A stretch of 64,000 nucleotides of DNA from Tubiluchus corallicola. Taxonomy: Eukaryota > Animalia > Priapulida. The notes below the pieces were generated by a model. It was given only the letters and a program-made list of their open reading frames with translations, was not told where the DNA came from and searched no databases. Positions 1-64,000 of the stretch are shown here, piece after piece. A program made the translations under genes and the position numbers. Positions within the stretch are counted from its first letter, which is position 1, and each line of letters opens with the position of its first letter. The stretch spans positions 1 through 64,000 of the forward strand of contig JAQGDQ010001004.1 in NCBI GenBank assembly GCA_030141605.1, in the 5' to 3' direction.

Positions 1-1957
1 GTGTCATAGGCGGAGTATTGGGTTTGTTAGAATGGGTACCGCGGGGTGGTTTAGCCTTGGTAGAAGTTGGTTTGGTGTTTATAAGACGGGGGCAACATGC
101 TGTCTTAATTTTCGTACGACAAGTCACATAAATTATAATAAAGATTATAATAAGTGCTATAAATAAGTATGTTGTCAATGATGCACCCTTATGATTGGAA
201 AAGTCAACCGGTTTGGTTTTGAATAATTCATCAGTGTGGTCCAAAAACTTCTGTCGTTTTAATAAGAGATTTTGACTACCTTTAAGAGAAAAGTCAAGTG
301 GTTCATCCTCTGTCATTCGTGACGGCAGAGCTTGCAGTGTTTGAAGTGTTCCTATCGTAAAATTACTTCCTAATAAATCAACGTTCCAAGTACTTAAATT
401 AAGTGCCGTATCTAAGATTGTTTGGATGTCCGTTTGAGTTAAAGTAAGGTCTGAATGATTCTTAAAATATATTGGTAAATTTGCATATTTAGAAGATAGG
501 CCACACCCTGATTCTAACTGCAGGATCATCGGGTTCTTGATGGTGAGGGGGGTGCCAATCTTATGAGCCTGGCGGGGTACGTAACAAGATTTTATGGCTT
601 GAATTTCAAAACTCGGGCTAATATAATAAGTATTCTCAGTTAGAGGTATAATAACTGGTCCAAGTTTATTAATAATTCTTGCTCGTTGATCACAAAATAA
701 ATCTATTTTAATAGTGTCCTTGAAAAACAATGCCGCTGTACATGATTCTATTCTATCTGCAGGAAAAATTGGCGTTGGTGCTAACTTACAGATACGTTTT
801 GGGCTTTGAATACAAGCAAAGGCTTCATCTTTGGCTGGGAAAAAATATAGTGACTGCTCAATATTCGTAGCAATATACTGATGATCAATTTGGTTATATA
901 GATAAACAGGTTTATTAATATTGGTTGATGTCCGACGGACTGGGATCGATATTGCTTCAAAAATTTGATAGATGTGATTGACATGATATAAATCTAATGT
1001 TGTTAGGATAGCAAACCCTCCGGGAATTTGAATAGGTAATGCCGACATTGTTTCGTAATAATAGAATAATTGATTATTTATATCGGCTGGAAATATTAGG
1101 CTCTGTGGTAGCTGGTCCTCAATTTGTTTAAGAGACTTTTGAAGGTGTATAGGGGTTATTAAAGTTGGGGGTAATTTATTAAGAATTAGTTGATGTAAAC
1201 CTTGGGATAACGAATTCAATTCTTGATCAATGATTTCTAAGCTATAGATAAAGTGATCAAACAGCAAATTTGTTTGCAAGAATGTAAACAATTTATGTTG
1301 AGTTTTAGTCAAGTCATCAGTAAACTGTTTTGACAGTTTGTTAATGTAATGTCGAGTTTGAACTGATGCGTTCACTAAGTCATAAATTAACTCTGTATTT
1401 CTAGCAGAGCGAATTAGCGAGCTATTGATAAGGGCTAGGTTATTTTCTAAAATATCTTGCGTGTTTTGTTGCGTATTAAAGATACTCGTAATCTGATCTT
1501 GAAGATTTCGAAGATCTTCTTCACTCGCGGTTCCGATTAAAAATTTGAATGCCTTTCCTAGATTCGGAAAAATGCTTCGTTTGACGACGTGAGATTCATG
1601 GGCAGACGAGGCTATTAAATTCTTAATGGAATTTAAACGAAATTGTTGATTTCTGATTCTATTTTTAATAGCAGTTTTAAAGGCTTTAATCACTGTGACA
1701 GGTTTTTTAATTAATCTTAATTGTTGAATTTCGGAAAGCGTTCTAGTGAGAAATTCTTGAATGTGGTCCAACTGTATCGGCGCAATAAGTAGCCATCTTG
1801 CATTAGAAACTGGAGTATTTAATTTCTGTTTAAATATAACCCCTGGGCCTGTTTTAAAGGGAGCTGGATTTGGGAATGATTGTAAGGAATTAGAATGTAC
1901 AGATTTAAGAATATTGCCAATATTAGGATTTTGTATAAAAGGTTTGTAGTACTGGTC
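1..1957 (-). CDS. env: Envelope fusion glycoprotein, baculovirus-F/errantivirus Env-like (class I); 3'-partial
   Basis: Manual translation is stop-free from 1996 to the window edge. It contains GVIFKQKLNTPVSNARWLLIAPIQL, the dibasic site and fusion peptide HVVKR|SIFPNLGKAFKFLIGTASEED (KR at 1582-1577), heptad-like helices, GLHQLILNKLPPTLITPIHL, a Cys-spaced region (ACIQSPKRICK...SCTAALF...LFCD...KSC...SGC), TM LTTYLFIALIIIFIIIYVT (~178-122) and a Cys/basic/Pro tail. Acceptor TTTTTTTTCCAG| precedes 1957. Confidence 0.9.
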
Positions 1958-2059
1958 CTGGAAAAAAAATTCAAAAGGAATATTATTCAGGTTGTCCTAT
2001 ACAGATCATTTCTATGACTCTAAATTAGTAAGGTTAGAATAAATTTAAGATAAACTTAC

Positions 2060-2079
2060 GTATTTCCTGAAAGTTCCAT
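2060..2079 (-). CDS. env: Putative 20-nt initiating mini-exon of env (ATG GAA CTT TCA GGA AAT AC|gtaagt)
   Basis: ATG at 2079, GTAAGT donor at 2059, 102-nt intron to the acceptor at 1958. The join reads MELSGNTTSTTNLLYKILILAIFLNLYILIPYNHSQIQLP, which resembles a signal peptide. Confidence 0.6.
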
Positions 2080-2273
2080 ACTCTTTTTTTTTTCACAAAA
2101 ATTCAAATTATGAGATGGTGAGATTAACATGTATTCACAGCAAAAATTATTAAGATTAATGTGTATTCAAGGCAAAATTATCTTAACGTCTATTCAGAGT
2201 CCCTTACTATAAGAAAAATCTGGATGAATGGATTTAGTAGGTAACGGACAGTTATTTTAAAGGTGTATCCCTG

Positions 2274-2383
2274 GCGCATGTGCGCATGCGTAAATAAGTG
2301 TGGCTCAATTAACAATCTCGACTTATTTGGTGAGTCTTGAAATCCGATCAGCGTTGATCAAAGGGGGGCGAGTGAAGCACGTG
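2274..2383. promoter_or_regulatory. Candidate internal bidirectional promoter between env and the antisense gene
   Basis: Tandem NRF1-like GCGCATGTGCGCATGCG (2274-2290), G-run/GC box (2363-2370) and E-box CACGTG (2378-2383), between divergent ATGs at 2079(-) and 2781(+). Confidence 0.3.
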
Positions 2384-2780
2384 TCCACTTGCAATAATTT
2401 TGGCCTGGACAGCTAATAGTAAAAACAATTCATCTTTCTTCTTAAAGCCAGTTAATGTCCGTGGGAAAAGATTTTGCAGTCCCCTTTCTCAGGATAAGTT
2501 GTAGATCAGAATGGTCGTTAAGCTTCGGTTTTGCGTCTAGGGTTTTCACTATTAGTACTTTTATCGCTTAGTAATGAGCATTGGGGCCCAAACGGAGTCA
2601 AATTCTATACGCAGTATACGAAAGTTCCCAGGCCTCTCACATAAAAGAGACTTGCAGTTGTTGGTCAGTCCCTCTTCGTAATTTCTGTTCGTGTGGTCAA
2701 GGCGTCTTAATCAGTTGTGCAAAGTATTCAGTTTTTTTTCTAGTTTCACCAGTTTTACTAGTTTCAAAATAATAATAAAA

Positions 2781-3335
2781 ATGGAATGTGAAGTACCGAG
2801 AGATGCCTACTTATTGGCAGTAGAGCTCGAAATTACGAGCGGGAACTTTTACGATGTTTTGGATGAACGGGCACAGTTGCATGACCAACTTAGTCGTGCT
2901 CTAAAAATGACGTACTTGCCTGGCACATGCGAGCTTTTCTGCGGCAAGTCCATCATTGATGGAGTAAGTAATGGTTTTTTTTTTGTTTTGTTTTTTTTTT
3001 TTGAGGTAAGGACTATTATGTTAAAATCACTAGATTGCTAATTCTGCAGTTAAAAGAAAATTTGTCTCGAGGACTTTTAATAAAGATTTATATTCCTTTT
3101 ACAGGAAGAACTAGTGGTGCTAAAACTGAGCAGTATTCATGGGATGCCAGTTATGGCAAATTTACTGACCAAATACGCGCCCGGCCGGGTCCGCTTTATC
3201 AACCGAGAGAATTTTTGTATCTGCACCGCGGCACATAACATAATAACAATATGGGACCTGGCACGGGTGATGAGAGTATATAAACGCAACTGGGAGGAGG
3301 GAACGGAAGAAAGGTGGTTAGCGGTGAAGTGCTAA
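2781..3335 (+). CDS. Two-exon antisense gene inside the retroelement, 137 aa, unknown function (exons 2781-2963 and 3105-3335)
   Basis: aaaaATGg at 2781; phase-0 donor GGA|GTAAGT at 2964; T-rich 141-nt intron; acceptor TTCCTTTTACAG|GAA at 3105. The join fuses two ORF-track frames exactly in frame (MECEVPRDAY...SIIDG+EELVVLKLSS...RWLAVKC*). Exons are GC-richer than the intron. Confidence 0.7.
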
Positions 3336-5178
3336 GAAAAGTGGAAAATTAAAAAAAAATTTAAAAAAAATCCTAAAATTTGAAAAGAAAAAAAAATATT
3401 TATCCTTTATGTGGACATATCATATATATATAGAAGTGTGACTATGCATTATGGATCAAGGCGGATCGCAAGGAAGGTATGTTTGTATTTAGCATCATAA
3501 GTCATTATACAATAATCGAATATTCGCTGATTAGAGTCTACAAGGAAAATACCTTTTTTTTTCTACTGCATGAAGAATTACTAATTTGGTGATAATACTC
3601 TGCGTTGATGAGTCCGCGCGTTCGGTTTTAACAGACACTTGTCTAGACTATATATAATCTTTTATCATTGTCTAGTGATGCGCGTAATTTGCCGTAATTA
3701 ACTAGGGGTGAGTTGAATTATAGCTAAACGTGAGATGGATTATATTTTCTGACAGTTAGTTGGTTTTAACTTTCTCGTAAATGGTCGTTAGAATTTAAAA
3801 TGTATAAGTTATAAATGGTCATTTTTATCCGTTTTGAAATGATTGTAGTAATTAAAACTCTAGACTAAAACGTTTGATCAATACATTTATTCAAGTCGGT
3901 TATCTGAATTAGAAATTCCGAGTTTAATCTAGCTATAATCTTAGTTTAATATGTTGGTTATTCGTTCTAGTACTTCAATGGGGCTTGTTGAATAGAAATT
4001 CTTTTTATAGAGTAATACAGCGTAAATGTTCGTTGCTGTGTTAAGTATTTATTTAATTACACTTAGTGATATACCGTAAGATATCCTCCTAATGTCGATA
4101 AAACAATATCTAAATACTCTTTTTGAAATATTCTTTAAAATCGTTACAGCAATACACAATTATTCTGTCAATCATTAGAACGTTGTGCAAATATTCTTGA
4201 ATCATTTAAGCAATATCCCTCTCTGGAACTTGTGTAGTTGTTAAGTAAATTTATACGCTACATTATCTGAAGGGAAGCGCATTAAATAAAAGTCTCTGAG
4301 TGTCTTTAGGCGTGGTAAGCCCCAGTGTAAGTTTATGTGACGTTTAGAAGCATAACATTGGGCGTCATTCACGGGGGGCCATTTTATGGGCTAAGACTTT
4401 TAGCGCTCATATGGTTCGTTGCCGTGTATGTACCCAGCATGTATCAGTAGGAATGAAACACGATCTTTATATGGCTTCTAGGAGAGAAGTATTCTTAAAG
4501 CTTGGGAATCCTGGGTCGTAAATTACGAAAGTGAAAGTCATGAATGAAACACGACGCCTGCGTGGCTCAGCGCGGTTTCTTAGTGAAACTTCTTAAGAGT
4601 CCGCGTGTCATAAATTAAGAAAATGAAAGTCTGATCGCCTTCTATGTAAAGTCATGAGTGAGGGGGGGGGACGGCTTCATGTTAATGTTCGTAATGTACT
4701 TACCGATATATATTCTTGTGGTGTTAAGTCGTGTCCGGGCTTGAACTGGTACTAAATGTTTTGAACTCATACTAAATGTTTTAATAAAATAGTTGCATGA
4801 ACAGCCTCGATATGCATAAGCATGCCGTATGTGACATTTAAACGTCACACACGGGAAATGCTTTCCCGGGAATCGAAAAATGTTCATACTCTAAACACTT
4901 TCGTTATACATAAAACTTGTACTTACCTTATACATAAAGAAACATGGTTGATGACGTTCTCGTCCTTAAAATGGTACTATTCTATTTTATAACACTAAGG
5001 TATTACCTTATAATATAAAAATGCTTTGATTGTAACAGTAATATTAAACGTTAGAGTATGACCTTATAATACATGGTAACTTTAACTGTAACATTAATAT
5101 TATTTTAGTTATTGTTTGCAAAATTTTCGGCGTAATGTTTTAAAGATGCCTGGTTTTTGCAACTTAATTAAATTAATT

Positions 5179-5193
5179 CTGGCACGCTTACCA
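5179..5193 (-). promoter_or_regulatory. Primer-binding site, tRNA-Arg-like (TGGTAAGCGTGCCAG)
   Basis: TGG-initiated motif 12 nt inside the LTR end; resembles the tRNA-Arg PBS pattern (TGGCGACCGTGACAG) of 412/mdg1-type gypsy elements. Not checked against host tRNAs. Confidence 0.5.
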
Positions 5194-5205
5194 GTAAAAT
5201 TTATA

Positions 5206-5552
5206 TGTTATGTTTATGAGCTGAGTCGTATAGTGGTAGTACTTGTTGGTGGATTATTGAGGAGGCCGCAGCCGTTTATTGACGTGAGGTGGTGACAAAG
5301 CTATAAGACCTGGATTGATGAGCGACTAACACATTTATTTCACAATAATATATTACATGGTAAAGTACATATCATAGCTCTGCCGAACCGCCCAAGATCT
5401 GTTCCTGCTTCCTCGAGATTCCCCCGTGATCTGATCTCCCATTCCACTTGGCTTCCTTCAGCTTTTTGGACTCACAGCGCATGCGTTATAATTGTTGCTA
5501 GTCTGACAATTCAGACGGGCAATGTCCATATATGGAACTCAGTCACATGACA
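5206..5552 (-). repeat. 5' LTR (347 bp)
   Basis: Termini TGTCATGT...ACATAACA (7/8 inverted match), two minus-strand AATAAA (5275-5280, 5334-5339), followed by the PBS-like motif. The second LTR is not in the window. Confidence 0.65.
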
Positions 5553-5879
5553 GCCGCACCTAAAATCATGGCTTCATTTCTACATATCTCTCATATCCCC
5601 TTCATAGAGTCGTTTCATTTCTGAACTGCTAATACTAATCATACAATTATCATCTTCTCTTTACTTTCGTGCACGAGGCGCCATCTGTGGCGGGAATGTA
5701 AAGCCTTTGGTTTTGGTCAGTTTCTCAGTTTGTTACCTGCTAGTCACCTGTCTGTTTTGCTCACCTGTGCTCTGAAAAGTCAGATTAATCGACTTTATGG
5801 GATATTTGGGACATTTATGTACTGATTATGTTACAATAAAGCATTCAGTGGTATTAACCTCTGTTGACAGTGTTTATGT

Positions 5880-7450
5880 GACCACAGCTCTTTTTTGTTT
5901 CTTGCTACTCCTTCCTAGACTGTGGCGCCCATATAAAAAAATATCGCTCTCTGGCAACTCCCAAATTAAAATATATCACGAAATCTTTCGCTAGTTCTTT
6001 ACCGTTGTTTTTCTTTATAAATAGGAGGTATGTTTCAACTTTTCTTTACATCTGTGTGCAGATAAAGGATTAATTTTTCTATTGCACTCCTGCATTTAGC
6101 AATAATTCTAATTTGGGCGATGTATCAGGGCCTTAAAAGCACCTGAACTGTAGTCACCTAAACTACTAAACAACATTACTGTGGCATGATAGATCACACT
6201 AATACAAGACCCATTTATACAAAATAATGTAAGTGATTTAAAATGATTGCTCATAAGACAAACACTTACCATAAAACATATGCAGGACAGTTATAAAGAT
6301 AGAATTAGCTTGCTGATAGCTGCCGCTATTCCATTTTTAAATCACCAAGCAGCCACAGTCTATTTATTAGACAAAATAGAAAACTAGGGCGTGGTCACTT
6401 CTGTGGTTAAGTGCAAAGAATAAATTGTTTCATACAGTAACCAAATTTTCACTTTTCCAACAAAATCACACATTTTGCACTCAAAATCAGTATTACACAG
6501 TAGGAGCACTGCTCACGCTTATAGCAAGACTGCAGAGCAAATGATTTGCTTGAGTTGTCTCATCTTCACGCACTTGAAAGTTACGCCTATAAACTGACGT
6601 GTTGGAGTTGATCACCATGACAGCTTTTTAACTCCGCCTCAAATTCTTGAGCACTAGAAATATGGCGCCAATAATGTTTGTTTGAACATTTTTAATAGAC
6701 GCAATGTTCCTTCACTTTTTAAGGGCAATCTTGCACAAGTCGACCATCTTACTACCAAATCTTTTCTTTCTTTTTAAGAATTTACAGAAACATAAATAAA
6801 CTTCAATAAATTGTTATAGCAGGATAATATGACCTGCTTAATCTTTGTTACAGTTATGGTCAAAATAAAAGACCTGCATTGTGTGCTGAGCTTAGAGCAT
6901 GTCAACTGAACTTGTGTCTTACGCCATAGAATTTGGTAAAATTTGAAAGATGTAGAACTTCTATAAACTTGCTCACACATTCCATTTATGATTCGAACTG
7001 TAAAATACTTCGTATGTCTTTGTAAACTGTTTCGATTGAAATTGTAATACAACCAGCAGGCAATTTAGTAAAAACTAGAATGGACTTGTATGTTGTGAAA
7101 AGCTGTTCAGGTTTCTTCATTACACTCACATTTATGTGACTCTGGTATGTTCTTATGAAAATAAATGGACTTGAATTGGATTAAAATTGTCAATGATTTA
7201 AATCAGAGTTCCTTTTTTACGTTACCAAAAGCTTTTCAAAGTTGCACATTACAACCCAGTCATAAAATAATTCTAGCAAAATCGCTATGACCCGGATTAT
7301 AATAATCAGCAATTTTAATCAGAATTGAATTTTTAATTATAAAAATCGTCCGATGACAGACCATTTCGTGGCATATTGATAAAAGAGCAACAGCAGATTT
7401 TCGTAAACAAACACGTTTTTCACCCAAATTTGCATTCTGCTAAAATGCAT
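5880..7450 (+). repeat. Duplicated block A, copy 1 (copy 2 at ~19030-20560)
   Basis: Long colinear matches, e.g. ataggaggtatgtttcaacttt, cacttctgtggttaagtgcaaagaataaattgtttcatacag, ctctggtatgttcttatgaaaataaatgg; reciprocal indels. Confidence 0.9.
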
Positions 7451-8039
7451 CTATGACGTCTAACATACGGCATGAAATATAAAAATTGGACAATAATTAG
7501 TTAGTTGTAAAATTACAAACGTCTAAAACGTTTATTTTGCGACCTAACCCGTTACAAGGATTCCTCATTCGCAAAAGACCAAAAGTAGCAACGCTGTTGA
7601 ATTACCTTCCGTAGACGCCATTAATTTATACGTAGACGCCATTTTCTTTTATACCGACGGCCGAATTACAGATTTCTTAAATTTTTAAACCCGGTATCTG
7701 TTGCATACTTTTACGTAATATGGAGCGCGGTTGGTACGGTGACAAATATTACCCACCGCCATGACACTCAAAACTGTGACGTCATTTCTTAGCCGTAGTA
7801 CAGTAAACAACCAGCGACCCCAGAAAGCAGATCACTGTGAACAGAGCGGTTATTGCTGAGTAATGACATATCTATTCATAAAGATGTTTATTTCAATATT
7901 CTTCATCTATTTATATGAAATAAACTTATAAGAATCAGTCTTCAATTTACGAACCTGCAAGGAACGTGAACTTTATAGTAAGAAACACTGTACAATTATT
8001 TCAAAATTGCAGACGTCTTGAGACGCGCTCTCTGCACAC

Positions 8040-8780
8040 AAGCGAACAGCTTATTTATAATCCTTTTGAATTGGCAAGTTACTCAATGCACACAAAGGAA
8101 GATTTTAGCCTTCAACAATCCTGTCTGGAATTTAATTATAATTGAAATCTTGTGAAGTGTTGAGCTGAGATGCAGTTTATGCCGTCACGCGATGTGCACA
8201 AAGGAAGATTTTAATCTGTAATACAAATATGTCTGCGATAAGACAAAAGCTCAATAATCCTTATTTTAAAATTGACTTCTCAAATTTCACAACAATTTTG
8301 GCAGCATGAGATATTGTGGGTAATGACCAACTTTGAAACTGCAATGATAAACCGTTTATGCAGACATACAGACTCAAAACCTATGAGTTACGGTTTCTCA
8401 AATGTTTTGGCACTGCTAATGTCTCATTGATCATTGTTACTACTGCTTTTACAAACAAAACATATGTCTGCATAAAGACTACAGAAGTCTACACAGCTAT
8501 AGTACTATTAAATAATTTTTTATGTAAATAAATCTCGGTTAGGTTCACGCCAAGTGGAAAAATCTGGATTCCTTGCGATTCGTGAGACATGGGTTCGATT
8601 CTCGTTTGGGCAGTTTTACTTGCGATGCTGGTTGTTTGTACGGTATAGAGAGAATATTTCACACATGAACAAGGCCGAGACACCTCTGGTTGTTCAGTGG
8701 CTCATCTTCAGGGGTTGCCCTTGATAGTGAGCCAGATTCAGCTCAGGCCACATCACAAACATCTCCATTTTTTGATACCA
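8040..8780 (+). repeat. Duplicated block B, copy 1 (copy 2 at ~23500-24340)
   Basis: Shared strings such as ttgagctgagatgc.gtttatgcc and gttcagtggctcatcttca...ccacatcacaaacat...tttttgatacca. Confidence 0.85.
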
Positions 8781-8879
8781 TCAGTTCAATACATAACTAT
8801 GTTTACAGTGTGTCATAATTTCAAGAACAAGTTATTGTTAAGTTGCGTACAATAAAGTTTAAAACTCTGAGCTGATGAA

Positions 8880-10860
8880 AAAAGAAATATCTGACTGTGT
8901 AAACGTTAACTTTCCTTCAAAATTATTCAACACAAAGAACGTTCAAATCCAAGATGCTGCAATGTTTATTTTAGAACAAGTTTTGTTCTTTTGTGCTCGG
9001 GATGTGAAAAATGTCTGAAATTTTCCCATTATCTTGTGTCAATACATTAGCCTGGGAGTTTAGAAAAGGACGCAGCAAACGAGTTAAAAGAAGAAAGTGT
9101 TTACACACTTGAATTTCAAAAGGCTGCCTTCCACACCTGGTAAAGAGTTAAGAAATTACAACAGAGTAATTACGGACAGGATTACCGATAGGCTGCTGCA
9201 ATCCAGTAAAATTATCAAAAGCTTTTGTACAAAGGAGTGTGATTCAGTACCACTCCTCATGCTCAACAGCACCATGCAAAGAGAAGTGATTTTCGCTCTT
9301 TCTTGGAAACTTTTGCTGAAAATCATGATGGTTCGATACCCTTATTATTGAACTGCTCATTAAACCTGCCCATATTTTCATTACAAGTAGTTAAGACAAG
9401 CTTTCTATTCTGATGTAACAGACATCAACAGCCATGTCATTAACATTATTAACTTGAACGACGGTAGAAATTTTCAAATTCAGGTTGAATATTGACTTTA
9501 AACGTGTCTAAATGGCTTTTTCTCTGCTTTTAACAAAATTTTCTCACATCGTAAAATTCATGTGTAAATCAAACAAACCTAAAAACACCAAGGAAGAGAC
9601 GAGAAGAAATATCTGACAGTGTAAACTTAGATTCATCAAAGCATTTTACTTTGAACAACTTGAGAGATTTGACAAATACTTAATATTCTTCAAAGGCTTT
9701 CCTACAAAGAGCTTTTCAATCCAAGATGCTGCAATATTTACCTTAGATGGCGCCTGGGAAAGAGTTAAGCAAATAAAGCAGAGTCATTACACACGTCTTG
9801 AACTTCAAGGCTGCATTCCACACCTGTGAAAGAGTTAAGCAAATAAAGCAGAGTGTTTACACACTTGAATTTCAAAGGCTGCATTCCACACCTGTGAAAG
9901 ATTTAACAAAGAAAGCAGAGCAAATACAGACAAGACTAATAATAGTCTATGTACAACATTCCGCTAAAATTGGCGAAATCTTTTCTACAAAGAAGTGTGA
10001 AGCAATAGCCATTTCTCATTATTGCCTAAATACGTATTGCGCATGTCTTAGTATCACTTTCTGCACAGGAGAAACTTTAAGCTCCAAAATACCTACATTC
10101 TTTTAAATTCTTCGTAATTAATTCACGATAACTAATCGAGCAAGACAAAACACGAAGGTTTGGGAGACGAACGCCGCTTTTATTGTGAAGCAGCAGCAGG
10201 TTCAAATGGAAAGCATGAATGAGATTAATTAAGAGATTAATCCATCACAGCAGTATCTCAATGCAGTTAAAAAATTTTGGAGTAGCTGATTTAATCATTG
10301 CTTGCAGAGTGATGCAAACTGATGCAGTGTGTTGTTTACTTATCTAAATGTTTTCATTATTCACAAAATCAATAATGTCCAGGAAACTCTGCAAAAATTT
10401 GAGCAAATAAGCCACATGGATACATTCTTATGAGGATTAAACCTCGCGTGAAATGAGTTTTGAACATGTGATTTATAGACACTGATTCGCGATCAAGAAG
10501 TTTGCAAAAATATTTTTCAAAATCACGCCCAATAAAAGCACTTTCAAATTTAATGTGTCTATATTTGATTTAAACGTGGATGAACACTTTACTTCTTAGT
10601 GTTAAACTGTGAAAAAGTAATTTATCAGATATCAGAATTCTTAAGTAAACTAGTCACACCCTGTTTACTGTTTAAATACTGGAAAGAATGAGCTGAAAGA
10701 CAGAATATTATCAATAGTCTGCAGAAGATTTTTTGTTTGGTTAAGCTGTCACCCTGGAACTCCTGGTGAAAGAGTTAAGAAGAGACGCTTAGCAAATATA
10801 GACAGGAATATCAATAGTCTGCAGAAGTTTTTTGTTTAGCTAACCTCGGGATCCCCAGTG
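8880..10860 (+). repeat. Degenerate internally repeated modules (possibly decayed coding sequence)
   Basis: aagaaata(t/c)ctgac(t/a)gtgtaaac recurs at ~8882, ~9604 and ~14958; ~70-bp tandem at ~9759-9900 with a relative at ~9090; atcaatagtctgcagaag twice in 10710-10830. Confidence 0.6.
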
Positions 10861-13800
10861 AATGTCAAGAAGAGATGAAAAGTAGAGATGAGATAAAAGT
10901 ACCGGATTTTAATCACAAATGATATTGAGCAGAATCATAGTATGACGTTAAGTATTGAAAGTTATAGCTATTCCTATGAACAACATGCTTCAAATGAGCT
11001 GTGCCACTAGGTACTAACAGATTATTAACTGAAATTACCCAAATTTAATCTCCTTTGCCAAAAGAGCGCTTATCATGTCAAATCATTATCATGTCTTATC
11101 ATTGGTGCACACAGGGAGAGGTGCCAGAACAAGAGCAAGAAAATAAATTTTGAAAAATTCGGAAAAGTTTATTAAAAGACTGAAAATAACATGAAAGATT
11201 TTAACATGAAAGATTTTGTGCGAAATATCTCAAATCCAATGTGTAAACACAGATTCGTGTGTAACAACCCTGATTGTTTGAACAAATGCTATTGCAAATG
11301 TTTGACATAATAACTCTTTAGACCCGCGGTAAATTATGTCACGGGTTGTTGTGAAATACTAAACACGAATGAATAGTTTCCTGCATGTTTGTGAAGTAAT
11401 GAAATGTATTTCGAAAAATTCACACTTGTGCAAATACGTCAAACCTGGAAAAAGATGCCAAGATAAGAGTTAGGAACAACGATAGATTATAAATTAAATG
11501 GATTCATAATTTTTATTACTGAACGTATGAACTATTGTGGAGCTTGTAAAAGAATACTCTACGAAGAGTTTACTCTTACAAACATGGCAGGGCTAAAAAT
11601 ACAAAAACTGTTTGTTCCTGAAAGCTTGAAATAGGCACTCATGGTGTAGTGTAATTATTCGTTTACTTGGACAAGCAAAAGTTTGAAAAATTAAGTTTAT
11701 TTTAGCACCCCAAAAACAATAAGTTTTAACAACTGTGTACATAATTCTAAGTTTTTCCAAATTGACTTTTTGCATTTTGCAATAACTGACTCTATGTGAG
11801 CAACTAGAATTTAGTCACTCGTGACAGTTTAGTGGCTCATCTTACCTGTTAAAAACAAAACCTTATGAAATAAACTTTCATGCCTTCAATTTCAATGAAA
11901 CACAGAAAAGTAACAATCAGTATTCAACTAAATGATATAATGAAATAAGTTCTGTTGCTTTCTTCATTTTCAGTGTTTGTATATTTTTTTGCAAACCAAT
12001 GGATAAAAGATTTGCTTCAATGCCACTCTTTAGCTGAGGCTATTATTAACACGCCTAAGCAATTTTTCTTGCACCTGGGCGTGCATTCACAGAAAGTAAC
12101 AGCAACCATGGCAGCTAGCGTTGAACAGTTTTTTAAGCATATTTGATGTTTCAGTTGCGTAATATCCTTTCTGAAAACCTTATTAGCAATAGAATGCAAG
12201 TTCTTACATTTGACACTGATGACAATGAAATTAATTTGAATGATAATTCATCTGACATTGCATGGAGAATATAAAGTCTGTTTACCTATAATTAGTATGC
12301 GTTTATTTGTGTTATGCTAAAAAATTGCTAGCATTACAATAAAATTGCGATATTTTTTAATTGAAATTAACTTACAGCTAGTAACTGGCAGTTGCAGTTA
12401 TCGGAAAGACGGTGACAGTAACCTGTTAGATGCGTGTTAGATGCTGATAGATAAATTAATGTAGAAAAATGCAACACAGACATGCTGTACCTATGTTCAA
12501 AGTCAAGAGACTTAATATTTCTGACTCCTTGAAATTAATTTCGTTTAAAAATAGCTGCTGTTTTGCAAGTTTCTGTTTATAAAAAGTGCAATCAGTTTAT
12601 CTGTTTATTAGACATTAGTTGTGACTGTCATGTTGTTTAGTTTACTTTAGTTTTGTTTAGACGGTTGTTATCCAGTGTGAGCTGTTGTCCTGAATGTTGA
12701 TGACAACGCTTACGATACAGTGGGGGTGGAGCGAAAGACCAACGTGTTTGACGTCAGCTGTAGTGCTAGAAATAAGTAAACTGTCATATTGTGTTTCCAC
12801 CATTGCAAAATTCTTAGCAAGTAAACAAATTCAGTACTAAATTAACCAGCAAATAAATAAATGTGCACTATACTAGCTGGGGATGTACGCTGATACTTCT
12901 ACAGCGCACCTGCCCATTGTTATAATCAGCTGCGTCTAGGGAAGGGCAGACCCACCTGTAGCAAGAGGTTAAATTCCAGTACAATTTTCATAACACCTTC
13001 GTGACTCTATACAGCTGTTAATTTCCAAGCTCACAGTGATTTGAAGAGGCTTTTTACAAATTCTTGTGCACAAAAGAATGTTCTACAGTCTATATGTTGA
13101 TCAGGTTTAGGTACAAGCTATCATTTGGATATTAGAAGGCTTTGAAACGAAAATTCTGTGGAAATTCTTCAAACCTTATTTGTCATCCTTTAATTTCACC
13201 ATTGAGTCTAATTATTTTATTTTATTTACAGTAATAGAAAGTCTCTTTCAGAAAATATGAAGTTTTGCACTAGTAGTTCATGCAATTAAGCTGTTATGTG
13301 TATTTTTGTACGGAGTTGTCAAAACTTCACAAATATTTGTAGTCGTGAAGGAATTAAATTTCAAAGAAGATCACGATTTTTAGAAGTCCACATCTAAAGT
13401 GTTTTTGTGTTCATTTTGACTAATGTTTATTTACGTGATATAGGATGTTTTGAAACTTTCTCCTCTTATCCAAACGGCAATTATTAACAGGCAGTCTCAG
13501 GTTTAAATATCATAGCATACAAAAATTTTGAAAAGCTATTAAACTAGCAACCCAAAACTAAAAACTTAAACGTGATTATAGTCCTTTCAATTTTATCAAC
13601 AGAAACTTTACTTGAAACAGAAACGGTAGAATGCACTAGTGCACTAATACACCAAGGCGTTGTATTATTACAAGCATTAAGTTAACTTCCAACAGAAAAA
13701 ACAGAACATTCCACTGTTTTGTCCCAATCAGCTCAAATAGAGCTGCTTTTTGTCTTCTGTCACTTAGTGAGATAATGGAATAAGTGAGAGGTGATGTAAG

Positions 13801-14671
13801 GAGTAGCTAGTAATAAAGATTACGCATTACAAAAACTTACAACTAAAAGGATGGGTGGCTGCTAGAAAAATTCAGCCTTAAGAATCAGTATAGAAAGTCT
13901 TTGAGTGATAACTATAGAGTAATACTTGCATATTACCAAGATAATATTGATTCTATAAAATATTCTTCAGTTTTTCTTTATTTTTTTAGTACATTTTGAG
14001 GGCATTTTTTTTGTTCTGCTTTTCTTTTTCAAAAAATTTTATTACAGGTAGGCCATAATTATTTAATTAATTGTAAATTTGATTTTAATTTTTGGTTTTT
14101 CATGAAGTTTTGTAAAGAAGTTTGTATGTAATTATTTAAATAATTAATTATAAACTTTGCAAAATCTCTTGACACTAACTTTGTATCATGTATTGCATAT
14201 GAGTTATTGTAATGCAAGAAAAATTGGTTCATTTCCTTACATCTGATATTGTAAATGTACTTACTAAATGGCTGCTACTCCTCAACCCTTAGTCTCCCAA
14301 GTGCAGCCAACTGAGTGTTGCTAAGCTGTGCTCTGCAAACACACAGTTCTCCTCTTTTACATGTATACAAACGAGTATATACGAACACATAACACAAGGA
14401 TTTCTTAAAACAATTTTGTTATGTTTATAAGTAGTTGTGCTGTTTTAAGTTGAACGTTATTTAGATGTTTAAACTTAAATTATTGTAAATAGGAGGGTTT
14501 ATATTTAGTAGATTTTTTTAAAAAACTTAAAATATTTTTTGTCAAAATTTTACCGGAAAGATTTTGGATGTTTCCTCTCCTTATTAGTAAACAGTCTCAC
14601 ATTTTTGGTCTTACCGAAGTTGCAACATAATTATTACTTGAGGTAGTATTTTTCTGTGCACCTGCATGTGT

Positions 14672-14902
14672 AAGCAAACAGGTACCAAGCGTCAGTTGGC
14701 TGTGACGAATGATGACTATGCAATGGGTGCTCTTGTTGTGGCACACTCTCTCAAGCAAACAGGTATGATGCATAAGTTGATTGTGATGAACAATGACTAT
14801 GCAACGTGTGCACTTGTTGTGGCACACTCTCTCAAGCAAACAGGTACCAAGCACCAGTTGGTTGTGATGAACAAAGACTATGCAATGGGTGCTCTTGTTG
14901 TG
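14672..14902 (+). pseudogene. Tandem 81-bp repeat (~2.9 copies) of a glycogenin N-terminal fragment
   Basis: Units start at 14672, 14753 and 14834. Translation TNDDYAMGALVVAHSLKQTGTKHQLVVM matches the glycogenin (GT8) N-terminal motif TNDxYxxGALVLxxSL. The rest of the enzyme is absent. Confidence 0.8.
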
Positions 14903-15054
14903 TTCTGTTTTACAAACATTGCAAATAAGATTATAATAAAGTGCAGAGTTCGTGAAAGAAGAAATACCTGACTGTGTAAACATAGATTCTTCATCCCAGG
15001 GCATTTCGATCAACTTGAGAGATTTCACAAAGATTTAACATTCCTACAAAGGCA

Positions 15055-15320
15055 GCTTTCCCATCTTCAGTCCTTCCTAATAGCTCTCTCACCTTCAGTC
15101 CTTCCTAATAGCTCTCCCACATTCGGTCCTTCCTAATAACTCTCTCACCTTCTGTCCTTCCTAGTAGCTCTCCCATTTTCAGTCCTTCCTAATAGCTCTC
15201 CCACCTTCTGTTCTTCCTAGTAGCTCTCCCATTTTCAGTCGTTCCTAATAGCTCTCCCATCTTCAATCCTTCCTAATAGCTCTCCCATCTTCAGTCCTTC
15301 CTAGTAGCTCTCCCATCTTC
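15055..15320. repeat. 28-bp minisatellite (ttcagtccttcctaatagctctcccatc), ~9 copies
   Basis: Directly visible periodicity (unit starts 15066, 15094, ...). Confidence 0.95.
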
Positions 15321-15324
15321 CCAA

Positions 15325-15640
15325 AAAAACTGCAAAAGTTATACCTCTTATTTCTAGAGAATGGGAACGTTTCGTCTGCAGTGCCAGTAACGGCTAGATA
15401 GCTCGTTCAAAAGTCATGTGTGTTTTATAGTCATATTTAGTTCTTGCGGGAGGGCCACAGCGTCCCGTGACATGCGTTTTCCTGGACACAATCACGCAAA
15501 TTTTGCAGAAAACTGCTCAAACAGCCTACAGGAAAACTTAATTTGTGCAACTGTTTGGCCATGTTGCCTAATAGCCTCGCATAAAGAGGACAAAATGGTC
15601 CATAAAATGTTGGGGGTTTTTTGAGAGAGATGTCCACTAG
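15325..15640 (+). mobile_element. Diverged internal fragment related to the Helitron-like element at 24352-25033
   Basis: Colinear shared words gcaaaagttatac, tagatagc.cgttca, gagggccac.g.gtcccg, gcgttttcc.ggac, caaacagcct. Confidence 0.6.
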
Positions 15641-15662
15641 ACGCAAGAATGTTCTTTCCGGC

Positions 15663-15740
15663 GAAACAATAGTCACACATGGAGTCCCCCAGGGATCTAT
15701 TTTGGAACCTCTGTTGTTTTTAATATACATTTACTAACTT
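15663..15740 (+). mobile_element. LINE reverse-transcriptase fragment
   Basis: Translates ETIVTHGVPQGSILEPLLFLIYI (GVPQGSxLGPLLF motif). Confidence 0.8.
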
Positions 15741-17929
15741 ACAAAATAGAATTACTGATTTCAAATTCAATTTTTTTGTCTCTCTCAATTGCTTACAAAG
15801 TATATGAAATTAAAGTCTGTAAATTCAATTAACAAAAATTGAGACAGGGTGGCGAAGGGCCAGGGGGTCATCAAGCAGCCACCCCCATACAAATATGTTA
15901 TATTACATACCACGGTTTTTTTAATTTAACAATAAGAATAGTTATGTCAATTATTTGTGTGTCTGAGGAGACAATAATTTATTTTTCTGCAAATAGCGTT
16001 AAATCATTACAGATATTTTGAAGTTTATGGTGAGCAAAATGAGCAAATTTATGCAACATAATATTATTTTTAGAAATACAGTTTCGTGAAATGCAGTGTC
16101 GATTAACCACTCATTATAAAATAAATTAAATAAACTGGAAAGAACAAAAATAAACAGAAACCATACGTTACAATAACCTATAGTAAGAAACAAAAATATG
16201 AGCAAAACAAAAGAAAAAACAAATCAGAATGTAATCAGAACTTAAGTTAACTTGATGAAACAACAATTTTCTTATAGCCTTGCTAATTAACTCATTGAAA
16301 CCAGCTAGTACTTGCATGCTTAGTATTTACCATATAATAATAATAATAATAATAATAATAACAGTGACAATAATAATAATGTTAAAAATATTAAATGTGA
16401 TGAAAATATAATACCAGAATGTCCTGTCAGGTCTGTTCACACATTATGTATGAATGCATTACGCACATGCAGATGCGGGTTAGTAGTAGTTTAGACATTG
16501 GAAAGCCTGTTGTGATTGAACATAAGCATAAAAGTTCTAGCTTACGCACATTCTTCAGTTTTATGATTTTCAATTTATCTTAAATGGGTGTTTAACAGAA
16601 ATCTTTGTTATTATGCTAATTTTAGTGAAGACTCAATTATTTTACTACTTTCACTAATAATATGTTGAATGTGTGATATCACTGAAAGGTTTGAATCGAT
16701 TGAGCCAGGTTGTGTCTTAATTGATTACATTGTTAAATTTAATGCAATGTTTTTTATTTTTTGGGAATTGCCATATTATTTTTGGCATAATTTACAGACA
16801 TTTGATTAGACCGCATCCAAATGTTAACTTTGTGTACAAAAATATATTTTCGAAAGACAATATCACTGGACATTCTGTTTCCAGAAAATTGTTTTTTCCA
16901 GAAACAGGAAAAACAGGGTTAGGGTTTCTGTAAAATGTCCCTGAGGTGAGTCAGTGACATTTTACCAATTGGCAGGAACATTCTAAATTATTATTTCTAA
17001 TTACACATGTCTTTACAGCAGGTAGGGGAAATGGTAAGTAATACAGATTTGCATGGAAGTTTTTTGGGACAAAATTTAACATCATTTTTTCTTCCGTTGA
17101 CTAACGTTTATGCAGGTGACGTCATGTAATGTCACCGTAGGATCAGCATTGTAGGAGTAATTCTAAACAAACAAAAAAATCCCTTCAGAGCGATATATGC
17201 ACAAAATTGGTGTAAACCAGTATAATTTTAGGACGATTTTCTGAAACCTACTTCAGGTTCCCCCTTTCTTGTCGTTTAATTCCCTAACATGGTAGGAGAG
17301 AATCTAGGTAAAATTTTGGGGTATGAAGAGACGGGTTGGTTACGCTGGGAACAAATCTAAATACTTAATAATTGATTTTACTTCATCATTTGATTGGGTT
17401 AGTTAGCCAGCCACTTATTATTTAAGCAGTTAGTCAATTAGTGAATAATTACTTGCTTCAGTGAGCGAGTAAAGAAATAAAAAGAAAACAAAAAATAAGA
17501 GAACAAATAACTTGTATAAGTAAACAAAAGCTTACTGACAAGAGAACATTTAACTGTCTGAGAGAGTGACATGATATGATACGATTATTTTATTACAAAC
17601 TATAGTTCAGTTTACAAAATACAACATCACACATTTACAACAAAATTGCTAAACAAATAAAAAAAGAAAATTAATTGCTAAATTACAGTTTAATATGCAC
17701 TAATCATGAATAAGTGTTTGACTGATTAATTGACAGGAAGACTAACTGACTTAATTACTGTTTCACCAAAAGATAAACTGGTTGATTGACTGAATGACCA
17801 ACTAACTACTCAACTAGAAATGAATTTAACTAATTAACTATCTAATTAACCAAATAAGTTACCAATGTATCATCCAATGTCTTTAATCGATGGATTAAAT
17901 TAGCAACTTGACACAAAAAAATAAAACAA

Positions 17930-18480
17930 GCTGCAAACCCTCTATACTGCCAAACCTGCCATACTGCCAAATCCGCCACACTGTCGAACCTGCCATACCT
18001 GTAAACCCACTATACTGAAAAAACCTGTCAAACCTGCCATGCTGCCAAACATGTTAAACCTGCTAGCCCGCAATACTGACAAACCTGCTGTTTTGGATAT
18101 AAGCACGTGGTGCCTCCTGGTGTTTGTTTTTCCTATTTTAGACAGGTGAGCTAAGACAGGAAATAGGCCATTGGCCCCATTTCACAGTGAGGATATGAAA
18201 GAAGTGAGTCACCAGTATGCGGCAAAGTTTCATTTCTTTACATTTCGTCGTGTCATATTATTGTTAACTATCATTATACCAGTTACTTATTTTGACGTTG
18301 GTTTAGCAGAAATAATTTTTTTTCAGATAAAACGAAGTCCAACGCATGTCGCGTACAGCTGCCATACCCGCCATACTGCCAAACAAGCTAAACCTGCCAC
18401 ACTGACAAACCTGTCATACCCACCAAACCTGCCATAGTGCCAAAAATACCAAGGGTGCCATACCTGCCATACCACCAAGC
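17930..18480. repeat. Degenerate ~17-bp tandem array (caaacctgccatactgc) split by a ~270-bp insert
   Basis: Arrays at ~17930-18090 and ~18358-18480 flank unrelated sequence. Confidence 0.75.
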
Positions 18481-19029
18481 TTATCATATCACAAAGTTAA
18501 AACTAAATGATTGACTAACTATTCATATATATATAGATAATATATATATAATTATCTTTATTTGCCATTAAAATACATTGTTAATCACTGAATAAAAACT
18601 TTACAGAGATGGTCACTCAGTGTTAGTTAATAAAACCTTACACTGCTAAAGGCAAATGCGTCAGTGCAATCTAAACTACTGTGCTGTCATGGAAAGTAAC
18701 GATGAATAAAATCAAACTGGTTTACAAATATGCACAAAAAATGAAAAAAATATGAATGAATTAATTAATTAGCACAGGCGACCAACTGCCTAGCTTAGCT
18801 AACTAACTAATTAACAATCTTCACACAGTCACCTTTTTTGTACAGCACGAAGCCTCAAATCATTATATGTCCCCTGCTTTGCTTGTTGTGCTGCGTTTCG
18901 AAAAAAAAAGAATTAGTACGCCACTTACTGGCGCACTGGCACACACAGACGCTGCAAAATGGCGGACATTGAGAAAATTTGCCAGATGCTCTTTTTAACT
19001 TTTCAGTAAGTTTACAGTTAGATATTTCT

Positions 19030-20560
19030 TTGTTTTTGTTGCTACTTGCTAGACTGTGGCGCGATAAAAATATCGTTCTTTGCTAGCCCACAAACAAAAA
19101 TATTTCACGAAATATTAGTTAGTTTAAAAAAGTTGTTTTTTTATTAATAGGAGGTATGTTTCAACTTTTTTGCGTCAGTGTGTAGATAAAGGACGCAACT
19201 TACTATTGGATCCCTGCTTTCAGCGGTATTTCTAATTTGGGCGATCTGAGAGTGCCTTAAAGTTCCCTAAACTGTAATCAGGCCTTATATACAACCAAAC
19301 AATATTATTGTGTCATGATAGATCACAGTTCTACACGACCTATTTATGCAAAACAAAGTAAGTAATTTAAAACGATTGCTCATAAGATTAACACTTACCA
19401 TAAAACAAAGCGGCACAGCTATAAAGACAGAATTAGCTTGCTGATGCCTGACATAAACATTGTAAAGCAAATTCATACTCCATGCCATATTCCAGACAAA
19501 TCACGCGGATGACGTCACGAATGAACTTGAGCTACAGTAGCTGCTTACAACTTAAGGAGGCTTTAAATTCAATAAACACACAGGCGCTTTTTCACTTTTA
19601 CTGAAACAACGTTAATTTAAAACTTGCTTTATGAAATGCCACCATTCCATTTTTAAATCACCTTGCAGCCACAATCTGTTTATTAGACAAAATAGAAGCG
19701 TGACCACTTCTGTGGTTAAGTGCAAAGAATAAATTGTTTCATACAGAAACCAACATTTTCACTTTTCTAACAAAATCACACATTTTGCACTCAAAATCAA
19801 TATTATGCTTCACTAAAAGCTCTTCTATTTTCGCCTAGAGCACTGCTCACGCTTATAGCAAGACTGCAAAGCAAATGATTTGCTTGAGTTCTCTCGTCTT
19901 CACGCATCTGAAGGTTACGCCTATAAACTGACGAGTTGGAGTTGGTCACCATGACAGCCTTTTAACTCCGCCTCAGATTCATGCGCACTACAAATATAGT
20001 GCCAATAATGTTTGTTTGAACATGTTTAATAAACGCAAAGTTCTTCTTTAAGGACTTCTTTAAGCTTGCTCGCACATCCCATTTTTTATTCAAACTGTAA
20101 AATACTTCGTATGTGTTTATTAATTGCACATAATTTCGATTGAAATTGTAATACAACAATCGGGCATTACAAAAACTAGAATGGACATGTATGTCGTGAA
20201 AAGCTGTTCAGGTTTGTTCATTACACTCACATTTATGCAACTCTGGTATGTTCTTATGAAAATAAATGGCCTTGAATTGGATTATAATTGTCAATGTCAA
20301 TTTTCAAATTTGTGTTCCTTTTTTACGTTACGAAAAGCTCTTCAAAGTTGCACATTACAACCCAGTCAAAAAGTAACCAAAATAAATCCATTAAAATTGC
20401 GGATTTTAATAATCAACACTTCTGATCAGAATTGAATTTTTAATTTTAAAAATTGTTCCGTGACGTGGACCATTTTATGGCATGTTAGTAATAGAGCTAC
20501 AGCTGATTTCTGCAAACAAACATGTTTTTCACCCAAATTTGGTAAAATGCATCTCCTTCA
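19030..20560 (+). repeat. Duplicated block A, copy 2
   Basis: See copy 1; carries ~190 bp extra at ~19445-19640. Confidence 0.9.
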
Positions 20561-21249
20561 TATAACGCTTTCATATGCCGTTTGGCGAACTTTTGGCAAT
20601 TGTTTGGCGATTGTTTGGCGAACTTTTGGCGATTGTTTGTTGTGTAATGCAGAAATCTTTGCAGAAAGAAAACGAACTTTAAAACTAAATTATATTTAAT
20701 CTTAAATTTTAATTATATTAAAATTAAATTTCCCACATTAATAAAACAGATCCCTACGTTAAAAAAACGTAATCAATTTGGTCGATACTCTAAGAGGGAA
20801 AAACATGAGCAAAATATTTTTGAAAATCTATCAAGAACAAGTGAGGCACTTCCTTGAAAAAAATAACTAAGACACAAAAGTGTGTCAGACAAATAGCTGT
20901 GTGTAAAGTCAAGTTGACAGACATTATCAATGTGACTTTGTCACAATGATGCTGCGTTTGCTTTTTGATAGTCAGATGGTTTCTACCTTGGCAAAACTAG
21001 GAAGCTAAAACACGGATTTTGGCATTATGAATTTTATCAGAATTAAACACTTCCGTGCTGTGGCGCCACCTGCCCATAATCATTAACATTAAATTAAACT
21101 AAGCAAGCAGGTTGGCAGTTAATGCCCAGTGTTTGACAAGGATGGATCTGTAAAATATTCGACGACAAGAAATCACATATTAAACGTTAAAATTCAATTT
21201 AAGCTACATATTGAATTTGTCTGAAGTTTTTGTTCATGATAGTTTATAG

Positions 21250-21508
21250 GCAAAACAGATGTAATGGTGTATCATCCAGCTGAACAACTAGTGAATCCAT
21301 ATTATATTGTAAGATCAATAAAAGAAAATGATCACAGTGGAATTTATTGTGAGATGGATAATTTCTATACAGGTGAACATACTGGAACTCACATAGATAC
21401 TCCATGACACTCAATATGTTAATCACGGGATGTTAATGATCTGAGTTTAGACTAACTGACTGGAGAAGCTGTGACTGAAGACATTACTACTAAAATATAG
21501 AGAAATAG
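21250..21508 (+). pseudogene. Pseudo-exon of a cyclase-family metallohydrolase (KynB kynurenine formamidase/isatin hydrolase-like)
   Basis: After acceptor TTTATAG| one frame reads ...GIYCEMDNFYTGEHTGTHIDTP*HSIC*SRDVNDLSLD*LTGEAVTEDIT..., i.e. the HxGTHxDxPxH signature (21375-21410) with in-frame stops. Confidence 0.8.
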
Positions 21509-22149
21509 GGTAAAATACCTATTGCTAAAATACCTCGAAACACTGAATATGTATGATGTGCCTGCTTATGAGCAGATATGAGCAGTAGACTATGAGCAGA
21601 CATGAGCAGTAGACTATGAGCAGACATTGTTGTTTGAGGTACGCAAGACTGGGCTTGATGCAATTAAAACTGTCTTTGAAAATTTTGCCAATCTTCATTA
21701 ATTACCCTGAAGCGAAGGTCTTTTCAATACCAATGAGATTTATAGCACCAGGTAGAGATTTAACAATTACTGGAAGCGTATCTAAGTTTGTTATAAGCTT
21801 TACTGTTTTAATATGAAGCATCACAGTTTATGTTTTCCATGTTAACTGAAACTAATATCAACTACAGAATCAGTCCCAGCACTGGCTAACAAACTAAATA
21901 TAGATATTAACAAATTATAACATAAAATGCCGAATACCGAACCATTCGTGAGGCGCTGTCTGTACAAAGGAGGACTGATTAATTGTAAATCTTGTTATGT
22001 ATTTGAATTGATCACAAAACGACAATCACACAGCCCTACAAAAATGCGATTTTAACCTTCAACAATTTTCTCCAGAATTCGCATTAGAAACTTGTAATCC
22101 CGGCAAAACGCTGAATTGCATCAAGACCTCTTAAGACACGCTCCCAAGG

Positions 22150-22360
22150 GAGTTGTTGTTGTTGTCGTTGTTGTTTATCTTGTTGCAGTTGATATTGTTA
22201 TTGTGGTTATTGTTGATGTTGTTGTTGTTCTTTTGTTGATGTTGTTGTTGTTGTCGTCGTCGTTTTCATCGTCGTTGTTGTTCTTACTGTTGCTATTGTT
22301 GCTGTTGCTGCTGCTGATGATGATGGTGACTGTGATCATGACGATAATTATGATGATGTC
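22150..22360. repeat. Compound trinucleotide microsatellite (GTT/GTC/GCT/GAT)
   Basis: Directly visible. Confidence 0.9.
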
Positions 22361-23499
22361 ACATTTGGTGTTGTGGTTTTTCTAAAAGCTTTATGCTTTT
22401 ATACTAAAAATTCTGTACAGAAAAAATATTCTCTGCAGGCAAACTAATGCCAGGAGAAGTCTAGCGACCAGCTAAATCTCTTCCCATAGAATCTCGAGTT
22501 CTTATTTTGATCCATGAAAAGTCACCGGTCTGTCAGTTCTATTTACTTTACAATTTAATGTCAGTCTTAAGATGTTTGCAAACAACTATAATCGCAGCAG
22601 ATTCATAAAAAATTTCACCCAGCTTTATTTCTCAGACTTAGATTATTGAAGATTACAATCTCTTATTTCAGGCAACTCTTTGTATCTAGGACTTGTGCTT
22701 TTGCTGCAGCTCACAGTTCAAATACCTTCTAAACACTTAAACAATCTGAAAAGTTCTTACGTTAATGCAGACAAACAAAATTTGTTAGAAAATGACAACT
22801 TTGATTATAGAGCTTTCGACGATAAAGATTTACATCATAAAAGCCTGGATACATCATAAATTATAAAAACTCGTTACAAACTGAAGTTGTGTCAAAAAAA
22901 AGAAATTCTCTTGAAAGACATGATTTGGCACAGTTGACATGAAATGGTCAAGAAGCCATACATAATATTGTCACCAGCCATACATTCACCTTTCAATAGG
23001 TTGTGGAGGGACCGAATACTAGCTCATTATCAATGCTAGTCATCTGTCTTAAGCTTTTGTAACCTTTTCTCAAACATACATATTAAATATTATGTGCGTA
23101 ATTAATATGCTAATTAATTACAGGATTGTTTACTGTTATGCAGTTGATTTGTGTTTAGAGGGATAATTTATATTTACAATCCGTATAAGTTAAAATAGGA
23201 TACTATGTCAATTATGTAAACAATACTTTAAACAAGTTACTTTGCTCGACCTCTCCATCTCAGCAGAATCTCAAGAGAGATATTAATCATCAAGTTTTTT
23301 ACAGCCCTTTGTAATACAGCTTTGTAATATAGTTTTGTAATACAGCCCTTTGTTGTTTACAGAGGCTGACGTTAATAGAAACATTCAGTTGTTGTTTATA
23401 AAGTAAAAAATTCCTAGCAATCTCGACAAAAATTTGAACAAATTCGCAGTGTAAACCCGCCCTTATAAAGATTAAATTTCGTGTGAAATTAATCAAATC

Positions 23500-24340
23500 T
23501 GTAAACGTTCTATACTCAAAGAAACACTTTGATCTTCAGCAATCCTGACTGGAATTTAGTAAGACGTGAAATTTCGAGAAGCATTTACCAGAATTTACCG
23601 GGTCACGCTCAACAAAGAAAGTTGTTAATCTTTAGTAATTCCGTCTGGAATCTCTAGTAATATTTGAAATTTTGTGAATTATTGAGCTGAGATGCGGTTT
23701 ATGCCATCACGACCTCAACACACAAAGGAGAATTTTGATCCGTAAAACAAACATGTCTGCGATCAAACAAAAGCTCAATAATCTCTCTTATTAAATTGAT
23801 TCAGTAGATTTCATAACAATTTTGGCATCGTGAGAAATTGTGGGTAAACGACCAAACTTTAAACTCCCATCACAAACCGTTTATACAAACATGAAGCTAA
23901 AAACGTATGAGTTAAGGTTTCTTAAATGTTTGAAATTTCAGTAAATGTTTTGGCACTGCTATTGTTTCAGTGGTAATTGTAACTCATTACTTCTTTTTAT
24001 TTTATTATAATTCTGTAACGTACAAAACTGATGACTTCACAAAGATTTTAGAAGTCTACACTGTAATTGTATTAAACACATTTTTTATAAATAAACTGCA
24101 GGCGGGTTCATGTCTTGCATGAACTATTGGTGAAACTTGGATACTTGGTGAGTTACGTTTTCATTTGCTATGCTGATCCTGCTTGTTTACATCGTAGTCG
24201 ACGTAGAGAACGGATGTTTCACATATGAACATGGCTGAGACACCTCTAGCAGTTCAGTGGCTCATCTTCAAGAGTTGCCTTTGAAAATAAGCCAGAATCA
24301 ACTCAGACCACATCACAAACATCCCAACTTTTTGATACCA
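23500..24340 (+). repeat. Duplicated block B, copy 2
   Basis: See copy 1; homology stops just before the Helitron-like element. Confidence 0.85.
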
Positions 24341-24351
24341 TTATTTTAGCA

Positions 24352-25033
24352 TCTACTATCTATACTCTTATATTAATATTCTTGGTATATATATATATAT
24401 ATAAGATTCGAGGCTACAGCTCCGACGAGGGCACCATTTGCGGCGATCTATACATCAAACGAAAGGTCTCGATCTAGTGTCGTCTCATTGGGGGTTTATT
24501 TTTCGAATCGGGCCCACCGGGAGAAACGGGGGGCGAAAAACCTCCAAAAATGGCCATTTTTCGGCCGTTTTTTGCAAAAGTTATACGGCTGAGATGTGGA
24601 GAACTGGAATGGGCCGAGGGTGGTGCTGGGTACAGATAGATAGCCCGTTCAGCGGTGGGTGTCATAGGCCTATTTAGAGTTCGCGAGAGGGCCACGGTGT
24701 CCCGCAACGGGCGTTTTCCCGGACCCAACTCGCGATTTTTTCGAAATTTTGACCAAACAGCCTGCGGAAAAAACGTTCTAGCGGCGCCTGGTGGGACTTT
24801 CGGAAGGAGATATACGGCTCTTTAGAAAGAGGAAGGACAGGGCTACACGATGATGTAGGCTATATGTTAGGGCAGGTCCATCGAGAGAAGTACCAACGAG
24901 TTAATTAGAGGTTCCATTTTCGGCAATTTTCGCTTAGAAAATTGCTGACGCAAAGGCATTGTTCTGACGTCATCCATTGTACTCTACTCTGCTTATAGCT
25001 TTAATTCAGTAAAAGCTACAGGCTTTGCGTTAG
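24352..25033 (+). mobile_element. Non-autonomous Helitron-like element
   Basis: A|TC start with TCTATACT-like 5' word and (TA)n, GC-rich body sharply distinct from flanks, subterminal hairpins (TAGCTTT..AAAGCTA; AAAGC-tacag-GCTTT) and TTAG|T end (CTAG variant); no TSD seen; related copy at 15325. Confidence 0.45.
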
Positions 25034-25289
25034 TTAAACAAACAGTAGGCACGATGTTAAGGGCTTTGTGTTATAAATGAGGACTAGGTAGGATGTTCGC
25101 GTATTATTGATTACACGTGGTTTTTTACGCAAAATCTTTTGCGGGGCCTTTGTTATTTATTATATTATAGCACATAGTTTCAACTTTGTGAAAAATGTTT
25201 GGAATGGTTTTGTTGTAATGCTGTGTTGTTGGTGCTTGTGCTATAGGTGTCATCATCATTGCCACCATCATCATCATGATCACCACGTG

Positions 25290-26132
25290 AGGTGGTGGAT
25301 TTGATGTGGTGTGGTGGTGGTGTGTTTTGTGTGTTGTGCTATGGATGGTGTGGTGGGGTGATACGGTGTGTGGGGTGTGGTGTGGGTAGTGTGGTATGGA
25401 GTGGGTGGCGTGGTGTGTGGGTGGGTGGGTGTTGTGGTGCAGTGTGGTGTTATGGTGTGGTGCAGTGTGGTGTGATGTGGTGGAGTATTATGGTGTGGGT
25501 GGTGTGGTGTGGTGTTATGGTGTGGTGCAGTGCAGTGTGATGTGGTGGAGTATTATGGTGTGGGTGGTGTGGTGTGGTGTGTGGGTGGTGCAGTGTGGTG
25601 TGGTGCAGTGGTATGGTGTGGTGCAGTGTGGTGTGATGTGGTGGAGTCGTATGGTGTGGTTGGTGTGGTGTGGTATGTGGGTCGTGCGGTGTGCTGCAGT
25701 GGTATGTTGTGGTGCGGTGTGGTGTGATGTGGTGGAGTGGGTGGAGTGGGTGGTGTGGTGTGTGGGTGGGTGGGTGTGTGGTGCAGTGTGGTGCTGTGCG
25801 GTGTGATGTGGTGGAGTATTATGGTGTGGGTGGTGTGGTGTGGTGTGTGGGTGGTGCAGTGGTATGGTGTGGTGGTGTGGTGTGTGTGGTGTGGTGCAGT
25901 GTGGTGTGATGTGGTGGAGTGGTATGGTGTGGGTGGTGTGGTGTGTAGGTGGTATGGTGTGGTGCGGTGTGGTGTGATGTGGTGGAGTGGTATGGTGTGG
26001 GTGGTGTGGTGTATAGGTGGGTGGGTGGTGTAGTGCAGTGTGGTACTATGGTGTGGTGCTGTGCGGTGTGATGTGGTGGAGTGGTATGGTGTGGTGCAGT
26101 GCGGTGTGATGAGGTGGAGTGGTGTGGTGTGG
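25290..26132. repeat. GT-rich satellite built on GTGGT with higher-order units (gtgtgatgtggtggagt...)
   Basis: Directly visible; source of many spurious ORFs. Confidence 0.95.
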
Positions 26133-26169
26133 GTTTTGTGTTGATTTGTGCACAAAATTCTTTTTGTGG

Positions 26170-26420
26170 GGTTTGGCTAGTTCTCAATATTATTTTACTT
26201 AGCATTATTAGTGCCTGTTTGAAAGACACGTAACTGGAAAAGAAAATTCTTAGTAATTTAATATGTTCTCGCTAGCTGGTAAAACGTCACCGTATCAGTA
26301 TCCCACTATGCACAAAAAACATCACTGGCTTACCAAAAATATATTATTAATCTTATTGACAAGATAAAGTACTTCATAGTTTTGCATGTTAGTGAAGAGT
26401 GCGCTACCAATGCTCTGATT
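26170..26420 (+). repeat. Dispersed repeat family (other copies ~28880-29135 +, ~30110-30225 +, ~41040-41320 -, ~49200-49640 -)
   Basis: Shared aaaagaaaattcttagtaattta, aaaacgtcac, ccaaaaatatatt.ttaat.ttattgac; 49420-49620 is the reverse complement; 41040-41320 aligns with 49200-49440. Confidence 0.75.
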
Positions 26421-26435
26421 ATTGATAGCGGTAGT

Positions 26436-26577
26436 GATGGTGGTGGTGGTGGTGGTGGTGGTGGTGGTGTTGGTGTTGGTGTTGGGGTTGGTGTTGGTGC
26501 TGCTGCTGCTGCTGCTGCTACTGCTACTGCTACTGCTACTGCTACTGCTACTGCTACTGCTACTGCTACTGCTACTG

Positions 26578-26652
<75 letters not shown>

Positions 26653-26760
26653 TTACTGCATTTACTGTTGCTAATGTTACTGCTAATGCGGTTACTGTTG
26701 ATGATGATGATTATGATAATGATAATGATGCTGTTGTTGCCGCTATTGTTACTGTTGGGG
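26436..26760. repeat. Compound microsatellite (GGT/GTT/GCT/GCTACT/ACT/GAT)
   Basis: Directly visible. Confidence 0.95.
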
Positions 26761-27689
26761 TTGTAAACACTTGTAACCATAAACAGATAAAAACTGCTTT
26801 TTCTAATGAACAATCAAATAACGACCAGATATAGTAGGCATGCAGAATGGAGAACATAGCTAGTACCGACACAATAACCGAAGGTTCCACAACTTTCACT
26901 CGCGTCTGAGGAAGGGTATCAATGACGTAATGAAGCTCACACTCCGACTTTCCCTCCATCGGAAAGCTAGGAAGTTCTTTAAACTCTTTTACAACAGCAG
27001 CAACTAGAATTGCATTATTAATTATGTGCGATAACTGTTCCTAGAATGTGTTGGCAACATGAAGTGCGTTGCACTTGTCAATGGCAATGGCCATAAGTTA
27101 AGAACTAATAAATCGTTATCATCCACAGAAAAATCCTTATCAATCTTATTCATTTTGCCATTTAGAAACGAGTATGGCCTTAAACAAACTTTAATGTACT
27201 TTTAAATTGTCTCAGACAAAGCAATGGTAATTCCTACAAAGCAGAATGATTGATTATGCGCCAAGATGATGGCACTGAACAAATTTATATATCTTTTAAA
27301 CTCTATCAGCTAGCACCACTATGCATATGTCAATAGAAAAATCAATTTGATATTAACAATTCACATTTCGTTACGGCAAAGTCAGTTTGGAGATACTACC
27401 ACATAAGCTGGCCGACATTTTCTTTCCCAATAAATCCTACAGCGCTGTTTCAGTGAACGAAGAAAATTCTCTCGTAAATCCAATCAAATGGCAACGCTTT
27501 GCTTTTTGCGAACTCAGTGATTTCCCAAATTAGACTTGTAAATGAAGATTTTCCAGACTATGCCAAGTTCATTTACTTTCACACCTGCATAAAGCAATAC
27601 ATGTAGGACGATTATGAGGCATGAAAACATTGAGAATAAACTCCTTGAGAAATTTCCACTCCTTTAGAGCCATAATATCTAGGTATACT

Positions 27690-27860
27690 TTTGAACCTAT
27701 CGCACTGCTTTTATGCGTATGAGATTACATCTAATCGGTTAAGAATTGAAACCGGACGATGGGCGAGAGAGCCAAAAGAAAGTAGATTATGTAGATGTGG
27801 GAGCAGACGGAGAAACATGTTTTATGTTCTTGTCCTTTAACTGGGCATGTAGGAACAAGT
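27690..27860 (+). mobile_element. LINE ORF2 C-terminal zinc-knuckle fragment
   Basis: Frameshifted translation ...SNRLRIETGRWAREPKESRLCRCG.../QTEKHVLCSCPL, the LRIETGR..C.C...EHxxxxC pattern. Confidence 0.75.
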
Positions 27861-28159
27861 TATACTGATGTTGATTTTAGTACTGTTGCATTTTAAGAAC
27901 GCTCTTAAAATGTGTTTTGTTGTTTTCAACACATACTCTTAAAGACGATTCGCTATTTTGTTTGTAGTAAAGACATCAAATTGAATTTGTTTATATATGT
28001 GTATACAAAGATATTGTATTTTTTGCGTAGTTTCTTATTGTATCGTTCTAATCCATTAGAATTTTGTCATCTGGCGGCAGCCACTTGTGTATAATTTCGA
28101 TGTTAGGTTTGATGCCTAATTTTTGTGAAGGTTGAATATATTTGGTCTTTTGACAATAA

Positions 28160-28251
28160 ATTACTACTACTACTACTACTACACTGTACTACTGCTGCTG
28201 CTGCTGCTGCTACTGCTACTGCTACTGCTACTGCTACTGCTACTGCTACTG

Positions 28252-28299
<48 letters not shown>

Positions 28300-28300
28300 G
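28160..28300. repeat. Compound ACT/GCT microsatellite
   Basis: Directly visible. Confidence 0.95.
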
Positions 28301-29334
28301 AAAAAAACACGAACACGTGTAGAATTATTGTTAAAACTACTAATTTCGAAAATTGTCGTAAGCTGTGTAATTTGTGTGAAAAATGACATAATATGAACAT
28401 ATAAATAATGGTTTTATAATGTTTGTCGTAGCTGTGGAGAGTTGCGTAAACACGCTGCCAGCCTATTGATTGGGAATAGTTTTCTAATTAGGGACTCTAG
28501 GGGAAATGGTTTTGCAGCAATTTCAAATACATAACTGTGGGTTTTCGCAGGATGGTCGTTTTATATACGATTAAAATGCCTGCACAGAAATGATATGAAA
28601 TAGATAATGTGATCTACCGCTGTTTCTGGTAGAGGAAAGTTAGTATATTATGCAGTGCAACACCGCCGCTATTATCGTCATCTTCATATTCAGCATTAAC
28701 ATCATTATTGAACGAATTGCCGTGAAAATTATATCCCTTTACCTAGCCTTATATTCGTACAGTCAAATTAGATAGCTCTCCCTAATGTACAACATGAAAA
28801 TCAGTCATTCACATTTATCTGCATATTTCTTCATCAAAGGTAAGGAACATGGAATTTTAAATACTATTCATAGTACGTCTCAAAGAATTTTCTACGCAAA
28901 ATTATTTTACTTAGCAATAGGCTTCCCTGCTATGCAAAACATATGTAGCTGAAAAAGAAAATCCTTAATAATTTAGAATGTTCGCGCCAGCTGTTAAAAC
29001 GTCACTGTTTCACTATCCCAGTGTGCACAAAAATCATCATTAGCTCACCAAAAATATATTGTTAATGTTATTGACGAGATAATGTAATTGGTACTTTTGC
29101 TTAGTTTGCGAAGTGTGCACATTGAATGTTCTGATTATATTTTCGATCTCTATGCTATGTTATCTAAACTTGTTTCAAAAGACGTACCATCAGAATAGCT
29201 GAGCCTAACGATCATCGTGGCAGTTTAAATTTTAAAGTTTTCTATTGCGTTGCTGCTAACACAAGCTCACTGCACAATAAGATACAAAGTAGATGATTCA
29301 AAATTTCGAAACGAATAATTTCTAGCTTTATATC

Positions 29335-29505
29335 TTCATCACCATCATCATCATCATCAACATAATTATCATCATCGCTATCGTCAGGATCATCATTGTC
29401 ATCACCACCACCATCATCACCATCATCATCATCATCAACATAATTATCATCATCGTCATCGTCATGATCATCATTATCATCACCACCAACATCATCACCA
29501 TCATC
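29335..29505. repeat. CAT/CAC microsatellite with an internal block duplication
   Basis: catcaacataattatcatcatcg occurs twice. Confidence 0.9.
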
Positions 29506-31399
29506 GTCTTTTATAAAAAGGGTTTCCTTGTCCTTTAACTTACCTCACAGTTTCAATGATAGGATAAATTGGCGTCAACGTTTTCGCAATTAGTCAATGT
29601 CAGCAAGTTGAAATCAGACTTTGACCTAACGCGGCTTCAGTTAAATGAATACTAAAGTCAAGCTCGGCGTATGTCTCTGACATGATTAGATCAGAGTCGT
29701 CTGATGAATGAATTTCTCATAAGCTTAAACTTATTTATTGCAACTACTGTAATTATCGATTTGTTGTAAGTTCAACTACATTGGTCAATTTTAGCTCCTT
29801 GGCTTGGCAAGTCATCAGATTGTAATGGACAAATACAAAAATGTTTACTCAGTGGATGCGCAGCTTCCAGTACTGTCTAAGAAGCCATTGATGCTATAAC
29901 AACTGATGAATGCTATATGCCCGTAATAAAACAGATCCATTTAGGCTTATGCATGTGTGGCTATTATGTGCTAAGTTTTGTTGATTATTGCGGCACAATC
30001 GATAACTTTCACTTATTGTCACAAGACGCTGTATTAAGTTCATGTTCTACATTAAACACGTGTAGATTTACTATGTGTATTGTACGAAGTGTCATGCTTC
30101 AAGGGGAAGAATTTAAAGCATGTCTCGAAAAACTTTTCATAAAAAAGTTATATTACCTAGCATTATGTTTAGCTGTTCGAAAAACTTATCTAATTGGAAA
30201 AGAAAATTATTAATAATTTAGAGCATTAATGTATTACAATAAACGCACTAGTTATCCATTTAATAAACCAAACATCATTCTTTTGTAATCATTCTTCTAC
30301 AGAATCGTTCAACGGGAATGAACTCCAGGACCTGCACAGCTCATGAGGCGGGCATCTCACAAATATACATTCTATTTTCACGTGACAGCTCTTACCAAAC
30401 CAGCCTGGGGCGAATTCGAGTATTTCAGCCAGTTGAGTTTATTTTTCAGCGATCTGAAAAAAAGGTGGTGCATATTTGACACTTCAACGCAATTAATCAC
30501 GGCGTCCATATAAACAGCTAATAATCCATATATATTAATTGTTTTGTATCTCAGTGTTTGGCTTTTACAGACAGTACGTGTAGGTGAAGTAAGCCAGAAA
30601 ATATCAAATCTATATCATTGCTTTTTCTCCTTGTAAATAATTTAGGGAGGACATGGTAGGGCTGCCACTGCAAAATTATTGATCATTTTTGAAATTTTGG
30701 TATGTAATCGATAGAATAGTAAACATCACTAAACTTTTTAGTGCGCCCTTTTCAGCTAAACTGCTGTGTTACAGACTAGTGGTTTCAATCACAAGACCAC
30801 GTTCAATTTAGAAGTAGAATGACAACATCATTTCGTCAGTAAAAGTCCTAGCTGCTAGTTAATAAGGAAATTAGGACGAGCAGACTGAGAACTAATTAGC
30901 CAAGACCGTATTAAAGTTTTAAGTCGCAGATGGATTTGGAAATCATTCCTCTAATAGTGATGAAGCCGTGGTGTGCATTTCTGATTCCCAACGTGTTGCT
31001 TAGGATTACTCGAAATTGCCTGGAGTACGTTCAATACACACAGCAAATTTTAGACAAGACAACATTGCGTGATGCTATACTATTTAGTTACTACAAGGCA
31101 CGTGCATGACAAAGAAGGAGCAGCAAATACATGAGTACAAGCACCCAATGGCAGTACCTACTTAAAGGAGATTATTGGTACTAGTCAGATATTAAGCCTC
31201 TCAAATGAAACACTGAAGTAGCAGAGGTATCTTAACCACGGTCAGGTGCATTCTCACTCAAGGAAGTAAATATCGGGGTAGTGTAGCAAATAAAACGGCC
31301 CACCACCTGGAAACAGCCATTAAGTCCGCTTTCTTACTTACCGGGCTCTGCATTGTTCAGCTCCGTAATTCCCAAATCCCATTTTTCTGTATATATTAT

Positions 31400-32340
31400 C
31401 AAAACAGATTCGGTTCCCGTTTTGCAGTGTAAAGTGTATGTATACGCAAACCAGATACTATTTAAACGGAGTTCCTATTTTGTTACATATACGCAAACCA
31501 GATTTAGTAGAGACTAGGTTTTTGTTTTGCTGCGTATGCACAACCCAGATTCGGTACAGATTTGGTTCCTGTCTTGCTGTGTACATACAAACGTGATTCT
31601 AAACAGATTTGGGTCCTTTTTTGTTATGTATTCACTCGATTCCTGTTTGCTGTATGTACACAACCAGATTTAGTACAGTTTTGGTTCCTGTTTTGCTGTG
31701 TATCGCAAACCAGATTCAGTACAAACTTTATTTATGTTTTGCTCTGTTTGATCAAACCAAAACCGGTACAGGCTAGGTTCTTGTTTTGCTGTGTGTGCAC
31801 AAAACAGACTCGTATAAATCTGGTTTCTAAAATTCTATTGTGTGTACACAAAACAGACTCGATACAGGACTCGATTCCTGTTTTTGCTGCATATTAACAT
31901 TTAACAAACTAGATTCGATACAGACTTTGTTTCCTATTTTACTGTTTATACACAAATCAGATTCAGTACAATCTTGGTTCCTGTTTTGCTGTGTACATAA
32001 ATCAAATTCGGTACAAACTAGGTTTCTGTTTTACTGCGTTATACACTCACCAGATTCTGTACAGTTTTGTTTGGTTCCTATTTTGCTGCGTAGGCACAGG
32101 CAAGACTCAATGCAGATTCGATTACTGTGAATGCAAAAACCAAATTCGATAGAGTTTGGATTCCTGTTTTATGTGTATGATTAAACCAGATTGCGTACAG
32201 ATTTGGTTTCTATTTTGCTGTGGATACATAAGCCAGACTTGATACAAACTTAATTCTTGTTGCGCAGTGTGCGCACAAACCCGATACAGTACAGACTTGA
32301 ATTTTGTTTTACAGTGTACGTACCAACCAGACTCAAGTGC
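31400..32340. repeat. Degenerate ~47-bp minisatellite (~20 copies)
   Basis: caaaccagat...acagatttggttcctgttttgctgtgt units at 31446, 31493, 31540, 31587, ... Confidence 0.85.
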
Positions 32341-33144
32341 GGCTTTGTTTTAAACAGTAAAGCAAAAAAGTGTGTTTACTTGTACGTCCAATTTATTACC
32401 AGCGTAGCTGATGCAGCTTGCAAACTCGCCTGAATTCACAGTTTGCTTATTTCTTAGCAATAATTAAAATTTGAAAACAGCTCATTCAGTGTTGTCATCC
32501 TTACAATATTTTCAGAGGTGAGAATAAACACTTTGACAACTTGAAATTAGATTTACTATTCACGTTTGAAAACTGATTAGAATTTCCTTTTCCTGCATCA
32601 ATAGTCAGCACGAGCAACGCACAAAGCAACGAACACATTATCCGAGATCACTTGAGTAAGACAGCTGCCCAGCGTTAATTACTGTAAATTTTCCTATAAC
32701 GCTTTACCTTTGAAGCATGACTGAATCTTCCTGTAAAGGGAAGCCGCATCCTGGTGGCCATCATTGCGTGTATTCTTGTTTGCTCTTAATTAAAAATTCG
32801 GCCACCCTTCCGACCGATGCAGTTATTCAATCCAAGGAATTGATTGAAGTCCATGATTACTGTGTGTCAATCACTAGCAAGAGTCATTGAGCGGATACAG
32901 CATATAGTCGCGAGTAATTATTTGATGAGGTCCTCCACCAAAGAGAGCCTCTTCACTGAAAGCAAAGAACGACAATATTGTTCAGATTGGAGCCGCAATT
33001 AGGCTTTTCATCGCGCTGTTTTTATTCACTATCATCGTTTGCTTAATGCAAAAAATTTCAGCAAAGTGTGTTATTGTTGGGGTTATGTGTTGTCGCATAG
33101 AATAACCTTGCAAAAAAACTACGCAGTGTAAGTTTTTTTAGTTT

Positions 33145-33410
33145 TAGTTTAGTTCAGTTCAGTTCAGTTCAGCTCAGCTCAGCTCAGCTCAGCTCAGCTC
33201 AGCTCAGCTCAGCTCAGCTCAGCTCAGCTCAGCTCAGCTCAGCTCAGCTCAGCTCAGCTCAGCTCAGCTCAGCTCAGCTCAGCTCAGCTCAGCTCAGCTC
33301 AGCTCAGCTCAGTTCAGTTCAGCTCAGTTCAGTTCAGTTCAGCTCAGCTCAATTCAGCTCAGTTCAGTTCAGTTCAGTTCAGTTCAGTTCAGTTCAGTTC
33401 AGTTTAGTTG
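33145..33410. repeat. Pentanucleotide (AGTTC/AGCTC)n array
   Basis: Directly visible; abuts the 3' end of a minus-strand LINE fragment. Confidence 0.95.
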
Positions 33411-33960
33411 ACACCCATTAAATACTAAAATAAGATAAATAAAAACATTAAATTATTGTCATTCACTGAATAAAAATAGTCATTAGGGTGCGGAAGAGAC
33501 GCGCAGAGATATACTGCTTAAGTGCGCCTTTGAATGTTATACAACATTACAGAATGTTCTAAATAAAGGAATATTAAACAATGCAATTTGTTTGCATGTG
33601 CCAAACATTATACAAATACTGATTTAAGTCCAAAGTGCTTAAACGTTTCCGGAAAAATTTATTGTACATAGCAGTGACCAAAGGATGTCCGTTTGCATGA
33701 GATGATAGGGAATTCTATATTGACACTACACGGTTTGAGAAGAAATGAGGAAACTAGTTTTGGAAACGCGTTTCACGTATTATCGGTTATTACAAAGCTA
33801 AAAAACATGTCAGAGTCTATATCCACTTCTTTGTATATGATATTATAACAAATGACTGTCGTTTTTAGAGACGTCTTTCTTCAAGAGATTCTAAATCTAG
33901 TAACTTTAGCCTTTCATGGTAAGATACATAATTTAGTACACAAAGTATCAAACCAATCTT
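33411..33960 (-). mobile_element. CR1-group LINE 3' fragment
   Basis: Minus strand reads FFSNRVVSI*NSL (FFSNRVVxxWNSLP motif) near 33705-33745. Confidence 0.7.
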
Positions 33961-35099
33961 TATTAACGCTGACAATTTCATATTCAACAAATGTCGCAAA
34001 TGGAATTAATAATTAACAGACAGTAAAAACCAAAAGAAACAGAAGACATGATTAGTTTTGGAACCAGAATGAGGTGTCACGAGTCAATTTGCATGGACGT
34101 TTTTTCTTGCCCAAAAGTATGATTAAGCACAAATATTACAGGCGAACACCAGTGTTACAATCTCCATCAGCTTCATTCATTCAAGATAATTGCTTATGAT
34201 GGATGCGAATGATTTTAAAGGAAGCTTCGGCAAGATCTGCGAGAATGGAGACGCTCATGCATTATTTATCATGAAGCCGTGGGATTTTTTTGAATTTTGG
34301 CGAGGATAATAAAACGACCAGCGACGAGATAAAACAGCTGAATTGTTAAACAAGATTGCCACAACAAACAAAGAATTAGAAACCGCAGGGATGTAGATGC
34401 TGTACATGATCACTTCATTCCATCAGACGAAGATGAACTGTAGAGCTCTACGCCTTTCGCAAAAACGTTTATTGCGCAAGAAAATACCAAGTAACTCAGA
34501 AAGCACACAGTGGTAACATGGAGTTCCCTAATAATAAGTTTCCTTAGATTCGATCTGAGAAAATTATGAACTGCTTCGGGATTCTGCTATGACTAAAACA
34601 TTGAACATTTAGATACCTAGAAACTAATACGTAATAAACTTAGGTATTGCCCTGGAGAAAGACTTGGTAATTAGTACTGCATGGCGGTTTAAATTTAATA
34701 AGATTGATAATATTATATTTGTTATGATAATATTGCACGTGTGAATTTTAATTCACCTTTACGGGAGGCAAGTGTGCAATGTGTAACTGGAACTTTGACT
34801 CTGCCAATATTTGGCATGAATAATGGGTTATGTGTACGCTATTCAAGTTATGCCAGCACTTACTTAAATTGACTCATCAGCAGACTGAGTATCAATCCAT
34901 TCACACACTTTTCTTCTTCCTTTTTCCACTTTCCTTGATTTTTTTTCTTATCTTTCTTTCACATTTTCCTTTCTTGCCTTCTTTGTTTGCATGTCTGATT
35001 GGGCTTGGCAGGTCGGACGCCTCACTGCTTTTTTACATACTCTTGTACACAGATTCCCCTCCTTGTTTCACATTTCAGGTTTATACAATCTACTATAAC

Positions 35100-36415
35100 C
35101 AGGGCACTTTATTTATGACTTTAGTCATAAATTGCATAAATAGCTTATTTAATACTAATTTCAGATTTTATTTATGACTATTTATGACGTGTCAAATTTT
35201 GACCAAAAATGCCATCCTGAGCTAAAAGAAATACATATTTTTAATCAGAATCTTGTATTTTGCCTTTCTTCGTTCTTCATTACATTAAAATGTAATAAAA
35301 ATGTCTACTTTCATCATTCCAAGGCCTGAAGTTTCTCGTATTGTTTTGCATGCAGGCATCCCTCCAGACTGAAATCCGTGATCGTGTTTATAATAATTAT
35401 AGTATCGGTTTTAATTTGTTTAGGATGACCTATAAAATTACTGCTCATAAAAATCAATCTATTAATTAATTCGTACAGTCACAATTCGTAGCCACAATTA
35501 GTACAAGTAAATAATGTATTTTTTTAAATATCGATTTTAAATTTAATGTTGGAAAATACTATTGGCTATTACATCTTTCTAGGGAACCGTCACGTATGTT
35601 TTCTAATTAAAATTACATTAAGCAAAATAACTAAACAAGAAAAACAGTTAAATTTTAATGACAATGAAGCAACAAATTCTCCCAAAGATAAAATATGCTC
35701 AAATTCTAGCAGACGGCATTATTCTTATTTCTTGAGGATGAGGCAGTAAGGCACGGGAAACGCTTGCGGCAAACTCGAGCTAAAACCTACACCCAAGCCA
35801 TTGACTTACGCCGCTTACGGGTAAGCATCGAAGTTCGGTTCGATTCGAATTCGAAAGTCACAAATTCGGTTCGATTCGAATTCGCTTTCTGGTAGAGAAT
35901 GCTCACCCCTAACGCCGCTAGGATGAGAAAGGCACTGAAATGAACGTGCAAAGAAAAGAATTAGAAGTGTAGATTTCTGTTATTGTGCAGAGCGTAGGTT
36001 TGAGGCGGCAGAACTTTAGGACATTAAAATAGGTAAGCTGTCTTTAATTCAAATTTTCGATGGAACGACAACGATTCTGTCGGTGCCTATTTATTTTTTC
36101 GCGGTAACGCGCTCATTTACTTTTTATTATTTAGGTTGCTTCTAGACGAGTTAATGACAGATAAACGCATCAGTTAGACAGTCTCAGTTACTGTGTTAGT
36201 CCACCAAACAGTCACGCGCAAGCTTCTTATGGACTGCCTGTGTGTGTGGGAGAGAGAGAGAGAGAGAGACGGTGGAAACAGTTTTCTGTACTGAATTTTT
36301 TGTTCCATTCATCGGGAAATGATTATTTTTCTTTCGTTATTTATGACAAATTTGAAATCTTATTTATGACTATTTATGACTATTTTGCAAGAAAAGTCAT
36401 AAATAAAGTGCCCTG
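35100..36415. mobile_element. MITE/non-autonomous DNA transposon, hAT-like, 1316 bp
   Basis: Perfect 23-bp TIR CAGGGCACTTTATTTATGACTTT / AAAGTCATAAATAAAGTGCCCTG; exact 8-bp TSD ACTATAAC (35092-35099, 36416-36423); subterminal TATTTATGAC repeats at both ends; no transposase ORF. Confidence 0.93.
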
Positions 36416-36770
36416 ACTATAACCTTCTTAAACTGCTACAATAGTATTGTCATAAATTGATGCTGTTTGCAATCATCATACTTATTAGCTTGAACTAAAA
36501 ATATAAAAATGATTACTACTATGGATACGCTATTGATGTGAGATAAATAAACAGACATTGAATAGTTCGTTCATTCGTTGATTTTCATACCTGCTGCTTG
36601 TTTGTTTATCGGTTGGTTGTCTTGTTACTTGCTCAAGTAAGGCCCATTACAGACACGCAATTTTAAGCTGCAGCAATTTTACTGGTGTACCAAAACCGTG
36701 CGTAATTTTATATTGCGCAACTGGCACTATGAAGCTTGAATAGGTTGCATGTATTTGTGCATTATTAATT

Positions 36771-36834
36771 CATATAAAAAGTCCTTGGCTGACTCTATAA
36801 CTCATATAAAAAGTCCTTGGCTGACTCTATAACT
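36771..36834. repeat. Exact 32-bp tandem duplication
   Basis: catataaaaagtccttggctgactctataact x2. Confidence 0.95.
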
Positions 36835-39800
36835 AGCCAGTGATTACTGAAAAAATAAGCTCTACGACGACTTACGAAACCCATCCCAGAAAATTCTTTG
36901 GTTATTGTGGGATGAGACCAAGTAAATTTCATATTGCTGCGTCAAGTGCAGAAAAAATACTACCTCAGAAAAACAACCCGTATTTTTGGGCTTCTCTTAC
37001 TGCTTAATGTAATGGCCCTTTATGGGCATGTTTTACAACATAATCTATGCAAAATTGAAGTACACTCAGATATCAGCTGTAATATACTAGCAAACATTAC
37101 CTTGGGAACAAAAACTGCAAAAAAAGTGAATAAATGAGAGCACCTGTGCAGTTAAAAGACTCGAAATCCAAGTACAAACGTTGCTTAGTCGTCTTAGTTC
37201 ATATGAAGAGGTTAAATTATATTTAGTCGTCCGAATGTTTTAGCATGTCGTATCCTGGAGAGGGCGTGAAGTCGGTGAAGCATCTTTCGAAGGTAAGTAC
37301 ACTGAAGTTGATTATTTTACAAAATCCAGTGAAATATCGTTACCGAACGTCACTCGTAGAACTTTTGTGAAAAAACGATAGTTAGGCTGTTATTTACTTT
37401 AAATACTTAGTTGTAAAATTTTTGTACTTAAATACTTATAGTAAACTGTTCTTTAGCTTAGTAAACTTACTTTGTTTTAAGATAATTTACTTGCCACAAA
37501 CTTGAGGGGCACCGCATTTGCAGATCATTCTGTTAATTCGTCTATCCATCTCTTCGTCCAAGGAATCACACAGCGAATGGTCCCACAGCTCATTCAATGT
37601 TAACGAACAGATAAGCGATCTATCGCCATAAATAAATTTATGATGATCTCCCGGGTGTTTTGAAACGATTTTGCGGGTTGCTTTGTGGCTGAGGTGTACT
37701 TTTTCAGATCCGCGCCCCACTTGTAATGCAAATATCGGAAAACATAATGCAATGAGTACAACTCATCATTTACACTATCAAAAAAACAAGCAAAAAATGC
37801 CTACAAAACGCTTGTTAAAGCAAAATCCACAACTGACATAAATAACTATGATAAAGAAAATAAGACTACGACGTTTATACAGGAAAGAGCCATCCTCTAG
37901 AAATCAACATGGTGTTTATTAAACGCGGATGATCGTTTTCACAGCAACTGTCATTATTTTTGGCTATGGAAAATGCAATTATGTATAAATAGTGATTTAT
38001 TCTCCTAACACTTATTACAGTGATAACATGTTTTTCCCACTATGTAGACTTTGCTTGTGTTACAATGCTTGCTGTAACTATGATCCTTGCCTGAATCTCA
38101 TATATAAGGTCCAATTTTTTACGTTTTCTTTATGAACCTCTTTCTAAGTTGTTTTCAAATGTATTCTGACAATTTATATTTTGCTCTTGATTTTGCCACG
38201 AGATTTTTTGCTTTGGTTTGTAATATAAAAAAATGTATTAATCCCTTGTTTTGGCTTGATTTCCAGCATTGACAGTGACAGTTGCTGATGAAACTATCGT
38301 CTGCGCTTAGTAAGCGCCATACCACGTTTATATTTTGATTGAATTGTATTGTGCAATTAGTTATACAAAGTTTTAAATAGCTAACTCTTATTAATCAGAC
38401 TTATATTACACTTTTATGGTCGTGTCAAATTTCTGTTCTTGCATGATTTCTGTTCTTACCAAGACTTTGTGTGTGCATTTTCAATATCGGCTGTAGATTT
38501 CATAAATTCTTGGCATTTTTGCATTCATGCTTTACTTGTGTGATTGTTGGAGCTCTGGCCTAATAGATGATTATTGACGTAATGAGCGTGTGTTCATCCA
38601 ACTCTACTGCTTCGCAGGACCAGGCAGCTGCTGCTTCAGGATTCCCGGACAGAAATGTTTATGAACTTTGGTCATAATTCCTACATATTCGTTTACCATT
38701 TATAACTTCATAAAACCGAATGTGTAACATTTTTACTGAACCGCTAAGACATACCTGCCATAAGTACTTTTTTCTGTCACCTGTTTTGACCTTTATTGCG
38801 CACCTCTGCTTATCAGATGAGGAATAATAGTGGAAAAACGTAAAAATATTAACCAGGTTTCTGGTATTAAAGAAACGTTTACTGCTGCTTTCGAGGAGAA
38901 GATTGTACATCTTTATTATACAGCTATAGTATACGAACGTTGCCAAGACTCAGGGTCCCACAGCCACAAATACATAAATCGACAGTCTTTCAATGTAAGA
39001 AGGATGTCTTAGCGTTTAGTACTCTCATTGCAAAACACTCTTTGCAAAACTGAAAAAACTGAAAAAAACTTGAAAGAAAGCTTTCGCCAGAAACGTAGCT
39101 AGACCTAAGCGAGGAAACGACCTAACGGCATGCGGAATAACGTCTCTTAACGGCTAAGGTATGTGATTTCTGGCAGACAGACAGACAAACAAATACAGAT
39201 GCTCTTGTTTTTGCATCCAATTGATTCAAAATCTAAAAAGTTTTTGTACATCAACCCATTACACAAAGTCTTAGACCTTACGTACGCATCAATACCAAAC
39301 AAAGTACAAACCAATGAAGGCTTTTTGCGAATATTATTCTTCCTAGAAAATTCAATAGCTTCTAAATTTTCAGCAGCTTGACAGTTAACAACAATTTCGC
39401 TTCATACAATGTTTTATCAACCAGGAACTACACATGTGGTCGTAACAGAAAATCTCTCCAGGCAAATAAAAGATTCTCTCGGTATTTTCTTCTGAAATTA
39501 ACCTTATGCAAACACGGCCTTTATGGATTTCTTCGCCAAACAGTTTAGGATGTCCGCTAGAAAACCTAACGGACGTTGCGAGATTTTCGCAGGCTGGCAA
39601 AACATAACGTGAAATCGATGCAGTAAAATGCGCATGTTACAAGAATAAAAGTCGTGAATGAAACACCATTTAAACGATATAACCTTGTGTAAAACGCGAG
39701 ATAAGGATAAATGTGTATAATACGTCGAATTTGTAAAATCCTTGAAGTTGAATAGGAACTAAACACCTTTGAAAGAAGATAGTAAAAATGTCACATTGAG

Positions 39801-42800
39801 CAGTTGTATAAATTTAGACCATAAGTTGAAATGCCTCGTGTTTGCATTGCTAGACTGCTGGACTCACAAAAAAGTAAAGCAACAGAGGGTACAATGTTCT
39901 AATACAATTTTAATAATCTGTTGTATGGCGAACAATGGGCGCCATGTTGTGCAGCAGAAAAATTGCATTCGATTGTGTGGCAAAACAGCTCAAGATTAAG
40001 TAAAACTTTATGCAAGTTAGCAGTCTCCCTTTGCGCAAGCGTGGCATTTAAATCTATGATTCTGACTAACTGATGGCCACGATAAATGACAGATAAATGT
40101 GTATGTATCATGTATGTGATTTATTGACCAACAAAATGATAATAACGTTACAAATTAAAGGGTAGATATAACAAGTTAGTCTACAGCAAGACTCATCATT
40201 CACCACTACATCAGTGGCGTCACTAAAATACAATTTGGGCGCATGTTTAAAACTTTTAGCAAAATAATTGGCTAGCATTACACACAAAAGAGCAAATTAG
40301 CATCTTATAGTTAATTATAGACATTTAGGGAAAACATAACACACATGAAACATTTATGTACACACTCGACGTGTTTATAAGTATCATTATAAAAAACTTA
40401 TGCAAATACTGGTCACTGCTTTTCAAATTTTAGTACAAACGCTCAGCAGCATACATCATTGTACTCCATCATGCTACAACAGTAATTTTTTAAAGGTCCG
40501 CGAACACCCTGGTAGACACTTGCTGTTAAAATTCACTACTCACCTCGTCCTTCTCATAACATTGTCTCATCAAGAACATTTGCCTCTTTTCATTTCTTGC
40601 ACTTTTGTATCATATTTTGTGTGTAACATAAAATTTTCTAGAGCCCCAAATCGTCCACCTCCTTTTACATCGTAGTACCACCTGATTCTTACGACAAAAA
40701 GTCCGCTGAAAGGGGGTGGTACTAGGTAGGGTACCTGCATTATATACGTTGACTGGGCCCAGCCCTTCAAAAGGGTTTTTGAAGTTGTCTTGGACTCAGT
40801 GATAGCACTCAGATATACTTGAACCTGGCAGTGTGGAATAAACTAGCTTAGTCAGTGTTAAAGAGCAAAGGACAACAGAAGTTCTGAAGAATGTCAATTG
40901 GGAGTAAGCTAACTTACTCTCCTTAGCATTAATATAATAATAATGGCTACAAGTTTCGGCGTGCAGAAGCTGCTGACAACGCTCTATACTGTACACTGGA
41001 ATGTTATTGCATTTTCGTTTAAAATCCTCTGGCTCCAGTGGTTAAAACACAAGAAAACACCCTTCATAAATAAAGCTTCAAAATTCGTTCTGAAATTTTA
41101 TATCATTTAAATGTTGTCTTATTGCATACAGGGTTTGGCAGTAACGCTATATAAAACTTTTCAATTTAAACGCCAGCGATGACCGTTGGTCATAGCCATT
41201 TTAATGGTAACTCGTTTGAAACAAATTTCATGTAGATAACATTGCGCAAAGTTTGAAAAAATAATCATCAGAACATTCATTGTGCGCTCGTTGCTAATTA
41301 AGCAAAAGTTTAAATAAATGTTGACTGTTGTGTTGTGCTAGTGAAGTACACTGTAAAAGTAGTTGTAGATTATTATGTAACTGTGTAGCAGAAACAGCGA
41401 AGATCTGAGTAGGATAAACTCCTGCTGCTCCATCTGCTGCTACTATTACATACAGCTTTGTTATCTTAATTACGCGATTTCATTATCATCCGCGGACAAT
41501 TAAAACGAAACTTAATTCATCGGCGCTTCTGAAATCATCTTCGAGCTTTGTGGAAACCGTTTCAACGTCAAGTCTTAATTAGAATAAAATCTCTGGAGAA
41601 GACAGCTATTGCCTGTTTGCATAATAGGTTCAATTTGAATACGTAAAAGCAATAGTAATTAAAACATTTTACTGCACTCGCTTGAGTGGTTTCGCTGAAC
41701 CCTTGAAATCTTCTTTCACGCTCCGCTATAACCGTGAAGTGTTATATTTCTAACAAGATTATCTCAGAATTGCTTAACCGCCGACAGGAAGATCTGCAGC
41801 AAAAACCATTAATGAACTCTTATCAGTTATGTCACGCGCATAAAACACAGTAAGTAGTTCGTGGCGAAAGAGTTAAGTTAAGTAGTTCTTCGTAATTGAT
41901 CGTCACCCTAGAGCGTTATTCGTTCAAATTGACGGGCGCATTAATAAGGGACTTCTGCCGTAAAGAGTTCTGACTAAAATATCTACAAACGGCAACGTTC
42001 GAGAAAAATTGTGAACAGCTGCGATAAATTGGGATGCTCAGTAAAGGAAGCTTTAAAATATTGACGTTTAATGGAGGTTGTAAGCACCCCTCTTATTCGA
42101 GTTGGATCTGACTGAGTGGTTCTCGATGTGCCCTCTGGGTGTGCAGTGAATCGTGTAATACAAATCTAAGTACAATTTCATGCTGCAAATCATTACTTCG
42201 TTAGCATTGTACGGAAGCTTCGCGCGCGCAGCATCTTCCTAGCGATGAAGGTGCAGCATCTCTCCAATGATCAACTAGCTGAGATCTTCATTACAGTTGG
42301 GTGGGTGTTGTCGTCCTCGCGCCTGTCACCAAATCAAAATGTCTGAAATGTACCAACAAAATAATACGCAATAAAGCAATTCCTTGATGTGAAATTAAAA
42401 ACTGCCTTCTTTTTGTTAGTAAATTGACAGTCGAATAGAAAGTCGCGTCATAATCTAGTAGTAGCAGTAGCAGTAGCAGTAGTAGTAGTAGGAGGAGGAG
42501 GAGTTTTTGTGGACGAATTTTTACAACATAATTCTTCCTGTGACGGTTGAGTTCTTTTAATGACAATTTGACTTGGTCCGTGTACCTTCTTATTAAATAA
42601 ACTTCAAAGATGGTTTGACTACACTCGTACATAATCAAAGCACTTGTTTGCAAAAAGGATGTTAAAAAAGCCAAGTCTTGTCCTGTGGCCACAGGTTCAA
42701 GTAAGGGAAATAAAATGACAACACGCATATAGCAGTTAGCAACTGATGGTGTTACGAAGGATTGCAAGAGATTTTTGCACAATTTTCTCCGCACTGCTCA

Positions 42801-43529
42801 TTATATTTGATGCTATTTGATTTTTAACCAATATATTTCCTCCTACTTCTCACACAGGAAGAAGAAATGCAAGAACGCAAGTGCAAGTTCGTGTTGCGTA
42901 ATTTTGTTTTGTGGTTCCTTAAGAAACAGCCAACCGCTGCAAAAGAAGCCTGCGAGAAATTTAGAAGCCAGAATTGGATTTCTGTACAGGATTGCGTACT
43001 TGATTGATAAGTGTATTTCTGCAGACAATGAGATTTATCATTGATGAAGAATGACTATATTCAGCATCCATTTTGTGCTCAATACTTTCCATAACTTCAC
43101 AGCATAGATGCAAACAACGATTAGAGAAAATCCGATTGTCTTTTACTTCGTTTTGGGTCTTTGATGAAACTGACTTGTTATCAAGAGTAAAAAATGTTGT
43201 AGTTAAGAAGAGGCTTTCTAAGCCTGGCTGGGAAAACAGTTTTCTTAATTAAATTTTTCGAAATTTTAATTCTGGAGTTTTGATTAAACACAAACATCAA
43301 CCCTCATCTCGACGGCGGGATTTGCCTCAAATGATGAGCGAATTAATTAAACATTAATAATTGCGAGAATGAAGGAAGGATAAGGCAAAATGAACGAAAG
43401 AACGAATGAGCTGTCAGACGGATAGATCATACTCTCTTCAGAGACTCGATGTCATCGCCTGAACTATATTGGGAGTTTCTACGAAAACTCCCTCCTGTTG
43501 CTCTAAACATCTATTGCAGGCATTGAGCC

Positions 43530-44340
43530 TCTATCATTTATTAGAGCAACCCACTGTTTTCTGTTTGTAAAATGTTCAACTCCTGTGGTGCTATTGTAAA
43601 GTTTGGTCTCAACTGTTGTAAATCTTTATTAATTCTTGATACCCAAGTTGTTTTTTTTTGGTTTGCATGGAGATCGTTTAGCAGGTTTCAGTGCCACGGT
43701 AATGCTAATCTTACTGTCCTGTGGTATCTCATTAAATGTCCTAGCCTTCTTGCTCTGATTTGAGTAAAGATTCTCGTTGCTTCTGTTATACAGCTGCTCA
43801 TTTGAAATGATATGGACATAACATTTTTAAGACTTTTCTGTGTAGACCTCTGTAGAACACATTTATTTCTGCTTTTCGAGTTGCAGTCAAACCCCAAATT
43901 TCACCGTTGTACATAAAGACACCAGTTACATACGCATTGAAAAGTCTCAGCCTTGTTATATTCTTGCTGGTAAGAATTGCTTTATTTTGGATAAAACTGT
44001 ACATTGGCCACTATTTCCTATTCTATTTTTGATATCATTTTCTGTGTTAAGTAGTGAGCCCATGTGGTTGCAACGTTTCCAAGAATGATCTCCATCCTGG
44101 AAATGTTATATTCTTCAGTTTTCGTATTGCTGACTTTAAGATTTCTTTTTCTAGTAATTCAGAGCAGTGTTTTTTAACAGTACTGTTGCGGAATTTTGAA
44201 ATACTAATCCTTCCAATGTCGTCGGCGTATTGTTGGTCTAATAATACTAGGCGTCATGATACTTCTAACTGAAATTCAACTACCACACAATATACCTACT
44301 GGTAATTATAGTAAATGCAATGGGCAGAAAGAATACATTT
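43530..44340 (-). mobile_element. Decayed LINE (RTE-like) RT and C-terminal fragment
   Basis: QQYADDIG at ~44235-44210, then RLRLFNAYVTGVFMYNGEIWGL, IRARRLGHLMR and KKTTWVSRINKDL across frameshifts. Confidence 0.75.
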
Positions 44341-45768
44341 TGACATTCATTGAATGTTAGCTGCGCTATCACACTACAAACAGTTATTCTGCAAACGTGC
44401 TTCGACTATAAGACGATACATCATATATACATTGTACACTGAGGGTTGACTGACAAGCCAATGAAAACGATGGTCTATAAATTAATTTAAATTGCAAATT
44501 ACAACAAGTACAACTGTTTCCAAAATTCCGTAAATTTTTGTACGGATTTAAAATGCATCCGAACTCAGTAAATTTGAGCGACTCCCGTCTCATAAGTCTG
44601 ATCTAATCGTAATCGACACATAAATTGAACTGCTGGCAGTACCTCGTCGACAAAGGTTAAAATTACCCAGATTGGTTCAGTACCAGCAGATGCGGAGGCC
44701 AAGCAGAGCATCCGCGAAACAATGGAATGATGTGTAGGAAAATCGATACCTTTATTTGCAAATTATGTGAAGTAGTTTCAAAAACAATGATGAAGCAGAG
44801 TTTACACTGTCGTGGTTAAGTTAACTGAACTAATAAAAGAAGCAGAGAAGGCCATTTTATATATTTGCAACTGAGAACACTCATTTTGCTGCAAATCTGA
44901 CTAAATTTATTATACAAAATCACACAATAACATTTCGAGAACTAACTAGTTCTTATCGTTAAATCTTTAATAAAAAAATCTAAAGAATTCTACGATTTCA
45001 AAAACAGATACATGGCAACTCCGCAAATTTTTTCTGAATTAGAATTGTTATGTTTACCTCTGTTTTTTAAATTATGGAATTCTTTAATTTTTTTGTGACG
45101 GACGTGATGATCAAAGAGTTCACTATAAAACCAGCCCAAAAACCTAGAAAATCTGCTTATACAGTTAATTATTTTGCCACCGAATAACGTACAGGGAAGC
45201 AACTTCTATTCTAATTTTGTTGTCCATAAAATGGCCGTATAAAACCACTTCATTATGGAAAAGATTGGTATAGCAGTTCTAAAAAACTTTGATTAGCTTG
45301 CCTAACAGTGATTTTATAGTACACTCTCAAAGTTTCTTTATTGTCGGTCATGAAATAAATTCTGTGTATGTACAAACAATACGCAAATTTGCCTTGATCA
45401 TTAAATTTCGTGACGAAGACGAAATGATGCATTGAGCACTGGCCTTCATTTCTGTGTAGTTCAAAGATGCGAATTAGCGTGCCATTTTCGATTTTTAAGG
45501 GAATTGCACTTCCAATGTTCACAAAAGACAATGGTGGAAACATTGCTGAATAAAACGGCTGAGTGGTCACTGTATGCTTAGCCAAGCAATAGCAAACCTG
45601 GTCAGCAAATTGACTGATGTCACACTGTCCCGGTTATTTATTTTGCTGAATCTAATAGCGAATATGAAAGTGACCAAGATACTTCTGCTTGTTCACTGCT
45701 CATCTTAGAAGATATTCACTGATAACTTCCTAGATTCCTGGATTCCTGTCCGCCCAAACGTCAATATA

Positions 45769-46702
<934 letters not shown>

Positions 46703-48484
46703 TTATAATTTTGTTATAAATTCGTCTTTTATAACAAATTAGCACTTTGCGTAATACTGTAGCTGCTGCAGCTAAATTAGAAGAGAGATGGCATTCGGTC
46801 TTACCAAGATGATTGATGTGATCCGAATCTCAGTGGACTTCAGAAATCCTAGTGAGGAATAATGCGATAAACTGTATTTAAACAATGTTCATTACTGATA
46901 ATGTTTCCTGTTCCTATACTTGCATTAAATAGCAGTGCCTGGAGACGTACAAAGTTATAACATAGTACAGGGAAGGATCAAAGTGGGCACTATGGTATTT
47001 ACGCATTTTCAACAGCTAATCAAACATTGGACATATATGAAGCTAACGAAGTAAAACATCGTATTCTAGTCTATTTGCTCAAGACTGACTAGAAGAGCAC
47101 AGACTGTTTGCTCAGAACAGAAATAGGACATATGGCATTGGTTAGAAGCCAATGGCATTTGTTGGTTTCCTATATTTACGTAACGCACAGAGAATCGAAT
47201 AGTTGATTCAATCTCGTAATATTAGCCAGGAACTCTAAATAAAGTACTGTAAGTCAAATGTTTTTTGCCCTTACCGTATTCTAATGTCAAGTCAATAATT
47301 CCCTTGATTTGTTTTAATTTATTAGTCACAAAACTGTAAGCCACTGTCATAAAACCTTCAGCAGGTTGTAAAAAGGCAATGCTACAACCGAAGAGTTTTG
47401 CAGGGAATTTAAGCTGTTTCAAAAACACCAGAAGTTAACTGATCAAAATAACCATCACAAACGGATTCCATGATGTTGAAAATTAGGCATATTATAATTA
47501 TTGTAGCAAAGCACAAAACGGCCACAGAAAACACGATTGCATAATACAAAAATCATGGATTCCAACCATGTTATATGTGGGCATTTTAATGATTATTTTT
47601 CTAGACAAACTAAGATACACTAGTCACACGTCTAAATAACAAATTTGCTCTGTTAGAACCCTGGTAGAACGCTTATAGCTCAGGTTAACTAGTTAAATGC
47701 TGTGAAGTATAAAGAAATAGAAAAGCAAGAAGAACAACTTGGTCAGGACAAAAGTGAAACCCAAACAGGCATTTCACAAAAAATATATGAAAACGACAAA
47801 ATTCCACAACATTCTTGACATTCAGTGAGACCGAAACGACGTTCGTTGACATCTACTTTAAAAGTCTTGTTGTCAAAGTGACTAAAAGATTTCTCCTGTT
47901 TCGATTTCTACAAAAATGTTCATATTTTATTGATAAATGGCTGCAACCAACAAGTAAAAATAGAATATATATTTGATCTAAACGACATTATGTGTCATAT
48001 GAGAAAATAGGGTATTAGAAAACATTTTCTCATATACACACCACGTATAATCTTAATCTACTACACTCCACTACACTTGGTTCTACCCACCGTGACCACA
48101 GCTTTGTTTGTAAATTTTAAAACACAAGCGCTTTTGTACAATATAATTTACAGCTTTTTGATGTATTATTTATTAATTTTGCAAAGAAAAGATCGCTCTA
48201 CAAAGAAGCCCTCTGACGCATTTCCTCAAATATTGATTAGCTATCCCTAGTCGGGCATTTGAATTACATTACGTGGAATGTGTGTGCATAATTGACGATT
48301 ACTAGGTAGGTTTTATAGTGGTGGAGAGGAACCTAGGTGGGATAGAGTCACCGGAAGTGTGGTGAAGGGTACTGTAATTATTGTTGCGAGGAAAGTAATC
48401 ACACCAAACGTCCAGATATTATTTCTCTTGTTTATTCAATAGTAAAAGCTTGTGGCAAGTCAAATGCCCAATAATTAAAAAAGC

Positions 48485-48780
48485 CTAGTTTTTTTCTGAG
48501 CAGAACGATGGTTTTACTCAAGAAAGCATAGGTTTTCCTCATGAGAATGTGACTTTGGTTTAGAAATTCACGGATTTTGTTCAGAAAACCACAATTTCGT
48601 TTACAAAACCCTACTTTCACTGCAGAAATTATAGGTTTCGCTTTTGAAAGCCATAATTTCGCTCAGAAATTTTGCGTTTCAATGAAAAAAACCGAGACTT
48701 TGGTCAGAAAGTTCGAGTTCGCTAGAAAACAAAGGCGTCTCCGCTCACAAATCTCAGATTTTACTAGACTTTGGCTCACC
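48485..48780. repeat. Highly degenerate ~21-bp tandem repeat (ttt.gctcagaaa core)
   Basis: Recurring ttt(t/c)g(c/t)tcagaaa-like words at ~21-bp spacing. Confidence 0.55.
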
Positions 48781-50973
48781 TATAGCCTACATTTATTTTA
48801 ATATTGTTAGTGAGTAAAAAGGCATTCGTGAATTGTAATTTGTTATCATTTCTGAATGCCCTACTCTCCAACTGTGTCATAATTGTTTGACTTATAACGT
48901 CTTACCTGTGACAACATTGTGATTTACTGATTTACCGCAAATTTCAACCATTTTTGTATAGTTTTGATACAGGCTGAAAATAAAGACGACTAGTTCGAAA
49001 GCATTTGATTAAAAGCTTCACCAAACTTTTGCATGTTTTTTAACTACTTCTATCTAGTTGGTATACATAGCGTTGATACAGGCAATTTCTCATCTATTTC
49101 TAAACAGCACAAAGCAAACATTACAGAATAAAGAACGCACAGAACGCTTTTCAGGTGGTGAGTTATTCGCTTAATAACAAGCCCCAACATTACTTAAAGT
49201 ACAAAAAACACCCTTCATAAACAAAGCTTAAAAATGTCGCCTTGTAATTTTATATCACTTACACGCTGTCTTATTGGATACAGAGCTTGCGTTAACAGTA
49301 ACGCTGATTAAAACTTGTAAATTTAAAACTTCCGCGATGACCATTTTAACGGCAAGTCCTTTGTGCCACAAATTTACAGAACATTGTGTAAAGTTAAAAA
49401 AATAATCACAGCATTCGTAGCACACTCTTCGTTAACTAAGCTTAATCTTGTCAGTAAGATTAATAATGTGTTTTTGGTGAACCAGTGGTGCACACTGGGA
49501 TGGTGTCGCAGTGTTGTTGTACCAGGTGGCGCGAATATTTTAAATTACTAAGAATTTTTTCCTGTTACATAAGTCTTTCCAACAGCTAAGCGTAATCCTA
49601 AGTAATATAACTTTGTATGGAAAGTTTTTTGAAAAATACTTTAAAATTCCATTTTCTTCCCCTTTAACTAAATTCGGTCGCCAAGCACACACGTTAATCA
49701 ATAACCATTCAGTCATGCCAATCGCATTCAAAAAAATTTAGATATTACAAAATAATGACATCTGTAATCAATTGAGCGTTGCGCAGATCTGATTCTACGC
49801 GCAGATGATTACGTTTCTGGAGTACTTTTCGTTAATAAATAATTTATAAATTCTGTTTACATAGGCCAATAACGGACATCCTACTGGTTATAATTATTTC
49901 ATAAGATCAATACCAGAATTAATGAAAGCTAAAACAACATATTGGGCAAGCCCTACAATCGGAAATTCGCTATTTATTTTCCTGCGTCACGCCCATTAAA
50001 TATGTAAAACGTGTAATTATACATGTATTCCTAAAATTGTTAACCGCAATAATAACTGTGTACACAAACAAAAGGGTGCGTGCGTGCGTGCGTGGATAAG
50101 GAGGTGCCTAACGGTGAATAAGGAGGTGCCTAACAGTGAGGAGTAAGAAAACAAAGCATTGACAACAAATAAGCAAATGATTTTATGAAACAGAATGATT
50201 TCATGCACAAGCCAGCGGCCATTTCTGATTCAACGTTCTATTTTTTGCCACTCATCAAAATAAATAAGCTTATTGTACGTCATGGTAAGTGATTTTTACG
50301 GCTGTAAATGTAAAACATTCACAGGAAGCTTAATTTGATGGGGTATATTAACTTAAGGTGGAGTAATTATTGTACTATATAGTGTAATTTGTTTGTTTGA
50401 TACGCTGTTACGCACCTAAAGATCTTACCTAGAATTCATATCTATGTGTGGGGAATTATGTCGATTTAAAGCCGATGTTATGTGCGCGAAGTATTATTTT
50501 ACTCTATAGGTATTATGTGTGTTGCTTGTAAAATTTGTGTTATACGAGGCTAACTTTTCAGAGTTTACTACTTCCAGTTTTGTACCACGAAACGCTATAC
50601 CATGCAACAGCAGGCATTTCAACGTCATCGGAAACCAAGTAGTCCATGAAAAATGCGCAAACACTGTATGCTGTGCTTCTCGAGATATTGCGGGCATTTC
50701 AGAAGACTCAGCACTATCACCAAACCATCCCTGAACCAATTCTTCATTGTGAACTATAGGAAATTTTCAATTTTTAATTTGTGGTCTATAGGCGTTTTTC
50801 AGTACTGCTGTACTCCCTACTTCTTCCTCCTTACAATACCCTTTTATTGTGTATTTTTGTATCCATTGTACTGGTTGTTTTAAACTAAATTTATTCTATT
50901 TTATTCTATACTGGGAGTTCAGTCTTTTCATAAGACTTACAGAATTGTGGTTTAGCTGAATTTAAATTCTTAC

Positions 50974-51796
50974 CTTCGAGTTGAAATTTTTCGGCAGCCG
51001 GCAAAAGCAAATGAGCCATTTCAGCCATCTTGTCTGTGTGATTCGTATAAATGTAGTTAATCATCTCGCGCACCGTTTCAGAATCAAAGTCTTTGACTTT
51101 CAAATGACTATGTCCCATTGGTACATCTGGAAGGTATTTGTGGTCGAATGTTTTTGCCAGTACCGGCGACTGAATGCACAGTACAGCTTTGTGAGCGTGA
51201 AATGTCTTCTCGCCCTTTTCACCTGCCGTAATGGTAACGTCGGTGTGGTTCTTGTCCACAAGGAGTTTTTCACCTAAAGTCTGTTGGACAGCCGACCCGT
51301 TTACAGCATTATTTGTTATGTACCATTTGCATGGCTGTGTTGGAGGACTGGGCGGTATGCTGTGTCGTCCAGACTGTTTAATGTCCAAGTTACAAAAGAA
51401 GAACAATGAACCGTCTGGAAGCAAGTGCTCCTTTACCGCCTCCAACGGCAAGAATTCTCTCCATCCCCAGTCGGTACCCCATTCATCGTGCGTCGCAGAC
51501 TTACTGTGGACGCACGCAAAATCCTGGTCACGAATTCCCAAAGAATAGATAACCTCAATATCCGGTTTTTGTGTGACGGGTCTGTTCTGGCCGTCGAAAA
51601 ACTTGATGAGTTTCAAATACACGGAAATGTATTCCTTTGCCGGGTTCTCCCTGGCGTACGATTTAAAATAAACGCGCCACTGAATTTTAACTATTTCATC
51701 TCTCGGATACGATGCGAAAAAATCCATAGCCAAATCGTCGACCGTTTTTTGAAAACGATGCAAGAAATCTGGCACCTGAAACGCATAATGCGCCAT
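50974..51796 (-). CDS. Divergent SPOP/TDPOZ-like MATH-BTB protein (Cullin-3 adaptor), first coding exon
   Basis: gccATGg at 51796 with an upstream in-frame stop; MATH motifs (EYISVYLKL, DWGWREF, LLPDGSLFFFC); BTB motifs (TDVTI, FHAHKAVL..SPV, VREMINYIYT, LLPAAEKFQLE). Phase-1 donor G|GTAAGA at 50973 where homology ends; the unspliced ORF stops at 50906. Confidence 0.9.
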
Positions 51797-53059
51797 GGCT
51801 TAAACTCTCCACTATAACAAACACTTTTCCAGTATCCGGTGGCTGCTTACCACTGCATGCCAAATAGGTTATTAGCCTTATAAGCAGGCAATCAAGTCGC
51901 TTCCATGCAGTCCCATGATTCACTCACAGGCTAAATATTGCTGGATTGGTTGATGCGCCCGATGACATCAGCGTTGCTGCTGTGTGTATATACTATCACT
52001 ACTTGATGAAGCAGCGAGCTATTGATTTCGAACAAGCTGGTTTCATCGAACGTTGCAACTTCCAATGTAAGAACGCCAGGCTTCTTCCAATGAAGTTGGT
52101 TATAGGGAAAAGAGACTGGGACAGTTGTCGTGACGCCTGTCATCTAACGTCATGATTTTTCTTTTTTTAATTGCATTTTCCCCTTACAAATAATTTTAAA
52201 TGATCCTTGATTCGTTTGTCTAATTTTACATTTACATTTCGCCTTATTTCAAATTCCCTGGTTTAGATGTATGTTTATACATTTGAACTTGAGATTTACT
52301 GTATACCTTGAGTCCATGCTGTTAAGACCTTGACAACTTGTTATTAGCCTGTACGCTTGTCTATAAAAGCTTGTATTAACTTGTATCTGGGAACATTTGT
52401 CTAGGTGAGAGACATAGGTTCCAGTGACAGGTGTTTTTTTCTCTTTATAGTATTACTCTTGTTTATTTGATCATATTATTGTTTGATGTGCATATTATTG
52501 CTCGAGTGATGAATTGTCTTTGCTTAGTAAACTCAGCTTTATTCACTACGTCGTTTTTCTAGTCACACTGTTAAATGGTTTGTTTGACTTTGCAGAGAAT
52601 GAAAAGTCTAACTTATTTTGAACACCTCCCTTAATCTTGTCAAAACTGCCATGAGAGATTATTTTGAGAGATTTTGTTTCGACTAATTTACAAAGCATGC
52701 CTTGAAAATTTAACTAAAACATTACAAAAGTGTTGCGTACATTATACCCATTTTTGTGTCGTGTCTGTATTCTGCATATTTTTTATCTGCACTTGCCTGC
52801 TCATACACTATTCATGTTTCTGTTGCAAAAACTAGCTACTCCGTAATCAAATACACAATGTTTGCATTATTACACGCAGAGCTGAGAAATTGCTGTCTAT
52901 GTGAAGCATTCCCTCCAGGACACGTTATTTTTATTTTATTTTATTTCAAATTCATTAAAATATGCATTAAAAAATAAACTATAAAACAATAAAAGCATGA
53001 AAGTGGACGTAAAGAGACAAGCTGCTTGCATACGCCTATCATACACAAGTCATTTATCA

Positions 53060-53420
53060 AAATTCAAAAACTTCAATCTATTTTGGAAAAGTGTAGAATT
53101 GCTGCAGTGACCAAAGCTGCGTCATTTACTGAACGGGGTAAGGAATTCCATACTTGAACAACACGGTTGAAGAAGAAAAACCCAAAACCTTTTTTATTCG
53201 TTCTATGAACATACAGCTTAAAACTACAGTTGCTTTTTGTCCTAATAGTTAGTGCTCTTGTGAAAAATTTTTGGGATCTAAATCAACATCCATTTAAATT
53301 ATCTTGTAACTTAAATCGTTTAGTAATCATCTCTCCTGTAATGATCTTAAATGAAGGGTTTTGCGTCTTTCTGGACAGGTTTCATATACATATATTAAAG
53401 TTCTGAGTTACATCTATAGT
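53060..53420 (-). mobile_element. CR1-group LINE 3' fragment
   Basis: Minus strand reads FFFFNRVVQVWNSLP at ~53180-53135. Confidence 0.75.
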
Positions 53421-55077
53421 ATAATCGTCTTGCAAAACATTTTTGTACAGTTTCAAAAATATCTACATCCCCATGCAATGATGGACTCCATGTCAGGGAG
53501 CAATATTCAACTACGGGCCTCACACAAACTTATCTTTTCATTAACTTGATATGTCGGTCATTTTCGAAGTTGCCCTGCAAAATTTTCTTGGTACTTGTGT
53601 TTATTTTTTATACATGATGAGCTCAACGACGTTTCCTCTTCTTTTTGCCTTAATTAAAAAAGGAGCAGTGAAGTAGACATGGTGCTTGTTGTCTGTTACT
53701 CGCAAAATGTGCAACAATCTAATTTCATGCACTGTTTATGTTAAATAACGAAAGAAAACAGCAACTTTATAACCAGTTTTTTTATAATCGGATATCATTG
53801 CCTTAATATGCTTTCGTAATTTGTCGAACAACATTATCATTTTATTGTCCAGCAACAACCTGCTTTTAGCATTATTCGAATTTTTTCCAGGCATTACTTG
53901 CATCCATAATTTTACCCCATTTGTGAATCTAGACATCTTAATCCTAGTATCATAAACTAGTAATATTAAGTATTCTATGTGTTTCTGTAGCAACTAATGC
54001 TGTCGTGCGAACAGACGAACATTCTGCAGGGAGACGGACTAATTAATTAACTAATTAATTAATTAAGAAACTAAAAACAAACTCTAATATACACAAATCA
54101 TGCTGGTTGCCAGTCGTTGGTTAACATGGTTTGTAGCGTTGTCTCGTTGCAATTATTTTTTATCCTGCTGGCAAAACTGCAATGCCAAGCTTTGCGATAA
54201 GACTCAAAAAGTCTTGGGTAGCGTTTAACAAGATCTGTGCAAAATCTGCAAAAAATTCAAACTAAGAATAGCAAATATAGCAGTCAGCGATGACAGTGAC
54301 GGCAGTAATGATAATGATGATAAATACAGATCATGAATGACGACGATGATGCGGCAATGAAGAAGAAGAGAAGAAGAAGAATAAGAAGCTGATCATGATG
54401 ATGATGATGATATGATGATGACGACGACGACGATGATGATGATAATGATGATCTTGCAGGCAAACTGATTAATTTAGTTAGATACAAAGTGAATACAACT
54501 CTGAATCTCAAAGACGTTCGAATCTGTGTGAATTTGTTTTGATTTGTTGCTATTGTTGAGCAAAAACCCGATTTACTGATTGGCAAGGCTTTCTCAACAG
54601 TGTACTGTTAATGTGAATAGATGCCTACAGACAAATTAGAGATTATGAGACTATGGGCTGTCGAGCAATTAGCTAAGTTGAAAAAATATGACAATCGGTA
54701 GCAGAAAAGCCGTCTCACCGAATCATAAACCGAAACCGAAAGTTTTGCCGTAATTTCACTAATCATACTGCTGATAGTATTACAAACTATAATGCAATAA
54801 AGTGTTTCAAATTGAAATCACGAGACCGTCACTTAAATGTAATCATTCGTATGCAGTTTCGGTAGGAAAAATGAATAACAGGGACCAGACCTTTGCCTTA
54901 CTCGCAGTTGTTGAAACAGTTGACCTGCAAAAATCATTTTATGATAATGATAATGCAGAAAAGTAACCTTTCCATGTCTCTGTGTGTATCTTTTCTCCAT
55001 CCAATGCTTTAAAGAAACTACAACTGAGATTTGACCTTCCGTCAATAATTATCAAACTGAAGGCCTTATAGTTCATG

Positions 55078-55460
55078 AGCAAAATAGATTTAGGAAAAAC
55101 AGAAGTTATCACGATCAAACTACTAGCTTTGTCACTCGAACAAAACTGGAGTCAACTTTTGCGGTATATATTGACTTTAGCAAAGTCTTTGATTGTGTAC
55201 TTAGAGATATGCTCAGGCACAAGCTCTCTGCATTGGGTTACATGGTAAAATGATTAATGCATTAAAAGCAAATGTATGGCAATGTAAAAAGTTGTGCTCT
55301 CAAATAACTGGTTTCTTCACTGATTGGTTCAATGTCAACAACGGATTAAAACAAGGCTGCACATTATCGCCTTTACTATTTTCACTATATAAATGACCAG
55401 ACTTTAGCTCAAAAACCGTGGGGAAAGGTGTGCAAACAATTGTTAATAATGTTAATACGT
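55078..55460 (+). mobile_element. LINE RT fragment, frameshifted
   Basis: QNRFRKNRS...AVYIDFSKVFDCV...DWFNVNNGLKQGCTLSPLLFSLY. Confidence 0.85.
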
Positions 55461-57372
55461 ATGCGAAATCTAAATGTTTTGGTGGACGAGTTTTAGTACT
55501 TTTACACAATTGTTGGATTCTGTGGTTGTACCATTTCTTATGTATCAGTTCATTATCGGTTACTTAAATAAAATTTTTCGATAAGCAAAATTGTCTCAAC
55601 AAGTATATTCTGACATGGGAAAACTTAAACGAGACACTCCTGGTACTATACCCATTATTATTTAACGTACGTCAATAATATATGATTTATTGTAATAAAT
55701 TAATAAATTATCTCTTATGCTGGTGATACCTGCGTAGACACTTACACAATGCATTTCAATTAATGAATTAAAAACAACACGGAAAAACGTAAAACCCAAT
55801 TTGATCAACATCAGTTGCAAAAAATCCTGGAAAACCATATTTATGAAGTTCATTATAAAAAATTGTCTATCATTTCGCCAGTTCACATTTCACCAGTGTA
55901 TCATTTTGTCAGCCGCTTTTGATTTTGATTTCATTGATCATTTGATTTTACCAATTCCTTATTAAACGCAGAATTTTGACATCGTGTCAAAATTGTGAAA
56001 GTGCTTTTATTTGGTTAGAAATTTGCGGCAAACAACCACAAAATGTAAGCAAAATGTTATATTTTAAAACTACGCTTGCTTTATTAACTAGCGGTCAAGT
56101 GGTCTGAACTTAAAGCATATTTTATGCCTTTTTAGCGCCAACTGGAAGATAAATCTTGCGATATTCTGTGAAAAATCAACCTTAGAGTGAGACATACTTG
56201 TTTTTGCGAAAAAGATTTCATTTTCTGAATCGAGCTTAAAAATTGGCTATTTTGAAAGGAACTATTTCTAATCAATTTTAACTCTGACATGATCAGAGTT
56301 TAACCAATAATGAAATTGTCACCCCACGATAGCCATCAGTAAAAGCATCGTTCTTTTTTCTATCAAAATATTCCGACATTTAAAAAAATCGTGTTTACGC
56401 TTAAAATCTTCCTTAATTTTGTTTGCTTGTTTGCTTCCCTTAACAAGTTCGCACAAGTTTATTCTCTTGTTAGACGAAAAATTCATGCAATAAGTAACAG
56501 CTTCATTGGTGCAATACACGGTTAATATACATTATCCATCCATTATGGCATGTGAATGGCGCATCTCAGCATTCTCTAGCATGCTCCAATAACGAGAAGT
56601 GACTGGTGAAGGATAAAGCTCAGATTTGGGGAGTTTGTCCGATCGAAGCACGTTATAATGGTGCTTGGTTATTAAGAGGATGGAAAGGCTATTAACTGCA
56701 TTTAATCTTATTTCGTATTCACCGCATTCACGACGCGAATGCTCGACGAAGCATTGCGTTGCTCGTCACGTAAAACAAAAAATCTGCAAGTCAGTAGGCT
56801 GATAGATACTGATAGCAATCGCCGCCAAAATTACGCAACTTCTGCTACGCAGTAAAATTGCGCTGCGTTTGATAAGTAAAGGATGTCTCTCGGCAAAAAT
56901 ATTCGCGATGCGGTAAAATTACGCGGCGACTCGACAAACAGTTTATACAGGAACGTCAGAAAAATACATTCCCCTCAAATTCTTTAATAAGACAAAAATT
57001 TACAAATTAACTAGAGAAATAGGACTATGGTAAATGTTATACTTTCCAAGTCCGACTAGATACCCAACGACCAGCAAATCCTTTTGGAAGCAAACTTGGT
57101 CGGGACTCATTTTTTCCCGACAATAAGCTCCAAAAGTGTTGTTGCAGAAGCACTTACTGTTTTTATCTCAGGAAGATACTTTGTTTCTGCGCTATAATAC
57201 TGTAATATCACACCACATAATTCTCAACTTCATATCATAATAATTAACATCATAAACTTATCATAACCCTGCTTTAAAAATAAAAATTATTAAATTAATA
57301 ATTACTGACTCAGTAATTTTAATACGTATTGCTATTCATTTTATAAAACAGTACAGCACAATTTGCTATTTT

Positions 57373-59990
57373 AATAATAATAATAATAATAATAATTTGT
57401 TTTTCACATCAGTACAACACTACAGGGCAAATACATGTACAAATAATAAAATAACCAAAATAACAAAATATTTTACATCAAATCAGAAAAATTTATATTG
57501 GCCGTACATATTGTACTGCAGAACGTTGAAGAAGCTGACAGCTTATAAAATCTTTCTGAAAATGTGAAAAAGAGAAGAAGAAAAAGGTTAGTAGTAATAA
57601 TAAACGTTAGGGAAAAATAGTGCGAAGTATGGAGATCGATTGGGGTGGTGTATATTACGATAAAAACTATATTCTTAAATGATAAGTACTACGTATAAAG
57701 GCATAGACAAAGACAGACATAAACTACAATTAATATTTGCAAATTTGATAATTGACAAAGATATATGTTATGTACATATAATATGTATTAACAAAATAAG
57801 CAGAAAAAAACACATAAAAACACAGGTAGTCAATAATTGCTGAAAAAATGACTTTTCATTACTTTCTTAAACTTTTAAATTGAGTGAACTTGTTTTACAG
57901 CTACATGAAGAGAATTCCAGATTTTAGGTGCAGTCATTCTTATAAAGTGTTTCATTGCATTGGTTCTACAGGGCGCTGTAATGTATTCATTAAATCTGGT
58001 GTTATGGACTTTGGGGTTTAAACTGACTGGATTTGCAAAAAAATTAGGGAACAGATTGTTTTTGCTTTATACATAAAGGTACAATAAATAAACATTGTAA
58101 GACACGAGATCGTCAACCGTTAGTATCCGACAGTCTTTAAACAGTTGAGTAATCACAGGATGGTGGTATGGTAAACAATAATTGATTCTTGGGAATTTTC
58201 TTTGTAGAGTACCGAGTTGGTTTAAGTTGGTTACGTACGTTTTACCTGAGAGAATATTACAGTAGCTAAGGCAAGGCGAAATCAGGGCGTTGTACAAAGT
58301 TAATAAGTTAGACTTGATGAGACTACGTCGTATATATGAGATTATTCCAACATTTTTTGCAATCTAATTACTGATCATAGTTATATGGAGTTTCCAGTTT
58401 AGATTTTCGTGTAATACTACGCCCAGGACTTTATTTTGATGTATTCGTTCTATTAGACGGTCGTCTATTTTTAAGTTAATTGTTGGCACAGTTTTGTTCT
58501 TAGAGTGAAAGATAATGCACTTTGTTTTATCAGGGTTTAATGGTAACTTATTAGCTTTAAACCAGTCCGAGCAAGCAGATAGTTTGTAATTCATTTCTGT
58601 CTCAGTTAGAAAACTGTGATCCATAAAGATAGAGGTATCGTCGGCAAGTTGAAAGATTTTAGAATCATTCTCTAGCGTGTTAATGTCATTTATGTAAAGC
58701 AAAAATAAAAGTGCGCCTAGAATTGAGCTCTGTGGAACCCCCGTTTGTAAGATTTGTGTGTTTGAAACAGCATAGTTACATTTAGCAACTTGGGTACGAT
58801 TAGTTAAATAATTGCGAAACCATGAATTAGCTATGCCCTTGATCCCATAATGGTTAAGTTTATCAAGCAGGATAGAGTGATCAACCGTACTGAAGGCCTT
58901 CGATAGGTCACAGAATATACCTACTAACAGCAATGGAGTTGTTTTAAATAACGTTAACAATTTTTTCACAAGCTTTTATTAGAGCTATATCACAGGACGA
59001 ACCCTTGCGGAAACCAAATTGATTTTCACTTAGTAGTTTATGTTTAGTTAGAAAATCTGTCAACTGATTGTGCATAGCTTTTTCAAATATTCTGGAGAAA
59101 AACGACAACAATGAAATTGGCCGGTAGTTATTAATGTCAGTAAGATCTTTTTTATGTAGTGGAATAATAGCTTGTTTGAGTACTTTAGGTATGTCGCCAC
59201 AACTAAACGATAGGTTAATGATGTGGCTCAACGGTGCAGAAATTAAGTGTATAATGTCAGAGGCAATATTTGGAGAGATATTATCGATACCAGCACTTTT
59301 GTTTGAATTGAGAAATTTTGTAATTATTGTGACATCTTGAGGTGTAACAGGTTTTAAAAAAACGATTTGTGAAACGCCCCTCGAAGATAGTCTGTAATAC
59401 ATAGATAATGAACGGTAGAATTTATGATTTTTTTCATCGTATTTTAGCCCAATAGTTGCAAAATAGGTATTAAACTTTTCAGCTATATCTTGACCGTTAG
59501 ATACAAGCATGCCATTTTCGTCTCTATGTTTAGTTTGATTGATGCACGTAATACGATTACTCATAATTTCCTTCATGGTATCCCATGGGTTTTTCATGCT
59601 GTTTTTGCAGCTTTCGAGCTTGTCATTATAGTATTTTGATTTAGCGTAGGTGTTTAACGTGTTTCCATACTGTCTGTAGAATTCTAAAGAGATGCTACTG
59701 TCTTTATTAAGAATTTGTCTACACATTTTGTTTTTGCTTGTTATAGAATTTAACAGGCCTTGCGTTATCCACTGCTTCTTTATTAACTTGCCATCAACGT
59801 TTTTACCGTTCCACAGTTTGGATTTAACGCGAGATGAATAAACCCTTGTGAAAGCGTTTCCATAGCCTCATTAACATTTGTTTCGTTTAACGTTTCATTC
59901 CATGTAATATTGCTCAAATCTTCAATCAATGCTGCTTTAATATTTTCATTGTATATAGTTTTTTTTGTAACTTACTGGCGCAGCAATATT
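57373..59990 (-). mobile_element. 5'-truncated L2/Crack-like LINE; ORF2 disrupted by frameshifts
   Basis: ORFs 58944-59726, 58364-58969 and 58067-58297 give KSAGIDNI, NYRPISLLS, QFGFRKG, DLSKAF, GVPQSSILG, LADDT, LNPDKTK and LGVVLHENLNW; APKIWNSL near 57920; (TTA)n tail at ~57373-57395. Confidence 0.92.
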
Positions 59991-60514
59991 TTGTTAGACA
60001 GTTGTATTATCACTGTTATAAACCTAATGATTTGTTTTTGCTATTAGCTCTAGTTAGGTACTATAACAACATGAGCTAAAATTCCTGGACTAGATAAAAA
60101 TATTTTGATTAACTATAATATGACAAAAATAAATTTCAACGCCATGATCTACTTGTGTTCCCAAAAATGTGAGCCGTCAAGAATTAGGACCATAAGTTTA
60201 CAGTAAAACTTAACCCCCCCCCCCCCGCCTCAAAGGTCTTATTTCCGTTAAACGGACTATTTATTGAATTCTGTAGCCGTTAACGTCGAATGCGTCTTAA
60301 CACATCATGATGATGTTAATAATTAAACGGTTATAACTGAAGTTGATAATAATTATTGATTACCAGAAAAGCGGAACAGAATTAGTGGCTTAAGTCGTTG
60401 ACACTGGATTAATGATTAGACCTCATCAGAACCCTGACTATTTCAAGCTGAAGAAGCTTAAGAATATGATTAATTGGTCATGTGTGAAACGAATTTCCGA
60501 TAGGGCAATTATTG

Positions 60515-60548
60515 TATATATACATACCTACATACATACACACACACA

Positions 60549-60580
<32 letters not shown>

Positions 60581-60608
60581 CACACACACATATATAACTA
60601 TATATATA
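60515..60608. repeat. TA/TACA/CA/CACG microsatellite
   Basis: Directly visible. Confidence 0.9.
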
Positions 60609-63286
60609 AAGTTAAAACTACATTTTATTCTACTGTAATTCGTAAAGACTAAGTGTGAAGTGTTCTGTATATAGTAAGAACGTAATCTTCTGTAGCTTAA
60701 TTGTATAATGAATAACTTTAAAGCCAAGTGAATCACTACTGTCATCAATTCATTAACTATGTAATTACTTAAATGCATATGATATTATAAGGCAGGGAAT
60801 AGATCCCTGTCAAGAACCGGTCTGATGCGTAAAAAACTAGGAGCAGGTTTTTTCCCTTGTAGAGGTTATACTTATGGAAGTCCCCCTAAAGTACTTATAT
60901 AGTACGTAACTGTGCACAGATTATGGATACTAACAATTACTATCGTAAGATCAATGTGACGTCTAACCTTTATGTTGTATTATTACTGTAATTCAAAGTG
61001 TATGTCTAACTTTGTAACATTATTGCAAATAAGTATTTGTATCATGGTGTTTTAATCAATCGTTATTTGCTTTTATTTTATCTCTAGCTAGGAACTACAA
61101 TGAAGATCAACAAAGCACTAATTTGTTTTTGATAATATGCATTTCGAGAATTCCTTTAGATACAAAAAACCTTCAGTCTAATAACATAACATCCCACATT
61201 TCAAGAGGAAACACGTCAGTTAAAATTTTTAGTTCTCGACAGGTCATCACACACGTTTGCACATCAGAGCTAATACTTCCATGTAACTACGTTTTAACAT
61301 TTGTAATAGCTTCCATTTGTTCAAATAAAATCGTGCGTGTGGCACATATTTGCTAACTAAGTTGATAGCTGTCCAAATGAGTCAGAACCTTATTATTTGA
61401 TATAACTAAGTAGTGGTTTCTCTGGTAGTCTAAATTAAACTACAAGCACCTGCCATGTTTTATGACAAAGTTCTACGGAAATCTTATTCAAATGATAACC
61501 GGCAAAAGAACAAAACCAACGATACAATAAAGATGCTGGTATTTATTGCTGAGACGTTTCGGATCATTCTAGAATTCGTTGTCAAGTCAATAAATGCACA
61601 CGTGCAAACAACACAGAATAGGATCTATTTTGATGCTGGAATTGTAATTAAAGAAAAACCAACTTATATACAAGACCATAATATAAAGACATTTATGTAA
61701 GTATAATTCTATTTCTGCAACTTTAACATCTATGTTATTGTTTTAAAACGTCTTTGTGAACATCTTGTGAGAAAGTTAATTTCTCTTTAATTGCAGTTCT
61801 AGTGTTATACCAACAAATCTCTTCAGTGTTGTTTACATTTGTTGACTGACAATGGATTCTAGAATAATCCGAAACTTCTCATCAATAAAACTGGCATCTT
61901 TATTGCTCGGCATGGCTTGTTTATAACTGCGAAGTTGTGACTGTTTGTGACTGTTTGCTAAGGACAGTTAATTCATCAGGTAGGACTCAACTTCGTTTCC
62001 AGAATAGTTTTGGGTTTGTTCTCGAATCATCTTAACACAGTTGTTGTAGTCCCCAAATATCCATAACCAAATATGCTCACTCCAGTGCAGTTCGTGCCCA
62101 ATGGTTTTTTTCCACCCGATTATGCCAGTGCACAAATGTCTGATGCCATATTGTTTGCTGCGCAAATTATAATTGCTTTGCGCCCATTTGTCCAGTGGCC
62201 ATCGAACTGGCCGCTGTCTAACTCTAACCATCTAATGGCATCCGCTAATGAAATAACAGAAATATAAGTTTGCCAAAAAAGTCAATACATCAGAATATTT
62301 TTTATGAAAACAGCAGTGAGACTCGGCGTATTTTTAATGCTAGTAGCTAGACAAAACTTTGAATTATGCTCTGAATTAATGAATTATGAAAAATTGACAG
62401 CTTTGTGTATACTGTGGGAACAACAAAATGTTCTGAATTTTGGTTCACATTAGACTGACCAGCAACAAAATTGCTGACAAAGATTTTAGAGTAAGAGCAA
62501 TCCTCACAAGTCTTGCCATGAGATGGCGTGACAATACCTTCACTTGGAAAGTTTCCGAAAGATGGAGCAGTAAGACAGTACGAATACGCAACAACTGAGG
62601 TAATTACTTATTGTTAAACACAAATTTAGCCTTTTTGCTTCGTACGGATTATTTAAGCCGTAAATTAATTACAAAAAATACATCTAATTAGTTAACAATT
62701 ACTCTAACTGACAAATTTTCGAAAACGTCTTATGTACCCGCTTTTGTGCTGAGATGCTTGTCTTGGCAAGAATAAACTTGTATAAACTTACGATACCAAG
62801 ATAAAAAAACTCCAGACTGCTCAAAAAGCATTCTGTGAAAATCCTATTTCTAATGGAATTCACAATTTACCAATAATTCTGTAAAATCGCGCATGTATGT
62901 ACGTACGTAGTGGAGTATGTAAGTGCAAACAACAATAGTGCGGCATTTTTGTTTCCAGTTGATTCTTTGCTACTGAGTATATGTAAGGTCCATTTCACCT
63001 AAGGGAAAATAACAATCGATTTCTGCCGGATATTCCACGTTGCAAGAAAATTCATTTCGTACAGAAACCGCGCGATTTTTAGGGTCGTCCAATTTCTGTG
63101 TTATGTGTAGTTTCTGTGTTCAATTGCTCGTAAATTGAAGACTTGTTCATTCTATAAATTAATTTCTGACAATTTCGAAGTTTGTGAATATATACATAAT
63201 AATGATAAGCACGTGTTATTTTTTTGTTTTCACAAATATAATAATTGTTGTTGCATTAGTAAAAGGAAAAAATTGTTTACCTTGTT

Positions 63287-63478
63287 GCGGAAGCACGTGT
63301 GGTCGGGTCAGGGATAGGGTCCTCTGCACGCCCTGCTTTCACGTTAGCAGCTACTCACCCCTTTCTTAGATCCAGCCTGGGCTTACACGTGGTGTAAGAA
63401 GCCAGCTGGACCTGGAATGCCAGTACAAAAGCGCGTAGGTCACTACAGCTTGGATTTCTGACACAGGTGCTTCACGGC
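63287..63478. other. GC-rich multi-hairpin segment, candidate structured RNA
   Basis: Closing stem GAAGCACGTGTG...TCAGGGAT / ATTTCTGA-CACAGGTGCTTC enclosing four hairpins; no family recognised. Confidence 0.35.
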
Positions 63479-64000
63479 GTAGTATGAGTGTTGTTATTTA
63501 GTTTTTGGTGTATTTTCTTCCCCTTTTTCTGTTATAAGTGCTGGCAATACAGCTTGTTACAGTGGTATTCTAGTATTCTATTTTGGGTGTGTTATATGAC
63601 ATGCTACGAAAGGTATATGCAGTTATTTCATAAACAGTTCATTATTAATTAAGATTCAACCCACTGTGTGGCCACCGACTCCCGAGCCAAGTCGAATTCA
63701 GTCTAATATAATTTTGCCGCGCGACCTCCGTGTGAAATGGGCTGAACTGATCCGCGAGTATAACGTCATAAACGCGTTCACACCTGGCTAAGCCTGATCG
63801 AGTGTGATTGTAAATTATTATCCCACAATATTTAAATATTGATTTAAAAAACTGAATTTAACTTGATGGTGTAGGAGGAACTGAACGTCAATAAAAAAAT
63901 CCAAGTCCTTAACCCTTTGACTGAGATCACGGTTCACCAAACCATTTTTAAAGGCCCTACGCCGGATATCCACCGTACAAATTTCGTGAATATAACCCTT

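What the first reader, a model, noticed from the sequence alone, without database searches (positions are those of the whole stretch)
1..5552. Retrovirus-like element with an intact env but no visible gag-pol between the 5' LTR and env
Seen: LTR, PBS, only ~3.1 kb lacking any long ORF or recognisable protease, RT (YxDD), RNase H or integrase motif, then a stop-free F-type env. Known: errantiviruses are LTR-gag-pol-env, with gag-pol taking several kb more than this. Inferred: this is (a) a non-autonomous 'env-donor' element complementing a gag-pol partner in trans, (b) an element with env upstream of gag-pol, or (c) an env kept after gag-pol deletion, possibly by host co-option.
Basis: partly seen in the sequence, partly recalled or inferred. 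Interest (0 to 1): 0.85.

Follow-up and report, generated by a model that had tools for sequence, protein, structure and literature searches.

The report
Broken copy of complex envelope retrotransposon
This is one internally deleted, likely dead copy of a young envelope-carrying retrotransposon family in what is likely a priapulid worm; the lost piece likely held gag-pol, so it is not an "envelope-only" element, but the family is unusual for a 3-kb stretch before env that holds a predicted spliced gene on the opposite strand.

Summary
The LTR is 5665-5193, with a 4-bp target duplication. Its 'PBS' is a deletion junction: in two samples LTR contigs leave the window at 5189 for at least 1,753 other bases, env-side contigs reach 5194 from at least 747 other bases, and the two overlap by 6 nt. 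No listed contig spans the window's junction. The env is likely frameshifted near 1894. So this copy is a deletion derivative of a young (about 99.7% identical), multi-copy family. I could not read the lost piece; gag-pol there is inferred. What remains unusual belongs to the family: a spacer of over 3.1 kb, a predicted two-exon antisense gene (137 aa, no homologue found), and an env with its own predicted start exon and intron. A published errantivirus survey would have missed this layout and lists no priapulid element. New variant of a known kind; interest 0.4.

The parts
5666..5669 (-). 5' copy of a 4-bp target-site duplication (CGAA on the minus strand)
   Evidence: One X1 contig leaves the LTR end at 5193 with the same four letters and then a sequence like the continuation of the interrupted host repeat; chance of a 4-mer match about 0.006. 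One contig only.
5193..5665 (-). 5' LTR, 473 bp, 6-bp terminal inverted repeat AGTAAA...TTTACT; TATAA at 5490, AATAAA at 5339 and 5280
   Evidence: Window letters; zero-difference contigs at 2-4 times (X1) and 2.7-5 times (X2) the internal depth; host repeat breaks at 5666 in 12 X1 contigs
5189..5194 (-). Deletion junction with 6-nt microhomology (CTGGTA): LTR end plus first PBS letters joined to an internal site; at least 1.75 kb, likely 2.5 kb or more, is missing
   Evidence: LTR-side contigs match down to 5189 and then differ (X1, X2, X4; X4 record 1,819 nt); env-side contigs match up to 5194 and then differ (depth 986, 50, 25); chance of a >=6-nt overlap about 0.002
2080..5188 (-). Family-wide spacer of 3.1 kb before env, with no gag/pol homology
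   Evidence: Covered by deep near-identical contigs in X1 (731-986) and by X4; no Pfam family in six frames
2781..2963 (+). Predicted antisense gene, exon 1 (ATG, 61 codons, GC 46%)
   Evidence: no homologue; Atlas best score 0.84, a lead only
2964..3104 (+). Predicted GT-AG intron, 141 nt, GC 25% (an alternative in-frame donor lies at 3006)
   Evidence: no RNA evidence
3105..3335 (+). Predicted antisense gene, exon 2 (76 codons and stop, GC 48%); spliced product 137 aa
   Evidence: 0 of 300 block shuffles and 2 of 300 Markov sequences reach 137 aa; 1 of 18 other window stretches does; Atlas lead to WD40 repeats 0.94, not confirmed by Pfam
2060..2079 (-). Predicted env start exon (ATG, 20 nt)
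   Evidence: Joined to 1957 it reads into a hydrophobic signal-like stretch; prediction only
1958..2059 (-). Predicted env intron, 102 nt, GTAAGT...T-rich tract-CAG, GC 25%
1..1957 (-). F-type env main exon: signal-like stretch, likely frameshift near 1894, dibasic KR cleavage site ending at 1577, fusion-peptide-like segment, cysteine-rich head, transmembrane helix about 187-122, tail running off the window
5670..6100 (.). High-copy host repeat into which the element inserted (right limit approximate)
   Evidence: Loose ends at 5666 and high depth; 75% partial copy at 19026-19224

Best explanation
This is a properly integrated but internally deleted copy of a young, multi-copy LTR retroelement family with an F-type env, and the lost segment likely held the primer-binding site and gag-pol. 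Shown: LTR ends, the junction, the multi-copy spacer and env, the F fold. Inferred: the parent is LTR-PBS-gag-pol-spacer-env-LTR and works like a Ty3/gypsy errantivirus. The deletion most likely arose during reverse transcription, when plus-strand strong-stop DNA (LTR plus first PBS letters) landed on an internal 6-nt match instead of the PBS (about 0.6; microhomology repair after insertion about 0.4). The product kept both ends, integrated with a 4-bp duplication, and could not be primed again; its env then or earlier took a frameshift. In the parent, env is predicted to be made from a spliced mRNA with its own start exon, likely from an internal promoter just upstream of 5194 or from the LTR, and an antisense two-exon gene is predicted to make a 137-aa accessory protein. 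My guess for that protein is a regulator of unspliced-RNA export or of transcription, because the env intron is kept in all copies seen and so genomic RNA must be packaged unspliced; this step is untested.
For: Junction: LTR-side contigs in X1, X2, X4 leave at 5189, env-side contigs arrive at 5194, 6-nt overlap exactly at the LTR-PBS border. Family: six X1 contigs covering 3,061 nt of env and spacer differ from the window by 7 substitutions and 1 gap, at depth 731-1,048 against 292 for a zero-difference flank contig. LTR depth is 2-5 times internal depth, as for two LTRs per element plus some solo LTRs. Target duplication. A relative with a homologous env (E 2e-37) is a complete gag-pol-env element (L001). 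6 of 8 listed env differences fall at third codon positions (P 0.02), as expected if env works in the family. Aberrant second-strand transfer giving deletions at the PBS is described for HIV-1 (PMC12657518, passages).
Against: I never read the lost segment: gag-pol in the parent is not shown, and the shown minimum (1.75-2.5 kb) is less than gag-pol needs (about 5 kb in L001). No listed contig spans the window's own junction in X1, X2 or X4, so it is not independently confirmed. Only 1 of 6 related loci is a complete gag-pol-env element, and it is distant (25% identity). The 3' LTR is outside the window and rests on one contig. Depth is a poor copy counter by the tool's own warning. The env codon count uses only the 40 of 536 differences that were listed. 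Both splice models and the internal promoter lack RNA support, and the antisense protein has no homologue.
Confidence: 0.68

Rival explanations
1. The parent family itself lacks gag-pol: it is a non-autonomous env and accessory-gene carrier, mobilised by a sibling family with a near-identical LTR, to which it supplies Env in trans. The window copy is still a deletion of it.
For: A more abundant LTR variant exists (5224 variant at depth 7,148 of 8,514 in X1; an X4 contig with 3 differences in 62 nt, depth 195, continues into a third sequence). The lost segment is unread and its shown minimum is short. Env looks constrained.
Against: No positive sign that gag-pol is missing from the parent; the one complete relative is autonomous (L001); LTR-to-internal depth fits a self-contained family. 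One paper search for env-only non-autonomous elements listed 7 papers, none on such an invertebrate element by title or abstract start.
Confidence: 0.12
2. The junction is an assembly error, or a recombinant between two families that do not otherwise share this LTR.
For: No listed contig spans the junction; the window's alleles at several sites are absent from the listed contigs.
Against: Contigs drop rare forms by the tool's own statement; the overlap falls exactly on the LTR-PBS border, which fits a biological mechanism; LTR and internal depths are in proportion in X1 and X2.
Confidence: 0.1
3. The parent has a permuted order (gag-env-pol or env-gag-pol), with pol beyond the window's left edge.
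For: Such orders are described (PMC13524379, sections 5 and 14); the sequence after env is outside the window; 2.5 kb would hold gag alone.
Against: In that paper the gag-env-pol elements of nematodes, bryozoans and flatworms carry gB-type env, not F-type; L001, with a homologous F env, is gag-pol-env.
Confidence: 0.07
4. The host has co-opted this env.
For: A long open frame with complete F architecture.
Against: The copy is about 99.7% identical to a multi-copy family and likely frameshifted near 1894; it sits inside another repeat.
Confidence: 0.02

Closest known systems
'Ancient' Ty3/gypsy errantiviruses with F-type env (Chary and Hayashi, PMC13524379)
   Same: LTRs, F-type env with cleavage site, fusion-peptide-like segment and transmembrane helix, near-identical multiple copies in an invertebrate; related locus L001 is gag-pol-env.
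   Different: This copy lacks PBS, gag and pol. The family has over 3.1 kb (at least 3.8 kb with the 747 nt seen upstream) before env, against about 60 nt in L001; that survey allowed 1,000-nt gaps or looked 3,000 nt past gag-pol in protostomes. 'priapul' occurs only in its list of screened genomes, 1 of 7 supplementary files. 'antisense', 'accessory', 'splic', 'internal promoter' have 0 hits in its main text.
Tor3b/Tor4b elements of Oikopleura (PMC4402516)
   Same: [quoted passage not shown]
   Different: Those env RNAs showed no splicing; here env has a predicted local intron, and the promoter is only inferred. No antisense gene appears in the passages read.
Retand elements of plants (PMC11963269)
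   Same: Long post-pol region (2.9-6.6 kb) with antisense ORFs, proposed regulatory (abstract).
   Different: Plant lineage; its antisense ORFs mostly carry the TRP28 domain; the ORF here has no Pfam match, is predicted to be spliced, and lies before an F env.
Cer1 and its CERV protein, C. elegans (PMC10309623)
   Same: An env-bearing invertebrate LTR element class with an accessory protein from a spliced mRNA; CERV is needed to export unspliced genomic RNA (abstract). A model for what the ORF here might do.
   Different: CERV is 517 aa and shares sequence with GAG (passages); no similarity was tested or found; the ORF here is antisense and 137 aa.
Defective proviruses from aberrant second-strand transfer (HIV-1, PMC12657518)
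   Same: Large deletions that start at or near the PBS in integrated copies (passages).
   Different: Vertebrate retrovirus; here the mechanism is inferred from junction position alone.
Priapulus caudatus env-like proteins XP_014678289.1 and XP_014665127.1
   Same: Best hit (E 2e-43) and nearest tree neighbours, support 92.
   Different: Only 24-26% identical; the window row is a long branch; their genomic context could not be fetched.

Membership tests
Ty3/gypsy errantivirus | LTR with short terminal inverted repeat and a target-site duplication | tested here: met
   473-bp LTR, 6-bp inverted ends; 4-bp duplication from one contig
Ty3/gypsy errantivirus | tRNA primer-binding site after the 5' LTR | tested here: inconclusive
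   The window's 12-mer has 2 mismatches to 2 of 189 tRNA ends listed in PMC13524379 (by eye; my hand estimate of chance is about 0.3), but other copies diverge after its fifth letter. The parent's primer tRNA is untested.
Ty3/gypsy errantivirus | gag ORF | tested here: not met
   Absent from this copy; the parent's lost segment could not be read
Ty3/gypsy errantivirus | pol with protease, RT, RNase H, integrase in gypsy order, and RT placed in Ty3/gypsy | tested here: not met
   Absent from this copy; so the copy is not filed as a member, and BEL/Pao parentage is not formally excluded
Ty3/gypsy errantivirus | Polypurine tract and 3' LTR after env | not testable with these tools
   Outside the window; no genome held
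F-type (class I, baculovirus/paramyxovirus F-like) Env | F fold and family profile | tested here: met
   Foldseek to RSV F E 2e-10, model pLDDT 77; Baculo_F E 8e-5, under the cut-off, while close hits pass it
F-type (class I, baculovirus/paramyxovirus F-like) Env | Basic cleavage site followed by a hydrophobic fusion peptide; conserved cysteines; C-terminal transmembrane helix | tested here: met
   VVKR then SIFPNLGKAFKFLIG; the Arg and G, L, F, G are at least 90% conserved and 5 cysteines invariant in 60 sequences; helix at about 187-122. The site is dibasic, not a full R-X-X-R.
F-type (class I, baculovirus/paramyxovirus F-like) Env | N-terminal signal peptide in frame | tested here: not met
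   The signal-like stretch is in another frame in this copy; 80 of 120 full-length hits have such a stretch in their first 45 residues
Non-autonomous env-donor element | Several insertions sharing the gag-pol-less structure, with working cis signals and intact env | tested here: not met
   The deep contigs of all three runs laid on the junction have other sequence on both sides of it

The most novel reading that the evidence does not exclude
The parent family is a satellite retroelement: it has no gag-pol at all, carries a working F-type env and a spliced antisense accessory gene behind its own promoters, and trades Env for Gag-Pol with the more abundant sibling family that shares its LTR end, a two-component infectious retroelement in a priapulid. 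(A milder case, a 'complex' autonomous errantivirus with an antisense accessory gene, I put at about 0.45, interest 0.6.)
Probability: 0.12. Interest if true: 0.8.

Novelty: new variant of a known kind. Interest (0 to 1): 0.4.

Why it matters
The copy itself is ordinary debris and should not be cited as an env-only element. The family matters modestly: if the gene models hold, an invertebrate errantivirus-like element has a complex-retrovirus layout (long pre-env region, spliced antisense accessory gene, separately started env) in a phylum with no element listed in the 1,512-element survey, and that survey's distance limits would hide such elements. It gives a simple test of how much env-bearing retroelement diversity has been missed: search again with pol-env gaps of several kb.

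Tried and rejected
No genome held, so no genome-wide copy search. No second LTR copy in the window. Word-based homologue search for env found 1 protein. Env, an env alignment, L001 pol and an LTR pattern found nothing in viral contigs. A 60-row env alignment was too diverse to scan with; a 13-row one without the window sequence gave 6 loci of 294 candidates: L001 complete; L002 and L003 decayed env with pol pieces on the other strand; L004 and L006 short; L005 decayed env with no Pfam hit in 3.6 kb upstream. Decayed gag/pol in the spacer: rejected (no frame with a long stop-poor run except the antisense ORF region). No tRNA in the window; no Rfam match in 1-6500. Antisense exon 1: no word-sharing homologue among proteins of 65-209 aa; exon 2 was not searched that way. 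No RNA holder listed; the RNA-guess run X6 laid nothing, and X5 covers neither element nor flank: neither is evidence. A few low-depth X1 joints inside the element were not interpreted. The slower tree did not finish; the FastTree one used 60 rows, P0037 left out as short. Four look-ups of earlier scan notes gave one unrelated note. Ten paper searches listed no paper describing this layout in an invertebrate F-env element; the library lacks most subscription papers, and the store of supplementary files gave no answer, so this is not proof of novelty.
Full report
What was checked. The element lies on the minus strand. A stop-free frame runs from 1996 to the window edge (665 aa). It is an F-type env: Pfam Baculo_F at E 8e-5, just below the curated cut-off; 788 relatives at E<=0.001 among 1.84 billion representatives; five invariant cysteines and a conserved cleavage-site and fusion-peptide motif in 60 sequences; an AlphaFold model (pLDDT 77) whose listed matches are all RSV or hMPV F, best E 2e-10. 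The spacer has no gag or pol trace: 63 short ORFs gave three unrelated hits at E 0.04-0.06, six frames read through stops gave none at E<=0.5 while control gag and pol were found, and tblastn with the gag and pol of a related element gave nothing better than E 0.85.

The LTR. No genome is held, so I laid public contigs on the window. Four runs from two samples hold 65-81% of its words; X1 and X2 are one sample and may be the source of the window. Zero-difference contigs run straight through 5552, so the LTR does not start there. A high-copy host repeat is interrupted at 5666 (12 X1 contigs). The stretch 5665-5193 is 473 bp with inverted ends AGTAAA...TTTACT. One X1 contig leaves the LTR end with the four letters of 5669-5666 and then resembles the rest of the host repeat: a 4-bp target duplication, from one contig, which may be this locus or an equivalent site.

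The junction. In X1, X2 and X4 the deepest internal contigs (depth 986, 50, 25) match up to 5194 and then go on with non-LTR sequence, for 104 letters in X1 and 747 in X4. LTR contigs in the same three runs match down to 5189 and then go on with other sequence, for 1,753 letters in one zero-difference X4 contig. The two sides overlap by six letters, CTGGTA (chance about 0.002). So other copies have at least 1.75 kb, about 2.5 kb if the two contigs do not overlap, where the window has none. The apparent PBS is the first five PBS letters fused to an internal site. Its 12-mer does match 2 of 189 published tRNA ends with two mismatches (by eye), but I estimate that at about 0.3 by chance. Against this reading: no listed contig spans the window's own junction. 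That fits a single rare copy dropped from contigs, or an assembly error; it does not fit the junction being the family's main form.

The family. Six X1 contigs covering 3,061 nt of env and spacer differ from the window by 7 substitutions and one gap, at depth 731-1,048; a zero-difference flank contig has depth 292 and minor variants 84-300. That suggests about 3-10 copies, a rough figure since the tool warns that depth is no copy number. LTR contigs are 2-5 times deeper than internal ones. Six of the eight listed env differences are at third codon positions (P 0.02; only 40 of 536 differences were listed). The spacer is therefore a feature of the family and not an insertion in this copy.

Env is likely broken here. 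The long frame has no start or signal peptide before the ectodomain, whereas 80 of 120 full-length relatives have a hydrophobic start. An ATG exon (2079-2060), a 102-nt GT-AG intron and an acceptor at 1958 give a signal-like hydrophobic stretch, but in a frame that ends in a stop. The deepest contigs differ from the window by a one-base indel near 1894 (851 of 1,011 in X1; 24 of 34 in X4).

A predicted antisense gene. On the plus strand, 2781-2963 and 3105-3335 join in frame across a 141-nt GT-AG intron to give 137 aa. The exons are 46-48% GC, the intron 25%, the flanks 31-37%. None of 300 block shuffles and 2 of 300 Markov sequences reach that length; 1 of 18 other window stretches does. No Pfam family or homologue was found. 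The Atlas gives exon 2 a WD40 lead at 0.94 with low shared-feature counts and exon 1 only 0.84. No RNA run was available, so the gene is a prediction.

Host and relatives. The best env hit and nearest tree neighbours are Priapulus caudatus proteins (support 92, long branch), and a flanking MATH-BTB gene is 63-68% identical to P. caudatus proteins. The host is likely a priapulid. Of six related loci, one (L001) is a complete gag-pol-env element with about 60 nt between pol and env.

Mechanism. Shown: LTR limits, junction, multi-copy spacer and env, F fold. Inferred: the parent is an autonomous errantivirus-like element. A junction that starts inside the PBS and ends at a short internal match is what a misdirected second-strand transfer would leave; such deletions are described for HIV-1 (PMC12657518, passages). 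Repair after insertion is the alternative. Either way this copy has no primer site and is likely dead. For the parent I predict a separately started, spliced env and an antisense accessory protein; an RNA-export or transcription role is a guess by analogy with CERV.

Comparison with what is known. PMC13524379 (abstract; first parts of sections 5 and 6; sections 11, 14, 15; passages; supplement searches and the tRNA sheet) describes F-env errantiviruses across animals, allowed pol-env gaps of 1,000 nt or looked 3,000 nt past gag-pol in protostomes, screened P. caudatus and lists no priapulid element. Tor4b elements have a pol-env space and an internal env promoter without splicing (PMC4402516, passages). 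Plant Retand elements have long post-pol regions with antisense ORFs (PMC11963269, abstract). Rotifer LTR elements capture extra ORFs (PMC5408684, abstract). Cer1 has a spliced accessory gene (PMC10309623, abstract and passages). Passages of PMC5443660 and PMC3383448 added only background. That AGT-type LTR ends and 4-bp duplications are typical of fly gypsy elements is recalled and was not found in those passages. Each feature has a precedent; the combination was not listed in ten searches. The copy works like the remnant of an errantivirus but cannot be filed as a member, because gag and pol are absent and the parent's RT is unseen.

Verdict. The env-only element is not supported; this is a deletion derivative (about 0.85), of a parent that likely has gag-pol (about 0.8; jointly 0.68). 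The lasting interest is the parent's layout. New variant of a known kind, interest 0.4; the satellite reading remains open at 0.12.

Noticed in passing
window 50906-51799 (-): Intronless MATH-BTB ORF; the named hits are Priapulus caudatus proteins at 63-68% identity (2 of 4 hits named). With the env hits this suggests a priapulid host.
   Followed up: partly
window 5193-5254: A more abundant sibling LTR variant continues after the LTR end into a third internal sequence (X4 contig depth 195): two families share nearly the same LTR end but different 5' regions.
   Followed up: no
upstream of window 5194, in other copies: The 30 letters before 5194 in the deep X1 and X4 contigs include a TATA-like word, and a splice-donor-like GTAAGC follows at 5191: a possible internal promoter with a short first exon.
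   Followed up: no
window 5472-5630: Run X4 has no cover over 5479-5630 and one adapter-ended contig at 5472; contigs cannot show transcript starts, so this was not interpreted.
   Followed up: no
window 14672-14914 (+): Three 81-nt tandem copies that read like the N-terminal motif of glycogenin (recalled; Pfam found nothing): possibly a triplicated exon.
   Followed up: partly
window 58364-59867 (-): Two RVT_1 fragments of a LINE-like element; unrelated to the LTR element.
   Followed up: partly
window 31391-32326: Diverged 47-nt tandem array.
   Followed up: no
L001 1-8588: A complete, apparently circular gag-pol-env element with F-type env and three open frames in a metagenome collection record.
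   Followed up: partly
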